Positions 1-64,000 of a stretch of 64,000 bases of DNA are shown in pieces. The stretch is from a bacterium (GTDB lineage Bacteria; Patescibacteriota; Doudnabacteria; UBA920), in NCBI GenBank assembly GCA_016699995.1, contig CP064996.1, positions 74,357-138,356 of the forward strand. Direction: 5' to 3'. Position numbers and translations under genes: made by a program. How positions within the stretch are numbered: position 1 is the first letter of the stretch; every line of letters begins with the position of its first letter. Below the pieces are notes generated by a model. The model had not been told where the DNA came from, ran no database searches, and was given only the letters and a program-made list of their open reading frames with translations.

Positions 1-270
1 GACTTGGATGAATATGCAGAACAGATTATTGCCGACTATGCGGACAAAGAGCCTCAGACTTTCATTGGTAAGGAGTTAACTCTTTCCAAGGGCAGTGATT
101 ACTCCATGATTGTTTCCGGCGTGCAGTTGCCGTCCGGCAAAAAAGGCGTGATCGGCTTAATCGGCCCGAAAAGCATGAAATACCCAAAAAACATTTCGTT
201 AATGGAGTACATTACCAAGTTTTTGGGCGGAGGTGGCGCAGCAGTGATATTAATAACTATTATTAGATAA
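1..270 (+). CDS. hrcA: Heat-inducible transcription repressor HrcA, C-terminal fragment (5' end lies outside the window)
   Basis: In-frame ORF runs from base 1. The C-terminal sequence '...GVIGLIGPKSMKY...' matches the typical HrcA C-terminus. It sits immediately upstream of grpE-dnaK, the classic hrcA-grpE-dnaK order. Confidence 0.7.
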   Translation, partial: DLDEYAEQIIADYADKEPQTFIGKELTLSKGSDYSMIVSGVQLPSGKKGVIGLIGPKSMKYPKNISLMEYITKFLGGGGAAVILITIIR

Positions 271-272
271 CA

Positions 273-815
273 ATGAACACAGATTTAGAAGATAATTTGA
301 ATACACAAGATGAGATAGATGATGCAACTGCAGACGTCACGGAAGCAGCAGGCGATACAGACACTCTAGCTCGACAAGTAGCAGAATTAAAAGAAGAAGC
401 AGCGACCAACTTATCCGGCTGGCAGCGGTCACAGGCAGACTTCGAGAATTACAAGAAGCGCGAAGAAGCCAAGCAGGCTGAGATTCTGGCCTTTGCAAAG
501 GAAGTTACAATCGTAAAGCTGTTGCCAACGCTGGATGCGCTCGAACAGGGCTTGCGCCACGCTCCGGAAGGAGTGGATGAAAAATGGCTGCAAGGTATAG
601 AAGGCACTCTGCAGAAATTAGATAAAGTCCTGCTGGAGATGGGTGTGCAAAAGATTGAAGCGGTCGGAAAGCAGTTTGATCCAAACTTCCACGAAGCAGT
701 CCGCGAAGTCCCGGGAGAAGAAGACGGTAAAGTTATGGAAGAGCTTCAAACCGGATACGAAATCAACGGCAAAGTCATCCGACCAAGCCAAGTAGTAATT
801 AGTAAGAAACAGTAG
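273..815 (+). CDS. grpE: Nucleotide exchange factor GrpE
   Basis: 180-aa product with an acidic N-terminus, a coiled coil and a C-terminal GrpE-type fold. It lies between hrcA and dnaK. Confidence 0.9.
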   Translation: MNTDLEDNLNTQDEIDDATADVTEAAGDTDTLARQVAELKEEAATNLSGWQRSQADFENYKKREEAKQAEILAFAKEVTIVKLLPTLDALEQGLRHAPEGVDEKWLQGIEGTLQKLDKVLLEMGVQKIEAVGKQFDPNFHEAVREVPGEEDGKVMEELQTGYEINGKVIRPSQVVISKKQ

Positions 816-817
816 CA

Positions 818-1042
818 ATGGCACAGGATGATAAAACCGAATTTGATCAGTATGTAGATGAATTGGAATACAAGAACCGAAATCAATTTATTCCCGGTGC
901 TTATGCAAATGCAAACTCTTGGCCAAAGTCATTATGGATGCATCAAAGAGGTTGGAGAGGTAAAGTAATTAAATTTTCAGCAGCTATTACCTTATTAGGA
1001 ATATTAGTGGCAATCATTTTTAACATCATAGATTTAATTTAG
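818..1042 (+). CDS. Small hypothetical protein with C-terminal transmembrane helix
   Basis: 74-aa ORF packed between grpE (2-nt gap) and dnaK. The C-terminal stretch '[17 protein letters not shown]' is hydrophobic. No recognisable family. Confidence 0.35.
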
Positions 1043-1059
1043 AGAAAGGAACTAAACAT

Positions 1060-2988
1060 ATGTCAAAAATTATAGGAATCGACTTGGGAACAAGTAACTC
1101 TGCGGCTAGCGCTATGGAAGGCGGCAAGCCTGTCATTATCCCTGCTGCAGAAGGTAATAGCGTAGGCGGAAAAGCTTTTCCATCTTACGTTGCATTTACC
1201 AAAGACGGCCAGCTGCTCGTAGGTGAGCCAGCTCGTCGTCAGGCAGTAACCAACCCGGAAGGCACAGTCTTCGAAGCGAAGCGCAAGATGGGTACTAACT
1301 TTCGTTACAAAATTAACGATAAAGAATATTCACCAGAACAGATCAGCGCTTTCATTTTGCAAAAGATCAAGCGTGACGCAGAAGCTTATCTGGGCGATAA
1401 AGTAGAGAAAGCAGTTATTACCGTACCTGCATACTTTGATGACGCTCAGCGCCAGGCAACCAAGCAAGCTGGTGAAATCGCTGGCTTGGAAGTTGTTCGC
1501 GTAATCAACGAACCAACTGCAGCTGCATTTGCTTACGGTATCGACAAGACCGGCGCACAGGATCAGAAGATTTTGGTGTTCGACCTTGGAGGTGGAACTT
1601 TGGACGTAACCATTATGGAATTCTCCGAAACCGAAGAAGATGGTAAGACTCAGGCCACCTTCGAAGTAAAGTCTACTTCTGGTGATACTGCTCTGGGTGG
1701 TAAGGATATGGACGCTGCCTTAATCGATTTTATCACCAATGAATTTAAATCCCAAAGCGGCATTGATTTAACCTCTGACAAAATGGCGATGAACCGCGTT
1801 CGCGAAGCTGCAGAAAAAGCCAAGATCGAACTTTCCACTACTTTAGAGACTGACATAATTTTACCTTTCATTGCGCAGAACGAAACCGGTTCTCAGAACT
1901 TAGAAATGAAGATCACCCGCGCTAAATTGGAAGATTTAGTTAAACCTATTGTTTCCAAAATGCGCGCTCCTGTAGAGCAGGCCATCAAAGACGCCGGGTT
2001 AACCCCTCAGCAGATCGATAAGATCATCTTAATTGGCGGTCCGACCCGTATGCCTGCCGTTCAGAAGTTCGTAGAAGATTACGTAGGCAAGCAGGTAGAA
2101 CGCGGCGTTGACCCAATGGAAGCCGTAGCAAAAGGCGCTGCAGTACAAGCCGGCGTATTAGGCGGCGAAGTATCTAGCAAGGAAATCTTGTTGCTTGATG
2201 TAACTCCATTAACTCTTGGGCTCGAAACCTTGGGCGGCGTTCGCACGCCGTTAATCGATCGCAATACCACGATTCCAACTTCTAAATCTCAAACCTTTAG
2301 TACAGCGGCAGACAATCAGACATCTGTACAGATTCATGTTTTGCAGGGTGAACGCGAATTTGCGGCCGACAACAAATCTCTTGGAACATTTAACTTAGAT
2401 GGAATTCCACCAGCGCCACGCGGCGTGCCTCAGGTCGAAGTTACCTTCGACATTGATGCCAGCGGTATCTTAAAAGTTACCGCCAAAGATAAGGCCAGCG
2501 GCAAAGACGCTAATATTACCATTCAAGGCTCTTCTTCTCTTTCCAAAGAAGATGTCGAACGTATGAAGCAGGAAGCCGAAGCGCATGCCAGCGAAGACCG
2601 CAAGCGCAAAGAATTAGTAGACAAGCGCAACGAAGCCGACACACTTATTGCGGTGTCCGAGAAAACTCTTAAGGATGCAGGCGAGAAGGTGTTAGACGCC
2701 GATAAGGTGGCTACAGAAACTGCTATCGCAGAGTTAAAAGAAGTAAAAGATAAAGAAGATGTAGACGCTATTCAGACTAAGCTGCAGGCTTTGTCCGAAG
2801 CTATCCAAAAGGTTGGCGCAGCCATGTATCAGCAGGGCGACATTAAGGAAGGCGATGCCGGTACAGTGGATCCAAACGAAAAAGAAATCCCATCCAACGA
2901 GGACGGGCCGGTGGATGCTGAGTACAAAGAAGTGCCGAAAGATGGGCAAGGCGGCTCTGGCGAAGGCTCTAACAGCGAGCAAAAGTAG
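1060..2988 (+). CDS. dnaK: Molecular chaperone DnaK (Hsp70)
   Basis: 642-aa product with the Hsp70 signatures '[10 protein letters not shown]', 'DLGGGTLD' and 'VILVGGPTRMP', and a C-terminal lid/acidic tail. A GGA-rich RBS precedes it. Confidence 0.97.
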
Positions 2989-3004
2989 TCTATAAAAAGG
3001 AAGG

Positions 3005-3033
3005 GCGCGAATTGCAATGCAAGCAATTCGCGC
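3005..3033 (+). terminator. Perfect 11-bp stem hairpin downstream of dnaK; no U-tract, so a possible terminator or processing hairpin
   Basis: The sequence 'gcgcgaattgc aatgcaa gcaattcgcgc' is an inverted repeat placed directly after the dnaK stop codon. Confidence 0.4.
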
Positions 3034-3422
3034 TAAGTGATGTGGGTAATGCGGATATATGCGAAGCTAGTCAGGCTTCTGGAAGGAATATAAAAGTGAA
3101 GGGCGGAAGTATGCGGGGCTAAATGGCAGCCCCGGCTAAAGTGTATTTCTTCTGTGTCGGTAGTTTCCAAATTACCATCCTCCTATTAGTCTGGGGTGTA
3201 CTCTGATTGTGCGGGCCGTTAGCTCGCGCTAGAACCCGGCACCTCCGGTTCGAGAATTTTTACTGAAGTGCTTCATAATCAATCACCACCTGTAAACGCC
3301 GGAATTATCCCCATTAGCCTAGGAGCTTGTTATGTACCAATCGGGGGACTGGCTAGTCGATCGATAAGTAAGAACCTAAACTTATTTAAATTATAGACCC
3401 TTAATTATTAAATTACAAAACC

Positions 3423-3749
3423 ATGTCAGGAAATAATCCACAAAATCAGGAAAATAATCAAAATAACCAGCAAATTCAGATCAAAATGGATGATGCGAAA
3501 ATTGCTGGCAGCTATGCCAACCAGATTTTTGTAACTAATACTCCCGAGGAATTCATTTTAGATTTTATGAGCCTTCTTCCTAATTCACCGATGGGCCAGC
3601 TCATTCAGAGGATAATCTTAAACCCCGAACATGCAAGACGGTTTAATAATATTTTAACCGAACAGTTAAAGCGTTATGATAATAAGGAGTTACCAGCAGC
3701 TGCTCCGATGGAAACAACCCCGAACAGAATGGGTTTTAAGACCGAATAA
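3423..3749 (+). CDS. DUF3467-like small protein
   Basis: 108 aa. The motif 'YANQIFVTNTPEEFILDF' resembles the conserved core of the DUF3467 family. The N-terminus is Q/N-rich. Confidence 0.55.
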   Translation: MSGNNPQNQENNQNNQQIQIKMDDAKIAGSYANQIFVTNTPEEFILDFMSLLPNSPMGQLIQRIILNPEHARRFNNILTEQLKRYDNKELPAAAPMETTPNRMGFKTE

Positions 3750-3758
3750 TAATTTTTA

Positions 3759-4925
3759 ATGGCCAAAAAAGATTTTTACGAAGTATTAGGAGTCAGCAAA
3801 AGCGCCAGCGCTGATGAGATCAAGAAAGCCTACCGCAAGCTGGCTCATAAGTACCACCCGGACAAGGGCCAGGGAAATGATGAGAAGTTTAAGGAAGTTA
3901 ATGAAGCTTATCAGGTGCTCTCCGACAGCGAAAAGAAAAGTCAGTACGATCAGTACGGACAGACTTTTGAAGACGCCCAGCGCAACGGCGGCGGTTTTGG
4001 CGGCAACCCCTTTGGCGGAGGTAATCCGTTTGGGGGCGGTTTTGATTTTTCCGGTTTTAGCGGACAGGGTGGCGTAGAATTCGACCTTGGCGATATTTTT
4101 GGAGATTTATTCGGGGGCGCACGCGGCCGCCAAGCGGCGCGCGAACGCGGCATTGATCTGGAAATGCCCGTAACTATTTCTTTCGAGGAAGCAGTGTTTG
4201 GCGTTACTCGCAATTTAACTTTAGAAAAGAAAGACGCCTGTAAGACGTGTGGCGGCAACGGTGCTAAGCCAGGCACCAAAGTCGTCACTTGCTCTGTGTG
4301 TCATGGTCAGGGCCAGATTCGCGCGCAGCGCCGCACTGTGTTTGGCAATGTCGCGACCAGCGTAGCCTGCGAAAAATGCGAAGGTACCGGACAAGTGCCA
4401 GAGGACCCTTGCGATACCTGTAAGGGAGCGGGAATAATGCGCCAGGAAAAAACTATTGAGGTTTCTATTCCAGCCGGCATTGACGACGGCCAGCGCGTTC
4501 GCATAACAGGTGAAGGGGAATTAGGTTATCGAGGCTCTAAGCCTGGCGACCTGTATTTATCTATTCGCGTTAGGCCCCACAAAGAATTTAAGCGTCAGGG
4601 CTTTAATTTGTACAAAGACTTGCCAGTAAGCTTTACGCAGGCAGCATTAGGAACCAAAATCAAGCTCGACACCTTAGACGGCGCGATTGAGTTAAAAATC
4701 CCTGCCGGGACACAGTCGGGTAAAATTTTCCGGGTTCCAAGCAAGGGCGTGCCAGTGATCAACTCTAATTCTAAGCGCGGAGATTTGTTTATCACAGCGC
4801 GCGTGGTGATCCCTCATAAGCTTTCCAAGGAAGAGTCGGAACTAATTAAAAAGCTCGCCGAATTAAATGGCGAAACTGTGGAAGTTAACAAAAGCTTTTG
4901 GGAAAATATCAAAGATAGTTTTTAA
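3759..4925 (+). CDS. dnaJ: Co-chaperone DnaJ (Hsp40)
   Basis: Contains a J-domain with the 'HPD' motif ('YHPDKGQG'), a G/F-rich linker, four CxxCxGxG zinc-finger repeats and a C-terminal substrate-binding domain. Confidence 0.95.
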
Positions 4926-5052
4926 TCCAAACCGCACTGCCAAGCAAGCAGGCGGTTTTTATTTGTGGTATAATGTAGGAAATAGATTCAAAAGCGCTGT
5001 AAAATTAGCGGCCTCAAAAGAAACAAAAGTGGAAATATTTTCTACAATTCAG

Positions 5053-5577
5053 ATGTTAATCAAGACCTTCAATTGGCATACGCCATCGTGGGATTTGTTT
5101 ATCTTGCTTTTCTGGCTGGTTGCGAGTGTGATCTACGCTTTTTCTAGCGGCCGCAGCCGCATTTTAACGATTTTGATCAGTGTCTATATGGCGCAGCTGC
5201 TGGTTATAGAAATGCCGTTTTTGGGCGAAGTGGTGTCGGATAAATTAAATGTCGCTACCGGCACCTTGCAGCAGCTAGCCGCATTTGTGATTTTGTTTAT
5301 CATTTTATTCATTTTCCTCGGTCGCTATGCGTTTAAGAGTTCTGCCGACGGCCGTGAATTTAAAGCCATTGGGTTTGGTCTGTTATTTTCCTTTTTTCAA
5401 GTAGGATTGCTGATTAACATTGTATTAGGGTATTTGCCGGATTATGTACAAAATACCTTTTCGCCTCTAGTAACATATATATTCCTCCATGAGTACAGCA
5501 ATTTTATCTGGCTGGCTTTGCCTGTCGTATTCCTGGTGGTTATTGGCCGGTTTATTTCGGATAGGCGAGAGGATTAA
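5053..5577 (+). CDS. Multi-pass membrane protein, possibly CvpA-like. The start is ambiguous, because the longer ORF from 4867 overlaps the dnaJ 3' end.
   Basis: Four to five hydrophobic helices. The first ATG that does not overlap dnaJ is at 5053. Confidence 0.5.
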   Translation: MLIKTFNWHTPSWDLFILLFWLVASVIYAFSSGRSRILTILISVYMAQLLVIEMPFLGEVVSDKLNVATGTLQQLAAFVILFIILFIFLGRYAFKSSADGREFKAIGFGLLFSFFQVGLLINIVLGYLPDYVQNTFSPLVTYIFLHEYSNFIWLALPVVFLVVIGRFISDRRED

Positions 5578-5593
5578 AAATACTATTTAGAAT

Positions 5594-5628
5594 GACCGCA
5601 GCGCCAAAATGCGTTGCGGTTTTTTTTC
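5594..5628 (+). terminator. Intrinsic terminator
   Basis: Stem 'ccgcagcgc...gcgttgcgg' followed by a T8 run. Confidence 0.7.
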
Positions 5629-5657
5629 TTGACAAACAAGCCGAAAATAGCTAAAAT
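5629..5657 (+). promoter_or_regulatory. Sigma70-type promoter for the RND transporter gene
   Basis: TTGACA, a 17-nt spacer, then TAAAAT, located 35 nt upstream of the ATG. Confidence 0.6.
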
Positions 5658-5690
5658 TATAGACTATTTTAATATTATTAACTTATACAA

Positions 5691-8600
5691 ATGGAGTTTA
5701 ATTCTGAGCAAAACAGTCAAAAGAAAGGATGGAACTGGAGAATAGTTAACTATTTTCTAAGCAATCCGCAGATTACATTATTGCTATTTTTGATGCTGGT
5801 AATTATGGGCATCGGTAGCTTTTTCTCTTTAAGGGTGGAAGGCTTCCCCGAGGTTAAGGTTCCTGTCGCTATTGTTACAACTGTGGTGCCTGGCGCAGGT
5901 CCGGAGACTGTTCAAAATACTGTCACTGGTCCTTTAGAAGATGCTTTTAAAGACTTGAAAGGCGTAAAGGATGTCAGTTCTTCTTCTCAAGCTAACTTTT
6001 CTACAATTGTAATTAATTATGACGATAGTTCGGATCTGAATGTTGCTGTTCAGGAAGCCCGAACCAAGGCAGCAGCTGTAAATTTGCCGGACGGCGTGCA
6101 GGAGTCGAATATTTTTGTTCCAGAAGTCTCTGGTGCTCCTTTCTATGTTTCTGTGTCCGGTGGTACAGATTTGATTACGCTCCGCAACGATTCTGAAAAC
6201 TTAAAAGCGAAACTCTTGGACATTAAAGGCGTTAAGAGTTTTACCGAAATTTCTGGAATTGAAGAAAAGATCTTTGTAGAATTGCCGCCACAGTTCCAGC
6301 TGCCTCAGGTAATAGAGCAGATTAAAGCCGCCAATATCGGCTTTCCTTTAGGTGAATCTGTTATAGATGGCAAGCGCGTTCAGGTAGTCGGCAAGTCTGG
6401 AGTAGCGTCGCTGGAAGATATTCGCGCTATCCGCATTAATCTTCCTCAGGTTGGACCGCAGGCTCCTCAGCAAGTTGCTTTGGCAGACATTGCCCAAGTA
6501 TATTTAGGAGTTGATTATGGTGATAAAGTCCACCGTGTTGGGTATTTGGACAAGGATGCGAATCAGTTCAAAATTCAGCCAGCTGTATTATATGAAGTGC
6601 GTTTAGATAAGGACGCTGATATCTTGTCGTTGAATAAGGAAGTGGAGAAAGTTGTACATGATACTAATTCTTCCAACAGTAAAATCGATTATGCCATTGT
6701 CTTTAACCAGGCTGATCAGTCGCAGCGCCAGGTAGACGAAATTATTGAAGGCGCTGTGGGCGGCAAATGGGGCGATAACCCTATTGGATATGTTGGAATT
6801 TTGTTTGGTGGCATGTGGCTATTGGTTATCGGCATGCTGTTCTTCTTGGACTGGCGCACTGCGCTTATCTCTACGCTTGCCATTCCGCTTTCGTTTTTGG
6901 CTACTTTTATTGTTTTAAATCTCGCGGGTATCAACTTGAACACGCTGGTATTGTTTTCTCTGGTTTTGGTGCTGGGTCTTATTGTTGATCCGGCTATTGT
7001 GGTGCTGGAATCCATTCGCCGTTATGTTGACATTGGCTATAAGGGCAAAGCTGCAGTGCTTAGGTCTGTGGAAGTAATCGGCTATGGATTGTTTATTGCT
7101 GTGGTTACCTCGATGATCGTATTCGTGCCATTTGGCGTGGTGTCTGGTACTTTTGGCGAAATTATCAAGTATATCCCATGGACTGTATTCCCAGCACTGA
7201 CTGCTTCCTATTTTGTTCCATTGATCTTTTTAACTTGGCTTGGTGCTAAGTTTATTAAGCCTGTTCCGGGAGCGGAATTGCGGGATGAGGACGATATCCA
7301 TACGCTATGGCCGCTGGCGCGCTGGTTTATTCGCACCAACCGTTACATCCTCAAGCATCGCTTTATACAGATTTTAGTTATCGTTCTTGCTTTTGCAATT
7401 CCGATCGGCGTTACCGCGGCATTATTCGCCACCAATGAGGTTCGCCAGGTTCAGTTTGCTCAGCCGGATGATTCGGAATTCTTAAGCCTGTCTATTCCGC
7501 GCCCGACTAATCAGACTTATCGCGACTTACTGATTCAATCTACAGACGTAGAAAATATCTTAAAGAATTACTCTGGAGAAATTAAGACTTTCTTCTACCA
7601 ATCTATCGATGGCAGCGGGGATCAATCGACCATGAGCGTGTTTATCGAGCTTCGCTTGTTAGAGGATCGTGATCGCAAGAGTCCGGAAATTGCCAAATCT
7701 ATCCAGAATGACTTGCGTGCAAAGTTTGGGGAACAGGCGACTGCTTCCGAAATCGGGGCAGGTCCGCCATCTGGAACCTTCCCGGTTAGTTTAAAGATTT
7801 TTGAAAATGATTCCACCAAGCTGGCCGTGGCGAGTAATCGTATCGCCGAAGAATTACGCTCTTACCCAGAAGTAGATTTTGTGGTTACCGATTACCAGAC
7901 TCAAAGCAAAGAGTTGGTTGTTAAGGTGGATCCTCTCAAGGCAGCCAGTAATGGCTTATCAGCGCCGGCTATTTATGGCCAGGTTGCGGGTTTGCTGGGG
8001 GAGACTACTCTGTATCGTTTGGAAGGCACCGATGTAGTTTTGCGAGTCCCTCAGGATTCTAAGCCGGCAACTAAGGAAGCGTTACTGTCTAGCTTGGTAT
8101 TTGGTACCAATGGCCCTGTAGCCTTGAACCAGGTGGCTGTGGTAGAAGAATCAAGCGTGCCATCTTCCATTCGCAGCTTAAACGGCGAACGCTACGCCAG
8201 CGTTAGCGCCACCGTCAAGGATGCGCGCGACTCCATTAATATTCAGCGCAAGATTACAGATTGGGCAAAAGCCAACACCGCGACTTTGGGCGTTAATGAC
8301 CGCGCTTTCGACGAACGTGCTGGCGTTGATGAATTCGAAAAGTCTTTCCAGGAGCTATTCTTGGCAATCTTCCTGGCGATATTAGTTAGCTATGTTGTCT
8401 TTGTACTGTTCTTTAAGAGCTTTGTTCAACCCTTTATTATCATATTCGCTATTCCGTTAATCTTGATTGGCGTATTTCCAGCGTTAGCGTTCTTTGCCGG
8501 AGGTCAGTTTGGCTTCTTGGAAATTATAGGAATTTTGATGGTAATTGGTATTGCTGAAAATGTCGGCATCTTTTTAATCGATTATGCAAACCGAAAAATA

Positions 8601-8930
8601 GATGAAGGCATGGATAAGAATGAAGCCGTGGCAATTGCGTCTGGTATACGTTTGCGTGCTATCATCTTAACCAAAATTACGGCGCTCGCCGGGTTAATGC
8701 CTTTGGCGGTATTTTCTCCGTTTTGGCGAGGATTGGCGGTGGTAGTTATCTTCGGAATCTTAAGCTCCGGCGTTCTATCTCTATTTACCACTCCTGTTTT
8801 GTATAGCTGGTTTACCCGTGTAAAGAAACCTAAAGGCGTTCTGCCCGGCGAAGAAAACCCAATAGCTTTGCCTGGCGCGGTGCCTTCTTACGACCATCCA
8901 ACCAATCTGCCTCCGAATTTGCCAGTATAA
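5691..8930 (+). CDS. RND superfamily efflux transporter, AcrB/AcrD/AcrF-like inner-membrane permease
   Basis: 1079 aa, 12-TM topology with two large periplasmic loops. The N-terminal segment is AcrB-like. No adjacent membrane-fusion or outer-membrane partner gene. Confidence 0.88.
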   Translation: MEFNSEQNSQKKGWNWRIVNYFLSNPQITLLLFLMLVIMGIGSFFSLRVEGFPEVKVPVAIVTTVVPGAGPETVQNTVTGPLEDAFKDLKGVKDVSSSSQANFSTIVINYDDSSDLNVAVQEARTKAAAVNLPDGVQESNIFVPEVSGAPFYVSVSGGTDLITLRNDSENLKAKLLDIKGVKSFTEISGIEEKIFVELPPQFQLPQVIEQIKAANIGFPLGESVIDGKRVQVVGKSGVASLEDIRAIRINLPQVGPQAPQQVALADIAQVYLGVDYGDKVHRVGYLDKDANQFKIQPAVLYEVRLDKDADILSLNKEVEKVVHDTNSSNSKIDYAIVFNQADQSQRQVDEIIEGAVGGKWGDNPIGYVGILFGGMWLLVIGMLFFLDWRTALISTLAIPLSFLATFIVLNLAGINLNTLVLFSLVLVLGLIVDPAIVVLESIRRYVDIGYKGKAAVLRSVEVIGYGLFIAVVTSMIVFVPFGVVSGTFGEIIKYIPWTVFPALTASYFVPLIFLTWLGAKFIKPVPGAELRDEDDIHTLWPLARWFIRTNRYILKHRFIQILVIVLAFAIPIGVTAALFATNEVRQVQFAQPDDSEFLSLSIPRPTNQTYRDLLIQSTDVENILKNYSGEIKTFFYQSIDGSGDQSTMSVFIELRLLEDRDRKSPEIAKSIQNDLRAKFGEQATASEIGAGPPSGTFPVSLKIFENDSTKLAVASNRIAEELRSYPEVDFVVTDYQTQSKELVVKVDPLKAASNGLSAPAIYGQVAGLLGETTLYRLEGTDVVLRVPQDSKPATKEALLSSLVFGTNGPVALNQVAVVEESSVPSSIRSLNGERYASVSATVKDARDSINIQRKITDWAKANTATLGVNDRAFDERAGVDEFEKSFQELFLAIFLAILVSYVVFVLFFKSFVQPFIIIFAIPLILIGVFPALAFFAGGQFGFLEIIGILMVIGIAENVGIFLIDYANRKIDEGMDKNEAVAIASGIRLRAIILTKITALAGLMPLAVFSPFWRGLAVVVIFGILSSGVLSLFTTPVLYSWFTRVKKPKGVLPGEENPIALPGAVPSYDHPTNLPPNLPV

Positions 8931-8935
8931 ATAAA

Positions 8936-8966
8936 AAAGACCGGTTATTTCTGGCCGGTTTTTTTG
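8936..8966 (+). terminator. Intrinsic terminator after the RND gene
   Basis: Stem 'aagaccgg ttatttct ggccggtt' followed by T7. Confidence 0.7.
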
Positions 8967-8996
8967 TTGACAAATTTCTTAGAGAGGAGCTATTAT
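8967..8996 (+). promoter_or_regulatory. Sigma70-type promoter
   Basis: TTGACA, an 18-nt spacer, then TATTAT. The track ORF that starts at 8964 translates through this promoter, so 8964 is a false start. Confidence 0.55.
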
Positions 8997-9029
8997 GAGG
9001 AGTCGTTCGAAAATTATGGAGGAAGAAAT

Positions 9030-9542
9030 ATGATGATTCTTAGCGCAATCCTTGCTGCTATTTGTCTTGGATTAATAGTTTTAATCTGGGATATCCAGAA
9101 AAAAAGAAAAAAGGATAAAGAGTATTTGCAGGAAGCTATCTTCCTGTCGTGGATCCGGGAAACCGAGATCCAATGCCGCAAGTCCGCTTATGTCCATAAG
9201 CGGGTTCCGCCTTTGGTGGAGCCTGCGGAGAATGCAGAAAATGGCATTAAACAAATAAGGATTTATAAACCAGGTACGGATGATACCGAAAAAGTTTTAC
9301 TGGCTGCTATCAATATTAATTTCCAAAGAGAAAGGCGCGAGGTGAATATAGGTTGTAGCAATATTGTTGCCTATAATCACCTAGAACGCTGGCCCATTAG
9401 CGGCGGCGAGTGGAGTCCTCTGACTTTGATCAAGAATGAGCTTTGGAAATATTTCGATAAGGATCCGAATAGCGATAGCACTTATGATTTTAAACAAATC
9501 GCGTCGGATTCGTCGGAGCAGGTAATCGCTAGAGCCTCATAG
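9030..9542 (+). CDS. Hypothetical membrane-anchored protein
   Basis: GGAGGAAG RBS lies 6 nt upstream of ATGATG. It has an N-terminal TM helix and a KKRKK stop-transfer motif. No recognisable domain. Confidence 0.5.
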   Translation: MMILSAILAAICLGLIVLIWDIQKKRKKDKEYLQEAIFLSWIRETEIQCRKSAYVHKRVPPLVEPAENAENGIKQIRIYKPGTDDTEKVLLAAININFQRERREVNIGCSNIVAYNHLERWPISGGEWSPLTLIKNELWKYFDKDPNSDSTYDFKQIASDSSEQVIARAS

Positions 9543-17409: not shown

Positions 17410-17967
17410 ATGGCGCAAATTTTTGTTCGACAGGCTCAGTCACCTAAAGCTAAATCGAGAAAAAAGAAGATCAGATTTGCGGGCGGAGTAGTTCTGCCAA
17501 AAACCTTCTTGGTTATCTGGCATAATCAGCACGATGACAAAGTTGTCATCAAGCATCAGTCCATGGTTTGCAACGAAGATTGCCAGCATCCAAACAGTCT
17601 AATAACAGCTGTGAACTTGTCCGAAGTTTCTGTCTATTTTTGTTTCCTGCCTATGCACGAGCAAATGGAAGCATACACCCAGCTCATTAACTTGATTGCA
17701 AAGACCAGTCATCAGGCTATTTCTGAGCAGGGCGGAAAGCTTCTGCCCAGCGCGCTGAAAAGGTTTTATGTCAGAGCGATGAAGTTTTTTAGGGGTCTTA
17801 GCGCAGGGAGCTTTGTAACAGATGTGTTCATCAAAAAAGTTCTGCAGCTAGTGCGGACCATCTGGAGACATGGCCAAAATTACCTGGACTATAGCCGCCG
17901 GAATCTGGCTGCAAACACACCGGCCGAGTCGTTAGAACTGCAATCTGCGACGCCGTACATATGTTGA
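17410..17967 (+). CDS. Hypothetical protein. The start is set at the ATG preceded by GGAGG; the longer ORF from 17350 lacks an RBS.
   Basis: 'accGGAGGcaatATG' precedes the start. The N-terminus is basic. No recognisable domain. Confidence 0.4.
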   Translation: MAQIFVRQAQSPKAKSRKKKIRFAGGVVLPKTFLVIWHNQHDDKVVIKHQSMVCNEDCQHPNSLITAVNLSEVSVYFCFLPMHEQMEAYTQLINLIAKTSHQAISEQGGKLLPSALKRFYVRAMKFFRGLSAGSFVTDVFIKKVLQLVRTIWRHGQNYLDYSRRNLAANTPAESLELQSATPYIC

Positions 17968-18085
17968 ATTATAACCGCCTTCTTCCGGCGGTTTTATTAC
18001 GCCGGTATTGACCAAAAAGCCTAGAAATGATATAAACTAGAGTTGCCTCTGGGCATACAAGTTTAGGAATAGAGGAGGAATTACA

Positions 18086-19099
18086 ATGAGCACCACTACC
18101 ATTGGCAGCGAAAAGCTTTACCGTGAAAGGGTGAATAAGGTGCGCAGTCGCATCGATGTTGGGTCCTGGTGGGAATTCCGCAAGAAGACCCGTGTGCAGC
18201 AGTTAGAGTATCTGGCCAATCAGGCCAGGAATGAAGGCGACATGGCTTTGCATGACCACCTGCAAGAGAGAATAGAACAATACCAGCAGCGAGCCCGTCA
18301 AACCTTGGCAGAAGGGGGTGATTTGGAATCTCGGGCTGAGGCTTTGGAAAAGGCATATAAGACCGGTCCAAACCTGTTGGCTCTGTTTATACAAATTATC
18401 AGCTTCATCTACAGATGGCTGGGGCGTAATAAATACAATTTTATGGGCATAGCTTCGGCGCTTATCGTACTTAGCTGCGCTAGCTACATAGTCCTGTACT
18501 TCTTTGCTTTGGGCTTATGGATTCCGGTCGTCATCATGACTATTGGCGCAATCATAGGCGTGATCGCAATTTGGTATAACTCTGACTATGCACCTGACCT
18601 CGTTACTGCTTGCGGTGTGTTCGTCGTCGGGGCCTTGGTCTTGAGCGGGGTATTTAGATTTGTAGGAACGCCCGGGGTCTTATACTTCTCAGAAAAACTT
18701 TATGAGGTTTCTGATGGCAAGGTCTTGACCAAGCATACCAACGAGCGCACAGGCGAGAATGACAAAAGAGACAGTGCTGGATATATGTTTCCAACGCCTC
18801 GATCCGGCAGCGTTTTGCAGAGCTTTGACACCAAAACTTTGAACTGGGCTCTGCCCACGGTCTATGACGGCAAAGAGAGAACCATGTTCGTGGAGCTGGT
18901 TCGAACCGTAAATATCGAAGTGGGCGACCAGCTCACTTTGACGCCGGAGCAGTACGAACAGGAAACGAACCATAATGTAGCCAAGCTAGTCGGAGCTGCT
19001 GCGATGCAGGGCAATGATGCGGTGGGTGCTCTGAGGGAAAAAATAACTTTTTCGACCGATTTGTATAAGGTGGTCGCGACGGTTAAAGTAAGTCAATAA
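18086..19099 (+). CDS. Hypothetical membrane protein with a cytoplasmic coiled-coil N-terminus, three TM helices and a C-terminal soluble domain
   Basis: Strong RBS 'GAGGAGGaattacaATG'. Hydrophobic segments lie at aa ~110-190. Confidence 0.55.
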   Translation: MSTTTIGSEKLYRERVNKVRSRIDVGSWWEFRKKTRVQQLEYLANQARNEGDMALHDHLQERIEQYQQRARQTLAEGGDLESRAEALEKAYKTGPNLLALFIQIISFIYRWLGRNKYNFMGIASALIVLSCASYIVLYFFALGLWIPVVIMTIGAIIGVIAIWYNSDYAPDLVTACGVFVVGALVLSGVFRFVGTPGVLYFSEKLYEVSDGKVLTKHTNERTGENDKRDSAGYMFPTPRSGSVLQSFDTKTLNWALPTVYDGKERTMFVELVRTVNIEVGDQLTLTPEQYEQETNHNVAKLVGAAAMQGNDAVGALREKITFSTDLYKVVATVKVSQ

Positions 19100-19210
19100 A
19101 TAAACGCATGAATTTCTCATGCGTTTTTTATATTTACATCTGCATAGCGGCAGTAATCTTAGAAGTCATCCGATAGGTATGAAGCTGACCTCCGGTGCCC
19201 GAGCAGTTGC

Positions 19211-20530
19211 TTAGGTCTTCTTTATCAGGTGGATCTTAATTGGTGTTCCCCAGAAATCCAACTTTTTGATTATCTCCTTTTCCAGGTAGCGCTTGTACTG
19301 CGTAGAAATCGCAGCAGGGTGATTAACGATCAGTTCGAACATTGGCGCATGGGTGCCAATCTGGCGGAGTCCATGGACTTTGGGAGCTTTCTGGTCTAGC
19401 ATGCGGCGCGGCGGATTTTTCTTTAAGGTATATTCCAGCAGCTGGTCTATATCTTCTTGGGCGATTTCTTTGCCGCGGGCTTGGTAAATTGGCTCGATGG
19501 CCTTGAGTGCCTTATTTATATTATCTCCGGATTGGGCGGATACAAAGAATACAGGTGCAAACCACAAGAAAGGGAAATGATGCGAGACATAGTCTTGCAG
19601 CTGCTTTTCATCGCCATCAAATTTATCCATCTTGTTAGCGACGATCACAACACCCTTGCCAAGTTCCAGTATATCTCCGGCAATAGCCATGTCCTGCTTG
19701 GTAATTTCTTCGGTAGCATCAATCACAAACAGCACCACTTCGCTTTTTCGAATGGATTTAAAAGTCTGGAACACCGAAAACACATCGGGCTGTGCCTGAC
19801 GGTAAGACTTTTTCTTTAGCCCGGCCGTATCTATAAATGTGAAATCCGTCCCATTAAATTTAACGGACACATCGATCGATGTTCGAGTGGTGCCCGGGAT
19901 GTCTGACACGACCACGCGCTCCTCGCCTAGGATTTTATTTATCAGGCTGGATTTGCCTACGTTAGGCTTGCCTACAATCGCGACTGGTATGCCGGGAATT
20001 TTTTCCGGCGCGGGAATCTTTAGCTTTTTGAGCTCGTTGCTAACGTGATCGAGCAGGTCGCCAATGCCCCGGCCGGTAACGCTGGAAATAGGGAAGGCGC
20101 TCTTTATGCCCAGCTTGGCAAAAGATCCGCCGGCTTCCCGAAACTTAACAGGGGAATCAAGCTTGTTAATGGCCAGCACAACTGGCTTTTTGGTTTTTCG
20201 AAATTTAACTACCGTTTTGCGGTCTATGGTGCTCGGATCAGTCTTGCTGTCCACGACGAACAGAATCATATCCGCTTCCACCAAAGCGTTCTCTATTTGC
20301 TCAGAAAGTTCTGCTTCGAGTTCCTGCTTGTTGCCGAAAGTGATGCCGGCTGTGTCCACCAAAGTAAAGTCAACGCCATTCCAGACGGTGTCTACATATT
20401 GACGGTCGCGGGTTGTGCCAGCTACTTCGGAAGTAACTGCCAGCCTGGTTCCGGCAATTTTATTTAGCAAGGTTGATTTGCCTACATTAGGCTCGCCAAC
20501 AATTGCAACGATTGGGAGACGCTGATTCAT
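19211..20530 (-). CDS. der: Ribosome-associated GTPase Der (EngA) with tandem GTPase domains and a KH-like C-terminus
   Basis: Two G1 motifs, 'GEPNVGKST' and 'GKPNVGKSS', plus DTAG and NKxD motifs in both halves. Confidence 0.95.
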   Translation of the reverse strand: MNQRLPIVAIVGEPNVGKSTLLNKIAGTRLAVTSEVAGTTRDRQYVDTVWNGVDFTLVDTAGITFGNKQELEAELSEQIENALVEADMILFVVDSKTDPSTIDRKTVVKFRKTKKPVVLAINKLDSPVKFREAGGSFAKLGIKSAFPISSVTGRGIGDLLDHVSNELKKLKIPAPEKIPGIPVAIVGKPNVGKSSLINKILGEERVVVSDIPGTTRTSIDVSVKFNGTDFTFIDTAGLKKKSYRQAQPDVFSVFQTFKSIRKSEVVLFVIDATEEITKQDMAIAGDILELGKGVVIVANKMDKFDGDEKQLQDYVSHHFPFLWFAPVFFVSAQSGDNINKALKAIEPIYQARGKEIAQEDIDQLLEYTLKKNPPRRMLDQKAPKVHGLRQIGTHAPMFELIVNHPAAISTQYKRYLEKEIIKKLDFWGTPIKIHLIKKT

Positions 20531-20560
20531 ATTTTAAAAATTAAGTTTTAATACCCGAGT

Positions 20561-22021
20561 CTACTGAGGATTTTCGCCGAGGATGACAATTACATCTACT
20601 TTGGCCGGATCGATTTTAATACCGGGTGGAGCCAGCGATACTTCGCTAGCGTTTAGCTGGTCTTTAATTAGGTTAATTGTAGCTTCCTTATGATTAACTG
20701 GGTATACAACACTTTGGGTTAAAGGTTTGCCGGTATAAATGACCTTGTAAACGGTGAGACCATTGTTAACGAGTTCGGCTTCGGCTTTTTTATATAGCTT
20801 GCCGGCAACCGAGCTGTCGGCCAGCCAGACGGTAGCTTTTTCTGCAGTGACCTGGCCGGTGGAGAAGCTGTTCTTGAAGTAGTCAGCGATGTCTTCACTG
20901 GTTTTTCCAGGGCAGATTGTAAGCACATAAGCTCCGTTGGTTTCTAAGACTTCCGGGCAGATGAGGTTCGAGGTCGGGTCGAGGCTTAAGCTTGCAATCT
21001 GGTCGCTGCCTAAGTCTTTGCCGATGTTGTACAAGCGAATCATTTCTCCAGCGCTTAGGTTGGTATGGAAGTGATCGCCGACAATGGTGAACAGCTCATT
21101 GATCTTTCCGGCATCGGAGATCAGATTAAGCGAGATGAGCTTTGCTTTTGAGGCTGCGATGATTTTTTGCTGGCGCGCGCTGCGGGCGAAGTCGGTGCCT
21201 TCTGGTCCGGCTGCGTGTCTGGAGCGGGCAAAGATCAGAGCGCGTTCACCGTTCATCACTTCGACTCCCTCCTTAAAAGTAACAGCCGGAATATAGCCGC
21301 CGGTATTGTTCGGGAAAGTATAGTCGGTGAAGGTTCGCTCTACGTTAACTTCTACGCCACCGAGCAGGTTAACAGTTTTTTTAAAGCCCTCAAAATCTAC
21401 AACTGCAAAGTAGGGTATGTCTAAACCGGAAATTTTTTCTACGACTTCTAAGGTAGCGTTTCCGGCCTTTTCCCAGTTTTTATCCTTGCTGAAAGTTTCT
21501 GCAAATACTGCGTTGATTTTTCTTTGGCCTAACTCTTTTGTGTTAACCAAATAATCGCGGGGTATGGAAATGAGGGTAGCCTTCTTATCGCCTGGACGAA
21601 TCTGCGCCACTATCAGAGTATCGGATAAGTATGGGCCGTCGTGGCCGACCCCGCCGATGCCGAGAAGCAAGATATTGATCTGGCCGTCTTTTTCTCCTAG
21701 CAGCTTGCTGCCCGTTTGGCTGGATATAATATTTGCCACTTGTCCGAATAGGCTATGGTTGCTGCCGACAAAAATTTTATCCAATAAGTTGGTGGCACGC
21801 ACTGCAGCGACTCCGCCCAGAGCTATGATAATAACAATAATGAAGCCAAGGATGACTTTTAAGGTTCTGCGAGATCTCTTCTGAGGCTCAGAAGGAGGTA
21901 GTGGTTCTGCAATTGATTTAAGGCCAAAAGACTTTGGCTTATTTTCGGTTAAAAAATCATCGGCGGAAGATTTGCCGGTGTTATCGATGTTCGTGCTCTT
22001 AATTTTTGGAGATGAAGGCAT
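20561..22021 (-). CDS. LytR-CpsA-Psr (LCP) family cell-envelope phosphotransferase with a LytR_C-like C-terminal domain
   Basis: N-terminal TM anchor. LCP core 'INILLLGIGG...DTLIVAQI...ISIPRDYLV'. 486 aa. Confidence 0.85.
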   Translation of the reverse strand: MPSSPKIKSTNIDNTGKSSADDFLTENKPKSFGLKSIAEPLPPSEPQKRSRRTLKVILGFIIVIIIALGGVAAVRATNLLDKIFVGSNHSLFGQVANIISSQTGSKLLGEKDGQINILLLGIGGVGHDGPYLSDTLIVAQIRPGDKKATLISIPRDYLVNTKELGQRKINAVFAETFSKDKNWEKAGNATLEVVEKISGLDIPYFAVVDFEGFKKTVNLLGGVEVNVERTFTDYTFPNNTGGYIPAVTFKEGVEVMNGERALIFARSRHAAGPEGTDFARSARQQKIIAASKAKLISLNLISDAGKINELFTIVGDHFHTNLSAGEMIRLYNIGKDLGSDQIASLSLDPTSNLICPEVLETNGAYVLTICPGKTSEDIADYFKNSFSTGQVTAEKATVWLADSSVAGKLYKKAEAELVNNGLTVYKVIYTGKPLTQSVVYPVNHKEATINLIKDQLNASEVSLAPPGIKIDPAKVDVIVILGENPQ

Positions 22022-22216
22022 AAAGAAATTCCAGATAAATACTCGTATATTATACCTAATCGGGAACGTTTAGTTAAGGGCATAAATTTAAGAAAATTCT
22101 GTAAATTTTAGCTCTTATTTTAAGGTTTTAGCCCTTGCACAGGTATGCTTCCGGTGTTATAGTTCAGATGTTATTTACCCAAAAAACATCACTAAAGATT
22201 AATTACGAAACAAAAT

Positions 22217-22828
22217 ATGTCCGAATCAAAAATCACAATCGAAGCAGTAGACGAAAACGAGCAGAAGCCGACTGTTAATTCTTTTTTGTGGGAGCTTATC
22301 CGAATTATTGTCATTGCAGTTGTTTTGATGTTCATTATTAGAATCTTTGTCGCTGAGCCGTTTGTGGTTTCTGGCTCTTCTATGGTGCCAAATTTCCATG
22401 ATCGCGAATATCTGGTCGTCGACAAGATGACTTACCGGTTTAACGAACCAGCTCGCGGCGATGTAATCATCTTCCGCTACCCGAAAGATACCTCCCAGTA
22501 TTTCATTAAGCGCATTATAGGCTTACCGGGCGAAAAAGTTCAGATCGATAATGGCCGTGTTAAGCTGTTTACTAAAGAATATCCAGAAGGAACTTACATC
22601 AATGAGCCTTATCTGCCTAACAATGACGTTACTTTCGGCAAGGACGAGATTGTCACTTTGGGCGACAATGAGTATTACGTGATGGGCGATAACCGCTTGG
22701 CCTCCAGTGACTCCCGAGTATGGGGCATTTTGCCGAAACATGATATTGTCGGCATTGCCTGGTTGCGCGCCTTCCCTATAAGTACATTTGGATTGCCAAG
22801 TTTTGATGAAGCCGAATTTAATAAATAG
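22217..22828 (+). CDS. lepB: Signal peptidase I
   Basis: N-terminal TM helix. Catalytic Ser box 'VSGSSMVP', Lys box 'KRIIGLPGE' and 'GDNRLASSDSRVWG'. Confidence 0.9.
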   Translation: MSESKITIEAVDENEQKPTVNSFLWELIRIIVIAVVLMFIIRIFVAEPFVVSGSSMVPNFHDREYLVVDKMTYRFNEPARGDVIIFRYPKDTSQYFIKRIIGLPGEKVQIDNGRVKLFTKEYPEGTYINEPYLPNNDVTFGKDEIVTLGDNEYYVMGDNRLASSDSRVWGILPKHDIVGIAWLRAFPISTFGLPSFDEAEFNK

Positions 22829-22839
22829 AGATTATTATA

Positions 22840-24126
22840 ATGACTAAAGTTGCAAAAAAAATACCAGCTGCTACCAAACCAGGAAGCCTGAACGGATTGA
22901 AGGAGATTTTTACCCAGAGCGGGCCATACTGGAACACTATTTTAAAGCGCTTGCATAAAACCAGCCGTAGCTATGGCTTTTTGCCAATAGAAACTCCGAT
23001 CGTAGAAGATGAGAAGACTTATAATGATATTTACCGCGACCAGCCGCATATCTTGCAGCGCACTATATATACCCAGCTCGGCACTAAATCTGTAGCCCTC
23101 CGCTCTAGCGTATTGCCCTCGGTTTTGCGCTATTACGTACAAAACAAGGTTTCGGAATCTGAGCCAATGTCCAAGTGGTTCTACCTCGATAATGTAGTGG
23201 AACAGGACGAACGGCAGGCGGCGCATTTCGGCTATCAGTTTGGCTTCGAAGTGTTGGGTTCGTTCAATCACTTATCCGAAGCTCAGGTCATTAGCGCGGT
23301 GTGGGAATTTTTAAAGCGCTTAGGGCTTGAGGAAAGCATACAGATTGAAATCAACATGCTGGGGGATAGTGGTTCGCAGTCCAGCTACCAAAACGTTTTG
23401 CGCGATTACCTTAAGGGCAAGGACTTTGACCTGTGTGAAGACTGCGTTAATCATTTGCCGGTTCGGGCTTTGAATGCCTTGCGCTGCAAAAATCTTAACT
23501 GCCAGCTGGTGGTTGCAGAAGCTCCTAGCGTTTTAGATTATTTAGACGAAAATTCCAAAACTCATTTCACCAATGTTCTGGAGGCTTTAGACGAATTGGC
23601 TATCCCGTATCAGCTGAATCAGTATTATGCGGGGCCTCAAGGAACCACTCTCACCAATTTTGTAATCAAGTACGTTGGCGGTAAAGATTCGCTAGTAATT
23701 GGCGAAGGCGCTCATCATGAACAGCTTTCTAAGAACATGGCTGGCAAGCTAATCCCGGCATTCGGGTTCATCGGCAATCTGGCAACTGTTGCCAAGGCCA
23801 TGGAGCTTTCCGAGATAGAAGCGGAAAAAGATTTTAACAGCGAAGTATTTTTGGTTCCACTAGGCGAATTGGCGGCTAAGAAGAGCCTTCGACTATTCCG
23901 CGATTTGGTTTCTAGTAATATCAAAGTCCATGATCACTTTGGCAGCGAAGGCGTAAAGAACCAGCTCAAGGCAGCTCAGGAATATAAGGCGCCGATTGCT
24001 TTGATTATGGGGCAGAAGGAAGCAATGGATGAAATGGTTATTCTCCGTGATGTAAAAAGCGGGATGCAGGAAGTATTTCCTTACGAAAAGATTATCGAAG
24101 AAGTATGTAAGCGTTTGGGACGCTAG
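22840..24126 (+). CDS. Class II aminoacyl-tRNA synthetase-like protein, a divergent HisRS-like paralogue with a C-terminal anticodon-binding-type domain
   Basis: 428 aa. It has HisRS-like architecture and 'ALRSSVLPSVLRYY', but degenerate motif 2 ('WFYLDNVV...' where 'fRyE' is expected). It carries an extra Cys cluster 'CEDC...CKNLNC'. The C-terminal alpha/beta domain is typical of HisRS, GlyRS and ProRS anticodon-binding domains. Confidence 0.65.
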   Translation: MTKVAKKIPAATKPGSLNGLKEIFTQSGPYWNTILKRLHKTSRSYGFLPIETPIVEDEKTYNDIYRDQPHILQRTIYTQLGTKSVALRSSVLPSVLRYYVQNKVSESEPMSKWFYLDNVVEQDERQAAHFGYQFGFEVLGSFNHLSEAQVISAVWEFLKRLGLEESIQIEINMLGDSGSQSSYQNVLRDYLKGKDFDLCEDCVNHLPVRALNALRCKNLNCQLVVAEAPSVLDYLDENSKTHFTNVLEALDELAIPYQLNQYYAGPQGTTLTNFVIKYVGGKDSLVIGEGAHHEQLSKNMAGKLIPAFGFIGNLATVAKAMELSEIEAEKDFNSEVFLVPLGELAAKKSLRLFRDLVSSNIKVHDHFGSEGVKNQLKAAQEYKAPIALIMGQKEAMDEMVILRDVKSGMQEVFPYEKIIEEVCKRLGR

Positions 24127-24148
24127 TTAATAAGTAATATTTAAAGCC

Positions 24149-24487
24149 ATGGCCGACAACTGTATATTTTGCAACATCATTAACAGGGAAGCTAACTCCG
24201 AAATTATCGCAGAGACCGATAACGTGATCGTCATCCGCGATATTATGCCCAAGGCTCCTGTGCACTTGCAGGTGATTTCTAAGCAGCATATTCCGTCTGT
24301 GAATGATTTAACAGAAGACGATAGCGTTCTCATTGGCCAGATGATTTTGGCAGCCCAGTCTGCCGCGCGCGCATCCGGAGTGGCGGAGTCGGGTTATAAA
24401 CTGGTTTGGAATGTCGGCCGTGACGGCGGCCAGGTTATTCCTCATATCCATATCCACGTGCTTGGTGGTAAACAGTTGGAAGAATAA
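24149..24487 (+). CDS. HIT (histidine triad) family nucleotide hydrolase
   Basis: 'CIFCNII' N-terminus and the 'HIHIHVLGG' histidine triad. Confidence 0.9.
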   Translation: MADNCIFCNIINREANSEIIAETDNVIVIRDIMPKAPVHLQVISKQHIPSVNDLTEDDSVLIGQMILAAQSAARASGVAESGYKLVWNVGRDGGQVIPHIHIHVLGGKQLEE

Positions 24488-24496
24488 GATAAATTG

Positions 24497-24532
24497 AACC
24501 GCGCTGCCTAAAATGCAGCGCGGTTTTTTGAT
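24497..24532 (+). terminator. Intrinsic terminator
   Basis: 'aaccgcgctgcctaaaatgcagcgcggttttttgattt'. The 3' half is nearly identical to the terminator at 16520. Confidence 0.7.
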
Positions 24533-24623
24533 TTGACCGCCATGCCTAAATGCAGTATAATTACAGCATATTTAAGACTAACCGGAGGTATTTGGTTGGT
24601 TTTTAGAAAAGAGGTGAGTTCAA

Positions 24624-24860
24624 TTGGTAGAAGTAAAACGTAAAGAAAACGAATCATTCGACAGTTTGTTAAGACGATTTAACCGCAAAATTCAACAAAG
24701 CGGTGTTTTAGTGCGTGCGCGTAAAACTCGTTTCTTTGAACCTGAGAAGAGCCGTAATTTGCAAAGAACTATTGCTATCCGCCGTAGCGAACTTCGCGAA
24801 ATCCGCGAAGAGCAGAAGCGAACTGGTAAAGTACTCAAGCCTGTTAAGAAGGGTCGCTAG
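24624..24860 (+). CDS. rpsU: 30S ribosomal protein S21
   Basis: 78 aa. 'VEVKRKENESFDSLLRRFNRK...RKTRFFEPEKSRNLQR' matches the S21 family. Confidence 0.92.
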   Translation: MVEVKRKENESFDSLLRRFNRKIQQSGVLVRARKTRFFEPEKSRNLQRTIAIRRSELREIREEQKRTGKVLKPVKKGR

Positions 24861-24914
24861 GCCTGGCTTGCAGGATAACCGTTAATTGTTTCCTCAATCA
24901 TTTAAGAGAAGTTA

Positions 24915-25358
24915 ATGGATTTATCACTAACTCAAATTGAAACTCTCCTCAAGGAGAAATTAAAAGAAAAAAACCAATTAGCAGTCGACACATTGCGCGG
25001 CTTAAAGACTCGTATTACTAACGAGCAAATCTCCAAAGGTAGTGAATTAACTAGCGAAGAGATTTTAGCTTTGGTTAAATCCGAATCCAAGCGCCGCAAG
25101 GAAGCCGCCGACAGCTTTAAGGCCGGCGGACGGGAAGACAGCGCGGCCAAGGAACTAGCAGAAGCAGAGGTCTTGGCGCAGTTTTTACCTGAGCAGGTAT
25201 CGGAAGAAGAAATTGCCAGAGTGGCAGATGAAAAGATTGCAGCCGAAGGCTGGGTAGCAAGCGACTTTGGCAAAGCTATGGGTGCGCTTAAGCAGCAATT
25301 TGGCAACTCCGCAGATGGGGGAGCGATCGCGAAGATTTTGAAAGAAAAGTTAAAATAA
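24915..25358 (+). CDS. GatB/YqeY domain protein
   Basis: 147 aa with a helical YqeY-like sequence. It is commonly linked to rpsU. Confidence 0.8.
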   Translation: MDLSLTQIETLLKEKLKEKNQLAVDTLRGLKTRITNEQISKGSELTSEEILALVKSESKRRKEAADSFKAGGREDSAAKELAEAEVLAQFLPEQVSEEEIARVADEKIAAEGWVASDFGKAMGALKQQFGNSADGGAIAKILKEKLK

Positions 25359-25400
25359 TATGAAGGGATGCAGCGCTTGCCGCTGCAGTTGAAAATAAAA

Positions 25401-26648
25401 ATGGCACGAGAACAATATATTGTCGGTCTCGATATCGGCACACAAACAATCCGGGTTGTTCAGGGAAAAGTAGAAGACTCTGGTCGCATTAATATTATCG
25501 GCGCAAGCAGCGTACCAGCTGTGGGTCTTCGTCGCGGCGTAATTGTCGATATCGACGAAGCCGTGTCTTCTATTTCTGCCGTGCTCGAGCGAGTCGAGCG
25601 CATGACCGGCGTGCCGGTCCATAGCGCTAATGTGGCGGTAGGGGGCAATCACATTGCCTGCATCGACTCCAAAGGCGTGATTGCGGTTTCCCGTGCCGAC
25701 GGCGAGATTAGCGAAAACGACGTTGTCCGTGTCATCGATGCCTCCCAGGCTATTTCTATCCCGCCTAACCGCGAGGTTATTCATGTTATCCCTAAAACTT
25801 TCACTTTAGACGGCCAGGCCGGCATCAAAGACCCGCTTGGCATGACCGGCATCCGTTTGGAAGTGGAAACAATCCTTATCCACGGCGCCACCCCTTTTCT
25901 TAAAAATTTGCAGAAGGCTATTTTGCAGGCTGGTTTGGAAATAGATCAGTTGGTGCTGAGCCCAGTTGCTGCAGCTCAGGCCGTGCTTTCCAAGCGTCAG
26001 AAAGAATTAGGCGTGGCTTTGGTAGACTTAGGCGCCGGCACTACCAGCCTGGCCGTGTATGAAGAGAATAATCTGCTTCACACCGCGATCATTCCGGTTG
26101 GCAGCCAGCATATCACCAACGACATCGCGATTGGCTTGCGTTGTACAATTGATACTGCAGAAAAAGTTAAGCTTATGTACGGCGGTGCCTCTCCAAAGCT
26201 GATGGATAAGCTCGCAGAAGTGGATCTTTCTAAGATCGATCAGGAAGAGACAGAGCGGATCCCTCAAACTGTCGTAGGCGAGATTATCGAAGCGCGCTTG
26301 GAAGAAATTTTTGACATGGTGAGCCGTGAGCTAAAGGCTATTTCCCGTGACGGCAAACTTCCGGCGGGGATTGTTCTCACCGGCGGCGGCGCTGTTTTGC
26401 CGGGCGTGGTTGAATATGCCAAGCATCGCTTCCGTTTGCCTGTAACCGTGGGTAGTCCAACAGAAATGGATACCGTCATCGACCAGGTTATCGACCCCTC
26501 TTTTGCCACTGTTGTGGGCTTGGCGCTGTGGGGCGGCAGCTATTCCACGCCTTACTCTAACTTTAATTTTGCTAAACCATTTGAAGGGTTGTGGAATCAT
26601 TCAGTTGTGGTAAAATTGAGGCAGGGCTTAAAGAGATTTATGCCATAG
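25401..26648 (+). CDS. ftsA: Cell division protein FtsA. The start is chosen at 'MAREQYIVGLDIG'; the ORF extends upstream to 25368.
   Basis: Actin-fold 'GLDIGTQTIRVV' phosphate-1 motif and C-terminal 'GIVLTGGGA'. Confidence 0.9.
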   Translation: MAREQYIVGLDIGTQTIRVVQGKVEDSGRINIIGASSVPAVGLRRGVIVDIDEAVSSISAVLERVERMTGVPVHSANVAVGGNHIACIDSKGVIAVSRADGEISENDVVRVIDASQAISIPPNREVIHVIPKTFTLDGQAGIKDPLGMTGIRLEVETILIHGATPFLKNLQKAILQAGLEIDQLVLSPVAAAQAVLSKRQKELGVALVDLGAGTTSLAVYEENNLLHTAIIPVGSQHITNDIAIGLRCTIDTAEKVKLMYGGASPKLMDKLAEVDLSKIDQEETERIPQTVVGEIIEARLEEIFDMVSRELKAISRDGKLPAGIVLTGGGAVLPGVVEYAKHRFRLPVTVGSPTEMDTVIDQVIDPSFATVVGLALWGGSYSTPYSNFNFAKPFEGLWNHSVVVKLRQGLKRFMP

Positions 26649-26829
26649 GGCAAAAACAACCCAAAAACTCGGCAAGAACATAGGCAAAATCGCCTCAGGT
26701 AGAACACAAAACAAAACTTAAAAACGCAAAATAACAAATCGCACTGACCGCAGCTCTCAGCTATAGCTCGGTACTACTTGTTATTTTGTGTTTTATTTTT
26801 TAAACTAAATTATCGTCCCATTTTAAACT

Positions 26830-28056
26830 ATGAAAAAAACTATGGAAGTGAAACCAAAAATCGAAACATTTGCACGAATCAAAGTCTTGGGTATTGGCGG
26901 TTCTGGCACTGCTGCGGTTGATCGCATGAGCGAACTAGGGATCAAAGGGGTAGAATTCGTCTCTATTAATACCGATGCACAGGCATTGCATAACAACCAA
27001 GCAGACAGAAAAGTTCACATTGGCAAAAGCATTACTAAAGGTTTGGGTTCGGGCATGAATCCAGAACTCGGGCGCCAGGCAGCAGAGGAGAGTCAGGAAG
27101 AAATCGAAGACGCAATCAGCAATGCCGATATGATTTTCATCACTTGCGGACTTGGCGGCGGAACTGGTACCGGTGCTGCACCTACTGTTGCAGAGCTAGC
27201 TAAGAATCGGGACATTTTGACTATCGCAGTGGTAACCAAGCCATTTACTTTTGAAGGAAGCAAGCGGCGCGAGGTTGCAGAAACCGGTTATGAAAACTTG
27301 AAAGACAAAGTTGACGCTATTATCACTATCCAGAACGACCGAATATTACAAATCATCGATAAGAAGACTTCTTTGGTAGACGCCTTTAAGACTGTAGACG
27401 ACGTATTGCGCCAGGGTATTGCCGGCATCTCCGATTTGATCACTACCCATGGTTTGGTCAATGCTGATTTCGCCGACGTTCGCACAATCATGCAAGATGC
27501 TGGTACGGCTATGATGGGTATCGGTACTGCTAGCGGCGAAAACCGTGCAGAACTGGCTGCCAAGGCTGCGGTTAACTCTCCGCTGCTCGATATGACTATC
27601 GACGGCGCACAGGGCGTGTTATTCAATATTACCGGTGGTCCGGATTTGGGCATGTTCGAAATCGACGAAGCTGCCAAAGTTATTACCAAAAATGTTGATC
27701 CGGACGCGAAGGTTAAATTTGGTACTGTTATCGATGAAAATATGGCTGACGAACTCCGCATTACTGTTATTGCCACCGGCTTTGACGAAAATAACCGCCG
27801 CCCGACCCCGATTTCCTTTACTTCTCCGATTGATGAACCAGTTATTCCGGCTCGTCCAGTTGCACCAAGCAGGCCCGCTTACAACGAACCGGAAATGGCC
27901 CAGGAAGAAGAGCAGGCAGAACCAGAGCCAGTTGCTGTTCGTAAGCCGTTGTTTAAGCCAAAACCGGTAGAACCGGTCGGAACAATGAATGACGACGATT
28001 TGGTTTCTGGTGATGAGCTAGATATTCCGGCTTTTATACGCAAGAAAATGAAATAA
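26830..28056 (+). CDS. ftsZ: Cell division protein FtsZ
   Basis: 'GIGGSGTAAVDRM', the tubulin signature 'GGGTGTGAAP' and a C-terminal linker with conserved tail. Confidence 0.96.
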   Translation: MKKTMEVKPKIETFARIKVLGIGGSGTAAVDRMSELGIKGVEFVSINTDAQALHNNQADRKVHIGKSITKGLGSGMNPELGRQAAEESQEEIEDAISNADMIFITCGLGGGTGTGAAPTVAELAKNRDILTIAVVTKPFTFEGSKRREVAETGYENLKDKVDAIITIQNDRILQIIDKKTSLVDAFKTVDDVLRQGIAGISDLITTHGLVNADFADVRTIMQDAGTAMMGIGTASGENRAELAAKAAVNSPLLDMTIDGAQGVLFNITGGPDLGMFEIDEAAKVITKNVDPDAKVKFGTVIDENMADELRITVIATGFDENNRRPTPISFTSPIDEPVIPARPVAPSRPAYNEPEMAQEEEQAEPEPVAVRKPLFKPKPVEPVGTMNDDDLVSGDELDIPAFIRKKMK

Positions 28057-28190
28057 ATCTAAATCCCCACAAAAATGCGGGGATTTTATTTTACAAATCG
28101 GCTAAACTATGATATAATACTAGTAAGAGTTAAATTCTGCTGACGTCGAGTCAGCTTTAGAAACAAAAACAAACAAAGTACCACTTAAAA

Positions 28191-28565
28191 ATGTCCGAAA
28201 AACCATATAAAGCTTATATCCAAGATCATAAGAACATGATCCTAAGAGATTATTTAGCCATTGACCGCACCATCTTGGCGAATGAAACTAACTACATGTC
28301 GTTTATTCGCACTTCTTTGACTTTAATTGCTGCCGGTGCGACTTTGATCAAATTCTTTAATAGCGAATACACTCAGGCTTTGGGCTGGACTTTTGTAGCA
28401 GTAGGCGGATGGTTGGCGTTTCATGGCTATCGCCGTTACAACAAAGTAGACAGCATCATGCATCAGGTGAAAGGCGACTATATCAACCAGCATATGGAAG
28501 GAACCAAGCGCAATCCAGCCGCTCGCATGTGGCTGATGAAGCTTCTTGGTAAAAACACAGACTAA
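28191..28565 (+). CDS. DUF202/YidH-like small membrane protein
   Basis: 'LRDYLAIDRTILANETNYMSFIRTSLTLIAAG' resembles the DUF202 signature. Two TM helices. Confidence 0.65.
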   Translation: MSEKPYKAYIQDHKNMILRDYLAIDRTILANETNYMSFIRTSLTLIAAGATLIKFFNSEYTQALGWTFVAVGGWLAFHGYRRYNKVDSIMHQVKGDYINQHMEGTKRNPAARMWLMKLLGKNTD

Positions 28566-28673
28566 ATTCTTTCAACCGTCGCCAGGCGGTTTTTTGTTTC
28601 GGCAGTTTTTGGTATACTCAGAATAGATATCCCACTAGAGGAGGACACTGCCGCAACCAACACAGATCATGAT

Positions 28674-29048
28674 TTGGACGTTGAGGTTCGGGAGGTGGAA
28701 GATTTCACTGGCCATAGCCAGGAAACCTACGACTTACTGAATTTTTGCCATGACAACTCGTGCTTAGCAGAAGTTTTTAGAGTGGAAGACCAGCCCTTTT
28801 TTGCTGAGTACATAATGACCGAGCCGGCTGCCGGCGGGGAGTTTGTCTTCGAAATACGAATTAATCTGAAAACTAAAGATCGGCTGAACTTGGTTTTTGG
28901 AAACGTACTAGACGAAGATTCTCTTTACGGCCTGATCGATGCGCTGTTCATTTATGCACCAACTAATATTGGCAGCATAGCGATCGTTGACGTGAAAAAC
29001 GATCAGATCAGGTTCGCAGTCAGTGCAAATACCACACACCGTCTCTAG
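28674..29048 (+). CDS. Hypothetical acidic protein; TTG start, uncertain
   Basis: 124-aa ORF. The only upstream GGAGG is 30 nt away. Confidence 0.35.
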   Translation: MDVEVREVEDFTGHSQETYDLLNFCHDNSCLAEVFRVEDQPFFAEYIMTEPAAGGEFVFEIRINLKTKDRLNLVFGNVLDEDSLYGLIDALFIYAPTNIGSIAIVDVKNDQIRFAVSANTTHRL

Positions 29049-29133
29049 TAGGCGGTTTTATTTTTTGCTTATTTATTATCTGATCTCGGCTTTTTTATTT
29101 TGATTTTTATCGCTATAATTCATCTATAAATAT

Positions 29134-30357
29134 ATGACAGACAAAGCAGGTAAAATTGAACCGCGATTGTTAAAAGGCTTTCGCGACTACGGTTTAGAAG
29201 AACAAGCTAGCCGACAGGCCATGTTTGCAAGGATCCAATCTGTGTTTGAGCAGTTTGGTTTTTTGCCATTGTCGACCCCGGTTTTGGAATACAAAGAAAT
29301 TTTGATGGGGAAGTATGGCGATGATGAGAAGCTCGTGTACAGCTTTAAAGATAACGGCGACCGTGATGTTGCCATGCGATATGATCTGACTGTTCCTTTG
29401 GCCCGTTACGTGGCGCAAAATCTGGGGGGCTTGCCTTTGCCGTTTAAGCGTTACCAAATTGCCCCGGTTTGGCGCGCGGATAATCCTCAGAAGGGCCGCT
29501 TGCGCGAATTCTACCAGTGCGACGTGGACAGCGTGGGCACCGATAGTCCTTTGTCGGACGCAGAGGTGATTGCCTGTTGCGCAAAGGCTATAGAATCTTT
29601 GGGTGTAACTAATTATAAAATCCGCATAAGCGACCGTGAGTTGCTAAAAGATTTAAGCCCAGACGCTATTCGCTCTTTGGATAAGGTTGATAAAATCGGC
29701 ATCGAAGGAATTACAAAAGAAATGAACGACCGCGGCGTTAGCCAGTCGGAGATTGATCTTGCTATTCAATTGGTAGAGGGGACTCGCGTAGCTGTTCCTG
29801 GTCGACTGCAAAAGGTTATAGATGGACTCAAAGAATATGGGCTTAAGGGTCAAATTGAATTCGATCCTACCATTGCTCGCGGCTTGGATTATTATTCCGG
29901 CACAGTTTTCGAGACAGTTTTGCCGGAGAAGCCGGAGTACGGCAGCATCTGCAGCGGCGGCCGCTACGACGGCTTAGTGGATCAGTTTTCCAGTCAGTCC
30001 CTTGCGGCGGTTGGAGGCAGTATTGGAATCGACCGCTTGTATGGCGCTTTAGAAGAATTAGGGCTAATCCCTAAGACCAGCGGCATTCAGGTATTGGTAC
30101 TGAATCAGGATGAAAGGTATCAAAGCGAATATATTAAGCTAGTCACCCAGCTGCGCAGCGCCGGCATTAACACCGAACTGTACTATGAGGCAGCAAAATT
30201 GGACAAACAGTTCAAATACGGCGAGCGCAAGAATATTCCGTTTGCGGTTGTCATGGGCGAAGAGGAAATCGCCAGCGGTAAAGTAAAACTCAAAAACCTT
30301 TCCACTAGAGAACAAGAAGAAGTTTCTATTGACGAACTAGCAGATAAAATTAGATAA
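29134..30357 (+). CDS. hisS: Histidyl-tRNA synthetase, canonical copy
   Basis: Motif 1 region 'RGFRDY', motif 2 'WRADNPQKGRLREFYQCDVDSVG', motif 3 'GGRYDGL' and a C-terminal anticodon-binding domain. 407 aa. Confidence 0.85.
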   Translation: MTDKAGKIEPRLLKGFRDYGLEEQASRQAMFARIQSVFEQFGFLPLSTPVLEYKEILMGKYGDDEKLVYSFKDNGDRDVAMRYDLTVPLARYVAQNLGGLPLPFKRYQIAPVWRADNPQKGRLREFYQCDVDSVGTDSPLSDAEVIACCAKAIESLGVTNYKIRISDRELLKDLSPDAIRSLDKVDKIGIEGITKEMNDRGVSQSEIDLAIQLVEGTRVAVPGRLQKVIDGLKEYGLKGQIEFDPTIARGLDYYSGTVFETVLPEKPEYGSICSGGRYDGLVDQFSSQSLAAVGGSIGIDRLYGALEELGLIPKTSGIQVLVLNQDERYQSEYIKLVTQLRSAGINTELYYEAAKLDKQFKYGERKNIPFAVVMGEEEIASGKVKLKNLSTREQEEVSIDELADKIR

Positions 30358-30432
30358 GATATATAAAAGATATCTTCTTTTCTTTATAAATAGTTTACTA
30401 GGCCTTGAACGGATAGTATTCATAATAGGAAC

Positions 30433-31911
30433 ATGATTGCTAAATCTGTTTCTATTTTTTTATGGTCGTTTGTTGTTGGAATAATTCTGGCATATGCCGA
30501 GTTGCTCACAAATGCTGCAATACAAGTCCTTGCTATCGGGCTAGGAATGCTTGGATTGGTTTTTATGCTGGGGTTATGCTTGAGAGTGCCGGTAAGAGCA
30601 GCAAGGGTGGCGCAGTTTGTAGTTGCAGTCTGTTTAGGGTTAAGCGCAGGCGGAATAAGCTGGATGGGTAATATTCAGGCTAGCCAATTTTCGGCTCTTG
30701 TAGGATCTTCGGTTAATACCGAGGGGGTAGTCACTGGCTGGCCGACTATCACTGCGTCTGGGAATCAGGCGTTAATGATCCGACCGGACGGTTTTACCCA
30801 GTCATTACGGGCCAGCTTGCGCATTCCTCTTAAGGTGCGGGCCGGGGATAGAGTATGGATACGAGGACGCATCAAGCAGCCGGAAAATTTTAGCTCATTT
30901 AATTACGTCTCGTATTTACAGAAGAGTAATGTGTACGCCGAATTAGACAAGCCGAAAATTGCCGTAATCGAAAAGCACAATGCTCCATTGGGGACGATGC
31001 TGTGGGGCCTCCGCAGTTGGGTGATTCAAACTATTAACAGCAAGTTAAGCCCCAACGCAGCAAGCATTGTTTTAGGTATGATTATCGGTTATTCGGACGA
31101 AATGCCCAAACCAATCGGTGAGGCTTTTAAGGCCACTGGCTTAACTCACATTTTAGTGGCTTCGGGGTTTAACTTGGCAATTATTGCCGGTAGCATTGGC
31201 GGCGTCGGTTGGATGTTAGGACGCCGCCTTGGAGACACTTTGAGTTTGGGTGTAATTTGGATGTTTGTCATGCTGACAGGGGGTGGAGGGAGCGTGTTTC
31301 GGGCCGGGGTAATGGCTACTATTGTTTTAACTGCGCGCAGTACGGGCCGGTTTACTTCGAGCTATCATACATTGCTAATGGCTGTGGTAATAATGACAAT
31401 AATAAATCCCAAGCAATTGTTTTATGATATTGGATTTCAACTCAGCGTGGCGGCGACTGCCGGCGTGTTGGAAGCAGGAAAGTTAAGAACTCATCTACAA
31501 CGCGAGGGCTGGTTGGGAGATTTGCTTTGGCCAACCGTAGGTGCCATTATATTTACTGCGCCCATTATCGCTTTTTATTTCGGAACATTTAGTGTTGTTG
31601 CGCCCGTAGCCAATTTGCTGGTGCTGCCATTGGTGGAGATAGTCATGTTGTTCGGTGCATTAACTTTGCTACCCCTTATTAGCATCGCTAGCGCTCCGAT
31701 AACAGAGATAATGGTGGCGGTAATCCTAAAGATCACTACGACCTTGGCCTCATGGCGGTACAGCACAGTTGCCGTGGAATCAAATTTGCTTATCGTAATT
31801 GGCTATTACATCATTACTTTTTTGCTGCGCGAATCATTCTATTTCCGAAGCCGAAAAGGGCAGTTGAAAAATACTGTTTCGTCTGATAAGATAACAAAAA
31901 TAATCATTTAA
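30433..31911 (+). CDS. comEC: ComEC/Rec2-family DNA internalisation channel, lacking the metallo-beta-lactamase domain
   Basis: Polytopic protein. The Competence domain carries 'GLTHILVASGFNLAIIAG'. Confidence 0.8.
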   Translation: MIAKSVSIFLWSFVVGIILAYAELLTNAAIQVLAIGLGMLGLVFMLGLCLRVPVRAARVAQFVVAVCLGLSAGGISWMGNIQASQFSALVGSSVNTEGVVTGWPTITASGNQALMIRPDGFTQSLRASLRIPLKVRAGDRVWIRGRIKQPENFSSFNYVSYLQKSNVYAELDKPKIAVIEKHNAPLGTMLWGLRSWVIQTINSKLSPNAASIVLGMIIGYSDEMPKPIGEAFKATGLTHILVASGFNLAIIAGSIGGVGWMLGRRLGDTLSLGVIWMFVMLTGGGGSVFRAGVMATIVLTARSTGRFTSSYHTLLMAVVIMTIINPKQLFYDIGFQLSVAATAGVLEAGKLRTHLQREGWLGDLLWPTVGAIIFTAPIIAFYFGTFSVVAPVANLLVLPLVEIVMLFGALTLLPLISIASAPITEIMVAVILKITTTLASWRYSTVAVESNLLIVIGYYIITFLLRESFYFRSRKGQLKNTVSSDKITKIII

Positions 31912-31926
31912 ACAGAATGGCAAATT

Positions 31927-32646
31927 ATGAATAAAAAAATCGTTTACGTAATAATTGCTTTGGTGGTATTGGGTGTTGCTAGTTGGTTCATCTGGGGTCG
32001 TTCCAGTGACACTACTGAGGAACAGTCCGAACAGACCCAAACCGAGAATGAGCAAACTGCCCAAACAACCGGTACCGAATCAACTCCGGCAGAACCCTGT
32101 GAAAGAACATTTAATAATTCAGATATAAATAAAGTGACTGTAAACTCAACCGATAAATTTGTAACCCTCAGCGTCGAAGGCTTCGGCGACATTAAGATCG
32201 AAGTAGATCGTGCTGCTGCGCCTAAGACTTCGGAAAATTTCTTAAAACTAGCTAAATCTGGTTTCTATGACTGTCTAACTTTCCACCGTGTAGCTGATGG
32301 TTTTGTCATCCAGGGTGGTGATCCTAATGGGGACGGTACAGGCGGTCCTGGTTACACTGTTCCGGCCGAAATTAAACTGCCTCATCTAAAGTACTCTGTC
32401 GCAACCGCGCGCCAGGGCGACAACGTTAATCCTAACCGCGAATCTTCTGGTAGTCAGTTCTATATTGCTTTAGATGCGCTTCCGATGTTGGATGGCCAGT
32501 ATACCGTATTTGGTAAAGTTGTGGCTGGCACCGACGTAGTAGATAAAATCGGCGGTGTGCCGATTGCCCCTGGTCCATTCGGCGGCGGTGATGGCGCGCC
32601 AAAGGAAAAAGTCGTGATTAAAAAAGCGACTGTTTCCGATAAGTAG
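31927..32646 (+). CDS. ppiB: Cyclophilin-type peptidyl-prolyl cis-trans isomerase with an N-terminal membrane anchor/signal and a Q/E/T-rich linker
   Basis: 'FHRVADGFVIQGGDP...GTGGPGY' cyclophilin core. Confidence 0.88.
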   Translation: MNKKIVYVIIALVVLGVASWFIWGRSSDTTEEQSEQTQTENEQTAQTTGTESTPAEPCERTFNNSDINKVTVNSTDKFVTLSVEGFGDIKIEVDRAAAPKTSENFLKLAKSGFYDCLTFHRVADGFVIQGGDPNGDGTGGPGYTVPAEIKLPHLKYSVATARQGDNVNPNRESSGSQFYIALDALPMLDGQYTVFGKVVAGTDVVDKIGGVPIAPGPFGGGDGAPKEKVVIKKATVSDK

Positions 32647-32705
32647 CATGCGCGGCGCCTTGCCGACGCTTAAAACTTTTCGATCAATTTAATTAATATT
32701 ATTTC

Positions 32706-33212
32706 ATGGAAGAAACAATGGAACAAAGCTTAGTGCTCCTTAAGCCTGACGCGATTGACCGCGGCTTGGTAGGGGAGATTATTCAGCGCTTCGAGCGAGT
32801 CGGGCTTAAGATAGTCGGGATGAAGATGCTCGTGCCAACTCATGATCATGCCACCGGCCATTACACTGAGGATCTAGCCATTCGCCGTGGCGAACATGTC
32901 CGCAATCTTATGGTAGACATGCTCGTATCGGGACCGATTGTAGCGATGGTTTTGGAAGGAATTGAAGCTGTTGAGCTGATTCGCAAAATGGTTGGAGGAA
33001 CCGAGCCAAAGTCCGCTGCCCCAGGGACTATCCGCGGCGACTATTCGCATGTCTCCTTTAAGCACACCGATAAGCATAACTCCAAGCTTTATAATTTGAT
33101 CCATGCATCAAGCAGCGTGGAGGAAGCTAAGCAGGAGATCAGCGTTTGGTTCGACGAGGCAGAGTTGATCAGCCATGATCCTACTTATACTGGAAAAACG
33201 CTTAATAAATAA
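32706..33212 (+). CDS. ndk: Nucleoside diphosphate kinase
   Basis: 'LVLLKPDAIDRGLVGEIIQRFE' and the active-site His region 'NLIHASSS'. Confidence 0.9.
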   Translation: MEETMEQSLVLLKPDAIDRGLVGEIIQRFERVGLKIVGMKMLVPTHDHATGHYTEDLAIRRGEHVRNLMVDMLVSGPIVAMVLEGIEAVELIRKMVGGTEPKSAAPGTIRGDYSHVSFKHTDKHNSKLYNLIHASSSVEEAKQEISVWFDEAELISHDPTYTGKTLNK

Positions 33213-33267
33213 ATTTAAAAAACCGCCGGAAAGGCGGTTTTATTTTTTTAATTCAAATTAGTATGGC

Positions 33268-34830
33268 TTACTTTTTTCTGAAGAAAGTCGGTAGGCCGGG
33301 CATGCGGGACGAGATATCCTGCAGCTTAATTTCGCGCACCCGCTGGAAGATGCCTTTGTCATTTTCCTGTAGGTACTTGCGGATCATGCTGCGGGCATGA
33401 CTGGTTTTGGCTACGGTAAGCCAGTCGCGCGAAGGCGTCGCTGGTTTTTTGGATTTCAAAATCTCCACAACATCGCCTTGGTGCAGCTCATCGGCTAGGC
33501 GGGCTATTTTACCATTTACTTTGGCGCCCATCATTTGGTAGCCCAGATCGGAATGGACTGCGAAAGCAAAGTCGATAACCGAAGCCCCAACGGGCAGGTC
33601 CTTTACATCGCCCTTGGGCGTGAGTATAAAGATGCGGTCCTTGAAGAAATCCACTTTTAATCCTTCTAAGAATTCTTCTGGGTGAGCTACCATCTCCTCC
33701 TGCCAGGCGCGCAGCTCTTGGAACCATTTCTGGCCGCGTTCTAAATTTTCTGGTTTGCCCTTTTCGGCGTAAAACCAGTGTGCGGCGATACCTCTCTCGG
33801 CGGTTTCGTGCATGAGATCGGTTCTAACCTGCACCTCGAATACTTCACCGTCTTCGTCGAACACTGTGGTGTGGATGCTTTGATAGCCGTTTGGTTTTGG
33901 GGTGGCAATAAAATCTTTAACGCGTCCGGGAACTGGATTAAAGTGCTTATGGATGATACCCAAAACAGCGTAGCAGTCGGCTGTCGATTTGGTGATGACT
34001 CGTAGTGCATATAAGTCCCGGATTTTGGTGATGTCGTTGTCGTATCGCTCTAACTTTTTTGCGAGTGAATAGATACGCTTGGTGCGGCCGGTAATTTCTT
34101 CGAATTTTATTCCTTCCAGCTTTAAAATTGAGTACAGTTCCTTTTGCATTTCCTTGATACTCTTCGCTCGTTTGGCTAATTGGTCGTTAAGCAGCTGTTC
34201 GGTTTTAGTATAATTTTCGGGGTCCACAATCTTGAAAGACATGTCTTCCAGTTCGTCCTTCCAGGAACCAATACCTAGGCGTCCGGCAATTGGCGCATAC
34301 ATCCCCAAGGTTTCTGTGGCAATTTTTTGCTGCTTTTCGGGGGGTAAATGTTCGAGCGTGCGCATGTTATGCAAACGATCGGAAAGCTTGATAAGCATTA
34401 CTCGCACGTCCTTGCTGGTGGCAATAAACATTTTGCGCAAATTTTCTACGTAGTATTCATCCTGGCTGTTTAGCAGGCGCACTTGCCCGAGCTTTGTGAC
34501 ACCATCAACAAGCTCAGCGATTTCTTCGCCGAATTCTTTTGTAAGGTCTTCTAAGGTGGTCTGGGTATCTTCGGTAATGTCATGCAAGATAGTTGCTACG
34601 ATCGTAGCTGTGTCCGGAAAAATTTGTCCTAAAATCGTAGCCGCTGCCATAGGGTGGTGTACAAAGTCTTCGCCACTTTTTCGCTTTTGCCCCTGGTGGG
34701 CCCGGCGGGCAAAGCTCAGCGCATGTTCAATAAGCCCCTTATCTTTGGCATTAAATTTATGCGGAATTGAATTAAAGAAATCTTGCATATAGGGTATTAT
34801 AGCAAATAAAAACGCACTATTTTCTGGCAT
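33268..34830 (-). CDS. rel: RelA/SpoT-family (p)ppGpp synthetase/hydrolase, short form: HD, synthetase and TGS domains, without the ACT/RRM tail
   Basis: HD motif 'HHPMAAATIL...HDITED', synthetase 'RVKDF...YQSIHTTV' and a C-terminal TGS domain. 520 aa. Confidence 0.9.
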   Translation of the reverse strand: MPENSAFLFAIIPYMQDFFNSIPHKFNAKDKGLIEHALSFARRAHQGQKRKSGEDFVHHPMAAATILGQIFPDTATIVATILHDITEDTQTTLEDLTKEFGEEIAELVDGVTKLGQVRLLNSQDEYYVENLRKMFIATSKDVRVMLIKLSDRLHNMRTLEHLPPEKQQKIATETLGMYAPIAGRLGIGSWKDELEDMSFKIVDPENYTKTEQLLNDQLAKRAKSIKEMQKELYSILKLEGIKFEEITGRTKRIYSLAKKLERYDNDITKIRDLYALRVITKSTADCYAVLGIIHKHFNPVPGRVKDFIATPKPNGYQSIHTTVFDEDGEVFEVQVRTDLMHETAERGIAAHWFYAEKGKPENLERGQKWFQELRAWQEEMVAHPEEFLEGLKVDFFKDRIFILTPKGDVKDLPVGASVIDFAFAVHSDLGYQMMGAKVNGKIARLADELHQGDVVEILKSKKPATPSRDWLTVAKTSHARSMIRKYLQENDKGIFQRVREIKLQDISSRMPGLPTFFRKK

Positions 34831-34854
34831 AAATGCAATATAAAAAGCCTCAAA

Positions 34855-35658
34855 TTAATGAGGCTTAGATATGGTCTTAGTGATCTCGATGAGCTGCTTA
34901 TGCAGAATCGGATTGGCGGCCACAAAGGGTCCGGTGCCGGTTTCCCATGGCTCGCCTTTAAGATCGGTTACTAAGCAGCCAGATTCTTCCAGTAGTAAAA
35001 CCGTGCCAGCGTAGTCCCACACTCCGCCACCGCCGGAACAGATATACCAGTGTTTGCGGCCGTCGGCTATGTAGTTGCAACTTACTCCGGTGCAACCAAG
35101 GCTGCTGGCCCAGGCCGATTTTTCCTGAACGACTTCTAGTATTTTGTTAAAGAAGTCTTTGCGAAGGAAGGATATTGAATCATTGGTTAGACCGATACTG
35201 TCCCGAATTGTATCGTGTGCAGAACAGTTTGTAGGGCTGCCGTTTTTGAAAGCGCCTTTGCCCTTTTCGGCAAAAAACATTTCGTTATGGATCGGATCAT
35301 ACACCGCTCCATAGAGCGTCTGGCCTTTATGCTTTAGGGCAGCGATGATCGCATAGCACGGCACCCCTGTGCGATAGTTAAGCGTGCCGTCGAGCGGATC
35401 TATGACCCAAACATATTCGTTATCTATTCCTTCTGCCGGAATCTCTTCCGATACGATCCCATGATCCGGGAACATTTTTTTGATTCGGTTGTAAAACAGT
35501 TCGTTAGACTTTTTATCTGCTTCGGTAACTAGGTCGAGACTGCCGGATTTTTCGCATACCTCGCCAAAATTTCCAAACATCTTCCGGGTCAGTCTGCCCG
35601 CAGCCAGAGTGGTGCTCAGCAGAAATTGCTTTAATGTTACTTGTTCTTTTTTCATCAA
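34855..35658 (-). CDS. suhB: Inositol monophosphatase family protein
   Basis: 'WVIDPLDGTLNY' and 'GG..WD' motifs. Confidence 0.85.
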   Translation of the reverse strand: MMKKEQVTLKQFLLSTTLAAGRLTRKMFGNFGEVCEKSGSLDLVTEADKKSNELFYNRIKKMFPDHGIVSEEIPAEGIDNEYVWVIDPLDGTLNYRTGVPCYAIIAALKHKGQTLYGAVYDPIHNEMFFAEKGKGAFKNGSPTNCSAHDTIRDSIGLTNDSISFLRKDFFNKILEVVQEKSAWASSLGCTGVSCNYIADGRKHWYICSGGGGVWDYAGTVLLLEESGCLVTDLKGEPWETGTGPFVAANPILHKQLIEITKTISKPH

Positions 35659-35782
35659 TCCTCCTAAAAATGACTTTATACTTTAGCAGAATTCCGTACG
35701 ATGGTCAATATTGATATTTTGTATAGTCTTTAGCAAAAATCAAGAGAAAATTGAATATTTTGGATTGAATTTTAACTTAATC

Positions 35783-35810
35783 TTGAATCGAAAATAAGTA
35801 GTATTCAAAT
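35783..35810 (+). promoter_or_regulatory. Promoter of tRNA-like RNA copy 2
   Basis: TTGAAT-N16-TCAAAT followed by 'ATGT' and the first G. It is the same layout as the promoter of copy 1. Confidence 0.45.
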
Positions 35811-35814
35811 ATGT

Positions 35815-35940
35815 GGGTCGGTTCTCTGGTTGAGAAAGAACGGATCGCCACCCATTCTTTGCGGGTTCGATTCCCGTCCGGTCCACCATCCTTGAAAAAG
35901 GATTCATGTGTGTGGTATGATGCACACGGCGATCCGTTCT
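35815..35940 (+). ncRNA. tRNA-like structured RNA, copy 2. Paralogue of 16614-16736, with a different, compensatory 13-bp closing helix.
   Basis: GGGTCGG-TTCTCTGGTTGAGAA-...GCGGGTTCGATTCCCGTCCGGTCCACCA, then ATCCTTGAAAAAGGAT and CATGTGTGTGGTATGATGCACACG. AGAACGGATCGCC (35837-35849) is the exact reverse complement of GGCGATCCGTTCT (35928-35940). No anticodon stem can be drawn. An intrinsic terminator follows. Confidence 0.6.
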
Positions 35941-35960
35941 AAAACAACAAGAACCGAAAT

Positions 35961-35992
35961 AAAACCATCTTTAATAGATGGTTTTATTTTTG
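35961..35992 (+). terminator. Intrinsic terminator ending the tRNA-like RNA transcript
   Basis: 'aaaaccatct ttaat agatggtttt' followed by a T-rich tract. Confidence 0.65.
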
Positions 35993-36028
35993 TTTGAAAT
36001 TTTTATGTTCGTTGGGCATACTGAACCT

Positions 36029-36955
36029 ATGCCAGAACTACCGGAGGTTCAGACTGTTGTAACAGAGCTGAACAAGAAACTAAAAAACAGAAAAATTGAC
36101 CGTGTTATTGTGAATATGGGTAAGATCATCAGTATTGGTCCGCAGACTGTTAGCAATGTTCGCAATACTTCGCAGAAAACAGTTAATCAATTTGCACGTT
36201 TGCTAGAAGGGCGAAAATTTTTAAGCGTACGGCGCCGAGGCAAGATGCTTATTTTTGATGTAGACGGGCCGTTGTCTTTGCTGGCTCATTTAAAAATGAC
36301 CGGACAGTTTATTTTTGAAGACAAGGTTCAAGCTAAGAAGACCGGCAGCCAGTATCGGATTTTAAACAAGCTTACTGCTCCTTTGGTAAAGCTTCCTGCT
36401 AAGCATACTCACGTAATTTTTAAATTCACTGATGGTTCTACTTTGTATTACAACGATACGCGCCAGTTTGGCTACTTGCGTATTGTTAAAGATGCAGACA
36501 TCGATAAGGTGAAGGAATTTAAAGAGTACGGACCTGAGCCTTTGGAAAAGGAATTTACCTACGAGGTTTTTGCCAGCAGTTTAAAGAATAGAAAGAAGAT
36601 TCCTATAAAACTGGCTCTCATGGATACCAAGGTTGTGGTAGGAATAGGGAATATATATAGTGATGAAATTTTATACCATGCCCGCGTCCGACCCGATCGC
36701 ACCGTCGATACCATTCGACCGCGCGAGCTAAGAGCGGTTTTCGAGCAGATTAAACCAGTGCTGTTAACCGGCATTAAATATAAAGGTTCCAGCGTGGGCG
36801 ACTTTATTCGCACCGACGGTAAATGGGGAAGCATGGGCAAGCACCACTATGTTTACGGGCGCAAGGGCCAGCCGTGCCTCGGCTGTGGTACAATAATTTT
36901 AAGTAAGAAATTGGGCGGACGCACCACTAGCTATTGCCCAAAAGAGCAGAAATAA
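36029..36955 (+). CDS. fpg: Formamidopyrimidine-DNA glycosylase (Fpg/MutM)
   Basis: 'MPELPEVQTV' N-terminus with the catalytic Pro2 and Glu3, an H2TH domain and a C-terminal CxxC...CxxC zinc finger. The track ORF's upstream extension from 35978 is not used. Confidence 0.92.
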   Translation: MPELPEVQTVVTELNKKLKNRKIDRVIVNMGKIISIGPQTVSNVRNTSQKTVNQFARLLEGRKFLSVRRRGKMLIFDVDGPLSLLAHLKMTGQFIFEDKVQAKKTGSQYRILNKLTAPLVKLPAKHTHVIFKFTDGSTLYYNDTRQFGYLRIVKDADIDKVKEFKEYGPEPLEKEFTYEVFASSLKNRKKIPIKLALMDTKVVVGIGNIYSDEILYHARVRPDRTVDTIRPRELRAVFEQIKPVLLTGIKYKGSSVGDFIRTDGKWGSMGKHHYVYGRKGQPCLGCGTIILSKKLGGRTTSYCPKEQK

Positions 36956-36969
36956 CCAGGGAAAATAAT

Positions 36970-37314
36970 ATGACAGACGAACGTTGGCAACAATTTGTAG
37001 ATATGGCTCAGGATACTTTTGATAATGTCGAAATTACCCGCGAGGATCTAACTGCCCAAACTATGGATGGGCCCGAAGTGCGCGGCTATGTTAACGTTTT
37101 AATTTTTGACCGCGAGGGTGATCGCTATAAGCTGGAACGGGAAAATAAACCTCTTGTTTTAGAGCGTACCGAACATCATGCCAAGCGCGCTAATGACACC
37201 GCCCGCATTGACTATAAGTTTTCGGATACAGAATTTACTCATAAGCTACGCGTATTCAAAGAAAACGATATGGGTGATTGGGATGAAATTAGCACCGCGG
37301 CACTGGGCCTGTAG
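36970..37314 (+). CDS. Hypothetical acidic protein
   Basis: ATG at 36970 just after the fpg stop. No recognisable domain. Confidence 0.45.
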   Translation: MTDERWQQFVDMAQDTFDNVEITREDLTAQTMDGPEVRGYVNVLIFDREGDRYKLERENKPLVLERTEHHAKRANDTARIDYKFSDTEFTHKLRVFKENDMGDWDEISTAALGL

Positions 37315-37351
37315 AAACGCCTAACTAGGTTTTGCATCAATATTTATTTTC

Positions 37352-38305
37352 ATGCTATCAGAACGCATCCTCTCCACAATTAAATTTTTCGACCTTCAAG
37401 ACTATCCGCTCACAAGCTTCGAAGTGTGGCGGTATTTAGTATCCGACTTGTCTGCTCTAAAGAGCCGGATCGACGGCACTTATGAGCTCCCGTTGGACCT
37501 TCCCGAAGGGACAGGCTCAGTAGTGCACTTCGACACTTTGCTGGCTAACCTCGATATCTTATGCAAGGAAGGCAAGCTGGTTTCTAAACATGGCTTCTAT
37601 GCATTGAATAAGGAGCAGGTTAATGGATCGGTTATTGTTAATTCCGGCGACACCAACCTAATTGATAAGCGTTTGCAAGCTTATCGTTATGGTTTGCGCA
37701 GAGAAAAATTAATGCGCAGATACATAGGGTTCACCCGACATCTGCCTTTTGTGCGGGGAATCAGCCTGGCCGGCTCCCAGGCGTTTGGGTTGCAGCGCCC
37801 GACCAGCGATATCGATCTGCTTATCATTACCGACTCAAGATTTATGTGGCTGGCTCGGATATTTTTGAGCGTGTATTTTCAGGTCTTGGGCGTGCGTCGC
37901 CATGGCAAAAAAATCATCAATCGGTTTTGCCTCAATCATTATATTGCCAATACCCGAGAGGTGGATGCCGAGCGCAATTTGTATAAGGCTATGGAGTACG
38001 CTAAGTTGCGCCCGCTGGTGTACCCGCAAACTACCCGGCAGTTTCAGAAGGCTAACGAAAAATGGATCAAGGTATTTTTCCCAAATGCAAACTTTAATAC
38101 AGACCTTCATGAGCCTCAATCAGTTGTGCAAGCTTTTTGGGAGTTGCTGCTGAATCATCGAGCCGGGTTGTGGTTGGAGCGACAATTGGGCCAGATTCAG
38201 CTGAAAAGGATTAAACAGGATAAATTTATTTTTGTGAAAGACGATGAACTTAGCTTTCATCCAGAAAGCAAACACGAAGCGTTGTTAAAAGGATTTTTTG
38301 GGTAG
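37352..38305 (+). CDS. Pol-beta-superfamily nucleotidyltransferase-domain protein of unknown specificity
   Basis: 'GISLAGSQAFGLQRPTSDIDLLIITD' fits the G[GS]-x(9-13)-[DE]h[DE]h NTase motif. It is flanked by N- and C-terminal ~130-aa regions of unknown fold. Confidence 0.6.
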   Translation: MLSERILSTIKFFDLQDYPLTSFEVWRYLVSDLSALKSRIDGTYELPLDLPEGTGSVVHFDTLLANLDILCKEGKLVSKHGFYALNKEQVNGSVIVNSGDTNLIDKRLQAYRYGLRREKLMRRYIGFTRHLPFVRGISLAGSQAFGLQRPTSDIDLLIITDSRFMWLARIFLSVYFQVLGVRRHGKKIINRFCLNHYIANTREVDAERNLYKAMEYAKLRPLVYPQTTRQFQKANEKWIKVFFPNANFNTDLHEPQSVVQAFWELLLNHRAGLWLERQLGQIQLKRIKQDKFIFVKDDELSFHPESKHEALLKGFFG

Positions 38306-38380
38306 GTCATTTGGGCAGTGGAGCAAAGCAAAATAAAAAGCCGCAACCAAATGGTTGCGGTTTTGTTTTGTACTATATTT

Positions 38381-38689
38381 TTATGCGTCACGATCATACG
38401 TGGCCCCTTCGGGCATATTCATGGTTTTAAGTTGCTTTAGCGTCACTATGCCAGCCATAGTGAGAATAGCTTGCAGGTAGCCCAGCCAGCGCATCGCTTT
38501 ACCATAGCGATCGGCTTCTATAAAGTTGGGGATTTCTTGCGCCATGTAGCTGGCATGGCTGAGCCATGCAGCTTTGTTCGCTTCTTGGTATTCGCCTAAG
38601 CCTTCGTCTGGCATTCTTGCCGGCGGGTACCGAGATTTAAGCATTTCTGCGTATTCCACGCTGATTGCGATGACCTTTTCTTTTTTCAT
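38381..38689 (-). CDS. Hypothetical protein
   Basis: 102-aa ORF followed by a terminator. No recognisable domain. Confidence 0.45.
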   Translation of the reverse strand: MKKEKVIAISVEYAEMLKSRYPPARMPDEGLGEYQEANKAAWLSHASYMAQEIPNFIEADRYGKAMRWLGYLQAILTMAGIVTLKQLKTMNMPEGATYDRDA

Positions 38690-38773
38690 GAGTCCTCCTA
38701 ACTTTATTTACAATACCACTGCTAAGATGGGAGTCAAATAAAAAACCGGCGGGAGAGCCTGCCGGTTTGAATC

Positions 38774-39568
38774 TTATGGTTTTGAGAATTCTACGTAGAG
38801 AATGATAGGGAAGCGATGCAGTCGGTATTGCAGATTGTAATTTTTGCTATCCTCAAGCGATTCGAGATCTTTCATGAATTCAAACTGGAAGCCAGCTTCT
38901 CTTAAATGATTGAGGTGCTCGGACAGTTTGTAAAAATAGCATTCCAAAGTTTTGTTGAAAGTGAAGCCGCGTTCCTCTTTGGCAAACCAGTGGTACGGAC
39001 GGAGTAGAAGCCGCGGGCGGCGCATTAGCAGGCGCCCAATAATGCCGCGTTTCCATACTCCAACCGGAAAGGCGTAATACGGGTTTACAAACGTTAACAT
39101 AAACTTGCCGCCTGGTTTGAGAATACGGCGCAGCTCGGTAAATGTTTTGACTTGGTCTTCTACATCGTGCGCAGCCATGCTCATGATGATAGAATCGAAT
39201 TCATTGTCGTTGTAGGGAAGGGTGTCGTTTAAGTCTCCGGCGGTAAATTTTAGGTTCGGGTATGTTTGCTTAGCGTGTTCTAAAAATGGCCCCGAAGCAT
39301 CAAGCGCTTCGATGTTCGCAAATTCAGCAGAGAGCTGGTCGGACAGCCAGCCCGGACCGCAGGCTGCGTCCAAGATTTTTTGATCTTTATTATTGCCAAG
39401 GCGGTTATAAAAACTTTCATGCAAGATTTTTCTAAAAAATTGCCCGTCTTCCGAGGCTAAAAACTCCAAGTAGTTTTGCGCGCCTTCTGGGTTGTCGTAA
39501 GATTCGCGCGAGGTTTTGAATTTCATATATGAGTAGTATATCAGATTGACAAATACCCTTGCATCCAA
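38774..39568 (-). CDS. Class I SAM-dependent methyltransferase (type 11-like). The start may be the internal Met at 39526.
   Basis: 'LDAACGPGWLS' is SAM-binding motif I and 'LKPGGKFMLT' is motif post-II. Confidence 0.75.
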   Translation of the reverse strand: MDARVFVNLIYYSYMKFKTSRESYDNPEGAQNYLEFLASEDGQFFRKILHESFYNRLGNNKDQKILDAACGPGWLSDQLSAEFANIEALDASGPFLEHAKQTYPNLKFTAGDLNDTLPYNDNEFDSIIMSMAAHDVEDQVKTFTELRRILKPGGKFMLTFVNPYYAFPVGVWKRGIIGRLLMRRPRLLLRPYHWFAKEERGFTFNKTLECYFYKLSEHLNHLREAGFQFEFMKDLESLEDSKNYNLQYRLHRFPIILYVEFSKP

Positions 39569-39606
39569 TATCCTACATGCAGAAAATACAAAATATTGGG
39601 GGAAAC

Positions 39607-40110
39607 ATGATTACAAAACTAAGGCTTATCCTGATGGTGCTGACTTTTATTGTTGGTCTGCTGGCTGCTTATTGCGGCTCCGACGATGATAATAGCAAGA
39701 ACTCTGACCTTCACAAGAAAATGGCGTTTGCTGTGCATGCCGAAAACAAGGCTGAATATGCCGGTTGGAAGCAGCTGCGTGCAGTGAATGCGACAGTAAC
39801 GCATTTTAAGATGGCCGTCTTGGACGCTAACGGCGAAATTATAGAAGCTTATACGTATGTTCTAACCGAGAGTGAGCAATCCTCCGGCTTGACAGTGTAT
39901 GCGACCGTTTCAAATTCCGATATTCAAAATATTTTTGAGATCGATGATGATGACCTTGATGGTAAGGTAGATGATTCTAGCGGTGTATTGGTAAATTTCC
40001 CAGGCCCTCAAGCAGAGGAAAGTTACAACAAGCGCATCGTACCGAATGCAGACGGCATGGCCGACGTTCAGGCGGCCTACGATACGGCTTTAGCTCTTTT
40101 ACCACAATAG
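39607..40110 (+). CDS. Secreted hypothetical protein
   Basis: RBS 'ttggggga' before the ATG. Signal peptide 'MITKLRLILMVLTFIVGLLAAYCGS'. Confidence 0.5.
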   Translation: MITKLRLILMVLTFIVGLLAAYCGSDDDNSKNSDLHKKMAFAVHAENKAEYAGWKQLRAVNATVTHFKMAVLDANGEIIEAYTYVLTESEQSSGLTVYATVSNSDIQNIFEIDDDDLDGKVDDSSGVLVNFPGPQAEESYNKRIVPNADGMADVQAAYDTALALLPQ

Positions 40111-40153
40111 CGAGTTTAACCAGCTTGCTTTGACTTCTAAGAAGGAGGTAAAT

Positions 40154-40516
40154 ATGAAAAAACTAATCGCTATTTTACTGACATCATTTTGTATACTGGC
40201 ATTATCCCCACAAATCGTAGGGGCTCAATCGGCCGATAAGTCTGTGAGAGAGGAGTCAGTCAATCTGGTTTCTGTGAAGGGGCGAGTCTTTACCCCACGC
40301 GGGAAAGCTCTTCGGAGCGCTACAGTTGTTCTTACAGATGCAGAGCAAAACCGTCGGACAGTGACTACCAACAGACTGGGAGCATTTACGTTCTATAAGG
40401 TACCAGCTGATCAAACCTACGTGATAGGAGTGGCTGGGACACCTTATCGTTTCACGTCGAGGGTGATCAATGTGACCAGTAAGCTCTCAGGTCTTGTCTT
40501 TAGAGGCGTGGATTAA
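40154..40516 (+). CDS. Secreted protein with a carboxypeptidase-regulatory-like (Ig-like beta-sandwich) domain
   Basis: RBS GAAGGAGG. Signal peptide. 'VKGRVFTPRGKALRSATVVLTD...TNRLGAFTF'. Confidence 0.55.
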   Translation: MKKLIAILLTSFCILALSPQIVGAQSADKSVREESVNLVSVKGRVFTPRGKALRSATVVLTDAEQNRRTVTTNRLGAFTFYKVPADQTYVIGVAGTPYRFTSRVINVTSKLSGLVFRGVD

Positions 40517-40558
40517 TTCACAAAATTAAATTTTCAGACCTGGTAACGTTTTTAAGTT

Positions 40559-40585
40559 TTAGCACTCACTTGACAAGAGTGCTAT
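40559..40585 (+). promoter_or_regulatory. CIRCE operator (HrcA binding site) overlapping the groES promoter
   Basis: TTAGCACTC-N9-GAGTGCTAT is a perfect CIRCE inverted repeat. -35 TTGACA is at 40570-40575 and -10 TATAAT at 40592-40597. Confidence 0.88.
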
Positions 40586-40671
40586 TTTTTTTATAATGGA
40601 TATTGAGGTCCTATGATACCTTTTCTTAACCACACATTTTATATACAATTAATTATCATTAATAGACTTGT

Positions 40672-40980
40672 ATGAATATCAAACCTTTAGGAAATCGCGT
40701 TTTGGTCAAGCAATTATCAGTCGAAGAGGTGACTGCCTCTGGTATAGTTCTGCCGGCCAGTGAAGGCAAAGAGAAGCCAAATCAAGGCGTAGTTATTGCT
40801 GTAGGCGATGGCAAGCATATCTCCGAATGCGGAATCAAAGTCGGCGACAAAATCGTCTTTAACGGCTATGGGATCGCCGAAGTAGAAGTTCCAGGGGAAT
40901 CTGGCGGCAAAGCTGAGAAGTACAAAATTGTTTACGTGGCAGAAGACGAAGATTCACAAGCTGTTGCGATTATTAATTAA
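40672..40980 (+). CDS. groES: Co-chaperonin GroES
   Basis: 'IKPLGNRVLVK...ASGIVLP...GKEKPNQGVVIAVG' mobile-loop/GroES fold. Confidence 0.95.
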   Translation: MNIKPLGNRVLVKQLSVEEVTASGIVLPASEGKEKPNQGVVIAVGDGKHISECGIKVGDKIVFNGYGIAEVEVPGESGGKAEKYKIVYVAEDEDSQAVAIIN

Positions 40981-40992
40981 TATATTTTGAAG

Positions 40993-41093
40993 CGCAGAAT
41001 AGTTTCTCACAGTCGCTGAACTGCTACGCCAGCCTCGCCCAAAGCCTTGGGCGGCTGGCTGTGCAGTGAGGCTCCTTTAGAAAAACTATTCTG
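40993..41093 (+). repeat. Long GC-rich imperfect palindrome/stem-loop in the groES-groEL spacer
   Basis: Outer stem 'gcagaatagtttct' pairs with 'agaaaaactattctg'. Inner hairpin 'gccagcctcgcccaaagccttgggcggctggc' at 41028-41059. Confidence 0.45.
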
Positions 41094-41118
41094 AACTTCT
41101 AAAAAGGATTAAGTTATT

Positions 41119-42795
41119 ATGGCAAAACTGATTAAGACTGGCCTAGAAGCCAAGAAAGCAATTAAAGAAGGCGTGGATATCGCCGCAAACGCTATCAAAG
41201 TAACTCTCGGCCCGACAGGTAAAGCGGTGATTTTAGAGCGCGGCTATGGCAGTCCGACGATTTCCGATGATGGCGTGACTGTGGCAAAAGATATCGAACT
41301 GGAAGACAAGTTTCAGAATATCGGCGTTGAGCTCATTAAGGAAGTCGCCAACAAGACTAACGAAGACGCCGGCGACGGAACAACCACAGCTACCGTCTTA
41401 GCTCAGAAGATGATCGAAGAAGCGTTTACAGAGTTAGAGCGCAACACATTTAAAGCCAACGATCTCAAGCGCGGCATGGACAAGGCTGTGAAGTTTGTAG
41501 TGGAAGAACTGAGTAAAGCTAAAAAAGAAGTTACCAGCCGCGAAGGCATCGAACAGGTGGCGACCATCTCTTCTTTGGATTCCGAAGTGGGCAAGCTTAT
41601 TGCCGAAGCTATGGAAGAAGTCGGCAACGACGGCGTTATTACCGTAGAAGAAGGTCAAAGCATTGGCTTAGAAAAAGAAGTGGTAAAAGGTATGCGCTTT
41701 GACCGCGGTTTCGTGTCTGGCTACATGGTGACCAACACCGAGCGCATGGAAGCAGTGTGGGACGATCCGTACATATTAGTTACTGATAAGAAGATCTCCA
41801 GCGTGCAGGAAGTTTTACCTCTACTAGAAAAAATCGCTCAGACAGGTAAAAAAGATTTGGTGATTATTGCGGACGAAGTAGAAGGAGAAGCCCTGACTAC
41901 TTTTGTACTCAATAAGCTTCGCGGTACTTTCAATGTTTTGGCAGTGAAAGCTCCTGGCTTTGGCGACCGCCGCAAGGAACAGTTGGTAGACATAGCGGTT
42001 TTAACCGGAGGGCAGGTTATAACCGACGAACTCGGCTTGAAATTGGATACTACCGAAATTGGCCAATTGGGCCGTGCTAGAAAAGTCGTCGCAACCAAGG
42101 AATACACCACTATCGTGGATGGCGCCGGCGACAAAGAAAAAATCGACCAGCGTGTTAAGGAAATTTCTGCAGCGATTGGTGAGGCAAAATTCGACAGCGA
42201 CAAAGAACAGCTGCAAAAGAGAATTGCCCGCTTGGTTGGCGGCATCGGCGTCATTAAAGTCGGCGCGTTTACGGAAACCGAGATGAAAGCCAAAAAATTT
42301 AAAATCGAAGATGCTTTAAACGCTACCCGTGCTGCAGTGGAAGAGGGGATCGTTGCCGGAGGCGGAGCGGCGCTGGCTAAAGCTGCGCCGGCTCTGGAGC
42401 AGGCCATTTCTAACTCCGATTACTTCCAGGAAAATGAAAAGCGCGGCGCTATGATTGTTGCTAAGTCTTTGACTGCGCCGATTCGCCAGATTGCAGAAAA
42501 CGCTGGCGCAGAACCGACCGGGATTATCAAGTTCGTACAGACATCAGGTAACAATGCCGGTTTCGACTTTGCTAGTTATGACGAGATGAAATGGGAGCAG
42601 GGCAAGAAGGACGATATGATCGCCAGTGGAATCGTGGATCCGGTAAAGGTTACCCGCTTAGCACTAGAGAACGCGGTGTCTATCGCATCTACTCTGGTTA
42701 CCACCGAAACGATTATCGTAGAAAAGCCGGAACCTAAAAGCGCCCCAGAAATGCCGGCCGGCATGGGCGGCGGGATGGGGGGAATGGGATTCTAG
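41119..42795 (+). CDS. groEL: Chaperonin GroEL
   Basis: 'AGDGTTTATVLA', the ATP-binding motifs and a C-terminal GGM-repeat tail 'MGGGMGGMGF'. Confidence 0.97.
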   Translation: MAKLIKTGLEAKKAIKEGVDIAANAIKVTLGPTGKAVILERGYGSPTISDDGVTVAKDIELEDKFQNIGVELIKEVANKTNEDAGDGTTTATVLAQKMIEEAFTELERNTFKANDLKRGMDKAVKFVVEELSKAKKEVTSREGIEQVATISSLDSEVGKLIAEAMEEVGNDGVITVEEGQSIGLEKEVVKGMRFDRGFVSGYMVTNTERMEAVWDDPYILVTDKKISSVQEVLPLLEKIAQTGKKDLVIIADEVEGEALTTFVLNKLRGTFNVLAVKAPGFGDRRKEQLVDIAVLTGGQVITDELGLKLDTTEIGQLGRARKVVATKEYTTIVDGAGDKEKIDQRVKEISAAIGEAKFDSDKEQLQKRIARLVGGIGVIKVGAFTETEMKAKKFKIEDALNATRAAVEEGIVAGGGAALAKAAPALEQAISNSDYFQENEKRGAMIVAKSLTAPIRQIAENAGAEPTGIIKFVQTSGNNAGFDFASYDEMKWEQGKKDDMIASGIVDPVKVTRLALENAVSIASTLVTTETIIVEKPEPKSAPEMPAGMGGGMGGMGF

Positions 42796-42906
42796 TCTCT
42801 CCTCGCAAAACATTTATTTTCCAAAAACTAAAAAAGCGCCACTACGGCGCTTTTTATTTTTGCAAATAATTTATGCTAGTATTACAAAGTATTTTTAGGA
42901 GGAGCT

Positions 42907-44316
42907 ATGATTGAAAACGATAGAAACTTAGGCGAGAAATGCGGCGTGTTCGGCATTTATGGTCCAGGTTTGGACGTAAGCCGATTGACTTTTTTTGGCC
43001 TGGCTCTCTTGCAGCATCGCGGTCAGGAAAGCAGCGGCATTGCTGTTACAGACGGAACCGAGATCGACTGCCATAAGGATGAAGGCTTGGTCAACAAGGT
43101 TTATAACGAGCGAATCATCAAAAGCATGCGCGGCTTCGCCGCCATTGGCCATAATCGCTATTCAACTTCTGGTGGATCGTTTGCGCATCATGCCCAGCCG
43201 ATTGTGGTTAATAACCAGATCGCTTTGGCTCATAACGGCAACTTGCCTTCGGTAACTGCTTTAACAAATTTTTTGAAAGAAGCCGGGCAGGATACTAGCG
43301 GTTGTTCAGACTCGGAACTCATGGCTTTAGCTGTCTCTCATCAGCTAAATTCTGGAAAATCATTCCCCGAAGCAATACAAGCAGTTTGGCCTTTATTCAC
43401 TGGGGCCTTTTCGGTAACTGGCTTAACTAAGAAGAGCTTGTTTGCTTTTCGCGATCATTGCGGCATTCGTCCCTTGGTAATAGGGAAGGTAGACCAGGCC
43501 TACGTGGTCGCGTCAGAAACCTGTGCATTTAATATTATCGGTGCTAAATTTGTGCGCGAAGTTGTTCCAGGGGAGTTGGTGATCATCAACAGCCAGGGTC
43601 TGCATTCGTTTCAGATTCAAAAACCAGATCCTAAAGTAGATATCTTTGAGTTTGTTTACTTTGCTCGGCCGGACAGTGTCATCAACGGCAAGTCTGTGTA
43701 TGCAGTTCGCAGTAATAGCGGCATCGAATTGGCCAAAGAGTTCCCGTTAGACGTGGATTTGGTGGTGCCGGTTCCCGAAACAGCTATCCCAACTGCTACA
43801 TCTTATGCACGGGCTTTAAATTTGCCCTTCGAAATGGCTTTGGTTAAGAACCGTTATGTGCACAGAACTTTCATTCAGCCGGATGAACATACCCGTTCTC
43901 TCGGCGTGAGGATGAAGCTTTCGCCGCTGCCGGATTTGCTAGTCGGAAAGAAGGTTGCGATTATCGATGATTCGATTGTGCGCGGCACTACTTCTAAAGA
44001 GCTGGTTAAAGCGCTGTTCGAAGCGGGTAGCAAGGAAGTGCACATGCTGGTCAGTTCGCCGCCGGTTAAGTTCCCGGATTTTTACGGCATCGACACTCCA
44101 AGCTCTAAAAAGCTCATTGCGGTAGGCAGGACAGTCGAAGAGGTGCGCCAGCATATCGGCGCCACTTCGCTTAACTATTTGTCTTTACAAGGACTGATCA
44201 AAGCCACTGGCCTGGAGGAAAGCGAGTTGTGTCTTTCCTGCTTTACCGGGGACTATCCTATAGATTTGCACGAACGCATGGCGGACATAATCCAAATCAA
44301 AGCCGCGGTCAAATAA
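42907..44316 (+). CDS. purF: Amidophosphoribosyltransferase (glutamine PRPP amidotransferase)
   Basis: N-terminal nucleophile 'CGVFGIYG' after a short propeptide, a class-II GATase domain and the PRTase motif 'VAIIDDSIVRGTT'. Confidence 0.88.
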   Translation: MIENDRNLGEKCGVFGIYGPGLDVSRLTFFGLALLQHRGQESSGIAVTDGTEIDCHKDEGLVNKVYNERIIKSMRGFAAIGHNRYSTSGGSFAHHAQPIVVNNQIALAHNGNLPSVTALTNFLKEAGQDTSGCSDSELMALAVSHQLNSGKSFPEAIQAVWPLFTGAFSVTGLTKKSLFAFRDHCGIRPLVIGKVDQAYVVASETCAFNIIGAKFVREVVPGELVIINSQGLHSFQIQKPDPKVDIFEFVYFARPDSVINGKSVYAVRSNSGIELAKEFPLDVDLVVPVPETAIPTATSYARALNLPFEMALVKNRYVHRTFIQPDEHTRSLGVRMKLSPLPDLLVGKKVAIIDDSIVRGTTSKELVKALFEAGSKEVHMLVSSPPVKFPDFYGIDTPSSKKLIAVGRTVEEVRQHIGATSLNYLSLQGLIKATGLEESELCLSCFTGDYPIDLHERMADIIQIKAAVK

Positions 44317-44367
44317 CCTTCAATAATTTAAGTTTCATCAATATAAGTTTCAATAATAAAAGACGTT

Positions 44368-44688
44368 CTAAAATGAACGTCTTCTTTTATTGCCAAAACG
44401 GGTGTCCCGCTTTTTAGACTTTGGGTATTGGTCGGAAACTTTTCGGGAAAACTTCTGAGGTATTTGCTTGTTCGGCAGCCGGAGCTTTTCTTGCGGGAGA
44501 GGGTTAACTACAAGCTGCTGAATTCGATGAGGATTGATGTCATCCAGGATATTGTCTGGTAATTCATCTAGCGCCACGATCACGACTTTGAGTCCGGTTT
44601 CCGCTTCTATTACTCTCTGGAGCAAAGGAGGCGAGCATCCGATCAGTATAATTTGGGGTTTTTCTGGGTTTTCTTCTTCCAATTCCAC
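44368..44688 (-). CDS. Hypothetical protein, GTG start
   Basis: AAGGAGG RBS 9 nt upstream of the GTG start. 106 aa with a basic C-terminus. Confidence 0.5.
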   Translation of the reverse strand: MELEEENPEKPQIILIGCSPPLLQRVIEAETGLKVVIVALDELPDNILDDINPHRIQQLVVNPLPQEKLRLPNKQIPQKFSRKVSDQYPKSKKRDTRFGNKRRRSF

Positions 44689-44711
44689 TTATTTTAGCCT
44701 CCTTTTAAGTG

Positions 44712-44740
44712 TTGACAAAACAGTATACATCAGGTAATAT
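44712..44740 (+). promoter_or_regulatory. Sigma70 promoter of the candidate sRNA
   Basis: TTGACA-N17-TAATAT. Confidence 0.55.
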
Positions 44741-44746
44741 TATTTG

Positions 44747-44943
44747 TCGAGCCTTATAGGGTCGGGTAAACCCGCATTTTATATTGGATCGCTATTACTC
44801 TAAATTTAAAAGAGACTCATGCTCCTGATTTCGGTTACTCGGATTGGGGGCTCTAATTAAAACCCCAAAAGAATACCTGTTCACTAGTCCTCGCCGCTGT
44901 GCGGCTGCGGAGTTGTTCACAGCTATCCTTTTGGGGTTTTATT
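44747..44943 (+). ncRNA. Candidate ~195-nt small RNA with its own promoter and a 13-bp closing stem plus U-tract terminator
   Basis: No ORF. Internal hairpins include 'cgggtaaacccg' and 'gccgctgtgcggc'. The terminal helix 'aaaaccccaaaag' pairs with 'cttttggggtttt' and is followed by 'ttttatt'. A separate promoter, TTGCTA-N16-TATAAT, serves the gene at 45021. Confidence 0.4.
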
Positions 44944-45020
44944 AATAGATGTTGCTAAAACCATTCCATACCGTATAATTAGAGTAGTTAACGAGTACAA
45001 AATACATAAGGAGGCAGGAT

Positions 45021-45701
45021 ATGAGATACATATTTTTTCTGGTTACTATTTTTTTGGCTGTCGCTTACTTGCCTCTGAATGTAGAGGCACAGAAACGAAC
45101 CAGTAAGCCTAAGGTAAAGAAGCCTACCGCTTCTAATAAGAGTTCAGCTAAACGGGCAAAGAGACCGATCGTCCGAAAAACAGTTGCAAGCAAAAAAGCT
45201 GTACCCATGCCTAAGCCGAGCAACCCGTTAGTTTCCGCTTTTTTGAAGTCGGGGACGGCCACTATCGTACCCCAGTGCATCGAGGGTAATCGAGTGGTGT
45301 GGACGATCTATTTTGTTCAGTTGTTTGAACAGTCTATAAGGCTGTTCGAAGGCTCACTAGAGGCGTTTAGGAAAGATGTGGTGCTGGAGCCGTTGGTTGC
45401 TGGCAATGCGCTGAATGGTGCGTCTAAGGATCCTAGGTGGGGCAAGAATTTTCAGAATGAAAGAGATCTGAAGCTCGCCCAGACTTTGCAAAAGGAGTTT
45501 CAACCGACCGAAATGGAGTTTTATCCTAAACTGCCGCAGACAGCTTTAAGCCAGATTGTGATAGTAAAGGATAGCCCTTGGGATCAGTTGAGTATCCGCA
45601 AGACCCATCAGATCATCAAGGATCACTTCGGTCCCGGCGTTCCCACTAATTTTGTATCAGAATGTCTATTTTTGGAATCCGGCCAGGATTCTACCAGTTA
45701 A
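45021..45701 (+). CDS. Secreted hypothetical protein with a Lys-rich N-terminal region
   Basis: RBS AAGGAGG. Signal peptide 'MRYIFFLVTIFLAVAYLPLNVEA'. Confidence 0.55.
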   Translation: MRYIFFLVTIFLAVAYLPLNVEAQKRTSKPKVKKPTASNKSSAKRAKRPIVRKTVASKKAVPMPKPSNPLVSAFLKSGTATIVPQCIEGNRVVWTIYFVQLFEQSIRLFEGSLEAFRKDVVLEPLVAGNALNGASKDPRWGKNFQNERDLKLAQTLQKEFQPTEMEFYPKLPQTALSQIVIVKDSPWDQLSIRKTHQIIKDHFGPGVPTNFVSECLFLESGQDSTS

Positions 45702-45884
45702 GCCAGTCGTGCTCCCATAAGGAGACACGGCAGGCGGAGCCAGCAGATCACTTTTCCCTGCTGGCTCTTTAATTTTGTGTTATTTTGCCATCTTGACGAA
45801 TACAGCCTTTTTATATATAATTATCCCATTGGCTGCTCGTAATGTTTCGACGGCTACAGTAAACAACATTATTTTCAATATTTT

Positions 45885-46052
45885 ATGGGAGTTCCAAAAA
45901 AGCATAAAACCCGCAGCGGCCGTGACCAGCGTCGCAGCCACCATGCGATTAAAGCAGCTAACCTAGCAAAATGCGCGAACTGCGGCAGCCCGACAATGCC
46001 TCACCATGCGTGCCCTAACTGCGGCTTCTACAAAGGTCGCAAAGCAGTTTAG
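45885..46052 (+). CDS. rpmF: 50S ribosomal protein L32
   Basis: 55-aa product 'MGVPKKHKTRSGRDQRRSHH...CANCGSP...CPNCGFYKGRK' with the C4 zinc ribbon typical of L32. It is absent from the ORF track because it is shorter than 60 aa. Confidence 0.85.
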   Translation: MGVPKKHKTRSGRDQRRSHHAIKAANLAKCANCGSPTMPHHACPNCGFYKGRKAV

Positions 46053-46164
46053 CCACTATGTTTAAGCAAGCAGCAACCCTTGACTAAGGGTTGTTTTTGT
46101 TATATAATTGGATGTTTCCTGTTGCATTGAGTTGTGAACGGGATAAAAAATTAGGAGGAACGAT

Positions 46165-46380
46165 ATGAACAAGTTTAAATTTTTTCTTGTCGTGCTCGGA
46201 ATATCTGTAGCTAATGTGTGGGCTGTGTTTTTTTCTCCCGTCAAAATAGGGGAGGAAGTATCGTTAGTAGCCACCATAGTAGTGGCGACCGGCGTATCCT
46301 TGGCATTGATTTTTACCGCATATATGTTGTCGTGCGCTTACCGGGACCGCGAACAGCGCCGCGGTCGAAAAGATTATTAG
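46165..46380 (+). CDS. Small membrane protein
   Basis: AGGAGG RBS. Two hydrophobic helices. A terminator follows at 46377-46408. Confidence 0.45.
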
Positions 46381-46435
46381 CTCGCTATTGCAGCGAGCTT
46401 TTTTATTTCTTTCATTTCCGCTAAAATACCCGTAT

Positions 46436-46909
46436 ATGGCAAACCGACATTTACTTCGTACAATTGCATTGCAGAGTCTGTTCGAATGGGACTTTCATAA
46501 TCAGCAGGAGAATCTTGACGAGATTTTTGACCGAGTCTTTAAAGAGTTTTGCCCAAAAAGCGATGATGACAGTTTTGCTAAAGTTTTATTGGATGGTGTT
46601 GTAAAGAACCACGAAGAAATCGATAAGATTATCGTTAAGCATGCTCCAGAGTGGCCTATTGCTCAAATTACCGTAATTGACCGCAATGTGCTCCGTTTGG
46701 GTATTTATGAAATGCTATTTTTAAAGGAAACCCCGCCGCGCGTGGTGATTAACGAAGCTGTAGAAATGGGCAAGAGCTTTGGCGGAGATTCTTCGGGAAA
46801 ATTTGTAAACGGCGTGCTGGGCGCGCTGTATAAAGAGCTGCCACCGGAAGAAAAGGTAGAGAACAAGGAAGAGACAAAAGAAGCAGAAAAAGAAACAACC
46901 GCTGAATAG
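46436..46909 (+). CDS. nusB: Transcription antitermination factor NusB with a K/E-rich C-terminal extension
   Basis: '[19 protein letters not shown]' and '[16 protein letters not shown]'. Confidence 0.85.
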
Positions 46910-47023
46910 CGGTTTTTTTATTTTCTCCGGAAAGGCTGCGGATTGACTGGATATTGAAAAGAACTTCGATTGTTCTTGAAGAACCATTTTGCATACTTAA
47001 CACAAGATAATTAATAAAAAAGT

Positions 47024-48913
47024 ATGCAAAAGAAATCTTATTACTTTGGTGCAGTTTTGGCCGTGGTGCTGGCTGTATCGAACGTGTTTTTTGTGAGTGG
47101 GCCGGCCTTCGCGACCGCGCAAGAAGAATTGCCGAAAGCGATTATAATATCGGCGGTCCAAATTACTGGAGGGGTGGGAAAAACCAGCCAGGACTTTGTC
47201 GAACTATATAATCCCAACAGCGAGCCATTAAACCTAAATGGTTATCGGTTGGTTAAAAGAAGCAGCACTGGCACTGCGGACAGCTCCATAAAGTCGTGGT
47301 CGTCGGACAGCTATATCCCGGCCTATGGTTTTTATCTATGGGCCAATTCCAGCTACGGAGATATTCCAGTTTTGCCGGATACGATAACTTCATCAACCTT
47401 AGCGGACGACAATGGAATCGCTCTGCGTTTTGGCGCTAACGATACCGGCGCGATTATAGACAGTCTGGCCTGGGGCGCAACCAGCAACACTTTCGCAAGT
47501 TCCGGGCTGGCCAATCCAGGAGCAGGGGAATCTATCGCGCGCACTTCTATGTCCGAACCTAAGCTTTACGCTGTGCAATTGAGCAGTCCACGTAACTCAA
47601 GCGTGGTGCTAGCGCCTACCGCAGAGCAAGTTCCTACTGGTGATTTGCCAGAAACAGACCCTGCCCCGCAGGAACCTCCGGCCGAAGAACAGCCCGTAGA
47701 AGAACCTCCGGCCGAAGAACAGCCTGCGCAGGAACAAGCTCCGTTAGAACAGCCTCGTACCATCTATATTACCGAATTGCTGCCCAACCCTAGCGGCGCA
47801 GACGCAGGCAAGGAGGAGATCGAATTGTTTAACTACGGAAGCCAAATTGTTGATTTAAGCAATTGGGTTCTGGACGACGTCTCGGCCGAACAGCCGCTGA
47901 GTTCTAATAATTACGCCATTATGGGTCTAAATCTCGAACCTGGCCAATATGCTTCCATTATTATCCCGGCTGGCAAATTTACCTTGAATAATTCGAGCGG
48001 CGACACTGTCACTCTTTTTGATTCCAATGGTGAAGCGGTGGATACCGTAATCTACACTCAATCGGCACCGAGCGGGAAAAGCTATAGTAAAATTGGCGAT
48101 CTGTGGAACTGGGCAATTCCAACACAAGGTTCGCAGAATGTTCCAGACCTAGCCCCAGAGGAAGAGATTGAAGAGGAAGAACAGCAGTTACTGCCTTCGA
48201 TTCAAGGACTAGTGATTTCGGAAATATATGCCGCGCCTCTAAAAGGGGAGCAGGAGTTTGTTGAGCTGTATAATTCCTCGGATAGCGAAATTGATATGAC
48301 CGGAGGAATAATTATGGTTGGCAACAGTTCTGCGGGGTTGCCGCAAATTATGGTGCCGGCAAAAAGTTATTATTTGCTTCGGAGAGAAACCTTGACTTTA
48401 GCTTTAGCCAATAGCGGTAAAAAAGTCAGCCTGCTTCAAAAGCAAGACGGAGTTGCCGCTCAGAACAGCGCAGTGGTATTTACCGTCGAATATCCTAAGT
48501 CCATAACCGGCCAGTCATATGCAAAATTCGAAGACAATTTTTTATGGACCAGCAAAGTGACTCCGGGCTCTGTAAATGTATTGGAGCAGCCACAGCAAAA
48601 ACCAGCCGCTAATCTTGAAAGCGATAAAAAACCAGTTGTAAAAAAATCTACAAGTCCAAAGGCACCTGTTAAAACAACAGTAAAAACCTCTAGCACAAAG
48701 GCAGCGGCGAAGCCCGCAGAAAAAACTAACTCGAAACCTGCTGCCACAGCCAAAAAAACTACAGAGTCAGTCAAAAATGAGCAAAAAAGTGAAGACGAGA
48801 ACAAGCCAAAATCAAAGGGTTTAGCCGGGGTTGTTGCCATCGCAGTCGCTAGCCTGGGGGCTGGCGGATTAGCTGTATATCGCTTTGGAATGGGCGGTGG
48901 AATGCCATTTTAA
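47024..48913 (+). CDS. Cell-surface protein with three lamin-tail-domain (LTD)-like modules, a PxEEQ repeat linker, a Lys-rich region and a C-terminal TM anchor
   Basis: Signal peptide. Three occurrences of 'ELYNP'/'ELFNYG'/'ELYNSS' LTD motifs. Repeats 'PQEPPAEEQPVEEPPAEEQPAQEQ'. C-terminal 'LAGVVAIAVASLGAGGLAVY'. Confidence 0.7.
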   Translation: MQKKSYYFGAVLAVVLAVSNVFFVSGPAFATAQEELPKAIIISAVQITGGVGKTSQDFVELYNPNSEPLNLNGYRLVKRSSTGTADSSIKSWSSDSYIPAYGFYLWANSSYGDIPVLPDTITSSTLADDNGIALRFGANDTGAIIDSLAWGATSNTFASSGLANPGAGESIARTSMSEPKLYAVQLSSPRNSSVVLAPTAEQVPTGDLPETDPAPQEPPAEEQPVEEPPAEEQPAQEQAPLEQPRTIYITELLPNPSGADAGKEEIELFNYGSQIVDLSNWVLDDVSAEQPLSSNNYAIMGLNLEPGQYASIIIPAGKFTLNNSSGDTVTLFDSNGEAVDTVIYTQSAPSGKSYSKIGDLWNWAIPTQGSQNVPDLAPEEEIEEEEQQLLPSIQGLVISEIYAAPLKGEQEFVELYNSSDSEIDMTGGIIMVGNSSAGLPQIMVPAKSYYLLRRETLTLALANSGKKVSLLQKQDGVAAQNSAVVFTVEYPKSITGQSYAKFEDNFLWTSKVTPGSVNVLEQPQQKPAANLESDKKPVVKKSTSPKAPVKTTVKTSSTKAAAKPAEKTNSKPAATAKKTTESVKNEQKSEDENKPKSKGLAGVVAIAVASLGAGGLAVYRFGMGGGMPF

Positions 48914-49110
48914 ACATTTTCCGGCTTTCTTACGTTATATAGTATATGATAGAATACAGCTATCACTACTATGCAAAAGAAAAAGTCTTTATGGGATTGG
49001 ATCGAAATAGGATTCGGATTCTTAATTAATAGCATCGCCGGCTTTTTTATAAAATAGTTTTTCGGCTGTAATCTATGCTATAATTAACAAGATCAGTAAT
49101 ATAAATTACT

Positions 49111-49419
49111 ATGAGCTTAAATAAATCAGATTTAATTGAGGTTTTGGCAGCCCGACTTTCTATCACTTATACAGAGGCCGAGAGAATGCTTAATGCTTTC
49201 ATAAACTTGATTTATGAAAATCTCCGCAACGGTGAAAAGGTTAATATTAGCGGTTTTGGTCAGTTTAGCGTTTCGCATAGAGAACCTCGCATCGGTGTTA
49301 ATCCCCGCAATCCATCTCAGAAGATTCAAATTCCAGAATTGAACACACCTAAATTCAAAGCCGGTGAAGCGTTTAAAGAAGCTGTAAAGCTTCGCAAAAA
49401 TTCTCCTACTCAGGAATAA
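49111..49419 (+). CDS. hup: DNA-binding protein HU
   Basis: 'MSLNKSDLIEVLA...GFGQFSVSHREPRIGVNPRNPSQKIQIP' with the HU/IHF arm. Confidence 0.92.
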   Translation: MSLNKSDLIEVLAARLSITYTEAERMLNAFINLIYENLRNGEKVNISGFGQFSVSHREPRIGVNPRNPSQKIQIPELNTPKFKAGEAFKEAVKLRKNSPTQE

Positions 49420-49539
49420 CCTCAGTTCTCAAAGCCGCCCCTCCGTGGGCGGCTTTTAGTATTGACAACTCCGCAGATTTCCCGTATACTACTGCCGAAA
49501 GTTGTTTCAATTTTCGGAAGCAAAAACGGAGGTTAAGAG

Positions 49540-49773
49540 ATGAAAATTTTGGGATTAGCATTGCTGGCACTCGGCATCTGGTTCTTCGTTCTGCCTTTGG
49601 CAGGGGCATTGTGGTCTGTTGCCACTTTGAGCGTCTTGTTGGGAGCCGTAATGCTCGCCGGCGGAGCTTTGACCCTTGGCGCTGGCAGGCCTTTTAAGGC
49701 GCTGTGGGGCGGCGGCAAGCAGCTCACAGACAAAGAGCTGGACAAGATAACGGATGGTTGGCATAAATACTGA
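49540..49773 (+). CDS. Small two-TM membrane protein
   Basis: Promoter TTGACA-N17-TATACT and RBS ACGGAGG upstream. 77 aa. Confidence 0.45.
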   Translation: MKILGLALLALGIWFFVLPLAGALWSVATLSVLLGAVMLAGGALTLGAGRPFKALWGGGKQLTDKELDKITDGWHKY

Positions 49774-49872
49774 CCTGTACTACCAAACTTAACGGATGTC
49801 TATTAGGCAGCCGTTTTTATTTTGGCAAAACAAAAACCGCCTAATTCGCCAGTTGGCGTAGCGGTTTTTGTC

Positions 49873-49947
49873 TGGAGCGGGTAGGGGGAATCGAACCCCC
49901 ATCATCAGTTTGGAAAACTGAGATAATAACCATTATACGATACCCGC
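49873..49947 (-). tRNA. tRNA-Gly(TCC) with encoded CCA
   Basis: Minus strand GCGGGTA...TCAGT-TTTCCAA-ACTGA...GGGGGTTCGATTCCCCCTACCCGCTCCA. Anticodon UCC. Confidence 0.88.
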
Positions 49948-49976
49948 ATTTTTAATCCGCCAGGCGGCGGATTTTT

Positions 49977-50053
49977 TGGTCGGGAACCCGGGACTCGAAC
50001 CCGGAACCTCTCGGTCCCAAACCGAGTGCTCTAGCCAATTGAGCCAGTTCCCG
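49977..50053 (-). tRNA. tRNA-Pro(TGG) with encoded CCA
   Basis: Minus strand CGGGAACTGGCTCAATTGGCTAGAGCA-CTCGG-TTTGGGA-CCGAG...CCGGGTTCGAGTCCCGGGTTCCCGACCA. Anticodon UGG. Confidence 0.9.
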
Positions 50054-51024
50054 TAGTGGCAGATCGCAGTCCATTCTTCTTCTTGCGAATGGCCGCTGCC
50101 AGATACTGAGTAATTCTACTTAATTTTCCGGTTTTTATCAAGTGGCATATTTTCCTCTATGGTGGAGCGGAGGGGAGTTGCATCCCTCAGCCTGGAATTG
50201 ACGAAAGTCGGTAGGTGTCTTATAATATATCCAGAAATGAATATTTGCGGTTTTAAACAGAATATCTATAAATTGATGCTCAAATAAGCGGGCTTTTGCC
50301 AGCTAATATTTGGGCGTTTTTTATTGGAAGTTTTGTTACCTTACCGAAGGGTAAGGAGTATAAAAAATCGAAAGAATTTAGCGAATAACTGTAACAATAG
50401 TAACCACAGGGCGTCTTATTAACTGAAGACCTATATAACGAGTTTGCGTACCTCAGTGGACCGGCTCACTTAAACCACAACTTTAAACTCTAGAAAAGGC
50501 ATTTGCTCCCAGACAGTGCTTTCCTTTTTTATTATCGTTTGCAACAGTCTCAGCCGGCTGCAAGCACGCCGGCCATAGCCAGCAGCGAAGTAAAGGAAGT
50601 CATTATTCTGGGCCCGTCCGCCAATAGCGCGGCAGGCCGCTGACCATATATGGTTACTCTATATATTAACCAGCGGCCGCAAAGGTTCAGTATTCTTTTC
50701 AATTATTGCCCCTATCTATAAATACACCTTAATAGGCGCCTTAAGACTATAGCGACTCTAGATCGCGATGTCGGGCTCCCTGGTCGAACTATTAGGAAAT
50801 ATGGTTTTAGATAGGACAAGTAATAATCGGTCTTTATATGAATAGGCGAGAACGAACTCTAGAGCGGTCTCGAAACTAACATTAAAGTTCGTCAAAAACT
50901 AATTAATATTTTCTGAATTATCATTGATTATCGCAATTGACTAATCAAGACTATAACTCTCTCTTCTGTCCAAATGAACAGCGGTAGAGAATCTTATAGC
51001 CCAATTCAGAAAATGGAGTTCTAA

Positions 51025-54000
51025 ATGTCTAATTTATTAAAAAAAGTTGCTGTAAGCGTGTCTACCGTTGCAACAGTTGCTGCTATGGGCTTAATGCCAA
51101 TGGCTGCAAAAGCTGCTGCTCCTGGTGAAGTCTACAAGACTGGCGATGGTACCGTATGGTTCATCACCTCCGACATGCAAAAGCGACCTTTCACTTCTGC
51201 AGGTGCTTTCTTGAGCTACGGCTTCTTGTCGTTCTCTCAAGTTAAAGACGCAGACGCTAGCGTAACTGCTTTGCCTACTGGCGCGTTCATCGCTCCAGCT
51301 GACGGTAAAATTTTCTGCGCTACCGAAACTAAGGGAAGTGACGTTAAAGGTGAATGTTCCTTAATCACCGGCGGCCAAAAAGCTGCTTTCACTTCTGCTG
51401 CTGTATTCACTGGCCAAGGATTCTCCTTCTCCCGTGCAATCAGCGGTGACTCTTCTTTCTTGAGCAAGACTTCTAACATCGACAGCGCTTCCGCTGGTCA
51501 CTTACCAGGTGTTCTAGTTAACAACTCTGGTACTGTTCAGATGGTAGTAAGCGGCGGCCTATGGGGTATTCCATCTGTTGATGTGTTTAACTCTTGGGGT
51601 TACAGCTTCTCCGATGTAGTTCCAGCTAACGCTGCGGACAAAGCTTTGGCTCAGGTTGGTGTGATCCCTGCTCGTCAGGCTGGTCAGTTAGTACCTTCTG
51701 GTACCACCACTCCAACTCCAAGCGGAGCTTACACTGCTTCTGTTGCTTCTGACAGCCCAGCTGCAAGCACTTTAGTAGCAGGTCAAGCTACAGCTAACTT
51801 GGCTAACTTCACTGTTAGCGGTAACGGTACTGTAACTTCTTTGAAGTTCAAGCGCACTGGCGTATCTGCTGATGCTACCCTTTCTAACGTTTACTTGTTC
51901 GAAGGTAATACTCGTATCACTGATGCTGCTAGCGTTTCTTCTGGTTTCATTACCTTTGCTGGTCTTAACTGGCCAGTAAGTGGCGCTCGTAATGTTTCTG
52001 TTCGTTCTGATATTGCTACTGGTACTTCTGGTCAAACAGTTGGTGTTCAGCTAGTAGCAGTTAACGGCACAGACCTTATCGTGATGCCTTCCGGTGCTAT
52101 TCACACTATTGCTACTGCTACTCTAGCTACTGTAGCCGTAGGTGTTCCTACCTCTACTACTACGACTGATCCAGGTAATGATGTAAATGTATGGCAGTCT
52201 GATTTTAGCGTAGGTACTCGCGACGTTGTATTAAACCGCATTGCTCTTCGCCAAATCGAATCCATTAACTCTGCTGATATCCGCAACTTCCGTCTTTATG
52301 TAGATGGTGTTCAGGTTTCTGCTGTAGGTAACTTGGATGCTAACGGTTATGTAACCTTTGGTGGCTTCTCTAAGACTCTTACCACTGGTTCTCGCCAAAT
52401 TAAAGTTTTGGCTGACGTAATTGGTGGTTCTTCTCGAAACATCAAGATGTCTTTGCGAAACAAAGCTGACTTGGGCTTGGTTGACTCTCAATACCAAGTA
52501 AACGTAACTGCAACTGGTACCTTCCCTGCACAACCTGCAAGCGCAACCGCAGTAAGCTCTGGTAGCATCACTGTTACTAAAGCTGCTAACTCCCCATCAG
52601 GGTCAGTTACTAAGGACGCTTCTAATGTTGTTTTAGGCCGTTGGACCATGACAGCATACGGCGAAGCTATTAAAGTAGAAACTTTAAACTTTGCTATTGA
52701 TACTAACAATACCGATCAAGACTACACTTTGCGTAACGGTAAAGTAATGGTTAATGGTACACAGGTTGGTAGTACTACTGGCTTAGTCGCTGACGGTGCT
52801 GCATCTTCTGCTGCTAGCTTCACTACTAACTTTATGGTTAACCCAGGTACTCCTGTGACCGTAGAATTAGTATCTGACATCTACGACGAAGAAGACACTG
52901 GTGCTGAATTGGTAAACGGTAGCACAATCCAAGCTACTATGTTGACCGGTTCTAGCAATGGTACTCGTCAAGTATCTTTGGGTACTGTAAATGTTCCATC
53001 TTCTAACATTGCTGCAAACGTAGTAACTGTTGCTGTTGGTTCTTTGAGCATGGCTAAGACTGGCACCTATGGTAACCAGACTTTCGTGTCTCCTACATCT
53101 GCGTTCAAGATCGCCTCTTATCAAATCGCTGGTAACAGCACTGAAGACGTAAATGTTCACACTATCGCTGCTGATATTGCAGTAGCTGGTGGTCCTGCTA
53201 TCACTGATGTTACTGATGTATACTTCAAAATCAATGGTACAACTCAGACATCTGTAAAGCCTACTGTAACCGCTACTGGTAACAGTTGGTCTGTATCTTT
53301 CGTAGTCCCTAAGAATGGCACCGTATCTTTGGATATGTATGCCAACTTAAGTGCTGCTTTCGGAACTGCTGATACCGTAGCCGCAACTACTACCGTAACT
53401 GGTACAACTGCTAACTCCGGTACTTCAGTAAACACCGGTGCAGTTGCTGGTCAAACCATCACCGCTGGTGCTGGTGCAATCAGCATGGCCTTCGAAAACT
53501 CTTCTGGTATTGCTGCTAGATTGTTAACAGATGGCCAGAATGACGTTACAACTGCAGCTTACCGTGTAAGCACCTTGAATGACTCTCAGACTCTTCAGGA
53601 CTTCACTGTAACTGTAACTTCTGCTACAACAGTTAACACTGTTAAGTTGTATGCAGATGGCGCATTAATTGCTAGCAAGCCTGGTGCTACTTCCGTATCA
53701 TTTAATGATCTTGGAATCCCGGTACCTGCTAACTCTAGCAAGCTAATCGAAATCAAGCTTGACATTGGTGCTGTAACCAACACTACTGGTCTAGCTACTG
53801 TTACTACTTCTATCACTGCCGCTACAGCCGCTCCTGGCTCTACTGGCGTGGAAGCAGCAGTAACCCCATCCGGCACCGGCAATACTATGTATGTCTTTGC
53901 TTCCGTACCTGTTATTGCACAAGCTGCATTAACTAACGGTGGTGATGGACAATTGACCAACGGTGTGGTCACTATCGCTAAGTTCACTATGAACGCTAAC

Positions 54001-54429
54001 GGTGGTCCTATCCAATGGAAAGCTATGAACTTAGCTTTGTCTAAGTCTACTGCTATTACTGGTTCTGCGGTGCAGTTGTTCCGTGACGGTTCTTTGGTAG
54101 CTACAACAGCTGAAACAATTGCTGCTGGTACTACTGATACTGTTAACATCGTAACTACTAACCCAGAGTCTGTAAGTGGTAGTGTTACTTATGAAGTTCG
54201 CGCTACTATTGCTAACGCAGCAGCAGGTAACTTCTTGACTGCAAGCTTCAGTGCCGCTGAATCTGCTCAAGAATCTGCAGCATACGCTAGCGTGGCTGGT
54301 TCTAACTTCGTATGGTCCGACGTAGTCGGTGACGCTGATGAAGTTCACTCTGTAACTTCTGATGATTGGCACAATGACTATCTAGTTGTTACTTCTCCAA
54401 TCTCTTGGACAGTTGACTGGAATAACTAA
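51025..54429 (+). CDS. Giant (1134 aa) Thr/Ala/Val/Ser-rich cell-surface protein, a putative S-layer or adhesin protein. The N-terminus has three ~60-aa repeats, followed by Ig-like beta-rich repeats.
   Basis: Signal peptide 'MSNLLKKVAVSVSTVATVAAMGLMPMAAKAAA'. Three repeats of the form 'F(T/S)SA..F...GFSFS'. Extremely low-complexity T/A/V/G/S composition. It is preceded by a 1.25-kb ORF-free leader. Confidence 0.8.
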   Translation: MSNLLKKVAVSVSTVATVAAMGLMPMAAKAAAPGEVYKTGDGTVWFITSDMQKRPFTSAGAFLSYGFLSFSQVKDADASVTALPTGAFIAPADGKIFCATETKGSDVKGECSLITGGQKAAFTSAAVFTGQGFSFSRAISGDSSFLSKTSNIDSASAGHLPGVLVNNSGTVQMVVSGGLWGIPSVDVFNSWGYSFSDVVPANAADKALAQVGVIPARQAGQLVPSGTTTPTPSGAYTASVASDSPAASTLVAGQATANLANFTVSGNGTVTSLKFKRTGVSADATLSNVYLFEGNTRITDAASVSSGFITFAGLNWPVSGARNVSVRSDIATGTSGQTVGVQLVAVNGTDLIVMPSGAIHTIATATLATVAVGVPTSTTTTDPGNDVNVWQSDFSVGTRDVVLNRIALRQIESINSADIRNFRLYVDGVQVSAVGNLDANGYVTFGGFSKTLTTGSRQIKVLADVIGGSSRNIKMSLRNKADLGLVDSQYQVNVTATGTFPAQPASATAVSSGSITVTKAANSPSGSVTKDASNVVLGRWTMTAYGEAIKVETLNFAIDTNNTDQDYTLRNGKVMVNGTQVGSTTGLVADGAASSAASFTTNFMVNPGTPVTVELVSDIYDEEDTGAELVNGSTIQATMLTGSSNGTRQVSLGTVNVPSSNIAANVVTVAVGSLSMAKTGTYGNQTFVSPTSAFKIASYQIAGNSTEDVNVHTIAADIAVAGGPAITDVTDVYFKINGTTQTSVKPTVTATGNSWSVSFVVPKNGTVSLDMYANLSAAFGTADTVAATTTVTGTTANSGTSVNTGAVAGQTITAGAGAISMAFENSSGIAARLLTDGQNDVTTAAYRVSTLNDSQTLQDFTVTVTSATTVNTVKLYADGALIASKPGATSVSFNDLGIPVPANSSKLIEIKLDIGAVTNTTGLATVTTSITAATAAPGSTGVEAAVTPSGTGNTMYVFASVPVIAQAALTNGGDGQLTNGVVTIAKFTMNANGGPIQWKAMNLALSKSTAITGSAVQLFRDGSLVATTAETIAAGTTDTVNIVTTNPESVSGSVTYEVRATIANAAAGNFLTASFSAAESAQESAAYASVAGSNFVWSDVVGDADEVHSVTSDDWHNDYLVVTSPISWTVDWNN

Positions 54430-54549
54430 ATTTTAGTTATCTAGGAACACATTCTATAGTTAGTCTGTAGATAAAAAGCCGCCTCGGGGAAACTCGAGGC
54501 GGTTTTGATTTTAGTGTATAATATGTAGACTTATAATTAACAATTTGAT

Positions 54550-55107
54550 ATGAACAAGAAGACAATATTATCCGCGATTGTGGTCGCTCTAATTTTAGTT
54601 GGGATAGGATGTTGGTTTATTTACAGTCGACAAAATAATCAGAACATTGTTACCACAATCGATCGTGATTTTACAGATCAAGAACTCTCAGAGATTGAAA
54701 CCAAAATTTCTGATTTAAAGTCGAAGGTCGATTCTAATGTTTCTAAAGAAGAAAGATACACAACCCTGCTGGCATTAGGTGCTGAGCAGCACCGCATAGG
54801 GCGGCTAGTAGATGCCCGAGAAACATTTACAGCAGCAAGCAAACTTCTCCCAGATAATCCTACTCCAGTGGGTTTGAAATTTATTGTTGAAGAAGCCATG
54901 CAAGATTACAAGGCCGCGAAGAAAACCCTAGAAAAGGGTTTAGAGCTAAACCCTACTAGCGGGCTGTTTTGGCAGCAATACATTGAACTTTTGGAAAACC
55001 ATTTTGAGATAAGCAAAGAGCAGTTGGATAAGTTATACCAGGAAGGTTTGCAGAAAACAAATAATTCTCCCGAACTATTAGAATCTTATAATAGATTTAA
55101 ATCTTAA
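54550..55107 (+). CDS. Membrane-anchored TPR-like repeat protein
   Basis: N-terminal TM helix followed by helical repeats resembling TPR units. Confidence 0.55.
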   Translation: MNKKTILSAIVVALILVGIGCWFIYSRQNNQNIVTTIDRDFTDQELSEIETKISDLKSKVDSNVSKEERYTTLLALGAEQHRIGRLVDARETFTAASKLLPDNPTPVGLKFIVEEAMQDYKAAKKTLEKGLELNPTSGLFWQQYIELLENHFEISKEQLDKLYQEGLQKTNNSPELLESYNRFKS

Positions 55108-55763
55108 TTCATTTACCAATAAGACTCCTCGCCATGATTGGTGTTGAGCGTATTTATTACAGCTTTAACATTGGGTTTGTTTTCTTATGAGCTTTTATCT
55201 GTAAATGCCTAGAGCAAAATAGTAGATTCCTGTTCGGGTATGGCCTATGTTTCTGGGTTTACAACATCTATCCCTTGGAGGGATGTAAATGATGTGGATC
55301 ATTTACACATATTGATGTAGGCCTCAATGAAAAGCCAGTTCGCAAGCAGGTTTTATATTTGACAAACCTATCTGGGGTTGGTATTTTGTAGCTGTTTAAG
55401 GCTAATCCTGGGAAGCCTTAAGCAAAGCTCATCATTAACGCATACACATATGCCAACACGAAGCGCTAAGCGCAACCATCACGCAGGGCTGCTGGCCGTA
55501 CTCGAGCTAAGCAGCTAAAAACCAAACCAAATTGGATCCAGATCGAACTTAAGCGTGCGATCCGGCCTCTTATTAATTCCCTTAAGCCAACTATTACCGC
55601 GTTGGTTTTTTTGTTGGTTTCTACCCAGCTACAGGGGATAGCCGACAAGGCAAAAACCACGGATCCCTGCCCGGAGCCTAAAACCAGCTTAGTGTCTCCC
55701 GCATTGCTGGCGTCGCCGGCTTTGGTACTGGCCGCTCTGGAGGGTACCGGCGAGTCTGCCAAG

Positions 55764-56084
55764 ATGGCCAAACAGCAGGCAATAAGTACAATCAAAGCGG
55801 GTTATCGAACTTTGCTAATTACCCGTCACGCCGCTCAGCGCATGGCCGAGCGGGGAGTGAGCCGCGAGGTAATTGCCCTGGCCTTAGAGCGCGGGAAGTT
55901 GTTTGCTTACAAGCACGCCCGCGGCGGAGGGTTGATTAAGATCGGCTATTACTTGTCCGACAATGCTTTTACCGGCGCAGCTAAAGGCGTGTTCGTGGCC
56001 GTGGATCAGGTTCACGAAAAAGTCGTCACCGTCATCCGCGGCGTTCCTGTCGAGTACATTCGGCGGTTGATTAGGGTTCGGTAA
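55764..56084 (+). CDS. DUF4258-like protein, a putative toxin-like small protein inside a GC-rich islet. The track ORF extends upstream to 55602 with a TTG start.
   Basis: 'LLITRHAAQRMAERGVSREVIALALERGKLF...VVTVIRG' resembles the DUF4258 signature. Local GC is visibly higher than the flanking DNA. Confidence 0.5.
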   Translation: MAKQQAISTIKAGYRTLLITRHAAQRMAERGVSREVIALALERGKLFAYKHARGGGLIKIGYYLSDNAFTGAAKGVFVAVDQVHEKVVTVIRGVPVEYIRRLIRVR

Positions 56085-56167
56085 TTTATACTTCATTAAA
56101 TCTTAAAGCTCTCTTGAACATGATTGTGTTAATGTTATTTTGTGGGGGCCCAGCTAGGAGCAAGATA

Positions 56168-56270
56168 AGGCTTGTCACTCTTGTCTTAGGGGATCGTTAC
56201 CCCTTGGGTCCACCACGCTTGACATATTGGGAATGGTTGTTTATATTGAATCTAGGTGACAAGCCTTATC
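56168..56270. repeat. Perfect 15-bp inverted repeats, GATAAGGCTTGTCAC and GTGACAAGCCTTATC, flanking a consensus promoter TTGACA-N17-TATATT
   Basis: The repeats lie at 56168-56182 and 56256-56270. The internal promoter is at about 56219-56247. A terminator follows at 56306-56340. No credible ORF. Confidence 0.5.
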
Positions 56271-56452
56271 AATACCAAATCGTTCTTAGCAAGACTTTAA
56301 AACCGCTTTCGCTCTTCGCGAGGCGGTTTTTATTTTGCTTAATTAGTTATAACTAAGGGAGGTTTTTTATAAATGTAACAATTTCTGCGCTGTCGGCGAT
56401 ACACTAGTCAGAAACAAAGGTCGAAGTAAATCAATTAAAGTAAGGAAATTAT

Positions 56453-64000: not shown

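What the first reader, a model, noticed from the sequence alone, without database searches (positions are those of the whole stretch)
35783..35992. Paralogous tRNA-like RNA gene, copy 2: same core, different compensatory helix, opposite strand 19 kb away
See copy 1. This copy sits between suhB and fpg with its own promoter, TTGAAT-N16-TCAAAT, and terminator, 'aaaaccatct...agatggtttt'.

Its acceptor 5' strand GGGTCGG is identical to that of the bona fide tRNA-Lys(CTT) at 63254, which hints at an evolutionary origin from a tRNA-Lys gene.

The two copies are in inverted orientation and bracket 16.7-35.9 kb of core genes (pth to suhB). Homologous recombination between them could invert that segment.

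The track ORFs 35740-35925(-), 16456-16692(-) and 16535-16738(-) are antisense artefacts of these RNAs.
Basis: seen in the sequence. Interest (0 to 1): 0.8.

Follow-up and report, generated by a model that had tools for sequence, protein, structure and literature searches.

The report
tRNA-Ala mimic with antisense partner
The flagged spot is a real, apparently undescribed small-RNA gene module of a Saccharibacteria (CPR) genome: a cloverleaf RNA descended from an alanine tRNA that kept its alanine-charging marks but lost its anticodon, followed by a strong promoter and a short RNA segment that base-pairs with it.

Summary
Window 35783-35993(+) and 16558-16768(-) are paralogous RNA genes with a conserved core and a fully compensated helix. 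I found a third, divergent copy at 56114-56335(+).

Each ~230-bp module has four parts:
- a weak upstream promoter, with CTTGAAY exactly 26 nt before G1;
- a 70-74-nt cloverleaf (7-bp acceptor with invariant G3:U70, A73, encoded CCA, T-arm, short D-arm, 8-bp/8-nt-loop arm instead of an anticodon arm);
- a strong sigma-70 promoter starting exactly 4 nt after the CCA in all three copies;
- a ~65-80-nt segment whose 5' end complements the loop and 5' strand of that arm, ending in a terminator.

Origin is tRNA-Ala(CGC), not tRNA-Lys. Real tRNA-Ala(CGC) genes sit directly after pth in at least six other CPR loci, and copy 3 has the same acceptor stem as two of them.

No tool or Rfam family calls it. 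The best Rfam match is the tmRNA tRNA-like domain, at 16.9 bits against a 47-bit threshold.

Distribution is patchy. Copy 2's site is empty in six close relatives, and no inversion was seen.

Best reading: an alanine-tRNA mimic gated by a cognate antisense partner. The function is unproven.

The parts
35783..35810 (+). P1, weak upstream promoter of copy 2 (-35 TTGAAT 35783-35788; -10-like TCAAAT 35805-35810)
   Evidence: Read from the sequence. It matches 8 of 12 consensus positions, so the scan does not list it. CTTGAAY lies exactly 26 nt before G1 in c1, c2, c3, L085 and L092.
35815..35888 (+). RNA1 of copy 2: 74-nt tRNA-Ala-derived cloverleaf. Acceptor 35815-21/35878-84 with G3:U70; D-arm 35824-34; 8-bp arm with 8-nt loop 35836-59; T-arm 35861-77; ACCA 35885-88.
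   Evidence: The unconstrained minimum-free-energy fold is a cloverleaf. The RNAalifold consensus is a cloverleaf with 10 of 23 pairs changed on both sides. The acceptor is 100% paired and G:U is present in 5 of 5 sequences. ARAGORN and Rfam tRNA do not call it.
35838..35849 (+). H5' strand (5' strand plus loop of the anticodon-like arm), which pairs with 35928-35939
   Evidence: (6 of 12 pairs with double changes).
35892..35921 (+). P2, internal sigma-70-type promoter (TTGAAA-N18-TATGAT with TG extension). It overlaps what can also fold as two hairpins.
   Evidence: 10 of 12 positions. It has the same offset of +4 nt after the CCA in c1 and in the divergent c3 (11 of 12). Background is 29 such sites in 128,000 strand positions.
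35928..35993 (+). RNA2 / 3' segment of copy 2: H3' strand 35928-39 at the predicted P2 start; second pairing block AGAACCGA 35950-57 (pairs with 35818-25); terminator hairpin 35957-89 plus U-tract.
   Evidence: (cognate pairing gain -20.7 kcal/mol).
16558..16768 (-). Copy 1, whole module: P1 -35 16768-63; RNA1 16736-16663; P2 16659-16631; H3' 16624-14 (pairs with 16712-02); terminator 16590-60. It lies between the pth stop and pth's own terminator.
   Evidence: (154.5 bits).
56114..56335 (+). Copy 3, divergent module: P1 -35 56114-19; RNA1 56146-56215 (acceptor GGGCCCA/UGGGUCC, T-loop AUCGUUA); P2 56219-47 (TTGACA-N17-TATATT); H 56164-79 with 56255-70; second block 56154-61 with 56282-89; terminator 56300-35.
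   Evidence: (102.9 bits).

Best explanation
**What it is.** The locus is one member of a small family of self-contained RNA gene modules of about 230 bp. So far the family is seen only in one subclade of Saccharibacteria.

**RNA1.** The first product is a 70-74-nt cloverleaf that evolved from the tRNA-Ala(CGC) gene lying downstream of pth.
- It keeps everything the alanine system reads: a 7-bp acceptor stem with G3:U70, discriminator A73, an encoded CCA and a T-arm.
- Its anticodon arm has become an 8-bp stem with an 8-nt U-turn-type loop (NUNNYCAC) that cannot decode.

**RNA2.** Four nucleotides after the CCA lies a strong conserved promoter (P2).
- The RNA it should start begins with 12-16 nt complementary to that loop and to the 5' strand of the arm.
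- It continues with a second 6-8-nt block complementary to the D-region and the 5' acceptor strand.
- It ends at an intrinsic terminator.
- The same segment is also the 3' part of read-through transcripts from the upstream promoter.

**Proposed mechanism (inferred, not shown).** RNA1 folds first as a tRNA mimic. It can be handled by tRNA-Ala-recognising proteins, AlaRS above all. Established work on minihelices shows that G3:U70 suffices for alanylation.
- The cognate RNA2 or 3' segment docks on the loop, as a toehold.
- It then displaces the 3' strand of the arm and zips into a two-helix duplex that dismantles the cloverleaf.
- This switches the mimic off, or marks it for double-strand-specific cleavage.

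**Specificity.** Each copy has its own helix sequence, so pairs within one genome do not cross-react.
For: **A real family.**
- There are three copies in the window plus homologues L085 and L092. Covariance-model scores are 100-172 bits, though all five sequences were used to build the model, so they match it by construction.
- The 5' start of an orthologue is also present in L112.

**Cloverleaf.**
- The unconstrained fold of RNA1 alone gives a cloverleaf in c2, L085 and c3.
- The RNAalifold consensus is a cloverleaf with 10 of 23 pairs compensated.

**Alanine identity.**
- G3:U70 is present in 5 of 5 sequences while positions 6-65 and 7-64 change on both sides.
- All copies carry ACCA. The genome's four real tRNA genes also encode CCA.
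- The tmRNA model aligns only its tRNA-like domain (E = 3e-5).

**tRNA-Ala(CGC) origin.**
- Synteny and identical acceptor stems support it (sequences).

**Helix H.**
- It is 97.7% paired with 6 of 12 pairs changed on both sides.
- Cognate pairing gains -12.5 to -20.7 kcal/mol, against -0.5 to -7.6 for non-cognate combinations.
- Both the arm hairpin and helix H covary with the same nucleotides. So both states appear to be selected.

**Second pairing block.**
- It is kept in all five sequences, with U-A to G-C and C-G to U-A changes.

**Promoter P2.**
- It matches 10, 10 and 11 of 12 positions and starts exactly 4 nt after the CCA in c1, c2 and the otherwise dissimilar c3.
- Such sites occur at 2.3e-4 per position in this window.
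- The predicted start falls on the first base of H3' in each copy.
Against: - There are no expression data. Neither promoter, the 3' end at CCA, nor a separate RNA2 has been observed.
- In c1-type copies the P2 block can also fold as two hairpins. So it may serve as RNA rather than, or as well as, a promoter.
- Only five sequences are available, and four are closely related. c1, c2, L085 and L092 are nearly identical in the core, so much of the independent evidence rests on c3.
- L092 has lost the H5' strand yet keeps the rest. That means pairing is not indispensable, or that copy is decaying.
- The cellular role of an alanine-accepting mimic is unknown.
- Patchy occurrence among close relatives shows it is dispensable.
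- A promoter just after a tRNA's CCA also occurs with ordinary phage tRNA genes.
Confidence: 0.5

Rival explanations
1. It is one ~180-nt structured RNA made only from the upstream promoter. It forms a rod closed by its 5' and 3' ends (outer helix plus helix H) with a multiloop carrying a T-arm and two hairpins. That is the general build of a Y RNA or other protein-tethering RNA. The promoter-like match inside it would be incidental.
For: - The minimum-free-energy fold of the full transcript is exactly this rod in all three copies, with z-scores of -8.5, -4.4 and -4.0.
- The outer helix and helix H covary.
- The Rfam YrlA model aligns end to end with the H-enclosed part.
Against: - The YrlA score is 17.7 bits against 69 required, and it comes mostly from the T-arm.
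- In the rod, 10-12 perfectly conserved nucleotides (CCGGUCCACC) would be unpaired. Yet they form a textbook 7-bp acceptor plus ACCA with compensatory changes in c3.
- The two hairpins are not conserved in c3, whereas the -35 and -10 hexamers are, at the same offset.
- No TROVE/Rsr gene is in the window.
Confidence: 0.25
2. It is a mini-tmRNA: an alanine-charged tRNA-like domain without a tag reading frame. With SmpB it enters stalled ribosomes and takes over the nascent chain. The chain is then released by drop-off and by the neighbouring peptidyl-tRNA hydrolase.
For: - The best Rfam match for copy 1 is tmRNA, with both halves of the tRNA-like domain aligned and the 308-nt body deleted.
- It has G3:U70, A73 and CCA, and a D-region UUYCUGGWU that resembles tmRNA's.
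- The ancestral copy sits directly after pth.
Against: - The score is 16.9 bits against 47 required.
- There is no conserved reading frame or pseudoknot (read from the sequences).
- The pth linkage is explained more simply by descent from the tRNA-Ala(CGC) gene that sits there in other CPR.
- No smpB is in the window.
- It is absent from close relatives, so it is not a core rescue factor.
Confidence: 0.08
3. These are decaying tRNA pseudogene copies or a passively duplicated repeat with no RNA-level function.
For: - Distribution is patchy, and copy 2 is a recent insertion.
- Copies 2 and 3 carry along a few nucleotides of the pth 3' end.
- L092 has an internal deletion.
- A relative's contig breaks inside the element, as repeats do.
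Against: - Compensatory changes in four helices are not expected in decaying DNA.
- G3:U70 is invariant.
- The core is 100% conserved between genomes whose Pth proteins are only 77% identical.
- Promoters and terminators are conserved.
Confidence: 0.07
4. One reading: a tRNA-Lys-derived paralogue pair whose inverted orientation lets homologous recombination invert the 19-kb core segment.
For: - GGGTCGG is shared with tRNA-Lys(CTT).
- Copies 1 and 2 are inverted and share about 85 nt at roughly 97% identity.
Against: - The alanine identity elements and the tRNA-Ala matches argue against a tRNA-Lys origin.
- A relative shows the same orientation of pth and fpg.
- Copy 2 is absent from all six relatives checked.
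Confidence: 0.05

Closest known systems
tmRNA tRNA-like domain (Rfam RF00023)
   Same: - Acceptor stem with G3:U70, A73 and CCA, plus a canonical T-arm.
- No decoding anticodon.
- A helix leaves the position of the anticodon stem.
- It gives the best statistical match for copy 1.
   Different: - There is no mRNA-like domain, tag frame or pseudoknots.
- It is 74 nt rather than 260-430 nt.
- The partner strand of the helix lies after the CCA, so it crosses the acceptor stem.
- It has its own D-stem.
- The score is far below the family threshold.
tRNA-Ala(CGC) genes of CPR bacteria, and the alanine minihelix concept
   Same: - Same genomic position after pth.
- Identical acceptor stems, as in c3 versus L034/L037.
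- CCA is encoded.
- Copy 2's loop keeps UCGC.
   Different: - The anticodon arm is 8 bp with an 8-nt loop.
- The variable region is 1 nt.
- The D-arm is 3 bp with a 5-nt loop.
- ARAGORN does not call it, and Rfam tRNA does not reach threshold.
- It is coupled to a complementary downstream segment.
YrlA / bacterial Y RNAs (RF02553)
   Same: - A tRNA-derived module with a T-arm, embedded in an RNA whose ends can pair.
- Possibly handled by tRNA enzymes (PMC4201824).
   Different: - YrlA has a closed acceptor-like hairpin and no CCA. This RNA has an open acceptor with ACCA.
- There is no rsr neighbour.
- There is no GNCGAAN0-1G motif.
- The score is 17.7 bits against 69.
cis-encoded antisense RNA pairs with U-turn (YUNR) recognition loops (e.g. 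CopA/CopT, type I and RNA-RNA toxin-antitoxin pairs)
   Same: - A loop presented on a long stem meets the single-stranded 5' end of a partner RNA.
- There is a weak promoter for one RNA and a strong one for the other.
- Paralogues do not cross-pair.
- Distribution is patchy and multi-copy.
   Different: - The partner is encoded downstream on the same strand, not opposite.
- The target is a tRNA mimic, not an mRNA.
- No toxicity has been shown.
Anticodon-arm-less tRNA-Ala-like elements in phage tRNA clusters (Roseobacter phage DSS3P8, IMG/VR contig L107)
   Same: - Same acceptor GGGCCGG/CCGGUCC.
- Same T-arm and ACCA, with 27-28 of 28 3' nucleotides identical for c1 and c2 against DSS3P8 and 26-27 against L107.
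- L092 has the same reduced shape.
   Different: - The phage elements have no complementary downstream segment and no internal promoter.
- They are unannotated and uncharacterised.
- The relation may be convergence on tRNA-Ala.

Membership tests
tRNA (RF00005) | 7-bp acceptor stem, T-arm with a 7-nt loop, 3' discriminator plus CCA | tested here: met
   The acceptor and T-arm are 100% paired. ACCA is present in all copies.
tRNA (RF00005) | 5-bp anticodon stem with a 7-nt loop (U33, anticodon, purine 37) and a 4-5-nt or longer variable region | tested here: not met
   The consensus is an 8-bp stem with an 8-nt loop and a 1-nt variable region. The loops read AUCGCCAC, CUUGUCAC and CUAACCAC.
tRNA (RF00005) | Detected by ARAGORN, or by the Rfam tRNA model at gathering score | tested here: not met
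   Searches report only the four genuine tRNAs. The best clan hit for copy 2 is tRNA-Sec at 22 bits against 47.
tmRNA (RF00023) | tRNA-like domain with G3:U70 and CCA | tested here: met
tmRNA (RF00023) | mRNA-like domain with a tag reading frame and pseudoknots; gathering score 47 bits | tested here: not met
   Only 39 nt lie between the two halves. No frame is conserved between copies. Scores are 16.9 and 10.4 bits. ARAGORN finds no tmRNA.
two-piece (permuted) tmRNA (RF04321) | Gene order of acceptor piece (T-arm, 3' strand, CCA) before the coding piece that starts with the 5' acceptor strand | tested here: not met
   The 5' acceptor strand precedes the T-arm. Scores are 9-13 bits against 47.
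YrlA / Y RNA (RF02553) | Encoded next to an Ro60/Rsr (TROVE) gene | tested here: not met
   No TROVE domain was found among 53 window proteins scanned, nor among the called genes of related loci. The rest of the genome was not seen.
YrlA / Y RNA (RF02553) | Ro-binding stem with the GNCGAAN0-1G motif; closed acceptor-like hairpin; gathering score 69 bits | tested here: not met
   The score is 17.7 bits. The motif is absent from the 5' strand (read from sequence; motif taken from PMC4201824). The acceptor is open and carries ACCA.
RNA-RNA (type VIII-like) toxin-antitoxin pair | One RNA inhibits growth and the co-encoded RNA neutralises it | not testable with these tools
   Only circumstantial evidence is available: cognate-specific pairing, weak and strong promoters, and patchy multi-copy spread.
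Alanine-accepting RNA (AlaRS substrate) | G3:U70 in a 7-bp acceptor helix, A73, and a free 3' CCA | tested here: inconclusive
   The sequence elements are met in 5 of 5 sequences. A free CCA end requires 3' processing, which cannot be tested here.

The most novel reading that the evidence does not exclude
This would be an all-RNA, self-contained addiction or defence-type module. An alanine-chargeable tRNA mimic is the active species and may be harmful. It could act, for example, by titrating AlaRS or EF-Tu, or by entering ribosomes without decoding. A co-encoded antisense RNA made from a stronger promoter holds it in check. Paralogous modules would have diversified their pairing helices so that each antidote recognises only its own mimic. 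No tRNA-mimic toxin/antitoxin pair of this kind turned up in my literature searches.
Probability: 0.15. Interest if true: 0.85.

Novelty: new variant of a known kind. Interest (0 to 1): 0.66.

Why it matters
Three points would make this matter if it holds up.

- **A redundant tRNA gene repurposed.** A tRNA-Ala(CGC) gene in a genome-reduced episymbiont would have become a non-decoding RNA that still carries the full alanine identity set. That gives a natural test case for what an alanine-charged RNA can do off the ribosome or on it: rescue, amino-acid donation, sequestration of tRNA-binding proteins, or toxicity.
- **A compact natural switch.** A tRNA fold would be opened by toehold-type strand displacement from a cognate partner. 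The orthogonal pairs within one genome are of interest for RNA engineering.
- **An annotation gap.** tRNA and ncRNA finders miss the element, and gene callers may place spurious ORFs on it.

Its narrow and patchy distribution limits its general importance unless wider searches find more members.

Tried and rejected
- **Viral scan of the hairpin-2 block**. It gave only coding-sequence chance hits.
- **Genome-collection scan with a T-loop...CCACCA...TGTGGTAYGATG pattern**. It found one true homologue (L085) and one chance tRNA-Tyr hit.
- **80 metagenome loci around pth relatives**. None carried the RNA, but they revealed the tRNA-Ala(CGC) synteny.
- **Eight Pth relatives looked up, seven loci readable at that site.** Only the 79%-identical one (L092) has a complete homologue. 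The 94%-identical one (L112) has a truncated start. The 81%, 80%, 77% and 77% relatives have none, and the closest metagenome relative (about 72%) also has none.
- **Six Fpg relatives.** The copy-2 site is empty in all of them.
- **Antisense pseudo-ORF used as a protein query to fish for homologous loci.** It returned nothing.
- **Y RNA idea.** Rejected on score, motif, acceptor topology and the absence of rsr.
- **Invertible-promoter idea** (helix H as DNA inverted repeats around P2). Rejected because the repeat sequence differs in every copy while only complementarity is kept. The ~78-bp segment is also very short.
- **T-box-like leader idea.** Rejected because copy 1 is followed by a second terminator and no regulated gene, and no conserved UGGN partner for the CCA exists.
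- **Hidden peptide in the 3' segment.** No frame is conserved between copies.
- **Phage collection BLAST** **and a viral scan for CCA plus promoter**. These returned only ordinary tRNAs and two anticodon-arm-less tRNA-Ala-like elements.
- **Literature searches**. No description of this RNA was found.

Full report
**1. What is in the sequence**

Window 35815-35888(+) reads GGGUCGG...GCGGG-UUCGAUU-CCCGU-CCGGUCC-ACCA. A near-identical core lies at 16736-16663(-).
- A 25-nt core pattern matches only these two places, with none expected by chance.
- ARAGORN reports only four ordinary tRNAs. Rfam at gathering thresholds reports the same four and nothing else.
- At relaxed thresholds, copy 1 matches the tmRNA model with only the two halves of the tRNA-like domain aligned and the 308-nt body skipped (16.9 bits, E = 3e-5).
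- Copy 2 matches tRNA-Sec (22 bits) and YrlA (17.7 bits) weakly. None reaches its family threshold.
- Copy 2 lies between an inositol-monophosphatase-family gene and fpg. Copy 1 lies between pth and dprA.

**2. A third copy**

A profile built from the known copies found a divergent third copy at 56146-56335(+). A covariance model built from all five sequences, filters off, found no further copy in the window; copy 3 scores 102.9 bits, but it was one of the sequences the model was built from. Copy 3 has these features:
- acceptor GGGCCCA/UGGGUCC;
- a T-arm with a different loop (AUCGUUA);
- ACCA;
- a 15-16-bp version of the long-range helix;
- a terminator.

It sits between DUF4258 and DUF5648 genes.

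**3. Structure**

RNA1 alone:
- Taken from G1 to the CCA, it folds without constraints into a cloverleaf in c2, L085 and c3.
- RNAalifold on four copies gives a cloverleaf consensus: acceptor 7 bp, D-arm 3 bp with a 5-nt loop, a third arm of 8 bp with an 8-nt loop, and T-arm 5 bp with a 7-nt loop. Ten of 23 pairs changed on both sides.
- On five sequences the acceptor is 100% paired. G3:U is invariant, and pairs 6-65 and 7-64 are compensated in c3.

The long-range helix H:
- It pairs the 5' strand plus loop of the third arm with a segment about 40 nt beyond the CCA.
- It is 97.7% paired, and 6 of 12 pairs are compensated.
- It crosses the acceptor stem. Because the CCA end would be tethered to the far end of H, it cannot coexist with an L-shaped tRNA fold in one uncut chain.

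The second pairing block:
- It pairs nt 4/5-11/12 in c1-type copies (nt 9-16 in c3) with a segment just before the terminator.
- It is kept in all five sequences, with compensatory changes.
- In c1-type copies it competes with the D-stem and part of the acceptor.

The same nucleotides therefore covary with two alternative partners. That argues that both the free cloverleaf and the paired state are selected.

**4. The conserved 'two hairpins' are a promoter**

- The consensus scan finds a sigma-70-type promoter right after the CCA in every copy. These are TTGAAA-N18-TATGAT with a TG extension in c2, the same with N17 in c1, and TTGACA-N17-TATATT (11 of 12) in c3.
- The -35 hexamer starts exactly 4 nt after the CCA in all three, although c3 is otherwise unalignable there.
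- Only 29 sites of this quality exist in 128,000 strand positions of the window.
- The hairpins seen in c1 and c2 are not conserved in c3.
- A start 7 nt after the -10 falls on the first base of the H3' strand in each copy.
- I therefore infer a second transcript, RNA2, of 65-80 nt: 5' seed, linker, second block, terminator. This is an inference from comparative sequence, not an observation.
Its CTTGAAY lies exactly 26 nt before G1 in all five copies I could read across that stretch.
- Computed cofolding gives -12.5 to -20.7 kcal/mol for cognate RNA1/RNA2 pairs. Non-cognate pairs give -0.5 to -7.6.

**5. Origin**

- The alanine identity set (G3:U70, A73) is present in every copy.
- In at least six other CPR loci, a genuine tRNA-Ala(CGC) gene lies directly after pth. 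That is the position of copy 1 and of its homologues L085 and L092.
- c3's acceptor stem is identical to that of two of these tRNAs. The c1-type acceptor GGGCCGG/CCGGUCC equals that of viral tRNA-Ala(UGC) genes.
- c2's loop AUCGCCAC retains UCGC.
- Whole-length identity does not discriminate between tRNA species. So the case rests on identity elements, acceptor stems and synteny.
- The tRNA-Lys suggestion rests on one 7-nt strand that the other copies do not share.
- Copies 2 and 3 carry a few nucleotides of the pth 3' end (…AAATCTTAAAG…) at their left border. This marks them as secondary DNA-level duplicates of a pth-linked progenitor.

**6. Distribution**

- The source is a 943-kb contig of an unnamed 'bacterium' MAG. 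The nearest named homologue is an uncultured Candidatus Saccharibacteria MAG.
- Downstream of pth, the RNA is present in relatives with 94% (truncated contig), 79% and 77% Pth identity. It is absent from relatives with 81%, 80%, 77% and 77% identity (looked up) and from the closest metagenome relative at about 72%.
- The copy-2 site is empty in six relatives with 85-92% identical Fpg.
- One relative keeps pth(-) and fpg(+) about 21 kb apart in the window's orientation. So there is no sign of the proposed inversion.
- No family member was found in IMG/VR or in the phage records. The exception is two anticodon-arm-less tRNA-Ala-like elements, whose relation to this family is unclear.
- The large-collection scans were single-use, and my pattern could not detect c3-type copies. 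The true spread is therefore unknown.

**7. Mechanism, with shown and inferred steps**

Shown by sequence comparison:
- the cloverleaf;
- the alanine marks;
- the two alternative pairings;
- cognate specificity of the pairing;
- the conserved promoter-like and terminator elements.

Inferred:
- transcription from both promoters;
- trimming of RNA1 to the CCA, as for the genome's own CCA-encoding tRNA genes;
- recognition by AlaRS. G3:U70 minihelices are AlaRS substrates by established knowledge;
- loop-first docking of RNA2 and strand displacement that dismantles the mimic.

The biological output is open. It could be rescue, alanine donation, protein titration or toxicity. No SmpB, AlaRS or Rsr gene is in the window.

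**8. Verdict**

This is a real and, as far as Rfam 15 and the searchable literature show, undescribed RNA family.
- It works like a tRNA/tmRNA-domain mimic coupled to an antisense partner.
- It is not a member of the tRNA, tmRNA or YrlA families by their defining features.

Noticed in passing
window 16396-16523 (- strand), between copy 1 and dprA; also L004, L005, L006, L008, L010, L013, L026, L035, L039, L085, L093, L094, L113: A second, unrelated conserved structured element of about 125 nt lies upstream of dprA. It has an invariant AUAGGAGGGAU loop. In 14 CPR sequences, 18 of 26 predicted pairs show compensatory changes. There is no Rfam match at gathering or relaxed thresholds. It may be an undescribed CPR ncRNA or a dprA leader.
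   Followed up: partly
L106 369-430 (Roseobacter phage DSS3P8, KT870145.1 about 11362-11423); L107 206-264 (reverse strand): Unannotated tRNA-Ala-like elements of about 60 nt that lack an anticodon arm. One sits in a phage tRNA cluster and one on an IMG/VR contig. Both share the acceptor GGGCCGG/CCGGUCC, the T-arm and ACCA with the window RNA. ARAGORN does not call the DSS3P8 element.
   Followed up: partly
L034, L037, L071, L076, L079, L081 (just after the pth match): A tRNA-Ala(CGC) gene lies directly downstream of pth in at least six CPR metagenome loci. This synteny is recurrent.
   Followed up: partly
window 35750-35790: Three TTGAAT/TTGAAT-like repeats (ATTGAATATTTTGGATTGAATTTTAACTTAATCTTGAATCG) lie just upstream of copy 2, inside the lineage-specific insertion. 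Their role is unknown.
   Followed up: no
window 22840-24126 and 29134-30357: Two HisRS-like genes lie 5 kb apart. The first matches the HisRS and anticodon-binding domains only weakly. It could be a HisZ-like or diverged paralogue.
   Followed up: no
window 11034-11753 and 56453-56998: There are two DUF5648 genes. One follows tRNA-Lys(TTT) and a small ORF. The other follows copy 3 of the tRNA-like module.
   Followed up: no
window 51025-54429: A 1134-aa ORF has no Pfam match. It lies upstream of a TPR protein, a DUF4258 gene and type IV pilus genes.
   Followed up: no
L112 (Logan SRR32548950 contig, 1150 nt): The contig of the closest relative (Pth 94% identical) ends 27 nt into the copy-1 orthologue. 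Assemblies break this way at multi-copy repeats.
   Followed up: no
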